DNA from: Anaeramoeba ignava BMAN | Lineage: Eukaryota > Protista > Anaeramoebae | Assembly (NCBI GenBank): GCA_028826165.1 | Contig: JAPDFW010000087.1 | Coordinates: forward strand, 186,001-250,000 | Reading direction: 5' to 3' | Length of the DNA: 64,000 nt | Program-made: the position numbers and the translations under genes | In this document: piece after piece, positions 1 to 64,000 of the stretch | How the letters are laid out: every line of letters begins with the position of its first letter | Numbering within the stretch: the stretch's first letter is position 1 | Notes under the pieces: model-generated | Seen by the model: the letters and a program-made list of their open reading frames with translations, nothing else | The model's database searches: none | What the model was told of the DNA's origin: nothing

Positions 1-153
1 AAAAAATGAAAAAAAAATTTTTAATTAATTTTTTTTCTCCTTTTTCTTTTTCTTTCTTTTTCTTTCTTTTTCTCCTTTTTTTAATTTTAATTTTATTTTT
101 ATTTTTAATTTTTTAATCATTTTTTCTTTTATTTCAAAATAATTAAATAATAA

Positions 154-2614
154 ATGACTGATTCTAAAAATGTTTTATTTGGTTTTTTAATGTTTTTTTT
201 TATTTTTCTATTCGTTATTGCAATTTGGAAATTAACTTTACTTTTTTTAAGAACTCCTCAACTTTATCATCAAAAAGTAAAAACAAAATTCAAATAAAGA
301 AAAGAAAATAAAATTCAAATAAAGAAAACAAAACAAAATTCAAATAAAAGAAAAAATTTTTTACTTAATTTTTGCTTTTTTTTATCTTTTTTCTCAATTA
401 GATTTTCTTCTTCTTAATTAGTATTGGATCTTGTGGAAGAATTGTTTGTTTTTTCTTTCAAACATTCTTTTGGGATTTTTATTCAGATAATTCCAAGAAT
501 ACTTTTAATCCTTTAATGGCTTTTTTTTCAGATTTTTTTTTATCTGCATTTTTTACTTTAATTTTTACATTGTACCTTTTTTTATCATTTAAAATTTTAA
601 GAAGAATTAGAAAAGAATTAAATATTAATTAAATATTAATTAAATATTGATTAAATATTAATTAAATATTGATTAAATATTAATTAAATATTAATTAAAT
701 ATTAATTAAATATTAATTAAATATTAATTAAATATTGATTAAATATAGATTAAATATTGATTAAATATTGATTAAATATTGATTAAATATTGATTAAATA
801 TTGATTAAATATTGATTAAATATTGATTAAATATTAATTAAATATTAATTAAATATTAATTAAATATTAATTAAATATTGATTAAATATTAATTAAATAT
901 TGATTAAATATTGATTAAATATTAATTAAATATTGATTAAATATTAATTAAATATTAATTAAATATTAATTAAATATTAATTAAATATTAATTAAATATT
1001 AATTAAATATTAATTAAATATTAATTAAATATTAATTAAATATTAATTAAATATTAATAATTAAATATTAATTAAATATTAATTAAATAAATATTAATTA
1101 AATATTAATTAAATATTAATTAAATATTAATTAAATATTAATTAAATATTGATTAAATCAAATATTTAAATATTGATTTAAATATTAATTAAAATATTGA
1201 TTAAAAATATTAATTAAATATTAATTAAATATTGATTAAATATTAATTAAATATTAATTAAATATTAATTAAATATTGGAATTAAATATTAATTAAATAT
1301 TAATTAAATATTAATTAAATATTAATTAAATATTAATTAAATATTAATTAAATATTAATTAAATATTTAATTAAATATTAATTAAATATTAAATATTAAT
1401 TAAATATTGATTAAATATTAATAAATATTAATTAAATATTGATTAAAAATATTTAAATATTGATTAAATATTAATTAAATAATTAAATATTGATTAAATA
1501 ATTAAATATTATTAAATAATTAAATATTAAATAATTAAATATTAATTAAATATTGATTAAATATTGATTAAATATTAATTAAATATTGATTAAATATTAA
1601 TAAAATTAAATATTAATTAAATATTATTAAATATTAATTAAATATTGATTAAATATTGATTAAATATTAATAAATATTAATTAAATATTGATTAAATATT
1701 AGATTAAATATTGATTAAATATTAATTAAATATTGATTAAATATTGGTATTAATTAAATATTAATTAAATATTAATTAAATATTGATTAAATATTGATTA
1801 AATATTGATTAAATATTAATTAAATATTAAATAATTAAATATTGATTAAAATTAATTAAATATTTAAATATTAATTAAATATTGATTAAATATTGATTAA
1901 ATATTAATTAAATATTAATTAAATATTAATTAAATATTAATTAAATATTAATTAAATATTAATTAAATATTGATTAAATATTGATTAAATATTGATTAAA
2001 TATTAATTAAATATTGATTAAATATTAATTAAATATTGATTAAATTTAGAGCGCAAGTCAATTTCCAAGTGAAAAATTTCTCACCATTAGATGCAAAACA
2101 TCAACTTCGAAATTTTATTATAGTATTCACATTAACGAACGTAGTAGTTTATGCAGTTCACATACCACTTATTGCAACACATACAGATAAATTAAATTTT
2201 TTCCTTGTTTCTATGTATAGTATTTGCGCAATTGGATTACTTGGATACAGTTCTTTACTTCTTTCAAGTTTTTATAAAAAAAGACCAATGGCAAATGTTA
2301 TGATTATCAAAAAAATATTTTATGTTTTATTAGCTTCAACAATTTGTTATATCTTAAGAATCCCTATTTTAATTATTGGAAATTTAAACTCAGATGATAT
2401 TTCTGATAATCAATATGCTCTTATTTCTTTTTTTTATTATTTGATTTGCGAAATTTTACCGTTGTGTTTAATCATATTTGTTCTTTTTGTTTCTCCTCCA
2501 AAAAGAAATAAATGTAAGTTTTTAATCCAAAAATTTTTCCAATTTATTTTTGACACTTTTTTTTTCTTTCTTTTTTTAGATGAAATTACCGAAAATAATA
2601 CAATGCTACAATAA
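154..2614 (+). CDS. Multi-pass (about 7 TM) membrane protein, TOM1/THH1/GPR137-like; exons 154-276, 402-571, 2050-2513, 2580-2614
   Basis: Manual splicing at GT/AG sites gives one open frame: MTDSKNVLFGFLMFFFIFLFVIAIWKL...HQK|IFFFLISIGSCGRIVCFF...FFLSAFFTLIFTL|AQVNF...FFYYLICEILPLCLIIFVLF...|YEITENNTMLQ*. It has several hydrophobic segments and a YYxxxEILP motif in the last helix. Family assigned from memory. Confidence 0.7.
620..2045. repeat. 11-bp satellite (ATATTAATTAA / ATATTGATTAA)n filling intron 2 (572-2049) of the 7TM gene
   Basis: Directly visible tandem repeat. Confidence 0.95.
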
Positions 2615-2774
2615 GGACTTTTTTATCTTTTCTTTTTCTTTTTTTGTATTTTTCTCCTTTCAAATCGTTCTTAAACAACGGTTCATAAAATTAAATTTTC
2701 TTTTTATTTTTATTTTTATTTTTTTAAAAAAAAGAAAATTTAATTTGGAAATGAGATTATTTTATTTAACAATT

Positions 2775-4403
2775 TCATTTTCTTGAATAACGATGTCTTT
2801 TTTTTTCTTGACTATTTGAATTATGATGATGATGATGATGATGACGAGAATAATAATTTTTTTTATTTGAACTTCTATGTTTATGATAAGAATAAGAATC
2901 AGAATTTGATTTTGAATTTGATTTTGATTTTGAATTTGATTTTGAATTTGATTTTGATTTTGATTTTGATTTTGATTTTGATTTTGATTTTGATTTTGAT
3001 TTTGATTTTGATTTTGATTTTGATTTTGAATTTGGTTTTGATTTTGAATTTGAATTTGAATTTGAATAAGATTTTCTTTTATGAGTTTTATTTTTTCTTT
3101 TTTTTTCTTTTGAATTATTTTGGTTTTGATTTTGATTTTGATTTTGATTTTGATTTTGATTTTGAATTTGATTTTGATTTTCATTTTGATTTTGATTTTG
3201 ATTTTGATTTTGATTTTGATTTTGATTTTGATTTTCATTTTGATTTTGATTTTGATTTTGATTTTGAATTTCTTTTTGATTTTGATTTTGAATTTCTTTT
3301 TGATCTGTTTTATGAAGTTGTTTTGAATGAGTTCTTGAATGATAATTTGAATGATAATTTGAATTATGATGTGAATTATGATGTGAATGATGATTTGAAT
3401 GATAATTTGAATGATGATTTGAATGATAATGTGAGTTATTATGTGAATGGTGATATGAATGATATCTTGAATCTCTTCCTAATTTATTTTCGAAATCTTG
3501 TTTTGAGGAAACAATATTATTTATAGATTTTTCTTGATCTTCAACATTATTTTTATCAAATAATGAAGAATTTGATTCTCTTTTATCTTTTAAATCTTTA
3601 TTATCTTTATCTTTTTTATCTTTATCTTTTGAATCTTTATTATCTTTTTTATCTTTATCTTTTGAATCTTTTTTATCTTTATCTTTTGAATCTTTTTTAT
3701 CTTTATCTTTTGAATCTTTATTATCTTTTTTATCTTTATCTTTATTATCTTTTGAATCTTTTGAATCTTTTTTATCTTTTTTATCTTTATTTTTATTATC
3801 TTTATCTTTTGAATCTTTTTTATCTTTATCTTTTGAATCTTTATCTTTTTTATCTTTATTATCTTTTTTATCTTTTTTATCTTTTAAATGTTTTGAATCT
3901 TTTGAATCTTTTTTATGTTTTGAATCAGAAGTTGAATCAGAAGTTGAAGTTGAATCTGAAGTTGAATCTGAATCTGAAGTTGAATCTGAAGTTGAAGTTG
4001 AATCTGAATCTGAATCTGAATCTGAAGTTGAATCAGAAGTTGAATCAGAAGTTGAAGTTGAATCTGATTTTTTTTCTTTTATTTTTTCATTTCCATTTTT
4101 CTTTTTTGATGGAATCTGAATATCTAATTTTTGTAAAGGTGCATTTAAAGAAGGATTCAAAATTCTTTGAGTTCTTGAAGGACGAGCAGGATAAACTCTT
4201 GGATTTGTACATTGATAAGTCCAATGATCTGTTTGAAAGCATTTTTGACAAAATTTAGATTCTTCTTCTTCTTTTTTTCGATAATGAACAACTGCTGCTT
4301 TTTCATCTGTGTTTAATAAAAGCAATCTTCTTTCTTCTTTTCTTATCTGCCATTTTGATAATTGTTGTTGTCCTATTACAACTCTATTTCCTTTTCTTGA
4401 CAT
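2775..4403 (-). CDS. ZCCHC10: Zinc-knuckle protein, ZCCHC10-like, with long low-complexity tail (SD/ST, KD, H/N, QN, SK blocks)
   Basis: [14 protein letters not shown] knuckle followed by [14 protein letters not shown], typical of the ZCCHC10 family; 542-aa ORF. Confidence 0.75.
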
Positions 4404-4500
4404 TTTTTAAATAAAAAAAAAATGAAAAAAAATGAAAAAAAAATATTTTTAATTTTTCATTTTTTTTTTTTAATTTTTTTTTTAAAAACAATAAAACAAA
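4397..4500. promoter_or_regulatory. Compact (97 bp) bidirectional promoter, near-identical to 13351-13451
   Basis: Divergent ATGs at 4403(-) and 4501(+); opposing AAAATGA and TCATTTT motifs; second copy seen at 13351-13451. Confidence 0.6.
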
Positions 4501-7500
4501 ATGCAACAACAAAACACAAATCAAAACACACAAAACACACAAAATAACACAAATTCAAATGAAAATCAAAACACAAATCAATTAAAACAAGTTTATGAAG
4601 CAATAAGAACAAATAATATTCAATTTTTTAATTCAATTCCAACTTTGAAAACAACAGAACAATTTGAAAAAGAAAATAAACCTTTTTTAAATTATGCTTT
4701 TGAACAAAAAATAAAAAATGAAATTATTCAAAAACTTATTGAAAAAGAAACTAATTTAAATTGGTTTGATAAATACAGAAATAATCCTTTACATATTGCT
4801 TTGAAAAATAAATACCCAAAAGAAATTATTGAATTATTAATTTCCAAAGGTTCTGATATTAATTCAAAAAATAATCAAAATGAAATACCTTTACATATTG
4901 CTTTGAAAAATCAATATTCAAAAGAAATTATTGAATTATTAATTTCCAAAGGATCTAATATTAATTCAAAAAATAATTTAAATGAAATACCTTTACATAT
5001 TGCTTTGCAAAATAAATATTCAAAAGAAATTATTGAATTATTAATTTCCAAAGGATCTGATATTAATTCAAAAAATGATTGGAATCAAATACCTTTACAT
5101 ATTGCTTTGATATACAAAAATCCAAAAGAAATTATTGAATTATTAATTTCCAATGGATCTGATATTAATTCAAAAAATTATTGGAATGAAATACCTTTAC
5201 ATATTGCTTTGCAAAATAAATATTCAAAAGAAATTATTGAATTATTAATTTCCAAAGGATCTGATATTAATTCAAAAAATAATTTAAATGAAATACCTTT
5301 ACATATTGCTTTGAAAAACCAATATCCAAATGAAATTATTGAATTATTAATTTCCAAAGAATCTGATATTAATTCAAAAAATAATTTAAATGAAATACCT
5401 TTACATATTGCTTTGCAAAATAAATATTCAAAAGAAATTATTGAATTATTAATTTCCAATGAATCTAATCTTAATTCAAAAATAGATGGAAAAGAAATAC
5501 CTTTACATATTGCTTTGAGATACCAAAATACAAAAGAAATTATTAAATTATTAATTTCCAAAGAATCTGATATTAATTCAAAAAATAATGAAAATGAAAT
5601 ACCTTTACATATTGCTTTGAAAAATAAATATCCAAAAGAGATTATTGAATTATTAATTTCCAAAGGATCTGATATTAATTCAAAAAATAATGAAAATCAA
5701 ATACCTTTACATATTGCTTTGAAAAACCAAAATTCAAATGAAATTATTGAATTATTAATTTCCAAAGAATCTGATATTAATTCAAAAAATAATCAAAATG
5801 AAATACCTTTACATATTGCTTTGAAAAATAAATATTCAAAAGAAATTATTAAATTATTAATTTCCAAAGGATCTGATATTAATTCAAAAAATAATTTAAA
5901 TCAAATACCTTTACATATTGCTTTGGAAAATAAATACTCAAACGAAATTATTAAATTATTAATTTTCAAAGGTTCTAATATTAATTCAAAAAATTATTGG
6001 AATGAAATACCTTTACATATTGCTTTGCAAAATAAATATCCAAAAGAAATTATTGAATTATTAATTTCCAAAAGATCTGATATTAATTCAAAAAATGATT
6101 GGAATCAAATACCTTTACATATTGCTTTGATATACAAAAATCCAAAAGAGATTATTGAATTATTAATTTCCAATGGATCTGATATTAATTCAAAAAATAA
6201 ATGGAATGAAATACCTTTACATTTTGCTTTGAAAAACAAATATTCAAAAGAAATTATTAAATTATTAATTTCCAAAGGATCTGATATTAATTCAAAAAAT
6301 AATCAAAATGAAATACCTTTACATATTGCTTTGAAAAACCAATATCCAAATGAAATTATTGAATTATTAATTTCCAATGAATCTGATATTAATTCAAAAA
6401 ATAATGAAAATGAAATACCTTTACATATTGCTTTGAAAAATAAATATCCAAAAGAAATTATTGAATTATTAATTTCCAATGAATCTAATCTTAATTCAAA
6501 AATAGATGGAAAAGAAATACCTTTACATTTTGCTTTGAAAAATAAATATTCAAAAGAAATTATTGAATTATTAATTTCTAAAGGATCTGATATTAATTCA
6601 AAAAATAATCAAAATGAAATACCTTTACATATTGCTTTGAAAAATAAATATCCAAAAGAAATTATTGAATTATTAATTTCCAATGAATCTAATCTTAATT
6701 CAAAAATAGATGGAAAAGAAATACCTTTACATTTTGCTTTGAAAAATAAATATTCAAAAGAAATTATTGAATTATTAATTTCCAAAGGATCTGATATTAA
6801 TTCAAAAATAGATGGAAAAGAAATACCTTTACATTTTGCTTTGAAAAATAAATATTCAAAACAAATTATTAAATTATTAATTTCCAAAGGATCTGATATT
6901 AATTCAAAAATAGATGGAAAAGAAATACCTTTACATTTTGCTTTGAAAAATAAATATTCAAAAGAAATTATTAAATTATTAATTTCCAAAGGTTCTGATA
7001 TTAATTCAAAAATAGATGGAAAAGAAATACCTTTACATTTTGCTTTGAAAAATAAATATTCAAAACAAATTATTAAATTATTAATTTCCAAAGGATCTGA
7101 TATTAATTCAAAAATAGATGGAAAAGAAATACCTTTACATTTTGCTTTGAAAAATAAATATCCAAATGAAATTATTAAATTATTAATTTCTAAAGGTTCT
7201 GATATTAATTCAAAAAATAATCAAAATGAAATACCTTTACATATTGCTTTGAAAAATAAATATCCAAATGAAATTATTGAATTATTAATTTCCAAAGAAT
7301 CTGATATTAATTCAAAAAATAATCAAAATGAAATACCTTTACATATTGCTTTGCAAAATAAATATTCAAAAGAAATTATTGAATTATTAATTTCCAAAGG
7401 ATCTGATATTAATTCAAAAATAGATGGAAAAGAAATACCTTTACATTTTGCTTTGAAAAACCAAAATTCAAAAGAAATCATTGAATTATTAATTTCCAAA

Positions 7501-10343
7501 GGATCTGATATTAATTCAAAAAATAATCAAAATGAAATACCTTTACATATTGCTTTGAAAAATAAATATTCAAATGAAATTATTAAATTATTAATTTCCA
7601 AAGGATCTGATATTAATTCAAAAAATAATCAAAATGAAATACCTTTACATTTTGCTTTGAAAAACCAATATCCAAATGAAATTATTGAATTATTAATTTC
7701 CAATGAATCTGATATTAATTCAAAAAATAATCAAAATGAAATACCTTTACATATTGCTTTGAAAAATCAATATTCAAAAGAAATTATTGAATTATTAATT
7801 TCCAAAGGATCTGATATTAATTTAATAAATAAATGGAATGAAATATCTTTAAATAATGCTTTGAAAAATAAATATCCAAATGAAATTATTGAATTATTAA
7901 TTTCCAAAGGATCTAATATTAATTCAAAAAATAATGAAAATGAAATACCTTTACATATTGCTTTGAAAAATAAATATTCAAATGAAATTATTGAATTATT
8001 AATTTCCAAAGGATCTAATATTAATTCAAAAAATAATGAAAAAGAAATACCTTTACATATTAATTGAAAAATAAATATTCAAAAGAAAATTAAAAAGAAA
8101 GGATCTGATATTAATTCAAAAATAATCAAAATCAAATACTTACTTTTGAAATTATTGAATTATTAATTTCCAAAGGATCTAATATTAATTCAAAAAATAA
8201 TCAAAATCAAATACCTTTACATATTGCTTTGAAAAATAAATATCCAAATGAAATTATTGAATTATTAATTTCCAAAGAATCTGATATTAATTCAAAAAAT
8301 GATTGGAATCAAATACCTTTACATATTGCTTTACAAAATAAATATCCAAAAGAAATTATTGAATTATTAATTTCTAAAGGATCTGATATTAATTCAAAAA
8401 ATTATCAAAATGAAATATCTTTAAATAATGCTTTGAAAAATAAATATCCAAATGAAATTATTGAATTATTAATTTCCAAAGGTTCTAATATTAATACAAA
8501 AAATAATTGGAATGAAATACCTTTACATATTGCTTTGATATACAAAAATCAATATTCAAAAGAAATTATTAAATTATTAATTTCCAAAGGTTCTGATATT
8601 AATTCAAAAAATAATAAAAATGAAATACCTTTACATATTGCTTTGAAAAATAAATATCTAAAAGAAATTATTGAATTATTAATTTCCAATGAATCTGATA
8701 TTAATTCAAAAAATAAATGGAATGAAATACCTTTACATATTGCTTTGAAAAATAAATACCCAAAAGAAATTATTGAATTATTAATTTCCAAAGGATCTGA
8801 TATTAATTCAAAAAATAATCAAAATCAAATACCTTTACATATTGCTTTACAAAATAAAAATCCAAATGAAATTATTGAATTATTAATTTCCAAAGGATCT
8901 GATATTAATTCAAAAAATAATAAAAATGAAATACCTTTACATATTGCTTTGGAAAAGAAATATTCAAAAGAAATTATAATTTTATTAATGAGAGATTTGA
9001 ATATTTTTGAATTGAAAGAAAATGAAATTAATCAAGAAATGATTGATTTATTTCCAAAAATTTATTCATTTAATGATGATTTAAACAATTTTTTGAAATC
9101 AAATGAATTTAAAGATATTGAAATTAAAAGTAGTGATAATGAAATATTTAAAGCTCATAATCAATTTTTATTAATTAGATTTAATAATAACCAAAAAAAT
9201 TTAACAAGATTTATTAATATTTGCAGAAGAAAACCAAAAGAAATTATTCAATTTGCATTAAATTTTCTTTATACAGGATTTATTGATTTTGATAAATTTA
9301 TTGAAAAATTTAATAATCAATTTATTCAAAATGAAACAAAAAATGATTCAAATTCAAATTCAAATTATCAATTTTTATTTTCAAATGAAATTGAATTTGA
9401 AAAACAAAAAAAAGAACAAGAATTAATTTTAAATGAAATTGAAAATAAAAATGAAGAATTTAAAAAAGGATTAATTTATGATTTATTTGAAGAAACAGGA
9501 TTTGATTTAAAATGGATTAAAGAAAAAGAAGGAATAAAAGGAATATTAAAAGATTTTGAAGAATTTTATCAACAAAATGAAACTAAAGATTTTACAATAA
9601 TTATTGAAGAAAAAGAAATTAAAGTTCATAAATTAATATTACAAATAAGAAGCGAATTATTTAAAGGAATGTTTTTAAGTGTTAATGATCCATCAAATCA
9701 AGTTCATGAATATTCAAAAAAATCATTTGAAACAATTCAACAATTAATTTATTTTCTTTATTATGATAAAATTGATGAAACAAAATTAACCAAAGAAAAT
9801 ATTGAAGAATTTACTGATTTAAAAGATTTTTATCAATTAAACCAAAAATCAATTTTAGGATCTTATTTACTTGATTTTTATCACAAATATTTATCAAAAA
9901 ATCAATATCAAAATCAAAATAAAAATAAAAACAAAAACAAAAAAAATAACCCAAAGCAAAACACAAATCAAATCACACAAAATAAAAATCAAAATCAAAA
10001 TCAAAATCAAAATCAAAATCAAAATCAAAATCAAAATCAAAATCAAAATCAAAATCAAAATCAAAATCAAAATCAAAATCAAAATCAAAATCAAAACCAA
10101 AATCAATATCCAAATCAATATCCAAATCAAAATCAAAATCAAAATCAAAATCAAAATCAAAATCAAAATCAAAATCAAAATCAAAATCAAAATCAAAATC
10201 AAAATCAAAATCAAAATCAAAATCAAAATCAAAATCAAAACCAAAATCAAAATCCAAAATCAATATCCAAAATCAAAATCAAAATCAAAATCAAAATCAA
10301 TATCCAAATCAATATCCAAATCAATATTCAAATCAATATTTAA
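4501..10343 (+). CDS. Intronless ankyrin-repeat (about 42 x 99-bp repeats) tandem-BTB protein with Q/N tail; frame break at about 8060-8150
   Basis: ORFs 4501-8067 and 8229-10343 carry the same 33-aa unit (NEIPLHIALKNKYSKEIIELLISKGSDINSKN). They are followed by BTB motifs FKDIEI...FKAH and KDFTIII...VHKLILQIRSELFKGMF. The garbled junction looks like a consensus error or a recent lesion, and the true stop is uncertain. Confidence 0.8.
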
Positions 10344-12425
10344 ATCAATATTTAAATCAAAATTTAAATCAAAATCAAAATTTAAATCAAAATCAAAATT
10401 TAAATCAAAATCAAAATTTAAATCAAAATCAAAATCAAATTCAAAATCAAAATCAAAATCAAAATCAAAATCAAAATCAAAATCAATATCCAAATCAATA
10501 TCCAAATCAATATTCAAATCAATATTCAAATCAATATTCAAATCAATATTTAAATCAATTTCCAAATCAATATCCAAATCAAAATCAAAATCAATATTTA
10601 AATCAATATTTAAATCAAAATTTAAATCAATATTCAAATCAATATTCAAATCAATATTTAAATCAATATTTAAATCAATATTCAAATCAATATCCAAATC
10701 AATATTTAAATCAAATTCAAAATCAATATTCAAATCAATATCCAAATCAATTTTCAAATCAATTTCAAAATCAATTTCCAAATCAATTTCAAAATCAATT
10801 TCAAAATCAATTTCCAAATCAATTTCAAAATCAATTTCCAAATCAATTTCCAAATCAATATCCAAATCAATTTCCAAATCAATTTCCAAATCAATATTTA
10901 AATCAATATTTAAATCAAATTCAAAATCAAAATCAAAATCAATATTTAAATCAAATTCAAAATCAAAATCAAAATCAAAATCAAAATGAAAATCAAAATC
11001 AAAATCAAAATCAAAATCAAAATCAAAATCAAAATCAAAATCAAATTCAAATTCAAAATCAAAATCAAATATTTAAATCAAATTCAAAATCAAAATCTAA
11101 ATCAAAATCAAAATTAAATTCAAATCAAAATCAAAATCAAAACCAAAATCAATATCCAAATCAATATTCAAATCAAAATCAAAATTAAATTCCAAATCAA
11201 TTTCCAAATCAATTTCAAAATCAATATTCAAATCAATTTTCAAATCAATTTTCAAATCAATTTCCAAATCAATTTCAAAATCAATTTCAAAATCAATTTC
11301 CAAATCAATATTCAAATCAAAATCAAAATCAAAATAAAAATAAAAATCAAAATCAAAATCAATTTCAAATTCAAAATCAAATTCAAAATCAAAATCAATT
11401 TCAAAATCAAAATTAAATTCCAAATCAATTTTCCAAATCAATTTCAAAATCAATATCCAAATCAATTTCCAAATCAATTTCCAAATCAATTTCCAAATCA
11501 ATTTCCAAATCAATTTCCAAATCAATTTCCAAATCAATTTCCAAATCAATTTCCAAATCAATATCCAAATCAATATCCAAATCAATATCCAAATCAATAT
11601 TTAAATCAATTTCCAAATCAATATTTAAATCAATTTCCAAATCAATTTCCAAATCAATTTCCAAATCAATTTCCAAATCAATATTTAAATCAATTTCCAA
11701 ATCAATTTCCAAATCAATTTCCAAATCAATTTCCAAATCAATATCCAAATCAATATTTAAATCAATTTCCAAATCAATATTTAAATCAATATTCAAATCA
11801 ATATTCAAATCAATATTTAAATCAAAATTTAAATCAATTTCCAAATCAATATTTAAATCAAAATCAATATTTAAATCAATATTAAAATTCAAATCAATAT
11901 TTAAATCAATATTAAAATTCAAATCAATATTTAAATCAATATCCAAATCAATATTCAAATCAATATTCAAATCAATATTTAAATCAAAATCAAAATCAAT
12001 ATTTAAATCAATATTTAAATCAATATTTAAATCAATATTTAAATCAATATTCAAATCAATATTTAAATCAATATTCAAATCAATATTCAAATCAATATTT
12101 AAATAAAATATTTAAATCAATATTTAAATCAATATTCAAATCAATATTTAAATAAAATATTTAAATCAATTTCAAAATCAATTTCCAAATCAATTTCAAA
12201 ATCAAAATCAATATCAATATCAAAATCAAAATCAAAATCAAAATCAAAATCAAAATCAATTTTCAAATCAATTTTCAAATCAATATTTAAATCAAAATCA
12301 ATATTTAAATCAATATTTAAATCAATATTTAAATCAATATTTAAATCAAATATTTAAATTAATATTTAAATCAATATCTAAATCAATTTCAAAATTAAAT
12401 TCAAATCAAAATCAAAATTAAATTC
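9900..12425 (+). repeat. 6/12-bp repeat array (CAAAAT; CAATATCCAAAT, CAATTTCCAAAT, CAATATTTAAAT) readable as QN/QYPN/QFPN/QYLN
   Basis: Visible tandem repeats, continuous with the QN-rich end of the ankyrin-BTB ORF. Confidence 0.85.
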
Positions 12426-12571
12426 AAAAAATAAAAATGAATTTCTCTTTCAAATTTTTTATCAATTTTGTGTTTTGTTTTAAATGAAAAAAGAAATGAA
12501 AATGAATTTTGTTAATTGATTTAATTTGAAATTTGAAATCAAAAAAGAAAAAAGAAAAGAAAAAAAAAGAA

Positions 12572-13357
12572 TTAATTTTTGTTTGAAGTATCATAATCAA
12601 TTTCTTTTTTCTTAACAACTTCTTGAAACATTGGATCAAAAGAACTCAATCTTTTAAAAAGAATATTGTTAGCGATTTTTTCAATTTCTTCCAAAATGGG
12701 ATTTAAAATCAAACCAGAAATCCAATTATCAATAGAAACAATAGCTTCATAACATTGTTGATTTTCACAAGAAGGATCTAAAAACTTTCGATAGCAATGA
12801 GTTAATAAATCGAACAACGCAAAAATAACTTGGAAATAATCAAACTTAGAAGTGTTTACTTTTGGAAGTATTAAAAATTGATAATTAATATTTGAATCAT
12901 CAGATAAAAAAGTTTTTGATTTCACTGTTTGTGTGTCATCTCCAACATTCAATTTGATTTTTTTGAATCTTCTAACTTTAAATTCGCTTGAATATTCTTC
13001 GAATAGTGAAGCTAAAGATTGAAGATAGTTTGGTCCGTTTGGGATTTGAAGAAACGGGCCGAGACTTAGACCAAGGAAGAAGAATAAATTTGTTCTATTT
13101 TTCAATTTAATTTTTTAATTTAATTTTTTAATTTAATTTTTTAATTTAATTTTTTTAATTTATTTTTTTCAAATAAACCTCGTTCTTAAAATGGTTTGTG
13201 AATTTGTATAAAATGATGAAATGTCTGTTTGTGTAAGTGAAACTATATTTAACCAATATACTTCACCTTCATGTAATCTTTTTAAATAATCAAAATTATT
13301 CGTTCTTTTGGTTACAAGATTTTCTAATAATCCAAAATAATCAGTTCCAATTGACAT
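12572..13357 (-). CDS. Conserved-looking hypothetical protein; exons 13357-13179 and 13094-12572
   Basis: ORFs 13169-13357 and 12572-13105 join in frame through an 84-nt GT-AG intron (phase 2): ...TILRTR|TNLFFFLGLSLG...; normal globular composition. Family not recognised. Confidence 0.7.
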
Positions 13358-13451
13358 TTTTTAAATAAAAAAAATGAAAAAAAATGAAAAAAAAATATTT
13401 TTAATTTTTCATTTTTTTTTGAACTTTTTTTTTTAAAAACAATAAAACAAA

Positions 13452-16400
13452 ATGCAACAACAAAACACAAATCAAAGCACACAAAACACACAAAATAACA
13501 CAAATTCAAATGAAAATCAAAACACAAATCAATTAAAACAAGTTTATGAAGCAATAAGAACAAATAATATTCAATTTTTTAATTCAATTCCAACTTTGAA
13601 AACAACAGAACAATTTGAAAAAGAAAATGAACCTTTTTTAAATTATGCTTTTGAACAAAAAATAAAAAATGAAATTATTCAAAAACTTATTGAAAAAGAA
13701 ACTAATTTAAATTGGTTTGATAAATACAGAAATAATCCTTTACATATTGCTTTGAAAAACCAATATTCAAATGAAATTATTGAATTATTAATTTCCAAAG
13801 AATCTGATATTAATTCAAAAAATAATGAAAATGAAATACCTTTACATATTGCTTTGAAAAATAAATATCCAAAAGAAATTATTGAATTATTGAATTATTA
13901 ATTTCTAAAGGATCTGATATTAATTCAAAAAATAATGAAAATGAAATACCTTTACATATTGCTTTGAAAAATAAATATTCAAATGAAATTATTAAATTAT
14001 TAATTTCCAAAGGATCTGATATTAATTCAAAAAATAATCTAAATGAAATACCTTTACATATTGAAATTTGAAAATAAATATAATTCAAAAGAAATGAAAT
14101 TTTTAATTTATTAAAAATTCAAAAGAAATATTGAATTATTAATTCAAAAAATGATGGAAAAGAAATACCTTTACATATTGCTTTGAAAAATAAATATCCA
14201 AATGAAATTATTGAATTATTAATTTCCAAAGGATCTGATATTAATTCAAAAAATAATCAAAATAAAATACCTTTACATATTGCTTTGAAAAATAAATATC
14301 CAAAAGAAATTATTGAATTATTAATTTCCAAAGGATCTGATATCAATTCAAAAAATAATCAGAATGAAATACCTTTACATATTGCTTTGAAAAATAAATA
14401 TTCAAAAGAAATTATTGAATTATTAATTTCCAAAGGATCTGATATTAATTCAAAAAATAATGAAAATGAAATACCTTTACATATTGCTTTGAAAAATAAA
14501 TATCCAAAAGAAATTATTGAATTATTAATTTCCAAAGGATCTGATATTAATTCAAAAAATAATCAAAATGAAATACCTTTACATATTGCTTTGAAAAATA
14601 AATATCCAAAAGAAATTATTGAATTATTAATTTCCAAAGGATCTGATATTAATTCAAAAAATAATCAAAATGAAATACCTTTACATATTGCTTTGAAAAA
14701 TAAATATCCAAAAGAAATTATTGAATTATTAATTTCCAAAGGATCTGATATTAATTCAAAAAATAATCAAAATGAAATACCTTTACATATTGCTTTGAAA
14801 AATAAATATCCAAAAGAAATTATTGAATTAATTCCAAAGGATTATATTTTCAAAAAGGATCAAATGATATTAATTCAAAAATAATCAAAATGAAATACCT
14901 TTACATATTGCTTTGAAAAATCAAAATATTCAAAATGAAATTATTGAATTATTAATTTCCAAAGGATCTGATATTAATTCAAAAAATAATCAAAATGAAA
15001 TACCTTTACATATTGCTTTGAAAAATAAATATTCAAATGAAATTATTGAATTATTAATTTCTAAAGGATCTGATATTAATTCAAAAAATAATCAAAATGA
15101 AATACCTTTACATATTGCTTTGAAAAATCAAAATTCAAAAGAAATTATTGAATTATTAATTTCCAAAGGATCTGATATTAATTCAAAAAATAATCAAAAT
15201 GAAATACCTTTACATATTGCTTTGAAAAATAAATATCTAAATGAAATTATTGAATTATTAATTTCCAAAGGATCTGATATTAATTCAAAAAATAATCAAA
15301 ATGAAATACCTTTACATATTGCTTTGAAAATATTCAAAAAGAAATTATTGAATTATTAATTTCCAAAGGATCTGATATTAATTCAAAAAATGATCAAAAT
15401 GAAATACCTTTAAAAATTGCTTTTGAAAAATAAAAATCAAAGAAATTATTTTTATTAATTTATTGCTTTAAAAATAAAAAAATGAAATTAAATTTTTTTA
15501 TTTATTTTTTGAAAAAAAAATATCCAAAAGAAATTATTGAATTATTAATTTCAAAAATAATCAAATGAAATAAATACCTTTACATATTGCTTTGAAAATA
15601 AATATTCAAAAAGAAATTATTGAATTATTAATTTTCAAAAAGGATCTGATATTAATTCAAAAATAATCAAAATGAAATAATTTTACATATTGCTTTGAAA
15701 AATAAAAATTCAAAAAGAAATTATTGAATTATTAATTTCCAAAGGATCTGATATTAATTCAAAAATAATCAAAATCAAATACCTTTACATATTGCTTTGA
15801 AAACCAAAATTCAAAAGAAAATTGAATCCAAATGGAATTATAATTCAAAAATAATGGAAGTGAAATATTGAGAGATTGCTTTAAAAATAAATATTTTTGA
15901 AATTAAGAAATTTCAAAAAATGACAAAATTTAATTTTGAAATAATTGAAAATTTATTTCCAAAAATTTATTCATTTAATGAAGATTTAAACAATTTTTGA
16001 AATCAAATGAATTTAAAGATATTGAAATTTAAAAGTAGTGATAATCAAAAATATTCAAAAAAGCTCATAAACAATTTTATAAATTAATTTATCAAACAAA
16101 TTTTCAAAAATACAAAATGAAATTATTAATATTTAAAAAGAAAACAAAAAAAAGAAATTATTCAATTCAAATTAAATTTCATTTTATACAAAATTTATTG
16201 ATTTTGATAAATTTATTGAAAAATTCAAAAATCAATTTATTCAAAATTAAACAAAAAAAAAAATCAAAATTTTCAATTTTATTTTCAAATGAAATTGAAT
16301 TTGAAAAACAAAAAAATTTAATTCAAAAAATTAATTTTAAATGAAATTGAAAAAAATCAAATGAAAGAATTTAAAAAAAGGATTAATTTAATATTTATTT

Positions 16401-16830
16401 GAATAAACAAAATTTGATTTAAAATGGATTAAAGAAAAAGAAGGAATAAAAGGAATATTAAAAGATTTTGAAGAATTTTATCAACAAAAATGAAATTTAA
16501 AGATTTAAATATAATAATTCAATATGAAAAAAAAGAAATTAAAGTTCATAAATTAATATTACAAATAAGAAGTGAATTATTTAAAGGAATGTTTTTAAGT
16601 GTTAATGATTTATCAAATCAAGTTCATGAATATTTAGGAAAATCAATAAATCAAACAATTCAACAATTAATTTATTTTTAAATCAAATGATAAAATTGAT
16701 GAAACAAAAATAACAAAAGAAAAATATTTTAAAGAATTTTACACAATTTAAAAGATTATTATCAATTAAATCAAAAATCAATTTTCAAATCTTATTTACT
16801 TGATTTTTATTCCAAATCAATTTATTTGAA
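13452..16830 (+). pseudogene. Second, frameshift-riddled copy of the ankyrin-BTB gene (pseudogene or poorly polished assembly)
   Basis: N-terminus nearly identical to the 4501 copy. It has the same ankyrin units and the BTB remnant VHKLILQIRSELFKGMFLSVND at about 16540-16610. Indels accumulate toward the 3' end. Confidence 0.7.
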
Positions 16831-17740
16831 AATCAAAAATCAAAATCAAAATATTTGAAAATCAAAAATCAAAATCAAAAATCAAAATCAAAAACAAAAA
16901 AAACAAAAAATTAAATCATTTATTTCCAAATCAAAATTTATATTCAAAATTTAAAATTTTAAAATCAAATATTTAAATCAAATATTTTAAATCAAATATT
17001 AAAAATCAATATTCAATTAATATTTCAAATCAATATTTAAATCAATATTTAAATCAAATATTCAAATCAAATATTTAAATCAAATATTTAAATCAAATAA
17101 AATATTTGAAATCAAATATTTAAATCAAATATTTAAATCGTGGTTAATATTTTTCAAAAATCAAATATTTAAATCAAATATTTAAATCAAATATTTAAAA
17201 ATATTTAAATCATAAATATTTAAATCAAATATTTAAATCAAATATTTAAATCAATATTTAAAATCAAATATTTAAATCAAATATTTAAATCCAAATATTT
17301 AAATCAAATATTTTAAATCAATATTTAAATCAAATATTTAAATCAATATTTAAATCAATATTTAAATCAATATTTAAATCAAATATTTAAATCAAATATT
17401 TAAATCAAATATTTAAATCAAATATTTAAATCAAAAATATTTAAAATCAATATTTAAATCAAAATATTTAAATCAAATATTTAAATCAAATATTTAAATC
17501 AAAATATTTAAATCAAATATTTAAATCAAAATATTTAAATCAAATATTTAAATCAAATATTTAAATCAATATTTAAATCAAATATTTAAATCAAATATTT
17601 AAATCAAATATTAAAATCAAATATTTAAATCAAAAAATTAAATCAATTTCAAAATCAAAAAAATTTCCAAAATCAAATCAAAAATCAATATTTAAATCAA
17701 AAATCCAAATCAAATTTTAAATCAAAATTTAAATCAAATA
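16830..17740. repeat. 12/13-bp array (AAATCAAATATTT)n, degraded counterpart of the 9900-12425 array
   Basis: Visible repeat at the equivalent position downstream of the second copy. Confidence 0.8.
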
Positions 17741-17879
17741 AAAAATTTAAAAATAAAAATTTTTAAATAAAAATAAATAATAAAAAATTAGATCAAAAAA
17801 CAAAAAATAAAAAATAAAAATAAATAGCAAAACATTTCATTTTTCAATTTTTGAAACCCTTTTTATTAAAAAAACAAAA

Positions 17880-20800
17880 ATGGTGAAAAAACAATTTATT
17901 TATTTCACTTTAATTCTCTTTTTTCAAATTATCTTTTTAAATTTTAGTAAAAAAAAAAAACAAAATTAAAAAAAAATTTTTTTTGTTGTGGTTATTTGTT
18001 TAAATTAATTTTAAACTGTTCTAATTTTAGAAATTAATTGCAATCTACCGTTTCCAGAAAATTGTACATTTGATGATCCGAACACTTATTATCTTGAAGC
18101 AGGAAAGGAATATAATTTTTCATGTATTCTTGAACAAGGAACAGATGTAAAACAAAACAAAACAAAACAAAAACATTTTTTTTGATATGTTAAAATAAAT
18201 TTTAATAGATAACTATTTTATGTAAAGATTATCTTAACGAAACAACATTATTTTATGTTGATATTATGGTAAATAAATTAAATAAAAAAAAAAGCAAATT
18301 TATGAATTGTTTTTTTTTTGGAATTAAATAGACTGAAGCTGGAAAAAACATTTTTTTTGATATGCAAAATTGTGGACCTAATTTGACTTTTGGACTTAAT
18401 ATTTCTGTTGATAATTTCACTAATCTCAATTTCAGTAATGTGTATTTTAATTCATCAGCTCGTATTAGTGCAAACTCTTCAAGTCTTAATCTGAATAATT
18501 GTAGTATAAATGGAACGAATGAGTTTAATGAAGATGAATATTTTATTGAGACACTTGATTCTACTGTTGTGATTGAAATGTTGAACAATCCAAATCCATC
18601 CTCTTTCCCAAATCTTTTATTTAAGCAAGAGTTTAATATAACTTCAGAAGTAACAGTAACTTATTGTGATGAAAATTTTAATTTCACACTGGATGGCATT
18701 CAAACAATTTTAACTAATTGTACTCCTTTAGAACTCACAATAAACAACACTCATCTAACACTTGCGGATAATTATTCAGAAATCAACAATTTAATTATTG
18801 ATAATTCAGATTTTACAATTTCCGATTTGGTGGTTCGAAAATTATCTCTTTATGGAAATTCTTCAATTTCTGCTCCTTTTGTAAATGTGAATGAATCACT
18901 TTTTATTTATGGAAGTTCTTCTGATTCAAAAGGAATTAGTACTTATCTTTATTTTAATGGAACAGTATTTGCAAGCGAAGAAACTGAAATTGAAATTAAA
19001 AACCGTCTTACAATTTCATCTTCAGCTTGTAATTATGAAACAACCAATCTAACTTTTTTGGTTAACAATGGAGTTTTGGAAATCAATAACCCTATTACAA
19101 TTAAAGAGATTGAATTTAATGGATTAAGCTCATTAAATGGAACAGGAAGTCTGCAAATTTTAGATTTCATACATTTTACTGAAACAGGAGATAAGATAAT
19201 TTCAGCTTCTTTGAAAATCTTAAATTTAAGCAATTCTGAAACTTCCATTCCATTTGATGGTTTCGTTCTGTTATACTCTGATTTTTTTATCAATACTTCT
19301 CTGGATTCAGTTATGCTTCCTAGCCTAAAATTGGTGGGTCCTGAAACAAATTTGAAGTTATATTCTGAGGTTAGCAATACCAATTACACAGTTCCATTTC
19401 TGAGAATTGATGGAGGAAGCATTACTGGGAATGAGACCAATTTTTTATTGGTTGAAGATAAAACAAACTTCTACAATTACTCAGTAATTAATTACATTCA
19501 GATTGATTCAAATGAAACATCATTGTTCGGAATTGGATCAATTAATTTTCAAAATTCTGCTCGTTTGTATACATCCATCGCAAATTCTGAATCAGGTTCT
19601 AATTTTAATCTTTTTGGATCAGGATTTTTCACTACAGAATTATTGAATGTTGAAGGCAATTTGAGTTTTGATGGGATATTGAACCCAAAAAACATTGAGA
19701 TTAAAGAAAATGCAATTTTGGAAGGTATTATTGAAGAATATTACTTTTCGAGTGTAAATGTTACATTGAATGGATCTTTTATAATTAAGTATTCGTCGCT
19801 TGATAATGTTTTTGATAGTTTTATTTGTTATTCACAAAATTCATTTCCATTGACTCTTATCAATTCAGATATGCACTTTGGCGAAAATCAATTTGCTCTT
19901 CCTCCATTAAAAATGACAAACTCAATCATATCTAATTTCAGTTCCATTTTGCAAGGTCTTTTCCTTGAAGGATCCAATTCTTTTATTGATTCTAGCATAA
20001 CATTTGAAAATGGATTAATTCAATCCAAAGAATATGCATATTCATTTCTTGATCTTAATTCAACAACTCTTAATTTCGATGATTATTCAGGATTAAATTT
20101 AAGCTCAAGTTCTTCTCTTAGAATTTTTTCTTCAGATTATACAACACTTAATTTATTTTATGATGGAGTAACCAATTCAACTTTTTCAGTTTCAAACGAT
20201 TCTTCACTTAAATTAGAGAATATTCGTTTGGAAGTTAATGGGGATTCAGTCCTTGATCTGAATGGTACCATTTTAGTCAATGGATCTTATTTAAGAATTT
20301 ATAATTTTAATTATAAATGGATTGGAAATCTTGAAATTATTAATTCAAGTTCAGAAGTTTATTTGGAAAGTAGTTTAAAAATGAAAAATCTCAGTTTTTC
20401 GCAAGGTAAATTGACTTTCGATCATATACATGCAAGTGATTATAATTCATCTTTAATTTTTGGTGATGGAAAGAGTGAAGATGCGATTGTTAATGAAAAC
20501 AAAGCTACTCAAGCAACAATTTACTCATTAGGATACATTGAAATCAATAATAATACTGTTTTCAATAAGATTGGATTTGATATTCAAAATGGTTCTTTGG
20601 TAATCAATGGAGCTAATTTAACTGATCCATCCTATCAATCAAACATCACAAATCAAGGAGAAATCAAAATAAATCCCAACATCGCTCATGAGCTCAATGA
20701 AAAACAAGACGGAGGCTATTTAGATGAGGAATCAAGTGATTTTTATATTGATTTTTCTGTTCAAAATCAAGGAGGAATTATTAGATGCTATCAAAATGTG

Positions 20801-23800
20801 AGATTTATCCGAATGCTTACTTCCTCAGGAATTATTGAAACATCAAATAATTTGACTTTTGAAAATGGATTAGATTTATGGGGTACAGGAAAAATTCAAG
20901 GATTATGGGGTGAAAAACCAAATATTTTTATTAATGAAAGTTTGTATATGCATGAATCTTCCCAAATTGAATTTTTCAATATCTATATCGACAAATCATT
21001 TAGTGTTTCTGGTTCTACAAATAAGAGCATTATAGATTCAAATTTAACAGCAAAATCTTTTTATTGTGATTTCGGAGCTCAATTTCATTTGAATGGATCC
21101 ATTGCCACAATTCAAGAAGATTATTTTTTTAATTATGAATGTTTTCTCACATCAAGTACTTACAGTTATTCATCAGAATTTTACAATTATGGAAATTTTT
21201 TTGTAGAAAATTTAATCAGCATCTCGTTTGATGTTGATTTTTTTAGCTATGGAAATATTTCTGCGGATTCTTCTGGTATTTTGTTCAAGAAATTAAAAAG
21301 TTATGGAGATTTTCAATTAAATAATTCAAATTTAACTCTTTTGGAGGATTCCTTCTTGGATAACAGAGATATAGATAATCACCCTGGAGTAACCCATCTA
21401 ACTCAATCAATTATTGAGATGAGGAATGGAAAAAATATGACATTTTTGGGGTTTTTTATAATTGAGGATGGTCTTTCAGTTTTAGGAAATTTTCAGATGA
21501 ATGAATCCTCAAATGTGACCTTAAAATTGAAAAATTATGATTCCTATTTATTAATTAATGAACCAAGTTCAATAGACTGGGAAATATCACTTAATTTACT
21601 TTCAGAATCAGAAGGAGGTGTAAGAAATGAACCATATAGCGTGATTAAGTTCAATGGTTCATCTAACTTTTCTCAAGATCAACTTAAAACATTTGATGAA
21701 CAATACATTGAATTTTCAGAATATGGAGATTATCTAATCGCAAAAGTAAAAGGATGTCGAAAAGGGCAATTCAGTCAAAGTTTTGATCAAAAATGTTTTC
21801 CCTGTGATAATGGAACATATAATAATCAATACGGAGCATTTTCTTGTAATCTTTGTCCAATAGGATATTTTTCAAAGGATAAAGGACAGGAAGAATGTCA
21901 GCCTTGTGATCCAGGTAGTTATCAACAAGAACGAGGAAAAATGGAATGTTCTTTATGCTCACAAGGAACATTTTCATCACAAAATGGTTCATATTACTGC
22001 AAAGAATGTCCACCAGGCCAATACAATACCATAAACGGATCTTCAAGCTGTGAAATTTGTGGGATCGGGAACTTCAGTGATAATCCAACAAGATGTGAAT
22101 TTTGTCCAAAAGGAACATTCAATCCTCAAGAAGGATCTTTTCTTTGCTATCCTTGTTTTATGGGAACATACAATGATCTATTAGGCCAAAGATTTTGCGC
22201 TTCGTGTGGAAGAGATAGTTATCAAGATGAGATGGGAAAAGAAACATGCAAAGGATGTCCAGCAAATTCTGAAACAAATGTTTATGGAGCATCAGATATT
22301 AATGATTGTCTTTGTTCATTAGGATTTTATGGAATTGCGAGTGAAGCATGTAAAACTTGCCCTACTGGAAGTGTGTGTAATGATGTTGGGATTATTGTTC
22401 CTTCTGCAGAAGAAGGATATTGGCATTCGAGTTCTGATCCAGAAACATTTCTTGAGTGCTCAGTGAAAGAAGCATGCCCAGGAGGAGGAAGTAATAATTG
22501 CAACAAAGAACTTGGATACAGCGGCAATTTATGCTCTGTATGTTTGAAGGGATTCTACAAATTTGGCGAGCAATGCATGAAATGTCCTAATAATCAGAAA
22601 AATCGATTGATTATTGTTGGATTTTTCATTGTTTTTCTTTGTTTGTTTCTTTTCATTATTGCAAGGAAAATTAGGAATTATTTTGCTTCTTTTAGTATTA
22701 TGTTCTCTTTTCTTCAAGTTCTTGCTGTCATTTCTGGACTTAAATTGAATTGGCCTGATTCTATTGAATCAACATGGAGATCCATTTCAATATTCAATTT
22801 CAATATTGATTATCTTGCTGTTGAATGCAGTTTGTCGTTGACTTACACCCAGAAATGGATACTCTGTATGGTTTTCCCTTTCATTCTTCTTATTGTGTTG
22901 TTGCTTGTTTATTTTTTTGTTTTTCTTCATTCCAAAATCATTGAAAAATGCGGAGCAGGATTTATGAGAAAATTCCCAAGATTTTGTTCAAAGCCAAGCA
23001 GAAAAACAACAAACAAATATCTGTTTATTTTCTCGTGGTTAAGGTTCAAGATTAGTCAATTATTCACACATGGATTTGGCAAAGAACAGAGGAAATCCCT
23101 TTACAATAACTTGATAAACTCATACTCAACAATTCTGTCATTTATTTACCTTTTTCTTTCTTACAAAACCCTTCAAATATTCGACTGCAAAAAGCAATCA
23201 GAAGGAACATATACGTTCGGAGGAGATCCATCACTTTTCTGTTATGAACAATGGTGGAAAGATATATTTCCATGGGCAATTGCTTGTATTGTTCTTTATG
23301 TTTTTGGAATTCCTTTTGTGCTCACAACTTTCTTTTTTGTCTCATCCAAAAAACTTGATGAACAAACTTTTGATTTGAGATTTGGATTATTATGTGCGAG
23401 ATACACAAAAACTTGGTTTTTCTGGGAAATATTTGTTATGATTCGCAAGCTATTTTTGACTATTGCCCAAATATTTCTTTCGTTTGATTCAATTATTCAA
23501 TCAGTTGTTTGTGTTATTGTTCTTCTGTTCGCACTTGTTCTGCAAATACATGCAAAACCTTTCATTTCAGATCGGCACAATACACTTGAATTTGTTTTGA
23601 TTTGCTTTTCGGAAATTATCCTTTTTTCAGGAATGATTTTTGTTTCAAATGATTTGGAGCAATCAAGTGCAAGAGGCATTTTAGCCACAATTATAGTTGT
23701 TATCATTTGGATCTCATTTTCAACTCTTATAATCATGATTCTATTTGAGATTAGACACAGATTAAGAGTGCATAAAGGAAAGGATGTTGATGAAATTAAA

Positions 23801-24235
23801 GAATCAATCAATATTGCAAGTGGACAAACTATTCTCAAATTTTTAGCTTCAAATCCTTCCTTTTTTTTGGTTTGGGATTGGATTCTTGAAAGTTCAGATC
23901 ATAAAAACAAATTGCAAAGAGAATTTTTTCATCAAATCAAGGAATACTATGATTCAAAAGAAACTGAAAAACAGAAATTGAAAACGGAACAATTTTGGCA
24001 AAAAACTCTAACAAAATGGAGAGATTCTTTTTATGTTATTCTTGAATCTTGGTTCATTCAAGCCTCTTTACAAGAAAAAATTCAATTTATTAATATTTTA
24101 ACAAAAATTCGTTTTGAAGGACTTTTATATGGCAATTCAAATTTCACTCAAAAAGAAAGAAGAAGAACAAGAAGGCTTTCAGTTAAATATTTTAAAAAAA
24201 ATCTTGTTTCAAATCCTTCAAAAAATCAAAATTGA
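17880..24235 (+). CDS. Giant secreted/cell-surface protein: signal peptide, long N/S/G-rich beta-rich ectodomain, Cys-rich GCC2/GCC3 (ephrin-receptor-like) repeats, C-terminal multi-TM domain; exons 17880-17946, 18031-18146, 18209-18268, 18332-24235
   Basis: Three short GT-AG introns join a hydrophobic leader (MVKKQFIYFTLILFFQIIFL) in frame to the 1957-aa ORF. It has repeated CxxCxxGxY units and a TM region with FGLLCARY...WEIFVMIRK and KPF motifs. Confidence 0.85.
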
Positions 24236-24286
24236 AAAAACAAAAAAAGTGGAATAAAATTTATTCAAAAAAAAAAAGAATTTTTT

Positions 24287-26033
24287 TTATTTATTTTTTT
24301 TTTCAAAATAAACAACAAGTTTTTCAATTTTCAACCTTTCATTTTGAATAAATGATTGAAAAAATTCCTTTTGATTTTGATTTTCAGGTAATTTATATGA
24401 ATCACCAATATTATAATGAACAAATTTCAGATCACAATCAACAAAAGTATCCCAAGCTTCACCAAAAATAGGACCGAAATTAGAATGATAAAAAATTGCA
24501 TTGTGTTTTCGATCTGGTTTTATGGGGTATTTTTCTTGTTCGTTAATGTTATATCTCAGAAATCCAATTTGGGCTTGTGAGTCTTTAATTGGAATAAAAT
24601 CTTCACTTAATCTGGAAGTGTTTTGTGGATCCCATTGTGGATTGTTTGAAAATTGAGGAGATTTCCATCCGACAGAAGTATAGCCTGCAAAAATCAAAGA
24701 ATCTGATTCAATCAAAACGAGGGTTGGACCTTTTCCATCACAAAAATGATGGAATTCTCTTGCTGTCAATAAAGTTGAATTTTTAACGGAAAAACCAAGT
24801 GACATTTTTTGGATGATTTCCTCGCCAATCCATTTGCTCAGTGTGTGTTTGTGTGTATTGAAGATTTCTTCAGTGTTTGAGCTGAGATTCTTTTGTAATG
24901 AGATTTCATAGTTTAAATATGGGGAATCTGGGAAATTTTTCAACGGAAAGGGGGAGGAATAATCAAAATGGAAACGAGGAGGTTTAAACCAATAAACTTC
25001 AGAATACTTCTTGGCGAATTGGTTATTTAAACTGAATTCACCGTCTTCCTTACTCTCCAAAAAATCGAGGATATCACTAATTTCCTCATCGTATAAGACA
25101 TTAAACGCTCTGCATTTTGAAATTTCCTGAAAACTCATATCTCCGAAACGGATGAATTTTATCAAGTTGAGTCGAAGATTTTGCACAGCATCTTCAGGTA
25201 GAATGATTTGGTGATGCTTTGGGAATTCATCCTTGTTGTAGTAATGTTGAAATCCATAGTTACAAACAGCAATAAAAAGATCAAATTCACTTGATATATT
25301 AAGAGTGTCTCGAACAAGAATCTCTTGAAATACATCATCCTCAATATAAAGATAGTCATTTTGCTCGAGAATTTTATTGATATCATCATCAATAATATCC
25401 AAAAGCGCCTCTCTCATGACTAAATCATTTTTAAATTTGGAAATCATTAAAAGTGCTTTTGATCTGATTTGATTTGACTTCTTATTTTTTTCTTCTTGAG
25501 ATTTATCCAATTTTCCTTCATTGTTGGCCATTAAATCCCACTTCAAAATTGAAACAAACCATTTTTGAATAGCTTTTACACCCCAATCTTGAGCTAGTTT
25601 ATAAATTTTATATTTTTTGATTTTTTGTAATTGAGGATTTGATTGTATAATTTGACTCATATTGATTCCAGTATGAAGATACGAAATCATAGCGCTAGTA
25701 ATTAAACTGTTATAATTGATTGAAATTTGATTATTTTGTGTTTGTGTTTGTGTAGTTTTTTGATTTGATATCATTTCATAAAGTTTAGGTGCTCGAAATT
25801 GGATTAAATCAATATATGAATAAAAAAATTTTTTGTCTTTACTTTCTATTATTAAATCTTGATTTTTTTCTGGAATTGTTATTGAATATTGTAGTTCTTC
25901 TAAAAGATCTGGTTGTCTTGAAAATTTTCTTCTAAATTTTTTTTTCCGATTTTTTTAAAAACATAAAATTAAAACAAATTTTTAAAAACTAAATTTAAAT
26001 TTTATTAATAAATAATCAATCAAACCTTTGCAT
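24287..26033 (-). CDS. BTB/BACK-TLDc domain protein; 8-nt first coding exon (ATGCAAAG, 26033-26026), then a long second exon from about 25931
   Basis: BACK-like SEFDLFIAV...IRFGDMS and TLDc FHHFCDGKGPTLVLI...FAGYTSVGW...GPIFG. The frame stays open upstream of 25774 to an AG acceptor that joins MQR in phase 2. Confidence 0.8.
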
Positions 26034-26118
26034 AAGAAAAAAATGAAAAAAAAAAAATAAAAATAATTTATTTTTTTTTTAACGAATTTTTAATTTTCAT
26101 TTTTTTCAAAAATTATAA

Positions 26119-29100
26119 ATGAATTCAGAACTTGATAAAAAAGTTGAAGAAGATATTAGAGAAACTTGGAATGAACTTAGAAGAAAAGTTCTTGAAGATG
26201 AAATTGAAAAAAGATCTTTCTTTCCAAAATTAAAAATAAGAAATATTATGTTAATGAATGAAAAAGTTCATGTACAAACAACAAAATTAAATATAAATAT
26301 AAATATAAATATAATTATAAATATAAATATAAATATAAATATAAATATAAATATAAATATAAATATAAATATAAATATAAATATAAATATAAATATAAAT
26401 ATAAATATAAATATAAATATAAATCTAAATATAAATATAAATATAAATAAATATAAAATATAAATAAAATATAAATCAAAATATAAATATAAATAAATAA
26501 AAAATAATATAAATAAATATAAAAAATAAAATAAAATAAATATAAATATAAATATAAATATAAATATAAATATAAATATAAATATAAATATAAATATAAA
26601 TATAAATATAAATATAAATATAAAATAAATATAAAATAAATATAAATATAAATAAATATATATAAATATAAATATAAATATAAATATAAATATAAATATA
26701 AATATAAATATAAATATAAATATAAATATAAATATAAATATAAATATAAATATAAATATAAATATAAATATATATAAATATAAAAAATATAAAATATAAA
26801 ATATAAAATAAAATAAAAATAAATATAAAATATATAAATATAAATAAATATAAATATAAATATAAATATAAATATAATAAATATAAATATAAATATAAAT
26901 ATAAATATAAATATAAATATAAATATAAATAAATAATATAAATATAAATATAAATATAAATATAAATATCAATATAAATATAAATATAAATATAAATATT
27001 TAAAATATAAATATAAATATAAACATAAATCAAAATATAAATCAAAATATAAATCAAAATATAAATATAAATATAAATATAAAAATAAATATAAATATAA
27101 ATATAAATATAAATATAAATATAAATATAAATATATAAATATAAATATAAATATAAATATAAATATAAATATAAATATAAATATAAATATAAATATAAAT
27201 ATAAATATAATGAGGGTTTAGTTCTCTGGAGGTGAGAGACTAAGAAAATTATTTTTTTCGAATTTTAGAAAAGGGCAATCATATAATTCAACACTCTTTT
27301 CTATCTTGTGCCCGGTAATTTGCATTATCTTGCGAACCGGTACTTTATGATTAGCTAAAATAGTTACACTTGTTATCCTCAATGACTGTAACGACACTCG
27401 GCGATCAATTCCAGCTTTTTTCACAATATCCTTAAAAAAGTGGTCAATTTGTTGTAACCCATCGGTGAATTCTTGTATGGCTTTGTCGCATTCACACAAT
27501 CATTGATCGATAAGAAAAATCTCTTATGATTGTTCTCGATACGTTTTTTCAAATAGTTTAGGATGACTTGAATTCCATCTGTATCATATATGCGATTAAT
27601 CTGAGCTTTTTTCCTTCCTCTTTTTTAGCCCTCTTTGTCGGTTCTTCATCGTGAATTGAGTCACTTCAAAAAATTCTTTTTGATCCGAGTCTAATTTAAG
27701 GTGCACATGTTTCACCTTCAATCGGTGATATCGTCCGCCATATAAAGCACAAAATTTGCCAATAATCATCAATACTTTACAAATCAAATCTGAGGGTTGA
27801 TCTTCATTTAATAATTGATACACTTGATCGAATTCTGCTTGATTTAATCCTTCAAAAGATTGGACCTCTGCTTTTCCTTTAACTGCTAATTCCTTCATTC
27901 TTGTATCTACGACTGATTGAAATGAAGAGAATTCATCGGACCGAAGAAAATCGCGAATTGGCAAATTGAGAGCTTTTGAGTTCTTCTGTATTTTTTGCAA
28001 TTTTCTTCCTCTTCTTGATCTTTTCATAATTTTCTAAATAAATCATTGGAATGCCAGAATCTTATTGCAAGAAATCGCTTCCATTATCAAAAGCGTGCAC
28101 AAATACTGCAAGCGTTTGATCATTGAAAATTTCAATTTTTTTTTTAAGAATAGTGCTTTGGCTTTTATTGGCCAACCCTCTTCGCTCTCTCTTTCATTAT
28201 TTCGTTCATAAATTAGGTTAAGCTTTTAAAGGATTCTTGTTTTTTGGTTGCATTGTTTATGATCACATTGAGGTCTCTTTCGTTTCAAATTTTGTGGGGT
28301 CTGATCTGATCATATTGTGGGAATTTGAGTAAAACATTTTTTAGGTTTTCCTTGGTTTCGTCGCAGAAGGGACAGTTAATTTCAATTTTTTTGTTAAAAT
28401 GATAGAAAAAAATTATTAAGATATTTGCCCAAATGAATAAGAATAAAATTTCAAATTTTGTCAAAGAGGAAAAATCCCTTTTATTTCCTTCTGTTGAAAA
28501 AATTTGAGTTCGGAAAAGATTTTTTTAAAAAAAAATTGAAAAAAAATCAATCAAGAATTTGAAAGTCACTTTCTTGTAAAGATCGTTTAAGATGAGAAGG
28601 AATGCAAATTTATTTAAATTGACACATTTTGAGCAAATAAGGGTGCCGGCTCTCAAGGGTTCAAAAGCCTCGATTTTTTTATTGAAAATTTTCAGCCCAG
28701 AATCACTAAAATATAAATAATATAAATATAAATATAAATAATATAAATATAAATATAAATAATATAAATATAAATATAAATATAAATATAAATATAAATA
28801 TAAATATAAATATAAATATAAATATAAATATAAATATAAATATAAATCAAAATATAAATATAAATATAAATATAAATCAAAATATAAATATAAATATAAA
28901 ATCAAAATATAAATATAAATATAAATATAAATATAAATCAAAATATAAATATAAATATATAAATATAAATATAAATATAAATATAAATATAAATATAAAT
29001 ATATAAATATAAATATAAATATAAATCTAAATATAAATATAAATATAAATATAAATATAAATATAAATATAAATATAAATATAAATATAAATATAAATAT

Positions 29101-29394
29101 AAATATAAATATAAATATAAATATAAATTTAAATTTCATTTTAAATTTCATCTTAAAAAATATTAGTTCATTTCAAATGAAGTTCCTCATGTTATTTCAA
29201 AAGCAACTGAATTTTTTATTACTGAATTAACAAGAAGAGCTTGGTTTGAATCACAAATTTTTCAAAGAAAAACAATAAAACCTGAAGATATTGCAACTGG
29301 AGCAACTAAATCTGAAATATTTGATTTTTTAATAGATTTTTTACCAGAAGATTTAAATGTTGATTTTGAAAAAGATGATATAAATTTAAATTAA
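26119..29394 (+). CDS. NFYC: NF-YC/HAP5-type histone-fold protein; exons 26119-26271 and 29167-29394, separated by a 2.9-kb intron
   Basis: Spliced product [17 protein letters not shown]|[26 protein letters not shown]...[27 protein letters not shown] matches the NF-YC histone fold (FITELTLRAW...FDFLIDIVP). Confidence 0.88.
26288..27210. repeat. (AAATAT)n microsatellite, left part of the NF-YC intron
   Basis: Visible hexamer repeat. Confidence 0.95.
27211..28707 (-). mobile_element. Degenerate Crypton-like tyrosine-recombinase element inserted in the intronic microsatellite
   Basis: GC-richer 1.5-kb island with sharp edges in (AAATAT)n. Fragments read [35 protein letters not shown]...RFFL (intervening frame) and QSLRITSVT...[16 protein letters not shown], i.e. 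YR box II (HxxR...TGH...Y). At least two frameshifts. Confidence 0.8.
28708..29130. repeat. (AAATAT)n microsatellite, right part of the NF-YC intron
   Basis: The same hexamer resumes after the element. Confidence 0.95.
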
Positions 29395-29572
29395 ACAAAA
29401 AAAATGATTTGTTATTTATTTTTTTTTTGTTATTTTTGAAAGCAATAAAAATGATCAATTAAAAAAATTAAAAAATTAAATTAAAAATTTCATTTTTTTC
29501 CTTTTTATTTTACTTTAATTTTACTTTAATTTACTTTAATTTACTTTAATTTTGCTTTAATTTACTTTAATT

Positions 29573-32049
29573 ATGTCTGGTATTGATGTAAGAAAAATTA
29601 ACTAAAAATAAAAAATTAACTAAAAATTAAAAATTAAAAATAAAAATTAAAAAAATTAAAAAAAAAAAGGATAAAGAAATTTATTGTGAAGGTTGGGGAG
29701 TTAAAGAAGGACATTTTGTGAAATCTTGGCAACGCAGATTCTTTGTTTTAAGAGGTTACACAGTTTTATATTTTAGCAACAAACCTGTTCATGCAGTAAA
29801 TATAAATTTAATTATAAATATAATTATAAATTTAATTATAAATTTAATTATAAATTTAATTATAAATTTAATTATAAATTTAATTATAAATTTAATTATA
29901 ATTTTAATTATAAATTTGTTTATAAATTTGTTTATAAATTTAATTATAAATTTAATTATAAATTTAATTATAAATTTAATTATAAATTTAATTATAAATT
30001 TAATTATAAATTTAATTATAAATTTAATTATAAATTTAATTATAAATTTAATTATAAATTTTATTATAAATTTTATTATAAATTAAATTATAAATTTAAT
30101 TATAAATTTTATTATAAATTAAATTATAAATATAATTATAAATTTTATTATAAATTTTATTATAAATTAAATTATAAATTTAATTATAAATTTTATTATA
30201 AATTAAATTATAAATTTTATTATAAATTAAATTATAAATTTAATTATAAATATAATTATAAATTTAATTATAAATTTAATTATAAATTTTAAAATAATTT
30301 AATTATAAATTTGTTTATAAATTTAATTATAAATATAATTATAAATTTAAATTATAAATATAAATATAAATTTAATTTTATTTATAAATTTAATTATAAA
30401 TATAAATATAAATTTAATTATAAATTTAATTATAAATTTAATTATAAATTTAATTATAAAATTATAAATTTAATTATAAATTTAATTATAAATTTAATTA
30501 TAAATTTAATAAATTATAAATTTAATTATAAATTTAATTATAAATTTAATTATAAATTTAATTATAAATTTAATTATAAATATAATTATAAAATTTAATT
30601 ATAAATATAATTATAAATTTAATTATAAATATAATTATAAAATAAAATATAATTAATTATAAATTTAATTATAAATTTAATTATTTGTAAATATAAATTT
30701 AATTAAAAATTATAATTATAAATTATAATTATAAATTTAATTATAAATTTAATTATAATATTTATATAAATTCGATTATAAATTTAATTATAAATTTAAT
30801 TATAAATTTAATTATAAATTTAAATATAAATTTAAATTTATAATTATAAATTTAATTATAAATTTAATTATAAATATAATTTATAAATTATAAATATAAT
30901 TATAAATTTAATTATAAATTTATAATTATAAATATAATTATAAATATAATTATAAATATAATTATAAATTTAATTATAAATATAATTATAAATATAATTA
31001 TAAATTAAATTATAAATATAATTATAAATTTAATTATAAATTTAATTATAAATTTAATTATAAATTTAATTATAAATTTAATTATAAATTTAATTATAAA
31101 TTTAATTATAAATTTAATTATAAATATAATTATAAATTTAATTATAAATTTAATTATAAATTTAATTATAAATTTAAATATAAATTTAAATATAAATTTT
31201 ATAATAATTTAATTATAAATTAAATTATAAATTTAATTATAAATTTAATTATAAATTTAATTATAAATTTAATTATAAATTTAATTATAAATTTAATTAT
31301 AAATAATTTAATTATAAATTTTAAAATAATTTAATTATAAATTAAATTTAGACAAGTGGGAATATTGTTGGAACACCAAAAGGTTCATTCAATGTTTACA
31401 AAGCAAACATCAAAATTATCAAGAACAAAAAGAAAAAAAAGAAAGCAAATTGTTTAAAAATTAAATTAATAAAAGGGGTAAAATATTACATAGCATTTCC
31501 ATCAGAAGACGAAGTAGAATCCTGGAGATACATAATAAAAAGAGTATCAAAAGGAGAAAAACCACCAAAAGTGAACGAAATTAACGAGCACAAAAAGCAG
31601 AGAAAAATGATGAAACATCCTCAAATGAATCAACCTCAAATGATGAATCAACAAACTTATCAACAGCAGCAAATGATGTATCAACAACCACAAATGATGT
31701 ATTCAAATCCAAATCAAATGATGTATTCAAATCCAAATCCAAATCAAATGATGTATTCAAATCAAAATCAAAATCAAATGATGTATTCAAATCCAAATCA
31801 AAATCAAATGATGTATTCAAATCAAAATCAAATGATGTTTCAAAATCAAAATCCAAAATCCAAATCCAACTCAAAATCAAATGATGTTTCCAAAATCCAA
31901 ATCAAAATTCAAATCCAACTCAAAATCAAATGATGTTCCAAAATCCAAATCAAGATCAAAGTCAAAATCAAAATCAATCTCTTTATCCTCAAATGATTTC
32001 TATAACTCCAATGGTTCCTCCTGAAGATCCAACCGAACAAAACAATTAA
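29573..32049 (+). CDS. PH-domain protein with Q/M/N/P-rich tail; exons 29573-29587, 29670-29795, 31352-32049 (apparent 1-nt frameshift near 31850)
   Basis: EGWGVKEGHFVKSWQRRFFVLRG...LYF|...PKGSF...YYIAFPSEDEVESWRYII is a canonical PH domain; the tail has QMMYSNPN repeats. Confidence 0.85.
29800..31345. repeat. 12-bp satellite (ATAAATTTAATT)n filling PH-gene intron 2
   Basis: Visible repeat between donor 29796 and acceptor 31351. Confidence 0.95.
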
Positions 32050-32267
32050 TTTCAATTTCTTTCAATTTCTTTCAATTTCTTTCAATTTCTTTTTTTTGAA
32101 TTTTTTTGAATTTTTTTGAATTTTTTTCCCTAATTCTTCATTTTCTTTTTTCTTATCTATCTTTTATTTCTTTTTCAATTAAATCAATTTAAATCAAATC
32201 AAATAAAAAATCCAAAATCATTTTTTCATTTTTTCATTCATTTTTTCTTTTTAATAAATAAATAAAA

Positions 32268-35200
32268 ATGAATTTGGAACAATTAATTAACAAAAAAGAT
32301 TTAAAATCAATTCAAAAATTCTTTTCTGATAATAAAAATCTTGATAAAGTTAATAATTAATTAATTTTATTTATCATTTTAATTATCATTTTATTTTTTT
32401 TTCTAAATATTAAAAAAGTTGGAAAAAGCTTTTGAAATTGCTTTTAAAGAAACTTTTGAAGATAATTCAATTATTGATTATTTACTTAGTATCACTCAAA
32501 AAATTTCTGTAAGTAAAAAAAAAATTAATAAAATTTTAATTGTAAATTTTTTAATATTTTTTTTTGAAATTTTGAAAAGTTTAATATTTTGCAATTTGCT
32601 TGTTTTTCTCAAAATTTAAAAGCTATTGAAACAATTTTAAATCGAGAAAAAGAAATTTCAAAAGTAAAAATTGATCAATTTAAATTAAAAAAAATTTTAT
32701 AAAATTAATTTTTTTAATCAATTTGTTTTTTAGTTTGAAAAATTAATTTCTCAAAAAAAAGTAAATTATTTTTGAAATAAACAAATTAGGAATTAAAATA
32801 ATTTTTCAATTTAAATTCCCCTTTTTATATTTAGGATGTAAAAAATTTAAATTAAATTTTCTTTTTAAATTTTAAATTTTTTGAATGAAAATTTTATTAT
32901 TTAGCACAATACAATTCTTCATATACTTTTTGATAAGAAAAACTCAATAAATTTGGAAATTCTTGAATTATTATATAAACATGGTTGTGAAATTGAAGTT
33001 GAAAATGTAAGAATAAAGTAAATAAAAATAATTTGGATTAAATTTAAATAAATATATTTTTAGAAAGTAAATTCTTATTTAAAAATAAGAGAAAATATGG
33101 GAATTAAAGAGAAAAAAAATAATTTTAGTTAGTATTTAATTTGAATTTTAAATTTGGAATTGAATTTAATTTGGATTTTAAATTTGGAATTGAATTTAAT
33201 TTGAATTTTAAATTTGGAATTGAATTTAATTTGAAATTGAATTTAATTTGAATTTTAAATTTGAAATTGAATTTGATTTGGATTTTAAATTTGGAATTGA
33301 ATTTAATTTGAATTTTAAATTTGGAATTGAATTTAATTTGAATTTTAAATTTGGAATTGAATTTAATTTGAATTTTAAATTTGGAATTGAATTTAATTTG
33401 GAATTGAATTTAATTTGGAATTGAATTTAATTTGAATTTAATTTGAATTTTAAATTTGGAATTGAATTTAATTTGAATTTTAAATTTGAAATTGAATTTA
33501 ATTTGAATTTTAAATTTGAAATTGAATTTGATTTGAATTTTAAATTTGGAATTGAATTTAATTTGAATTTAATTTGAATTTTAAATTTGGAATTGAATTT
33601 AATTTGGATTTAATTTGGAATTTAAATTTGGAATTGAATTTAATTTGGAATTGAATTTAATTTGGAATTGAATTTAATTTGAATTTAATTTGAATTTTAA
33701 ATTTGGAATTGAATTTAAATTTGGAATTGAATTAAATTTGAAATTGAATTTAATTTGGAATTTAAATTTGGAATTGAATTAAAATTGAATTTAATTTGGA
33801 ATTGAATTTAATTTGAATTTTAAATTTGGAATTGAATTTAATTTGAATTTTAAATTTGGAATTGAATTTAATTTGAATTTAATTTGGAATTTAAATTTGG
33901 AATTGAATTTAATTTGGAATTGAATTTAATTTGGAATTGAATTTGATTTGGATTTAATTTGAATTTTAAATAGTGTTTAACACCTTTACATCTTGCTTGT
34001 AAAAATCAATACACTATTGAAATCATTTCATTTTTAGTTAATTCTGGTTCAAATATTAATGCAAAAGATGTATTTATTAAATTTATTAATTTTAAAATAA
34101 ATTAATTTTAAATCAAAAAAAAAATAAGATTGTATTTTTATTTTCATAAAGTTTATAAAGAATTTATTTTATAACAATTTTAAAAAAAAAAGAAAGTAAA
34201 TTTGTTTTTAGTTTGTGATTATTTAAATGAAAAATTCTCAAAATAAAAACTTATTTTTAAAAGGATAATACTCCTTTGCATTTCGTTTGTGAAAATAAAC
34301 CAATTCAAACTAATGTTTTAGAATTTTTACTTTCAAAAGGAGCTGATCCAAATATTAAGAATGTAAATTTCAAAAAAAAAAAGAAAAAAGAAAAAAATAT
34401 TTGATTGATTAATTTTTTTATTTAGTTTGTAAAATTTTTCATCATTTAAAAAAGAATAATTTGATAGTTAATAATTTTGTTTCTTTGATTTTAGGATGTA
34501 ATCTTAAAATTATTATTAAATAATTTGAATAAAATTTATGATCCACTTCTTTCTTTCTAGAGAGTTTCGCCAATATTTTTAGCTTGTCAGAAAAATGATT
34601 ATAATTCAATAAAAATGTTAGTTGATAACGGAGCTCATTCATATTTTATTTCAGTAATTAAATTCTTTGATTGTAATTAATTAATTATTTATTTATTTAA
34701 TTAATTAAATTTAGAAAGTAAAAATTGATTTATTTTTATGAAAAATGGAAATTTAAATTTAAAATAATTAGGATGTAAAAAAATCAAAAAGGGAAATAGA
34801 TTTAATTGAATTTTATTCGTTTATAAATTTTGTTTTTGTTTTTGTTTTTGGAATTATAGTTAAGAAATGTTTTCCATTTTTGTGATTCAAAAAATATAGA
34901 ATGGAAAACAATTGAATTATTAATAAATTCTGGAGCTAATCCACATTTTGCAGATGTATCACTTTTATTCATTATTTATTTATTATTTGCTTAAATTTTT
35001 TTTTTTTGAAAAGGTTGTAAAATTTGAAAAGAAATTGAATTAAAAGATAAATTTGGAATTAAAAATCAATATATAAAAAAGTATGTAAAATTTATAAAAT
35101 CAAGAATTGTAAAATGAATAATATTAACTATAAAAATTAATAGGGAAGAGTATTTATTGAATCTTTCCCAAATTTAAAAGAACGAGTAAAATCCTTATAT

Positions 35201-35842
35201 TCTATTGTTGAGGATATGAAAAAACTCTTCACATCTCAAGTTTTAACAGATCTTGAAATCCCAACTTTGAATGGGAATATTAAGGCACACAAATTGATTC
35301 TTTCAAAAAGAATTGGAGAATCATTAATGGAAAAAGCAATGGAAGTTTTTGAACAAGAATCAAAAACAGAAGTGTGGAATTTTTTGATTTTTATTTATTC
35401 AGGAAGTTATGAAAATTTTATGGAAATTAAGAAAATGGCACAAAAAATTGGAATGAAAAATTTAAATTCAATGTTTTCAAAAGCTTCTGTTTTAAAGTTT
35501 CTCAAGCAATTATATGGAGATGATGAATCAAAAGATTTTGAAATTTCAACAGATGAAGGAAGTATTCGAGTTCATAAATTAATAATGGCTGCGAGAAGCG
35601 ATTTGTATAACGGAATGTTTTTGAATGTTGAAGATGATTCGAATCGAGTTAAAGATTATAGTGGTAGATCTCATAAAGCTATTTTTCAAGTTATTAAGTT
35701 TATTTATTGTGATAATTTGGATGATGATTTGTCTCAAGATATTATTTCAGAACTCAAAGATGTAGTTGAATATTATCAATTTAATTCCAATTCTTATTTT
35801 TCATTTATTTTGGAAGATCTTGAAGAAAAGCAAAAAAAATAA
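32268..35842 (+). CDS. Ankyrin-repeat tandem-BTB protein (499 aa predicted), 21 exons: 32268-32348, 32419-32508, 32580-32663, 32734-32760, 32835-32837, 32905-33006, 33064-33066, 33129-33131, 33974-34069, 34129-34131, 34193-34195, 34264-34362, 34426-34428, 34495-34497, 34561-34653, 34715-34717, 34772-34774, 34860-34955, 35014-35016, 35082-35084, 35144-35842
   Basis: All 20 introns are GT-AG and phase 0, and 19 are 54-85 nt. The spliced frame is stop-free, restores canonical ankyrin spacing (e.g. NAKD-I-K-DNTPLH), and runs into the BTB ORF 35216-35842 (VHKLIMAARSDLYNGMFLNV). Confidence 0.88.
32835..35084 (+). other. Eleven single-codon (3-nt) micro-exons: GAT 32835, AAA 33064, TTA 33129, ATT 34129, AAA 34193, TTT 34426, GAT 34495, AAA 34715, GAT 34772, GTT 35014, TAT 35082
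   Basis: Each reads AG-NNN-GTA, lies 54-74 nt after the previous donor, is a sense codon, and falls at the ankyrin D-x-x-G positions. Confidence 0.85.
33135..33970. repeat. Composite (TTGGAATTGAATTTAAT...)n satellite filling the 842-nt intron after micro-exon TTA
   Basis: Visible repeat; I saw no internal AG or GT on the sense strand. Confidence 0.9.
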
Positions 35843-35942
35843 AAATAATAAGAAAAAGAAAAAAATTTTTTTTTTTGATCCACTTTTTTTATAAATAATA
35901 AAAATAATAAAAATAATAAAAAGAAACTAAAACTTAATTCAT

Positions 35943-37521
35943 TCAATTTTGCCATTTCCATAACATTTCACTATTTTCAACTTCAAGCATTTCTTTTGTT
36001 CGAAAATCCAAAACTTTTGCTTCACCAGCATTTGAAGTAGCCAATAAAACACCATCACGAAATTCAACCGATAAAACCCAAGTATTTCTTTCGAATTCCT
36101 TAAAAGTATGAACAGGGCCAGCAGAGAGTTTTCTTCTATCCCAAACCTTGATTGTTGAATCAAAACTAGAAGTGACAAGAACATCAGAATCAAATTGCAA
36201 ATAAGAAACGGTACTTTGATGACCTCTCAAGACATCGATACATCTTTTTGAAGAACGAAGATCCCAGACACGGCAAGTATTATCATATCCACCACTGATA
36301 ATAATATCACCATCATATTGCAACGTGGAAATTGGACGTTCATGACCAACAAGAAGATCAACTTCTTTTTCTGTTTGGATGTTCCACCATCTGAGTGCTG
36401 TATCACGAGAGCCAGTAATCAATCTATCTCCAACATAATCAAGTGCCCAAATGCTATCCGAGTGATGGATAATTCCTTTTGTTTTGTGAGTAGTTATGTC
36501 CCAAATTCTCACATCTGTGTCATATGATCCACTTATGATTTTTTCTTCGTCAAGCTTCATACAAGCAACAGGACCGTGATGTCCCTTGAACACAACTGGA
36601 ACCAAATTGAACTCATCTTTTCTTTCTTCTTCGTTTGCTTCGTTGTTATGATTATTTATGTGATTATTGATGTGATCCAGGTTTATTTTTGCAGATCTTT
36701 TTTGTGTTTGATCATAAAGTTGTTGGAATTTTTTATGTGAAGGCAAGTTGTAAAGATGGATTTCTTGATCTTTTCCTCCACTTACTAATTGGGTTCGTTG
36801 TTTGTTAACATCAAGAGACCAGATTGGGCCTGTATGTGGAGTTGGAAGTGTTAGAACTTTTCTTTTTTTTGATATTTCCCATAATTTTACTGTTCCATCC
36901 CAATTACAAGTTGCATATTGATCGATTCCTGTAAATTTCGCACCATTTACTCCAGGTTGATATCTAATATTTGCAGGTTGTCTATATTTTTGTTTGAACC
37001 ACTTTTAAATTTAAATTTAATTTTAATTTTCAAAATGAATTTTAATTTCAAAATGAATTTTAATTTCAAAATGAATTTTAATTTCAAAATGAATTTTAAT
37101 TTCAAAATGAATTTTAATTTCAAAATGAATTTTAATTTCAAAATGAATTTTAATTTTTTGGTTAGTTCAAAATTAGAAAAAGTGGAAAAAAAAATTTTTT
37201 TTTTTTTAATCTTAATAAATTTAAATTTACTTTTTGTTTCCAAATTGTTCGAAAAATATAATATTTTTTCCAAGATCTAAGTGATGGAGGTGGAACTGGA
37301 ACATTTTCTAAATGTGGATTATGTGATTTAAATAATAATTTCCAAACATAAGGATCATTTGAAATTTCATTAAAAGTTCTTGAAACACTTGATAATTTAA
37401 TTAGATTTTGATCATCAAGAAATTGGAAAATATAAATTATTAATTCTTCAGGAAGTTGAGAAAAATTTCCCATTGTTTCTTGATTTATTTTAAAATTTTT
37501 TTGAGAGTTTTTATTTCCCAT
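35943..37521 (-). CDS. F-box/WD40 protein (Cdc4/FBXW7/beta-TrCP-like); exons 37521-37231 and 37001-35943
   Basis: F-box FSQLPEELIIYIFQFLD...LSSVSRTFNEISNDPYVWK; WD repeats GHHGPV...ISGSYDTDVRIWD and GHERPI...SGGYDNTCRVWD; phase-0 intron containing an 18-bp repeat. Confidence 0.88.
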
Positions 37522-37689
37522 TTAAATTAAAAAAAATTAAAAAAACAAAAATTGAATAATGAAATTAAAAAAATCTAAATAAAAAAAATGGAACAAAAAA
37601 CACGTATTTTAAAAATAAAAATAAAAAAGAAAAAAGAAAAAATTTTTATTTAATCAAAACACGTTTTTTATTTAATTAAAAAAAAAAAA

Positions 37690-39770
37690 TTTAATCTAAA
37701 TTTAATTTTAAATTAATTTCTAAATTAAATATTAATTCAAAATATATTTAAATATTAATATTTTATTTATCAAAATATTTATTAATTTTTTAATAATAAA
37801 ATATAATAAAAATAATTTAATTTATAATTTAAAATATTTATTAAATTTAATTTTAAATTAATTTATTAATTAAATATTAATTCAAAATATATTTAAATAT
37901 TAATATTTTATTTATAAAAATATTAATTAATTTTTTAATAATAAAATATAATAAAAATAATTTAATTTATAATTTAAAATATTTATTAAATTTAATTATA
38001 AATTAATTTATAAATTAAATATTAATTCAAAATATATTTAAATATTAATATTTTATTTATAAAAATATTTATTAATTTTTAATAATAAAATATAATTAAA
38101 ATAATTTAATTTATAATTTAAAATATTTATTAAATTTAATTTTAAATTAATTTATAAATTAAATATTAATTCAAAATATATTTAAATATTAATATTTTAT
38201 TTATCAAAAATATTTATTAATTTTTAATAATAAAATATAATAAAAATAATTTAATTTATAATTTAAAATATTTATTAAATTTAATTATAAATTAATTTAT
38301 AAATTAAATATTAATTCAAAATATATTTAAATATTAATATTTTATTTATCAAAATATTTATTAATTTTTAATAATAAAATATAATAAAAATAATTTAATT
38401 TATAATTTGAAATATTTATTAAATTTAATTTTAAATTAATTTATTAATTAAATAATATTTCAAAATATATTTAAATATTAATATTTTTATTTATCAAAAT
38501 ATTAATTAATTTTTAATAATAAAATATAATAAAAATAATTTAATTTATAATTTGAAATATTTATTAAATTTAATTATAAATTAATTTATAAATTAAATAT
38601 TAATTCAAAATATATTTAAATATTTATATTTTATTTATAAAAATATTTATTAATTTTTAATAATAAAATATAATAAAAATAATTTAATTTATAATTTAAA
38701 ATATTTATTAAATTTAATTATAAATTAATTTATAAATTAAATATTAATTCAAAAATATATTTAAATATTAATATTTTATTTATCAAAATATTTATTAATT
38801 TTTAATAATAAAATATAATTAAAATAATTTAATTTATAATTTAAAAATATTTATTAAATTTAATTATAAATTAATTTATAAATTAAATATTAATTCAAAA
38901 TATATTTAAATATTAATATTTTATTTATCAAAATATTTATTAATTTTTAATAATAAAATATAATAAAATAATTTAATTTATAATTTGAAATATTTATTAA
39001 ATTTAATTTTAAATTAATTTCTAAATTAAATATTAATTCAAACTATATTTAAATATTAATATTTTATTTATAAAAATATTTATTAATTTTTAATAATAAA
39101 ATATAATTAAAATAATTTAATTTATAATTTGAAATATTTATTAAATTTAATTATAAATTAATTTATAAATTAAATATTAATTCAAAATATATTTAAATAT
39201 TAATATTTAATTTATCAAAATATTTATTAATTTTTAATAATAAAAATATAATTAAAATTATTTAATTTATAATTTGAAATATTTATTAAATTTAATTTTA
39301 AATTAATTTATAAATTAAATATTAATTCAAAAAATATATTTAAATATTAATATTTAATTTATCAAAATATTTATTAATTTTTAATAATAAAATATAATAA
39401 AAATAATTTAATTTATAATTTGAAATATTTATTAAATTTAATTTTAAATTAATTTCTAAATTAAATATTAATTCAAAAATATATTTAAATATTAATATTT
39501 TATTTATCAAAATATTAATTAATTTTTAATAATAAAATATAATAAAAATAATTTAATTTATAATTTAAAATATTTATTAAATTTAATTTTAAAATTAATT
39601 TATAAATTAAATATTAATTCAAAATATATTTAAATATTAATATTTTATTTATCAAAATATTTATTAATTTTTTAATAATAAAATATAATTAAAATAATTT
39701 AATTTATAATTTAAAATATTTATTAAATTTAATTTTAAATTAATTTATAAATTAAATATTAATTCAATCT
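37690..39770. repeat. Tandem array of about 14.5 copies of a 143-146-bp, nearly pure-AT monomer
   Basis: The anchor C of TTCAA recurs at 37738, 37883, 38028, 38172, 38317, 38461, 38606, 38750, 38896, 39039, 39183, 39328, 39474, 39620 and 39765, with a partial copy near 39923. Confidence 0.95.
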
Positions 39771-40035
39771 TTGGGGGATATTGAAATCTAGATTGAGAAA
39801 AAAGAAAATGGAAAAAAAATTTTTTTTAAATATCCAAAAAAAAAATAATTTAAGATTAAAATTTTAATTTAGATTATTTGTTAAATTTAATTTTAAATTA
39901 ATTTCTAAATTAAATATTAATTCAAACTTTAATCTAAATTTAAATTTAAAGATAATTAAAAAAAACCGAAAAATTTGATCAAAAAAAATTTTTTTTTCTA
40001 TTTTTTACAATTCATTTTTTTCAAAACAATTTAAG

Positions 40036-42795
40036 ATGCAAAAGCTAATACTTTTAATAATTTTAATAGGAATAATAACAACAGAAGAAGCAAGTTTACC
40101 AGGATTTAAAATCTCTTTAACAAAACCACTATTTGATGAAGCAATTAAAATTTTAGTACCACTTGCGATAAAAGATTTGCAGAATATGAATATACCTGAT
40201 ATTGATGGTGATTTTGATAGTCCAATTGGTAAAATTGAATATCAATTCACTTCTATTAAATTAAATTCTATAAGTCTTAGTAATGCTAAACTTTCTTTGG
40301 TTTCTGGTGGTATTTCTATTTCTATTTCTGGTGGTTCTGCAAGTTTAAGTGCAAATTGGCATTGGAAAGAGAAATGTTTGTTGTTTTCTTTTTGAATTGT
40401 GAATTTTTTATTTAAATTTCCATTTGAATTGCGAATTTTCTAATTATTTAATTTAATTTGATTTTGATTTTGATTTTGATTTTGAATTTTATTTTGATTT
40501 AATTTGATTTAATTTGATTTTGAATTTTATTTTGATTTAATTTAATTTTGATTTTGATTTAATTTTAATTTTGATTTAATTTAATTTTGATTTTGATTTT
40601 GATTTTGATTTAATTTGATTTTGAATTTGATTTAATTTAATTTTGATTTAATTTGATTTAATTTGATTTTAATTTTGATTTAATTTAATTTGATTTTGAT
40701 TTTAATTTAATTTTAATTTTGATTTGATTTGATTTAATTTTGATTTTAATTTTGATTTAATTTAATTTAATTTGATTTTTATTTTGATTTAATTTTGATT
40801 TTGATTTTGATTTAATTTTAATTTTAATTTTAATTTTGATTTAATTTAATTTTAATTTTAATTTAATTTTAATTTTGATTTATGATTTAATTTAATTTAA
40901 TTTGATTTGATTTGATTTAATTTAATTTGATTTAATTTAATTTGATTTTAATTTAATTTTAATTTAATTTTGATTTTGATTTGATTTTGATTTTAATTTA
41001 ATTTTGATTTTGATTTAATTTTTATTTTGATTTAATTTAATTTTAATTTTGATTTGATTTTATTTTAATTTTGATTTAATTTGATTTAATTTTGATTTGG
41101 ATTTTGATTTTAATTTTGATTTTAATTTTGATTTATGATTTAATTTAATTTTAATTTAATTTTGATTTTGATTTAGATTTTGATTTTGATTTTGATTTTG
41201 ATTTTGATTTTGATTTGATTTTGATTTTGATTTTGATTTAATTTTGATTTAATTTTGATTTGATTTTGATTTTGATTTTGATTTTGATTTTAATTTTAAT
41301 TTTGATTTTGATTTTGATTTTGATTTGGATTTAATTTGATTTTAATTTAATTTTAATTTTAATTTTGATTTGATTTGATTTAATTTGATTTAATTTAATT
41401 TTAATTATTTTGATTTGGATTTGATTTTTATTAGCTTGGCCTCATGTTTCTGATTCTGGTTCTGTTGATATTGATACAAGTTCAGTTTCTGCTAGTGTTT
41501 CACTTGCTATTGGAAGTGATTCAAATGGAAGACCAACAATAGTTACATCATCAATATCTTTAGATTTAGGAAGTTTAAACGTTCATTTCCACGGTAAATA
41601 TTTTTTATAAACAAAAATAATTTTTGATTTTGATTTTGATTTTAATTTTTAATTTGATTTTGATTTTTAATTTTAATTTTGATTTTAATTTTAATTCTGA
41701 TTTTGATTTTGATTTTGATTTTGATTTTAATTTTGATTTTAATTTTGATTTTCATTTTGATTTAATTTAATTTTGATTTTTAATTTGATTTTGATTTTGA
41801 TTTAATTTAATTTTGATTTTTAATTTGATTTTGTTTTAGGTGGAGACTCTTGGTTATACAATCTATTTTCAGGAGAAATTAGTGACAAAATCAAAAGCTC
41901 TGTAGAATCCGAAGTAAATTCAAAAGTAAAACCAATGATTGATCAAGCAGCAGAAAAATTTCTATCAACAGTTCCACTTGTAGAACCGATTGATTCTAAT
42001 GTAGAAATCGATTATCGATTAGTATCAACACCTGAAATTGAGGCAGGCAAAGATATAATGTGTCCATTAAAGGGGGAATTCTATTACATTCCACATCCAC
42101 ACGAGTATCCAATAGCGCCAGTAACGATGCCTAGCACAATCAACACAGAAATGGGACAATTTTTCATCTCAGAATTTGTGTTCAATTCACTGGCGTTCTC
42201 ATACTATCAAACAGGAATGCTTTCAGCAACCGTTACTCCCCAAAATGTTCCCAGTTGGTTCCCTTTTAAACTCAATACAACCGCCTGGAAAGACCTTATT
42301 CCACAGCTTTTTAATACTTATCCAGGCCAAACAATGAATGCTTCAATTGGCGTTAATTCTGCCCCCGTTTGTTCCATTTCTTCTTCTGGAATATTGTTGC
42401 AAATTGATGGGTTTTTAAGAGTGAATGTGATCCAATCTTCCAAAATGGCGTTTATTTTGAATCTTTTTGCTAATGCTCAAATTTCAATGAATATTTCTGA
42501 TGCAAAAATTTATGGCAATTTTAATAATTTAACAACAAAAATGACTCTTAATGCTTCAACTATCGGACAGTTTTCTCTTGATTCTTTGGATCAAATTTTG
42601 GACTTGATGACCCAAAACGTTTTGGTTCCTCTTTTGAATGAACTTTTCCAAAAGGGTTATCCTCTTCCTGTTGTTGATGGAGCTCAACTTGTTGAACCTC
42701 ATTTCTACTTCTATGATAAGTATATGGCAATTACTTCTGATTTCAAATACACTCCAAGTAATAACAAAATTCAACAAAATTGGAATTGGAATTGA
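40036..42795 (+). CDS. BPI/LBP/CETP-family lipid-binding protein; exons 40036-40375, 41435-41593, 41840-42795
   Basis: Signal peptide, PGFKISLT, IPDIDG, spliced VHFHG|GDSWLYNLF, IDYRLVSTP, LKGEFY, ISEFVFNSL and C-terminal GYPLP are BPI-superfamily motifs. Confidence 0.88.
40450..41430. repeat. (GATTTT/AATTT)n satellite in BPI intron 1 (similar repeat in intron 2, about 41620-41830)
   Basis: Visible repeat. Confidence 0.9.
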
Positions 42796-42957
42796 AATTG
42801 GAATTGAAATTGGTTCATTTCTTTTTTCAAAAAAAAAAAAAACGAAAAAATTTTTTGCTTTTTTTTTTGTTCCACTTTTTTTTTGCTTTCTCTTTTTTTT
42901 CTTTCCATTTTTTGAAATAAAAAGAGAATAGCTCAATTTTTATTTTGTTTTGTTTCT

Positions 42958-43999
42958 TCACATAAAATCATCTTCAAATTCTTCAAAAGTCATATCCATT
43001 TCTTGATTAGAAACTTTATATTTTTCCATTTCTTTTTCATATTTTTCTTTTTTTTCTTTTTCTTCATTTTTTCTTTTTTCTTCTTCTTCTTTTTCTTTTT
43101 GAGCTTTTAATTCTTTTAATTTAGCTTCTGTTTTGATTTCTTGAGCTTTTGATTCCTTTTCTTTTTTAAGAACATCAACACTCATTTCTGTTTCTGTTTT
43201 TTTGATTCTTCGAAGAATTTCTGAATCTTTTTGAACATTCTTTATTCTTTTTTGTAAATTATAATTTTTATAAGCAACTTCTCCTGCTTGCATTCCTTTT
43301 TTCTTGAGAAGGTTTGATGCAGGTGTATAAATAATTGATACTTTTTGTTGTTTTGAACCTTTTTTTTATAAAAATTATAAAAATTATAAAAAATATAAAA
43401 AATATTTATAAAATTGAATTTAATTGATTTACCTTTAATTGAGTTATATTTTACAAGTTGAACACAATCTATTTTTCAATTAAAATTCATTTTGAAAATT
43501 AAAATTAAAATTAAAATTAAAAATTAAAATTAAAATTAAAATCAAAATTAAAATTAAAATTAAAATTAAAATTAAAATTAAAATTAAAATCAAAATTAAA
43601 ATTAAAATCAAAATTAAAATTATATTTAAAATTAAAATTCATTTTGAAAATTAAAATTAAAATTAAAATTAAAATTAAAATTAAAATTAAAATTCATTTT
43701 TAATATTAAAATTAAAAATTATTGGATTTCAACCTTTCAATAAATCTAAAGCTATATTTTTAAAATTATCTTCTGGTTTTAATCTTAAATAAACATGAGC
43801 ACTACTTAAATTTTCAACATGAAACCAAATATCTTCTGGTAAAGCATATTTTATTCTATGCTTCATTTTTATTTTTTAATTTTTCAATTGTTTTTTATTT
43901 TAAAAAAAAATTGCAAAATTCTTACAATAATTCATTTTCAAATTTGTCTTTTCCCATATAAACTGTATAACCTCTTGAAATTGTAAAAACTCTAACCAT
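42958..43999 (-). CDS. CCDC25: CCDC25 (NFACT-R RNA-binding) homolog; exons 43999-43926, 43855-43734, 43468-43433, 43358-42958
   Basis: Spliced sequence [37 protein letters not shown]...DCVQLVKYNSIKG...IIYTPASNLLKKKGMQAGEV...EDDFM matches the CCDC25 signature. Confidence 0.92.
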
Positions 44000-44102
44000 T
44001 TTTAATAAAGAAAAAAAAAAAATGAAAATCGAAAAAATGAAAAATGAAAAATGAAAAATGAAAAATGAAATTTTATTTTTTCATTTTTTTTCTTTTTCTA
44101 AA

Positions 44103-45899
44103 ATGAATGAAATTTTATTTTTTGGTAGAAATCTATATCCAAAACTTTTCAAAAATAAACCAATTAAAATAATAAAACCAATTCAATTTAAATTTGAAAA
44201 TGAAAATGAAAATGAAAATGAAAATGAAAATGAAAATGAAAAACAAATTAAACAAATTTCATCGGGTTATTTTTCAACAATTTTCCTTTTTGAAAACGGA
44301 AAAGCAATAGAATATTTAAATGAAAATCCTGAAAAAATCCAAATTGAAAATATTCAAAAAGTAACTGTTGGTCTTGAAAATGAAGCTATTTTAACAATAG
44401 AAGGAAATGTATTTGCAAAAGGGATAGATATTAATCCATATAATCCAAATAAATTTATCAATATTTCATCATTAATTGAAGATACAAATGATAGAATAAT
44501 TCAAGATATTGTTTCTGGATGGAGTTCAATTTACTTATTAACTTCAAATCAAAATGCTTATGGAATTGGTTCAAATCAATATGGTCAACTTGGTTTTGAT
44601 TCTAAAACACTTAAAAAAACAGAAAAACCAATTTTAATGATGAAAAATGTTTCTAAAATATTTTCAGGAAATTCTTCTGAAGGTGTCTTTCTTTTAAATT
44701 CAAATCAAGAATTATTTGGATGCGGATATAATCAATATAGCCAACTTGGATTAGGAGAATTAAGAAAAACAATAAGAATACAAAAATTAACCAAAATCCA
44801 AAATATTCCAAAAGGTAAAATAATTGATATTCAATGTGGAAGTTTTCATTCAATAATGTTGGTTGAAAATGAAGATGAAAATAAAAATCCAAAAAGAAAA
44901 CTTTATTCATGTGGAAATTGGAAATATAATGGATTTGGCAAAAATAAAGATACTTATGAATTTACTGAAATCAAATCATCTTTATTTGAAAATGATGAAA
45001 ATATTCTTGATTTTTCTGTTGGAGATGAACATAATTTGATTTTAACATCCAAAGGGAAAGTTATTGGATTCGGAAATAATTTATATGGTCAATTAGGAAC
45101 TGGAAATATAAAAAATCAAAGAATTCCAATTCAAATTAAACTTCCTAAATTAAGATTTAATGAAGAAATTTCTAATTATCATATTTCTTGTGGATATCGA
45201 AAATCATTTCTTTATTATTCTCCTTTTCTTTCTCCTTTTTCCAATCTTGAAGAAGATTTGATAAAATTATTTGGAAGAAAAGAATTTTGTGATATTTCAT
45301 TTAAAACCGAAAATGGAGAAATAGTTGAAGCTCATAAATTAATATTGAAATATAGATTAAATCAAAATCAAGAAAATCAAATTGATAAACTTCAAGAAAT
45401 TATTTCAAAGAAATCAATTAAAGAATCAAATCAAATATTTGAAATGATTTATTCAAACAGAATATTAAATCCAAAATTATATTATGAAATTAAAGAAATT
45501 ATAAATTCAAATGAAAAAATTGAAGAAACAATGAAAAGAATTTATTTAAATGAAAATGAAAATGAAAAAGATTTTATTATTGAAAGAAAAGAAAAACAAT
45601 ATAAATTTCCAAAATTAATATTAATAATGAGAAGTGAATTATATCGAGGAATGTTTTTATCTGTAACAAATGATAAATCTAACAAAGTTAGAGATTATAG
45701 TGAATTAAGTAATAAATCATTTCAAATATTTGAATATTGGATTTATTCAAATCAAATTAAAGATGATATTCAAATTACTCAGGAAATCATTAATGAATTA
45801 GAAATAGGAATTGATTATTTTCAATTAAATCAAACAAATCCAAATTTATTTGATTTATTAATTAACAAATTTAAAAATCAAAATCAAAATCAAAATTAA
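44103..45899 (+). CDS. RCC1-repeat tandem-BTB protein, copy 1
   Basis: RCC1 motifs GSNQYGQLG and FGNNLYGQLG; BTB FCDISF...AHKLIL and LIMRSELYRGMF. Start placed at MNEILFFG by comparison with the paralogs. Confidence 0.88.
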   Translation: MNEILFFGRNLYPKLFKNKPIKIIKPIQFKFENENENENENENENEKQIKQISSGYFSTIFLFENGKAIEYLNENPEKIQIENIQKVTVGLENEAILTIEGNVFAKGIDINPYNPNKFINISSLIEDTNDRIIQDIVSGWSSIYLLTSNQNAYGIGSNQYGQLGFDSKTLKKTEKPILMMKNVSKIFSGNSSEGVFLLNSNQELFGCGYNQYSQLGLGELRKTIRIQKLTKIQNIPKGKIIDIQCGSFHSIMLVENEDENKNPKRKLYSCGNWKYNGFGKNKDTYEFTEIKSSLFENDENILDFSVGDEHNLILTSKGKVIGFGNNLYGQLGTGNIKNQRIPIQIKLPKLRFNEEISNYHISCGYRKSFLYYSPFLSPFSNLEEDLIKLFGRKEFCDISFKTENGEIVEAHKLILKYRLNQNQENQIDKLQEIISKKSIKESNQIFEMIYSNRILNPKLYYEIKEIINSNEKIEETMKRIYLNENENEKDFIIERKEKQYKFPKLILIMRSELYRGMFLSVTNDKSNKVRDYSELSNKSFQIFEYWIYSNQIKDDIQITQEIINELEIGIDYFQLNQTNPNLFDLLINKFKNQNQNQN

Positions 45900-45957
45900 A
45901 ATTAAAATTAAAATTAAATTCAAAAATTCATTTTTTCATTTTTTTTTCTTTTCAAAA

Positions 45958-47751
45958 ATGAATGAAGTTATATTTTTTGGTAGAAATCTATATCCAAAAC
46001 TTATCAAAAATGAACCAGATATAATAACAAAACCAATTCAATTTAAATTTGAAAATGAAAATGAAAATGAAAATGAAAATGAAAAACAAATTAAACAAAT
46101 TTTTTCAGGTTATTCTGGAACATTTTTCCTTTTTAAAAATGGGAAATTAATACAATACTTGAAATATTTAGATTCAAATAAAAATATACAAACAATTAAA
46201 ATTGAAATTGAAAATATTCAAAAAGTATTTCCTGGTGATAATAATGTAGCTATTTTAACAATAGAAGGAAATGTATTTGCAAAAGGGATAGATATTAATC
46301 CAAAAAATCCAAATAAATTTATCAATATTTCATCATTAATTGAAGATACAAATGATAGAGTAATTCAAGATGTTATTTGCACAATGAACTCAATTTACTT
46401 ATTAACTTCAAATCAAAATGTTTATGGAATTGGTTCAAATCAATATGGTCAACTTGGTTTAGATTCTGAGACACTTGAAAAAACACAAAAGCCAATTTTA
46501 ATGATGAAAAATGTTTCTAAAATATTTTCAGGAAGTTCTTCATATTCTGTTTTTCTTTTAAATTCAAATCAAGAATTATTTGGATGCGGAATCAATTATA
46601 ATTCCAAACTTGGATTAGGGAAATCAAAAAAAGAAGAATACATCAAAAAATTAACCAAAATCCAAAATATTCCAAAAGGCAAAATAATTGATATCCAATC
46701 TGGATATTCTTTTTCAGTAATGTTGATTGAAAATGAAAATGAAAATGAAAATCCAAAAAGAAAACTTTATTCATGTGGTGTTTATGAATATAATGGATTT
46801 GGCAAAGATCAAAATACTTATGAATTTACTGAAATCAAATCATCTTTATTTGAAAATGAAAATGATAATATTCTTGATTTTTCTGTTGGAAATGCTCATA
46901 CTTTGATTTTAACAACCAATTCAAAATTGATAGGATTTGGAAATAATTATTATGGTGAATTAGGAAATGGAAATACAAATAATCAGCGAATTCCAATTCA
47001 AATTGAACTTCCTAAATTAAGATTTAATGAAAATATTTCCAATTATCATATTCTTTGTAGAAATGAAAAATCATTTCTTTATTATTCTCCTTTTCTTTCT
47101 CCTTTTTCCAATCTTGAAGAAGATTTGATAAAATTATTTGGAAGAAAAGAATTTTGTGATATTTCATTTAAAACCAAAAATGGAGAAATAATTGAAGCTC
47201 ATAAATTAATATTGAAATATAGATTAAATCAAAATCAAAATGAAATTGAAAAACTTAAAGAAATTATTTCAAAAAAATCAATTAAAGAATCAAATCAAAT
47301 ATTTGAAATGATTTATTCAAACAGAATAATAAATCCAAAATTATATTCTGAAATTAAAGAAATTATAAATTTAAATGAAAAAATTGAAGAAGCAATGAAA
47401 AGAATTTATTTAAATGAAAATGAAAATGAAAAAGATTTTATAATTGAAAGAAAAGAAAAACAATATAAATTTCCAAAATTAATATTAATAATGAGAAGTG
47501 AATTATATCGAGGAATGTTTTTATCTGTAACTAATGATACTTCTAATAAAGTTAGAGATTATAGTGAATTAAGTAATAAATCATTTCAAATATTTGAATA
47601 TTGGATTTATTCAAATCAAATTAAAGATGAAATTCAAATTACTCAGGAAATCATTGATGAATTAGAAACTGGAATTGATTATTTTCAATTAAATCAAACA
47701 AATCCAAATTTATTTGATTTATTAATTAACAAATTTAATAATCAAAATTAA
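45958..47751 (+). CDS. RCC1-repeat tandem-BTB protein, copy 2
   Basis: 597-aa ORF, close paralog of copy 1. Confidence 0.9.
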   Translation: MNEVIFFGRNLYPKLIKNEPDIITKPIQFKFENENENENENEKQIKQIFSGYSGTFFLFKNGKLIQYLKYLDSNKNIQTIKIEIENIQKVFPGDNNVAILTIEGNVFAKGIDINPKNPNKFINISSLIEDTNDRVIQDVICTMNSIYLLTSNQNVYGIGSNQYGQLGLDSETLEKTQKPILMMKNVSKIFSGSSSYSVFLLNSNQELFGCGINYNSKLGLGKSKKEEYIKKLTKIQNIPKGKIIDIQSGYSFSVMLIENENENENPKRKLYSCGVYEYNGFGKDQNTYEFTEIKSSLFENENDNILDFSVGNAHTLILTTNSKLIGFGNNYYGELGNGNTNNQRIPIQIELPKLRFNENISNYHILCRNEKSFLYYSPFLSPFSNLEEDLIKLFGRKEFCDISFKTKNGEIIEAHKLILKYRLNQNQNEIEKLKEIISKKSIKESNQIFEMIYSNRIINPKLYSEIKEIINLNEKIEEAMKRIYLNENENEKDFIIERKEKQYKFPKLILIMRSELYRGMFLSVTNDTSNKVRDYSELSNKSFQIFEYWIYSNQIKDEIQITQEIIDELETGIDYFQLNQTNPNLFDLLINKFNNQN

Positions 47752-47982
47752 AAATAAAATTAAAATTAAAATTAAAATCAAAATCAAAATCAAAATCAAA
47801 ATCAAAATCAAAATCAAAATCAAAATCAAAATCAAAATCAAAATCAAAAAGGAAAATGCTTAATTTATTAAATTAATTTATTACTCAAACCAAAATTAAA
47901 ATTCAAAATCAAAATTAAAATTAAAATTAAAATTAAAATTAAAATTTCAAAAATCATTTTTTCATTTTTTTTCTTTTCAAAA

Positions 47983-49758
47983 ATGAATGAAATTATATTT
48001 TTTGGTAGAAATCTATATCCAAAACTTATCAAAAATGAACCAGATATAATAACAAAACCAATTCAATTTAAATTTGAAAATGAAAATGAAAATGAAAATG
48101 AAAAACAAATTAAACAAATTTTTTCAGGTTATTCTGGAACATTTTTCCTTTTTAAAAATGGGAAATTAATACAATACTTGAAATATTTAGATTCAAATAA
48201 AAATATACAAACAATTAAAATTGAAATTGAAAATATTCAAAAAGTATTTCCTGGTGATAATAATGTAGCTATTTTAACAATAGAAGGAAATGTATTTGCA
48301 AAAGGGATAGATATTAATCCATATAATTCAAATGAATTTATCAATATTTCATCATTAATTGAAGATACAAATGATAGAATAATTCAAGATGTTATTTGCA
48401 CAATGAACTCAATTTACTTATTAACTTCAAATCAAAATGCTTATGGAATTGGTTCAAATCAATATGGTCAACTTGGTTTAGATTCTGAGACACTTGAAAA
48501 AACACAAAAACCTATTTTAATGATGAAAAATGTTTCTAAAATATTTTCAGGAAGTTCTTCATATTCTGTTTTTCTTTTAAATTCAAATCAAGAATTATTT
48601 GGATGCGGAATCAATTATAATTCCAAACTTGGATTAGGGAAATCAAAAAAAGAAGAATACATCAAAAAATTAACCAAAATCCAAAATATTCCAAAAGGCA
48701 AAATAATTGATATCCAATCTGGATATTCTTTTTCAGTAATGTTGATTGAAGATGAAAATGAAAATCCAAAAAGAAAACTTTATTCATGTGGTGTTTATGA
48801 ATATAATGGATTTGGCAAAGATCAAAATACTTATGAATTTACTGAAATCAAATCATCTTTATTTGAAAATGATAATATTCTTGATTTTTCTGTTGGAAAT
48901 GCTCATACTTTGATTTTAACAACCAATTCAAAATTAATTGGATTTGGAGATAATTATTATGGTGAATTAGGAAATGGAAATACAAATAATCAACGAATCC
49001 CGATTCAAATTGAACTTCCTAAATTAAGATTTAATGAAAATATTTTCAATTATCATATTCTTTGTAGAAATGAAAAATCATTTATTTATTATTCTCCTTT
49101 TCTTTCTCTTTTTTCCAATCTTGAAGAAGATTTGATAAAATTATTTAGAAGAAAAGAATTTTGCGATATTTCATTTAAAACCAAAAATGGAGAAATAGTT
49201 GAAGCTCATAAATTAATATTGAAATATAGATTAAATGAAATTCAAAATCAAATTGAAAAACTTAAAGAAATTATTTCAAATAAATCAATTAAAGAATCAA
49301 ATCAAATATTTGAAATGATTTATTCAAACAGAATATTAAATCCAAAATTATATTTTGAAATTAAAGAAATTATAAATTCTAATGAAAAAATTGAAGAAAC
49401 AATGAAAAGAATTTATTTAAATGAAAATGAAAATGAAAAAGATTTTATAATTGAAAGAAAAGAAAAACAATATAAATTTCCTAAATTAATATTAATAATG
49501 AGAAGTGAATTATATCGAGGAATGTTTTTATCTGTAACTGAAGATAAATCAAATAAAGTTACAGATTATAGTGAATTAAGTAATAAATCATTTCAAATAT
49601 TTGAATATTGGATTTATTCAAATCAAATTAAAGATGAAATTCAAATTACTCAAGAAATCATTGATGAATTAGAAACAGGAATTGATTATTTTCAATTAAA
49701 TCAAACAAATCCAAATTTATTTGATTTATTAATTAACAAATTTAATAATCAAAATTAA
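47983..49758 (+). CDS. RCC1-repeat tandem-BTB protein, copy 3
   Basis: 591-aa ORF, close paralog. Confidence 0.9.
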   Translation: MNEIIFFGRNLYPKLIKNEPDIITKPIQFKFENENENENEKQIKQIFSGYSGTFFLFKNGKLIQYLKYLDSNKNIQTIKIEIENIQKVFPGDNNVAILTIEGNVFAKGIDINPYNSNEFINISSLIEDTNDRIIQDVICTMNSIYLLTSNQNAYGIGSNQYGQLGLDSETLEKTQKPILMMKNVSKIFSGSSSYSVFLLNSNQELFGCGINYNSKLGLGKSKKEEYIKKLTKIQNIPKGKIIDIQSGYSFSVMLIEDENENPKRKLYSCGVYEYNGFGKDQNTYEFTEIKSSLFENDNILDFSVGNAHTLILTTNSKLIGFGDNYYGELGNGNTNNQRIPIQIELPKLRFNENIFNYHILCRNEKSFIYYSPFLSLFSNLEEDLIKLFRRKEFCDISFKTKNGEIVEAHKLILKYRLNEIQNQIEKLKEIISNKSIKESNQIFEMIYSNRILNPKLYFEIKEIINSNEKIEETMKRIYLNENENEKDFIIERKEKQYKFPKLILIMRSELYRGMFLSVTEDKSNKVTDYSELSNKSFQIFEYWIYSNQIKDEIQITQEIIDELETGIDYFQLNQTNPNLFDLLINKFNNQN

Positions 49759-50026
49759 AAATAAAATTAAAATTAAAATTAAATTCAAAATCAAAATTAA
49801 AATCAAAATCAAAATCAAAATCAAAAAGGAAAATGCTTAATTTATTAAATTAATTTATTACTCAAATCAAAATCAAAATCAAATTATAATCCAAAATTAA
49901 AATTAAAATTAAAATTAAAATTAAAATTAAAATTAAAATTAAAATAATTAAAATTAAAATTAAAATTAAAATTAAATTCAAAAAATTCAAAAATTCATTT
50001 TTTTCATTTTTTTTTTCTTTTCAAAA

Positions 50027-51775
50027 ATGAATGAAATTATATTTTTTGGTAGAAATCTATATCCAAAACTTATCAAAAATGAACCAGATATAATAACAAA
50101 ACCAATTCAATTTAAATTTGAAAATGAAAATGAAAATGAAAATGAAAAACAAATTAAACAAATTTTTTCAGGTTATTCTGGAACATTTTTCCTTTTTAAA
50201 AATGGGAAATTAATACAATACTTGAAATGTTTAGATTTAAATAAAAATATACAAACAATTAAAATTCAAATTGAAAATATTCAAAAAGTATCTCCTGGTA
50301 GTAATAATGTAGCTATTTTAACAATAGAAGGAAATGTATTTGCAAAAGGAGAAGATATTAATCCAAATGAATTTATCAATATTTCATCATTAATTGAAGA
50401 TAAAAATGATAGAATAATTGAAGATATTGTTTCTGGAAAAAATTCAATTTACTTATTAACTTCAAATCAAAATGCTTATGGAATTGGTTCAAATCAATAT
50501 GGTCAACTTGGTTTAGATTATGAAACATTTAAAGAAACAAAACCAATTTTAATAATGAAAAATGTTTCTAAAATATTTTCAGGAAGTTCTTCAATTCATA
50601 TTTTTCTTTTAAATTCAAATCAAGAATTATTTGGATGCGGAATCAATTATAATTCCAAACTTGGATTAGGAGAATCAAGAAAAAAAGAAATCAAAATCAA
50701 TAAACTAACCAAAATCCAAAATATTCCAAAAGGCAAAATAATTGATATCCAATCTGGATATTCTTTTTCAATAATGTTGATTGAAAATGAAAATGAAAAT
50801 CCAAAAAGAAAACTTTATTCATGTGGAGATTATCAATGTAATGGACTTGGAAAAGATGAAGATACTTATGAATTTACTGAAATCAAATCACCTTTATTTG
50901 AAAATGATGATGGTATTCTCGATTTTTCTGTTGGTAATTTCCATACTTTGATTTTAACTTACAAATCAAAATTGATTGGATTTGGAATTAATGATTTTGG
51001 TCAATTAGGAAATAAAGATAGAAATCAATCTCAACCAATTCCAATTCAAATTGAACTTCCTGAATTAAGATTTAATAAAGATATTTTCAATTATCATATT
51101 CTTTGTAGAAATGAAAAATCATTTATTTATTATTCTCCTCCTTCTTTTTCTAATCTTGAAGAAGATTTGATAAAATTATTTGAAAGAAAAGAATTTTGTG
51201 ATATTTCATTTAAAACCAAAAATGGAGAAATAATCAAAGCTCATAAATTAATATTGAAATATAGATTAAATCAAAATGAAAATCAAATTGAAAAACTTCA
51301 AGAAATTATTTCAAAGAAACCAATTAAAGAATCAAATCAAATATTTGAAATGATTTATTCAAATAATTCCAAAATAAATTCAAAATTATATTCTGAAATT
51401 AAAGAAATTATAAATTCAAATGAAAAAATTGAAGAAACAATTAAAAGAATTTATTTAAATGAAAATGAAAATGAAAATGATTTTATAATTGAAAGAAAAG
51501 AAAAAGAATATAAATTTCCAAAATTAATATTAATAATGAGAAGTGAATTATATCGAGGAATGTTTTTATCTGTAACAAATGATAAATCTAATAAAGTTAA
51601 AGATTATAGTGAATTAAGTAATAAATCATTTCAAATATTTGAATATTGGATTTATTCAAATCAAATTAAAGATGGAATTCAAATTACAAAAGAAATCATT
51701 AATGAATTTAAAAAAGGAATTGATTATTTTCAATTAAATCAAACAAATCCAAATTTATTTGGATTTATTAATTAG
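50027..51775 (+). CDS. RCC1-repeat tandem-BTB protein, copy 4 (1-nt insertion near 51761 alters the last few codons)
   Basis: 582-aa ORF ending NLFGFIN instead of the paralogs' NLFDLLINKF. Confidence 0.88.
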   Translation: MNEIIFFGRNLYPKLIKNEPDIITKPIQFKFENENENENEKQIKQIFSGYSGTFFLFKNGKLIQYLKCLDLNKNIQTIKIQIENIQKVSPGSNNVAILTIEGNVFAKGEDINPNEFINISSLIEDKNDRIIEDIVSGKNSIYLLTSNQNAYGIGSNQYGQLGLDYETFKETKPILIMKNVSKIFSGSSSIHIFLLNSNQELFGCGINYNSKLGLGESRKKEIKINKLTKIQNIPKGKIIDIQSGYSFSIMLIENENENPKRKLYSCGDYQCNGLGKDEDTYEFTEIKSPLFENDDGILDFSVGNFHTLILTYKSKLIGFGINDFGQLGNKDRNQSQPIPIQIELPELRFNKDIFNYHILCRNEKSFIYYSPPSFSNLEEDLIKLFERKEFCDISFKTKNGEIIKAHKLILKYRLNQNENQIEKLQEIISKKPIKESNQIFEMIYSNNSKINSKLYSEIKEIINSNEKIEETIKRIYLNENENENDFIIERKEKEYKFPKLILIMRSELYRGMFLSVTNDKSNKVKDYSELSNKSFQIFEYWIYSNQIKDGIQITKEIINEFKKGIDYFQLNQTNPNLFGFIN

Positions 51776-51959
51776 CAAATTTAATAATCAAAATCAAAAT
51801 CAAAATCAAAATCAAAACCAAAATCAAATTCAAAATCAAAATCAAAATCAAAATCAAAACCAAAATCAAAATCAAAATCAAAATCAAAATCAAAACCAAA
51901 ACCAAAATAAAAAAGGAAAATGCTTAATTTATTAAATTAATTTATTAAATCAAAATTTT

Positions 51960-52620
51960 ATTCAACTCTATTTTAAATCAAAATTTTTAATTTCAATTCT
52001 ATTTTAATTTCAATTTTAATTCTATTTTAATTTCAATTCCTATTTCAATTCCAATTTTCAATTTCAATTTTAATTCCTATTTCAATTTCAATTTCAATTT
52101 CAATTTCAATTTCAATTTTAATTCCTATTTCAGAATTTCAATTTTAATTTTAATTTCAATTTTAATTTATTTAAATTCCAATTTCAATTTCTATTTCAAT
52201 TTTAATTTTAATTTCAATTTTAATTTCAATTTATTTTAATTTCAATTTCAATTCCTATTTTAATTTTAATTTCAATTCCTATTAATTCCAATTTCAATTT
52301 TAATTTTAATTCCTATTTCAATTTCAATTTCAATTTTAATTTCAATTTCAATTCCAATTTCAATTTTAATTTCAATTTCAATTTCAATTTCAATTTCAAT
52401 TTCAATTTTAATTTTTAATTTTAATTTCAATTCTATTCAATTTCAATTTCAATTTCAATTTTTTTTAATTTTTTCAATTTTTATTTTAATTCCTATTTCA
52501 ATTTCAATTTCAATTTCAATTTCAATTTTAATTTTAATTTTAATTTCAATTTCTATTTCAATTTCAATTTTAATTTAATTTTAATTCTTATTTTTAATTT
52601 CAATTTTAATTTTAATTTCA
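51960..52620. repeat. (AATTTC/AATTTT/ATTCCT)n intergenic microsatellite
   Basis: Visible degenerate hexamer repeat. Confidence 0.85.
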
Positions 52621-53606
52621 AAATTTGATCAAATAAAAAAATTTGATGAAATGTTAATTTGAATTTTTTATTATTTGATTTAACTTTTTAAACAATTCTT
52701 TTGAATTAAATTAATTAAATTAAAAATTTTTAATTCAAAAATATAAAATCCACTTTTTTTTTTTTATTAATTAAAAAAGGAGAAAAAAATAAAAAAAGGA
52801 AATTTTCTCCTTTTAAATAAAATAAAAAAATAAAAAAAATAAAAAAATTTGATCAATGGAAAATATTTTGGATTTGAAAAGAAAATAAGGAATTATAAAA
52901 GAATTTAATAAACTCATACGTATAAAAAATTAAATAAAAATGCAAAATAAATTATTAAAAAAAAAATTAAAATAAAAATTTCTTTTTTTTTTAATTTTTA
53001 AAATGATCTTTTTAAATTAGATTATATAATTATCAATAAATAAAACTCTTTTTTAAATAAATAAAAAATTTAATTAAAAAATTTTAATTTAAAAATTTAA
53101 TTAAAAATTTAATTAAAAAGACCCCAAAAAAATAAAAGAAAATAAATTAAAAATAATAAAATAAATTAATTATTCTTTTTTTCCTTTTATTATTTTATTT
53201 TTATTTTAAATTATTTTTATTTTATATTCATATTCCGTTTTTTAATAATGATCACAATTAAATAAAAAACAATTTTAATTTAATTATTATTTTTAATTTA
53301 ATTTTTTTATTTTAATTTTTTATTTAAAAACAAAAGAAAGAAAAAAAAATTTTTTTTTTTAAATTTAAATAAATTATTTTTCAATTTCATTTATTTTTTT
53401 TCTTTTCTTCTTCTTTTATTTTCTTTTTTATTGTTTTTCTTTTTTTTAAATTTTTTTTTTTCTTATTAATTTTTTATTTAGCGATCAAAGCTTTACATTC
53501 CTAAAAAAAACAACAAAAACAAAAAAAATCCTTTCAACAAACTTTTTTTTTTTTAATTTGTTTCATCATCAATTTCTTATAAGTTTTTTTTTCTTATACA
53601 AATTAA

Positions 53607-55310
53607 ATGAATAGTCTTGATCCAAGTTTTCTTGAAGCAATTGATTTATTTATTGATAAAAAAGACACAACCGAAAAAAAAAAATCCAACACAGAACAAT
53701 TTGAACAAAAAATGAATACAAAATTGAATAGGAAAATGAATACAAAATTGAATAGGAATGCCACTGCCACTGTCAATGCCAAAACAAATGCAAATTCAAA
53801 ATTAAAAGCAAATTCAAAAGCAAATTCAAATGCAAATTCAAATGCAAATTCAAAATTAAATGCAAATTCAAATTCAAATGCAAATTCAAATGCAAATGCA
53901 AATTTCTTGCTTTCTCCTATTGAAAAATTGCTTATCAATGCTGATTATATTTCTGATGGAACTATAAATGTCAATGCAAATTCTTGTGAAAGGTCTCAAT
54001 GTCCTTGTCTTCCTAATTTAACCACACTTTCAAATCTCGGTTATCATCACTTTCTTTCTCACACTTCAAACATTCCTGCTCTTGATAATGGAGATGACAT
54101 TAGCACTTCCCCTATCAATTTCACACACAATGATGCTCAATGCGAAGTGACATTAACAACCAATCCTTCCGAGGAGCTATCAAAGTCACAGAAACTCACA
54201 AAAATTCACAATCAACATGATAATCAATCCGAATTTCGTTGCTCGATTTGCTTGACAACAGAATCTCCCAAGTGGTTTCATTCATCAAACTTTAGCAATC
54301 CAAATATCGTAGGTGAATGGGTATGCTCAGATTGCAAATCATCAGCAAAGGATTTGAAACGTTCAACTTATAACAGTTCTCTCAATGACACTGACTTTGG
54401 CATTGACAACCGCAGATCACTTCAGAGATCAAATCAACAAAAAAATCAGAAAGAAAACGAAAAATTGAATAAAAAAGTATCCCCTAAAAAAATTAATGAA
54501 AAAGTATCCCCTCAAAAAAACAATTCAAAAAAACGAATTTCGCCTTCTCCTTATTCTGATCAAAACGCAAAGATGGAAGACAAGAACTTCAAGTCGAAAA
54601 AGAAGAAACTGCGCAAAAAAACGAAGAAAAAAAAAAAGAAAAGCACAAGAGTAAAGCAAATCTTTCTGGGACTTCGTTTTCATCTGAAAATCTACACTGG
54701 CTGCCAATCCGGACTTGAAAAGAATCTGATCCAAACGTTGCAGCAACTTTTGTCTGTTCATGGCGGAATTGTTCTTGATTCCCTAGATGAACGCAATGCT
54801 GACAACGTTTACATAATAACAAATATCACACTTGAAAACGCACACAGACTGGAAAAAATTCAATTAGCAGAACTGGCAAAACAAGCTCCTGTTGTGAATG
54901 TTGGTTGGATATTTGATTGCATCAAAAGCAAAGCAATTTCTGATTATTCCAAGTTTCTTGTTTCAGAAACACTTTCGACTCTCTCAACACTTGAAACACC
55001 AAACTCTCTTTTTGATTCTCTTTCTTTTTCTTTTATCGGCGATCTAGATTGGTCCACATTTTGGAGTTCTATTATTATCTCTTCAGGAGGAAAAGTCAGT
55101 TCTGATAATGAAAATTTGGGGGATTATTTAGTTGAACAAAATCCTGTTAATTTCGACCATTCTGATGATGTTGATCCTTCTCAATCTCCAAAAGTTGATA
55201 ACCAAACCCAAATTCCTCATATATCTTTACGTCCCAAAATTAAGCGTATTAGTGTACTCAGAGTCCTTAAGGCTTTGAGTCTCAAGACAGTTGAAGAACT
55301 TGACAAATAA
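53607..55310 (+). CDS. Nuclear protein with GATA-like C4 zinc finger, basic NLS and C-terminal tandem BRCT domains
   Basis: CSICLTTESPKW-x16-CSDC; poly-K stretch; BRCT hallmarks IFLGLRFHL...HGGIVL...VVNVGWIFDC, plus a second, weaker LFDSLSF...WSSIIISSGGKV. Confidence 0.7.
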   Translation: MNSLDPSFLEAIDLFIDKKDTTEKKKSNTEQFEQKMNTKLNRKMNTKLNRNATATVNAKTNANSKLKANSKANSNANSNANSKLNANSNSNANSNANANFLLSPIEKLLINADYISDGTINVNANSCERSQCPCLPNLTTLSNLGYHHFLSHTSNIPALDNGDDISTSPINFTHNDAQCEVTLTTNPSEELSKSQKLTKIHNQHDNQSEFRCSICLTTESPKWFHSSNFSNPNIVGEWVCSDCKSSAKDLKRSTYNSSLNDTDFGIDNRRSLQRSNQQKNQKENEKLNKKVSPKKINEKVSPQKNNSKKRISPSPYSDQNAKMEDKNFKSKKKKLRKKTKKKKKKSTRVKQIFLGLRFHLKIYTGCQSGLEKNLIQTLQQLLSVHGGIVLDSLDERNADNVYIITNITLENAHRLEKIQLAELAKQAPVVNVGWIFDCIKSKAISDYSKFLVSETLSTLSTLETPNSLFDSLSFSFIGDLDWSTFWSSIIISSGGKVSSDNENLGDYLVEQNPVNFDHSDDVDPSQSPKVDNQTQIPHISLRPKIKRISVLRVLKALSLKTVEELDK

Positions 55311-55962
55311 TTCCTAGTCTTTTTTTCCGTTCCACTTTTTTTTTATTCAACTTTTTTTTTATTCAACTTTTTTTTTATTCAACTCATTGTTTTATTTTCT
55401 TTCTTTTTTTCTTTTTAGTTCCTTTTTTATTTTGTTTGTTTTTCTTTTTTTTTTGTTCTCCTTTTTTTCTTTCTTTTTTTCTTCAACTTTTTTTTGAAGT
55501 TGAGTTTGATTCAATTTCTTGGAAATTAAAAATCAAAATTGATTATTTTCTTATATTTTTAAACAAAACAATCCATTTTCCATTTTCCATTTTCTAATTT
55601 TAATTTTAATTTTAATTTTTTTAATTAATTTTCATTGTCAATAATGACGCGACAAATTAAATAAATTAAAAGCAAAAAGCAAAAAAGCAGACATGTAAAA
55701 AATTCTTTAAACAAAATCTCCATTTTATTTTAATTTCCATTTTAATTTTAATTTCCAAATTAGAAAAAAATCAGACAAGTTACATTTTTTTAAAAACAAA
55801 TACAATTTAATTTTTATTTATTTTTGATCTTTTTTATTTATTTTTTAGATCTTTTTGTTTTCATTTTTCTTTTCATATTTTTTTATTCTTTTTGTGTTTT
55901 TTAAAATAATTTATTACTTCAAATTAACCTTTATTTTTTTTTTAATTTACATTTCAAAAATA

Positions 55963-58867
55963 ATGGGAAATCAAAATATTTTTAAAATTGTTGAAAATGG
56001 AGACATCTCAAAACTTCAAAAATTACTCAAATCCAACAAATCAAAAATTAATTTAAATCAAAAAAATGAAGTAAAAATATTTCTCATCAACAAAACAAAA
56101 CAAAAAAATAAAAATAGCAAATAAAACTTATTGATTTTGTTTTTGTTTTTATAAATTTAAATAGAAAGTAAATTTTTAAAATATTTTCTTTTTCTTTTTC
56201 TTTTCTTTTCTGATCAACAAAAAAAATGGAAATAATTTTTCAAATCTTTTGTTTGTTTTTTGTTTTTGATTATTTTTTTTTTAAAAGGGAATTGGATTAT
56301 TACATATTGCAACTTTATTTGGAAATTTACAAATGGTTGAAGAGTTAATTTCAAATGAGATTGATATTAATTTAACAGGACCAGCTGTAATTAAAAATTT
56401 AATAAATAATTTAATCAATAATTTAATCAAAAATTTAATTAATAATTTAATAAATAATTTAATTAATAATTTAATAAATAATTTAATTAATAATTTAATC
56501 AATAATTTAATTAATAATTTAATAAATAATTTAATAAATAATTTAATAAATAATTTAATAAATAATTTAATCAATAATTTAATCAATAATTTAATTAATA
56601 ATTTAATTAATAATTTAATTAATATTTTAATAAATAATTTAATTAATAATTTAATTAATAATTTAATAAATAATTTAATTAATAATTTAATCAAAAATTT
56701 AATCAAAATTTAATCAAAAATTTAATCAAAAATTTAATTAATAATTTAATCAATAATTTAATAAATAATTTAATCAATAATTTAATTAATAATTTAATTA
56801 ATAATTTAATCAATAATTTAATCAATAATTTAATCAATAATTTAATCAATAATTTAATTAATAATTTAATTAAATAATTTAATCAATAATTTAATAAATA
56901 ATTTAATTAATAATTTAATCAATAATTTAATCAATAATTTAATAAATAATTTAATTAAAAATTTAATCAATAATTTAATCAATAATTTAATTAATAATTT
57001 AATCAATAATTTAATTAATAATTTAATCAATAATTTAATCAATAATTTAATTAAATAATTAATCAATAATTTAATCAATAATTTAATTAAATAATTTAAT
57101 CAATAATTTAATTAATAATTTAATCAATAATTTAATTAAAAATTTAATCAATAATTTAATCAATAATTTAATTAATAATTTAATTAAAAATTTAATAAAT
57201 AATTTAATCAAAAATTTAATTAATAATTTAATCAAAAAAAAATAATTAATTAATTAGGGAGATACAGCTCTTCATTTAAGTTGTAGATTAGGAAAATTTT
57301 CTATTTCTCAATCTTTAATTTCTTCTGGAGCAAAAACATATATTAAAAATAATGTAAAATTAATAAAAATTGAAAGAATTAAAAAAGAAGAAAAACTAAA
57401 AGATTTTTTCATTAGTTTGTAAATTTTTCAATCCAAAAATTAAAATCAAAATCAAAATTAAAATTAAAATCAAAATCAAATCAAAATTAAAATCAAAAAT
57501 CAAAATTAAAATTAAAATCAAAATCAAAATCAAAATTAAAATCAAAATTAAAATCAAAATTAAAATCAAAATTAAAATTAAAAATTAAAATCAAAATCAA
57601 AATCAAAATCAAAAATTAAAATTAAAATTAAAATTAAAATTAAAATTAAAATTAAAATCAAAATTAAAAATTAAAAAGGGAATTGCACCAATTCATGATT
57701 TATGCAATAGAAAAAAATGTAGTTTACATATACTAAAAAATTTAATTGATAATGGAGCTGATTTTAATTGTGAAACAAGAACTGTAAATATTAAAAAAAA
57801 ATTGAAAAAAAAACAAATTCAAATCCAAAATTACTTATCCTTTTTCAAAAATAAGGGATGGAAACCAATTCATTGTGCATCTTCTAATTCTTCTTTTAAA
57901 ACTGTTAAATATTTAATTCTTAGAGGAACTGATGTAAATGAGAAAGATTATCTTGTAAATTTAACAAAAAAAATTTGTTCCACTTTTTTTTTTGTTAATT
58001 CAAATTATTATTTATAAAAAAAATCAAAAAAAGGGATGGACTCCACTTCATTATTGTTCACAGATTGGAGATATTCAGAAAGCAAAAATTTTATTAAATG
58101 AAGGAGCTGAGATAAATTCTTGTGATATTGATGTAAAAAAATTGATTAAATTTATGAAAGAAACAATTTTTTTCAAATGAATTAAAATATTTTCCATTTT
58201 ATTTTATCAAAAAAAAAAACTAAAAGTTAAATACTCCACTTCATATTGCAATTTCTAATAATGTTTCTTCAGGATATATTAATTTTTTACTTTCTCAAAA
58301 AGCAGATCCAAATCATCAAGATAAAACAGTAAAAAAAAATCTCAAAAAAAAATTCCAAAAAAAAAAAAATTTTTTTCCCTAATTCTAATTTCCTTTCTTC
58401 TTTTAAAGGGTTGGACTCCAATGCATAAAGCTATTATTAGAGGAAATGTTAAAAATCTTCAAGAATTAATTCAAGCAAATGCAAATTGTGAACTAGCAAA
58501 TTTTAATGGACAAACTCCACTTCAAATTGCTCTTGAAAGAGGAAAAAAATTAATTGTTAAAACTTTAAAAGATTGGACTGAAAAAAATAAATTAAATTCT
58601 GAAAGAATTGTTGAAATTCAAGGAATCATTCCATCAAAAATTCCTAAAAATAAAATTCTTCAACATCATGTTAAAAATAAACTTAAAAAATTAAAGAAAA
58701 TCAAAAGAAATATTAGTCGATCAAATTCTCATCATTTTGATTCAATTAAAATTAAAAATCATCCAATTAAAGAAAAGATTCTTGAAAATGAAAAAATTAA
58801 TTATGAAAATGAAAATGAAATTGAAATTTTTTCCTCAATTAATTCAACTAAAATTGAAATGAATTAA
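55963..58867 (+). CDS. Ankyrin-repeat protein, one repeat per exon, with two single-codon micro-exons; exons 55963-56070, 56165-56167, 56288-56386, 57258-57353, 57416-57418, 57679-57783, 57856-57954, 58034-58132, 58227-58328, 58409-58867
   Basis: All introns are GT-AG and phase 0. Repeat exons start at the G position of GxTPLH (GIGLLH, GDTALH, GIAPIH, GWKPIH, GWTPLH, LNTPLH, GWTPMH). MG start is possibly myristoylated. Confidence 0.85.
56390..57250. repeat. 12-bp satellite (AATAATTTAATY)n filling intron 56387-57257
   Basis: Visible repeat. Confidence 0.95.
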
Positions 58868-58974
58868 ATAATGTTGTTATTTTTTTTTTGTTCCACTTTT
58901 TCTTTTTTAAATAAGATCCAAATTTTGTTTTAATAAATTTTTTTTTTATTTTTTAAAAAATGATGTATTTTTAT

Positions 58975-59078
58975 TATTTCATTTTTCATTTTTTATTTTT
59001 CATTTTTCATTTTTCATTTTTATTTTTCATTTTTCATTTTTCATTTTTCATTTTTCATTTTTCATTTTTCATTTTTTA
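58975..59078 (+). promoter_or_regulatory. Tandem array of the initiator-like motif (TTTTTCA)n directly upstream of the CWC25 ATG
   Basis: About a dozen TTTCATT units; the same motif precedes most ATGs in the window. Confidence 0.45.
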
Positions 59079-62000
59079 ATGGCTTTATCATTTCTTTCAC
59101 AAAAATCTTGGCATGTCAAAACACAAGCAAATCAAATAAAAAGATTAGAAGCAGAGAAAAGACATGAAGAAGAACAAAAAAGAATAAAAGAAATACAAAA
59201 AAGATTACACGATGAATCAGAATTAGAATCATTATCAAAATTAAAACAAATAAACCCGTAAGTAAAAAATTGAAGAAGATTTAAAATGAATTAAAAATTG
59301 ATATTTATATTTATATTTATATTTATATTTATATTTATATTTATATTTATATTTATATTTATATTTATAATTATATTTATATTTATATTTATAATTATAT
59401 TTATATTTATATTTATAATTATATTTATATTTATATTTATATTTATATTTATATTTATATTTATATTTATATTTATATTTATATTTATATTTATATTTAT
59501 AATTATATTTATATTTATATTTATATTTATATTTATATTTATATTTATATTTATATTTATATTTATATTTATATTTATATTTATATTTATATTTATATTT
59601 ATATTTATTTATATTTATATTTATATTTATATTTATATTTATATTTATATTTATATTTATATTTATATTTTATATTTATATTTATTTTATATTTATATTT
59701 ATAATTTATATTTTATTTTATATTTATATTTATATTTATAATTTATATTTATATTTATTTATAATTTTATTTATAATTATATTTATATTTATATTTATAA
59801 TTATATTTATATTTATTTTATGTTTATATTTTATATTTTATTTTATGTTTATATTTTTTATTTTATAATTTATATTTTATTTTTATTTTATATTTATATT
59901 TATATTTATATTTATATTTATATTTATATTTATATTTATATTTATATTTATATTTATATTTATATTTATATTTATATTTATATTTATATTTATATTTATA
60001 TTTATATTTATATTTATATTTATATTTATATTTATAATTATATTTATATTTATAATTATATTTATATTTATGTTTATATTTATATTTATATTTATATTTA
60101 TATTTTATATTTTTTTTTATTTATATTTTATGTTTTTATGTTTATATTTTATATTTTATATATATTTTATATTTTATATTTTATGTTTATATTTATATTT
60201 ATATTTATATTTATATTTATATTTATATTTTATAATTATATTTATATTTATATTTATATTTATATTTATATTTATATTTATATTTATATTTATATTTATA
60301 ATTATTTATATTTATATTTATATTTATATTTATATTTATATTTATATTTATATTTATATTTATATTTATAATTATATTTATATTTTATATTTATATTTTA
60401 TATTTATAATTATATTCAATTTCAAATTCAAATTAAAATATTTATATTTATATTTATATTTATATTTATATTTATGTTTATTTATATTTATAATTATATT
60501 TATATTTATATTATATTTTATTTTTATATTTTATATTTATTTTATATTTATATTTATATTTTATATTTATATTTATATTTATTTATATTTATATTTATAT
60601 TTATATTTATATTTATAATTTATATTTATATTTATAATTTATATTTATATTTATGTTTTATATTTATATTTATGTTTATATTTTATGTTTATATTTTATT
60701 TATATTTATATGTTTATATTTTTATATTTATATTTTTATTTTATATTTTTATTTATATTTTATTTTTATATTTATATTTTATATTTATATTTATATTTAT
60801 ATTTATAATTATATTTATGTTTATGTTTATATTTATATTTATATTTATATTTATATTTATATTTATATTTATATTTATATTTATATTTATATTTATATTT
60901 ATATTTATATTTATATTTATATTTATATTTATATTTATATTTATATTTATATTTATATTTAAATTTATATTTATATTTATATTTATATTTATATTTATAT
61001 TTATATTTATAATTTTTATTTTATATTTTATTTTTATTTTTATGTTTATGTTTATGTTTATTTTATATTTATATTTATATTTATATTTATATTTTATATT
61101 TTATATTTATAATTATATTTATATTTTATATTTATATTTTATATTTATATTTATATTTTATTTTATTTTTTTATATTTATATTTTATTTATATTTATTTA
61201 TGTTTAAATATTTTATATTTATATTTATTTTAGATTTATTTTTATATTTATATTTATATTTATATTTATATTTATATTTATATTTATATTTATATATTTA
61301 TATTTATATTTATATTTATATTTATATTTATATTTATATTTATATTTATATTATTTATATTTTATATTTATATTTATTATATTTTATTTATTATATTTAT
61401 ATATTTTTATATTTTATATTTATATTCATATTTCATATTCAATTTCAAATTCAATTTAAAATATTTATATTTATATTTATATTTATATTTATAATTATAT
61501 TTATATTTATATTTATATTTATATTTATAATTATATTTATATTTATATTTATATTTATATTTATATTTATATTTATATTTATATTTATATTTATATTTAT
61601 ATTTATATTTATATTTATATTTATATTTATATTTATATTTATATTTATATTTAGATTTAGATTTATATTTATATTTAGATTTATATTTAGATTTATATTT
61701 ATATTTATATTTATATTCAATTTCAAATTCAAATTAAAATATTTATATTTATATTTATAATTAAAATTAGAGAAAAACAAGAAAGAGTTGAATTTCTTTA
61801 TCAAATTCCAATGACAAATACATCAACAACAGAACAAACAGAAGAACAACTTCGAGAAGCATATCTATTAGGAAAAGAATACCAAGGAAAGAAAGAACTC
61901 ACAAACATTGAGTCAGTGCGTAAAAAACAGTTACCAGGAGCTCTCTGGGATTCTAAAGAAACAAACACAGTTCTCGATACTCAATCAAAAATTAGAGACG

Positions 62001-62845
62001 ATCCTCTTTTTTATATAAGACAAAAAGAACAGGAACAAATCCATGAGATCTTGAATAATCCTGTTAAATTGGCCTTCTTGAAAAAAGCTCTTGGAATGGA
62101 AGAAAAAAATCATAAAAATAATAAATCTTCCAAAAAGAAAAAAAGAAAAAAGAAAAATTTAGATCTTTCAAATAAAAAGAATAAAAATAAAAAGAATAAT
62201 AAAAAAGATAAGAAACATTCCCATAAACATTCACACGAAAAGAAAAAAACAAAAGAATTGCAAAAAATTAAAGAAAATCATGAAAAAAATCAAAATCAAA
62301 AAATCGCAAATAATCAAAATGAACTTTTAAAAGATCAAAAAAAATCTCATTTAGAATCACAAAAAGAAAAAAATCGCAAACAATCAACTTCACATCATCA
62401 TCAACATCATATTTCAACACATAAAATTTACTCAAATAATTTTAATAACGAAAAAAATGAATCAAATCAAAATCATTTCAAAAAACCAAATTTAAATTCA
62501 AATTTAAATTCAAAAATTAATTCAAAAATAAATGAAGAAGAAAAACAAAAAAAATTAATAGAAATGCAAAAAAATGCAGAAAAATATGAAAAAGAAAGAG
62601 AAAATAGAATTAAAAAACATGAAATTTTAATTCAAAATGAAGAAAAAGAATTAGAAAAAAGAAATAAAAATCCTCAATTTTTAAAGTAAGTTAACAAAAA
62701 AAAATTTTAAAATTAAAAATTTAAAATTAAAAATTAAAATTTTTTTTTTATTTTAATTAGAAAAATTTCTAATAAAGTTTATAATAATGATTCTATAACT
62801 ATTGAAGACAGAATTATTCGAAATAGAGGATATTTGATGAAATAA
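59079..62845 (+). CDS. CWC25: Pre-mRNA splicing factor CWC25; exons 59079-59257, 61771-62685, 62761-62845
   Basis: Cir_N-like [15 protein letters not shown] start; spliced ERVEFLY, EAYLLGK and [19 protein letters not shown]; C-terminal EDRIIRNR. Confidence 0.9.
59300..61760. repeat. (ATATTT)n microsatellite filling the 2.5-kb CWC25 intron 1
   Basis: Visible hexamer repeat between donor 59258 and acceptor 61770. Confidence 0.95.
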
Positions 62846-63252
62846 AAAGATTATTATTTTTTTTTTCTTATTATTATTTTTTTTTTGATGAAAGGAAAAA
62901 AATTTTTTTTTAAATTTAAAATAAAAAACAAATTCAATTTAATTTTTAATTTTTATTTTTATTTAATTTTTAATTTTTATTTTTTAATTTAATTTAATTT
63001 TTAATGATCAAAATTCATTTTTTGTTAAAAAATCCCCTTAAAAAAAAAATCAAAAAACCAAATAAAATTTTTTTTTTTAAATTTCTTCTTTTTCATTTTT
63101 TTTTTCTTTTTTTTTCTTTCTTAATTTCAATTTTAATTTTAATTTTAATCTTTTTAAAAGACATTTAAAAATTTTCCGGCACAATAATCATTTTTTTTCT
63201 TTCATTTTTTTTTTTAATAACAACAAAAAAAAATAAAACAAAATAAAATAAA

Positions 63253-64000
63253 ATGGATTCAATTAAAATAAATGACACACTTCAAGATCCACAAGAAACC
63301 AACGAGATTGTGAAAATCTATGAACATCCACGTAATACATATGAGATGTTTGTTAATTCTTTCTTTCAAAAAAATTACAAATCAGGAACAAAAGAACATA
63401 TTTTTACACAAGCACAAGAAATGTGGCGAAAGAAGAAAAAAGACAGTAAATTCATTGAGGAATACATGACAGAAGAAATCCGTAAGCACGAACTTGAGCA
63501 AAAATCAAATGAATTTGAAGAAAAAAAAAGGATCAAAAAAAAAAACAAAATGAAGATCAAAAAAGAATTTGTCACTCAACTTTTTCTCAGATTTGTTCCT
63601 GAAACAAAGATAACCCCCGAAATGATCAAGAATCGGAAAGTTGCCAAATCTCTGGAATCATTTGCTACGCACTGGTCTGATTTCGAATCTCTTCTTTTTA
63701 GTTATAGAGAGGGTCTTAAACGTGAACCTCAAAAGGAAACTGTTTTGTCAAAAAGTATCTCAGCCGTTAAAGAAAAAGAGATTGATATTCAACACTCAAT
63801 CCAACAGATTTGTTTCTATTTTGAGGGGAAATCAAAAAAGAAAAATCGAAAACAGAAAAAGAAATTTTTTCAGGATTTTATTTCTTCAATGCAAAAATTT
63901 TCAACTATTGTTTTGAATGCAAAGAAAAGACTTCGTAAAAGAATTTATCGTCAAAAATTGTGTGAAAAAAAACAGAAACAAAAAGTTGAAGATCATAATA
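63253..64000 (+). CDS. Hypothetical K/E-rich protein, 5' part only (runs off the window); N-terminal HMG-box-like helical motif
   Basis: Open frame from ATG 63253 to the window end: MDSIKINDTLQ...YEHPRNTYEMFVNSFFQK...FTQAQEMWRKKK. It is absent from the ORF track, probably because there is no stop within the window. Confidence 0.7.
   Translation, partial: MDSIKINDTLQDPQETNEIVKIYEHPRNTYEMFVNSFFQKNYKSGTKEHIFTQAQEMWRKKKKDSKFIEEYMTEEIRKHELEQKSNEFEEKKRIKKKNKMKIKKEFVTQLFLRFVPETKITPEMIKNRKVAKSLESFATHWSDFESLLFSYREGLKREPQKETVLSKSISAVKEKEIDIQHSIQQICFYFEGKSKKKNRKQKKKFFQDFISSMQKFSTIVLNAKKRLRKRIYRQKLCEKKQKQKVEDHN

Follow-up and report, generated by a model that had tools for sequence, protein, structure and literature searches.

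One-codon exons encode the hairpin-tip residues of an ankyrin-BTB gene and many of its relatives in Anaeramoeba ignava

To assess the gene structure of an ankyrin-BTB locus in the anaerobic amoeba Anaeramoeba ignava BMAN, we analyzed a window of 64,000 nucleotides (GCA_028826165.1, contig JAPDFW010000087.1, positions 186,001 to 250,000; all window coordinates below count from the first letter of this stretch). Rebuilding the gene from coordinates gave 21 exons on the forward strand from 32268 to 35842, separated by 20 GT..AG introns that are all phase 0 and 54-85 nt long except for one of 842 nt, with a CDS of 1,500 nt (499 aa). Eleven of the exons are 3 nt long, one alone and five in pairs, and read D, K, L, I, K, F, D, K, D, V and Y, as in the preliminary description. 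The gene begins with exon 1 (32268-32348; start codon and N-terminal cap region), followed by two degenerate repeats in exon 2 (32419-32508) and exon 3 (32580-32663) and by exon 4 (32734-32760), a 27-nt exon that is predicted only and splits a 171-nt gap into typical introns of 70 and 74 nt. A predicted single Asp codon exon (32835-32837) precedes exon 6 (32905-33006; one ankyrin repeat), and predicted Lys (33064-33066; repeat position 2) and Leu (33129-33131; repeat position 3) codon exons are followed by the 842-nt intron (33132-33973), which is filled by a short-unit satellite. Exon 9 (33974-34069; one ankyrin repeat, PF00023, E-value 5e-8) is followed by predicted Ile (34129-34131) and Lys (34193-34195) codon exons, exon 12 (34264-34362; one ankyrin repeat), Phe (34426-34428) and Asp (34495-34497) codon exons, exon 15 (34561-34653; one ankyrin repeat), Lys (34715-34717) and Asp (34772-34774) codon exons, exon 18 (34860-34955; a diverged ankyrin repeat), and Val (35014-35016) and Tyr (35082-35084) codon exons. 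The last exon (35144-35842) encodes the end of the ankyrin stack plus two predicted tandem BTB folds.

Domain searches were performed with single exons, the public protein P0001 and transcript proteins of sister genes. Four of the five one-repeat exons hit Pfam ankyrin models (two of them weakly), whereas exon 18 had no Pfam hit on its own; ankyrin hits were also obtained on P0001, which had no NACHT hit. The last exon hit BTB (PF00651, E-value 2.5e-10, the second of the two folds) and gave weak matches to the BTB domains of KLHL26 and KLHL22. The tandem arrangement was taken from a predicted structure of the sister protein P0248 (pLDDT 93.6), which shows seven ankyrin repeats and two BTB folds with the inserted residues in the loops between repeats, and which matched DARPins and natural ankyrins in a Foldseek search. 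The hits and this model identify an ankyrin-repeat protein, with tandem repeats of about 33 residues, the TPLH motif and a helix-turn-helix/hairpin fold.

The public model KAJ5071568.1 contains a part identical to the last exon, has 479 residues, joins the large exons directly while staying in frame, and lacks exactly the eleven codons and the 27-nt exon 4. We therefore considered whether the triplets are chance intronic AG-NNN-GT words. The pattern AG-NNN-GTA occurs 12 times in the 1,592 nt around the junctions against 0.5 in dinucleotide shuffles (maximum 3), and every other spacing from 0 to 9 nt occurs 0-2 times; one of the 12 is the end of exon 12 (34360-34362) and not a micro-exon. RNA contigs were aligned to 3,001 nt (33950-36950), leaving out the 5' half because of the satellite intron. 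One contig in run X3 (depth 57.8) and one in run X4 (depth 8.5; a different sample and study) skip all introns from exon 12 to exon 21 and leave exactly 6 letters at each of the three hairpin junctions covered; at the middle junction 9 letters are unaligned, being 6 plus 3 masked bases of exon 18. Of the inserted letters, only the start of the last pair was resolved, as GT, in agreement with the GTT codon. A processed retrocopy as the source of these contigs is unlikely, because only one 100% copy of the last exon is in the assembly and both runs cover the exons with essentially no intron coverage, so they are RNA although labelled DNA or unknown. The X3 contig runs to 35979, into the end of the convergent WD40 gene (stop at 35943), which reflects overlapping 3' ends or merged contigs. 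Neither run showed a high-identity contig for exon 9, and both contigs end within 15 letters of the start of exon 12, which may be due to filtering, 3' bias, repeats or isoform heterogeneity upstream.

Letter-level support was obtained from two sister genes. The transcriptome protein P0151 has QE, KV, YM and MF where the genome model P0005 has nothing, and these are the codons found between the introns of the corresponding paralogue locus, L044. The transcriptome protein P0248 has seven such pairs relative to the genome model P0018, and the three that lie in the retrieved DNA match, so that the predicted residues are present at all 7 junctions that could be compared. Direct joining of the large exons is thus refuted at the three junctions of the window gene with RNA coverage and is very unlikely overall, while the five upstream codon exons and exon 4 stand as predictions. 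The observation made in the preliminary description, a 21-exon gene with eleven single-codon exons, held up, with the correction that these exons cover repeat positions 2 and 3 only and not all of the variable binding residues.

The layout is family-wide. At least 150 loci share the BTB exon, and many carry the same pairs upstream. Across the mapped paralogues (about 20 genes chosen by similarity to this one, from DNA of 50 retrieved loci that left out 60 further paralogue loci), 59 junctions have two codon exons, 13 have one and 34 have none. The 131 codons contain no stop (about 9.6 expected; P about 5e-5) and show GC1 > GC2 > GC3, as in coding sequence. A scan of the whole genome found 1,148 paired 3-nt units, compared to 112 for 4 nt and 74 for 6 nt, most of the latter in simple repeats or coding repeats; a reversed-pattern control gave 767, so the length controls and the local shuffles are the better null.

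We next asked what the codons contribute to the repeat. In ankyrins of other organisms the stretch between the conserved G-x-x-x-N and the T-P-L motif is 7 residues in 206 of 259 cases and 5 in one. In A. ignava genome models it is usually 5, and adding the codon exons makes it 7 in 30 of 36 junctions. Where one codon is already part of a large exon there is usually one codon exon, and two paralogues (loci L021 and L045) use a single 6-nt exon at the same hairpin position where most paralogues have two 3-nt exons. The exon count is therefore tied to the fold rather than offering a surplus menu of codons. The codon exons fall on the D-x-x-G hairpin positions. DARPin libraries randomize six positions (PMC9611651), of which only two are affected here; in DARPin numbering the six are 2, 3, 5, 13, 14 and 33, and the codon exons correspond to 2 and 3.

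Residue entropy at the two positions is 3.5 and 3.75 bits, compared to 3.4 and 3.5 when the same positions are embedded in ordinary exons of this family, 3.6 and 3.6 in other organisms, and 3.4-3.6 at neighboring variable positions in ordinary exons, so hypervariability of the codon exons was not seen. Aromatic residues are modestly enriched at position 3 (19/59 against 12/77; Fisher P = 0.025, uncorrected). The same two positions are among the most variable in an intronless 32-repeat array in this window (4501-8067), so variability there does not need micro-exons. This array is part of a region (4501-10343) of about 40 near-identical 34-residue ankyrin repeats that ends in a BTB domain and is split over two ORFs, with hairpin position 3 the most variable site, and a second, broken array lies at about 13730-15830. 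The window also contains four tandem ORFs of about 600 residues (44058-51775), the first an RCC1-repeat plus BTB protein and the other three beginning with nearly identical sequence, which form a recent cluster of another BTB adaptor type, and a satellite of 145-nt units (37684-39767; 14 copies at 96% identity, about 3% GC).

The preliminary description proposed that the locus could generate a combinatorial, codon-by-codon repertoire of recognition surfaces for a ubiquitin-ligase adaptor, an immune-like diversification system. This interpretation was only partly supported: the micro-exons are real and spliced in, they sit at the beta-hairpin tip, the protein is ankyrin plus BTB and the truffle precedent it invoked exists, but diversification is not shown. 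Both RNA runs give one isoform with every codon included over three junctions, although assembled contigs drop rare variants, so that rare skipping cannot be excluded. Simple skipping can only shorten the loop, and loops two residues short are almost absent in ankyrins of other organisms (1 of 259). Substitution would need re-pairing across repeats, which requires long-range skipping in a genome of short introns and for which there is no evidence. The uniform phase 0, which had been taken to keep any skipping or cross-repeat joining in frame, is weak evidence, because it follows from 3-nt exons placed at one phase-0 position and the ordinary introns of these genes are phase 0 too. In favor of splice-level diversification, all combinations stay in frame, 459 paths would keep two residues at every hairpin used if repeats can be skipped, the layout converges on one reported as alternatively spliced in Tuber, and the missing exon 9 contig could be caused by upstream heterogeneity, although it has mundane explanations. 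Some other ankyrin genes carry longer chains: at locus L035 (G000:C2:7158-9496, minus strand), ankyrin exons downstream of a kinase ORF are separated by chains of 3, 10, 10 and 4 codon exons with diverged introns, and the two chains of ten would give equally long 14-residue loops if fully included, making this the best candidate for a true menu, although its upstream ORFs look frameshifted in the assembly. We regard splice-level diversification, possibly used in handling symbionts or parasites, as possible but unlikely on present evidence. If codon exons at hairpin tips and in longer chains were skipped or re-paired at appreciable, possibly regulated rates, which is doubtful but not excluded, A. 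ignava would have independently evolved a splice-based receptor repertoire, and a family of more than a hundred ubiquitin-ligase adaptors would yield many more binding surfaces, convergent with truffle NLRs.

To address the origin of the layout, we examined three homologues from one A. flamelloides assembly. These have occasional single phase-0 introns just after repeat position 1, the first of the three positions used here, with no codon exons and no excess of 3-nt units. The simplest reading is gain of two more introns at the next codon boundaries in the A. ignava line, though the direction (gain in A. ignava versus loss in A. flamelloides) is not proven and rests on three genes and no outgroup. 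Elsewhere in the genome, BTB-BACK and BTB-TLDc (BTB-BACK-TLDc) genes (loci L031, at G000:C1:409404-413130, minus strand, L032, L033 and L034) hold chains of 10-15 codon-sized units between adjacent introns that are 91-98% identical, while adjacent codons are only 33-48% identical; one unit in L031 reads as a stop under a looser scan. Local intron copying in 3-nt steps therefore appears to be recent or ongoing and is not limited to ankyrin loops. The introns of the window gene show no detectable mutual similarity (mean z = -0.06), so recent intron duplication inside this gene was not detected, its layout is old, and intron copying there is inferred by analogy. The contrast between similar introns and dissimilar codons, together with the slight aromatic enrichment, would also fit a DNA-level evolvability device, in which AT-rich introns on both sides of each contact codon let recombination or gene conversion swap, add or delete one residue without frameshift, so that the codons evolve as cassettes. 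We consider this unlikely, since in the ankyrin family the introns are fully diverged, so that homology for exchange is gone, and entropy is not raised over the embedded controls.

Taken together, we favor, with moderate confidence, a reading in which this is a real, expressed ankyrin/tandem-BTB gene, probably a substrate adaptor for a Cullin-3 ligase, in which the two hairpin-tip residues of each repeat are encoded by constitutively included one-codon exons. In this view, introns of about 70 nt and about 92% A+T would be recognized across the intron and removed one by one, which would put no lower limit on exon length; the layout would have arisen when two further introns were gained next to an older phase-0 intron that A. 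flamelloides also has, and would then have spread by repeat and gene duplication; purifying selection would keep the loop at canonical length; and binding diversity would lie mainly between repeats and paralogues in the DNA rather than between splice forms. Our data demonstrate the exon structure, inclusion in the main mRNA at three junctions, family-wide conservation and the fit to loop length, whereas we infer splicing by intron definition, origin by serial intron gain, and the Cullin-3 adaptor role with its Cul3 binding and substrate ubiquitination. Several A. ignava cullin genes scored over the Pfam cut-off, without being typed as Cul3, and tandem-BTB ankyrin adaptors bind Cul3 in fission yeast (PMC1257465). 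Against this reading, constitutive inclusion rests on assembled contigs, and retention of about 1,150 such pairs is costly and may need a benefit.

The closest precedent is the NACHT-ankyrin (nank) genes of the truffle Tuber melanosporum (Iotti et al. 2012, as cited in PMC4986451 and PMC13449251), an expanded ankyrin family with multiple codon-sized exons that are reported to be extensively alternatively spliced; the present genes belong to a metamonad rather than a fungus, have tandem BTB folds instead of a NACHT/NLR architecture, and have no alternative splicing shown, so that they share the layout but are not members of that family. Schistosoma micro-exon genes (MEGs; PMC10526429) likewise contain runs of very short, mostly in-frame exons missed by automatic annotation, but MEG exons are mostly 15 nt with long introns and encode secreted proteins with many isoforms, whereas here 3-nt exons with about 70-nt introns fill fixed positions of a folded repeat and contribute 11 of 499 residues. 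The domain order, N-terminal ankyrin repeats followed by two tandem BTB folds, is that of S. pombe Btb3p and the two-ankyrin, two-BTB type of Cullin-3 adaptors (PMC1257465), but with more repeats, no C-terminal helical region after the second BTB, and lineage-specific expansion. The A. ignava genome paper describes introns with a mode of 76 nt and 8% GC (PMC11550330), but term searches of its text and supplements found no mention of micro-exons, and we found no paper describing this layout in Anaeramoeba.

The public protein set for A. ignava is systematically wrong at the binding loops of its ankyrin proteins: all 18 short-loop proteins whose source was looked up were A. ignava genome models. 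Codon-sized exons in expanded ankyrin families of both a truffle and a metamonad suggest convergence, and make the diversification question directly testable with RNA reads that already exist. Even with no alternative splicing, A. ignava is a eukaryote that routinely splices consecutive 3-nt exons at hundreds of places, which offers a natural test of intron definition and of how introns are gained next to existing introns.
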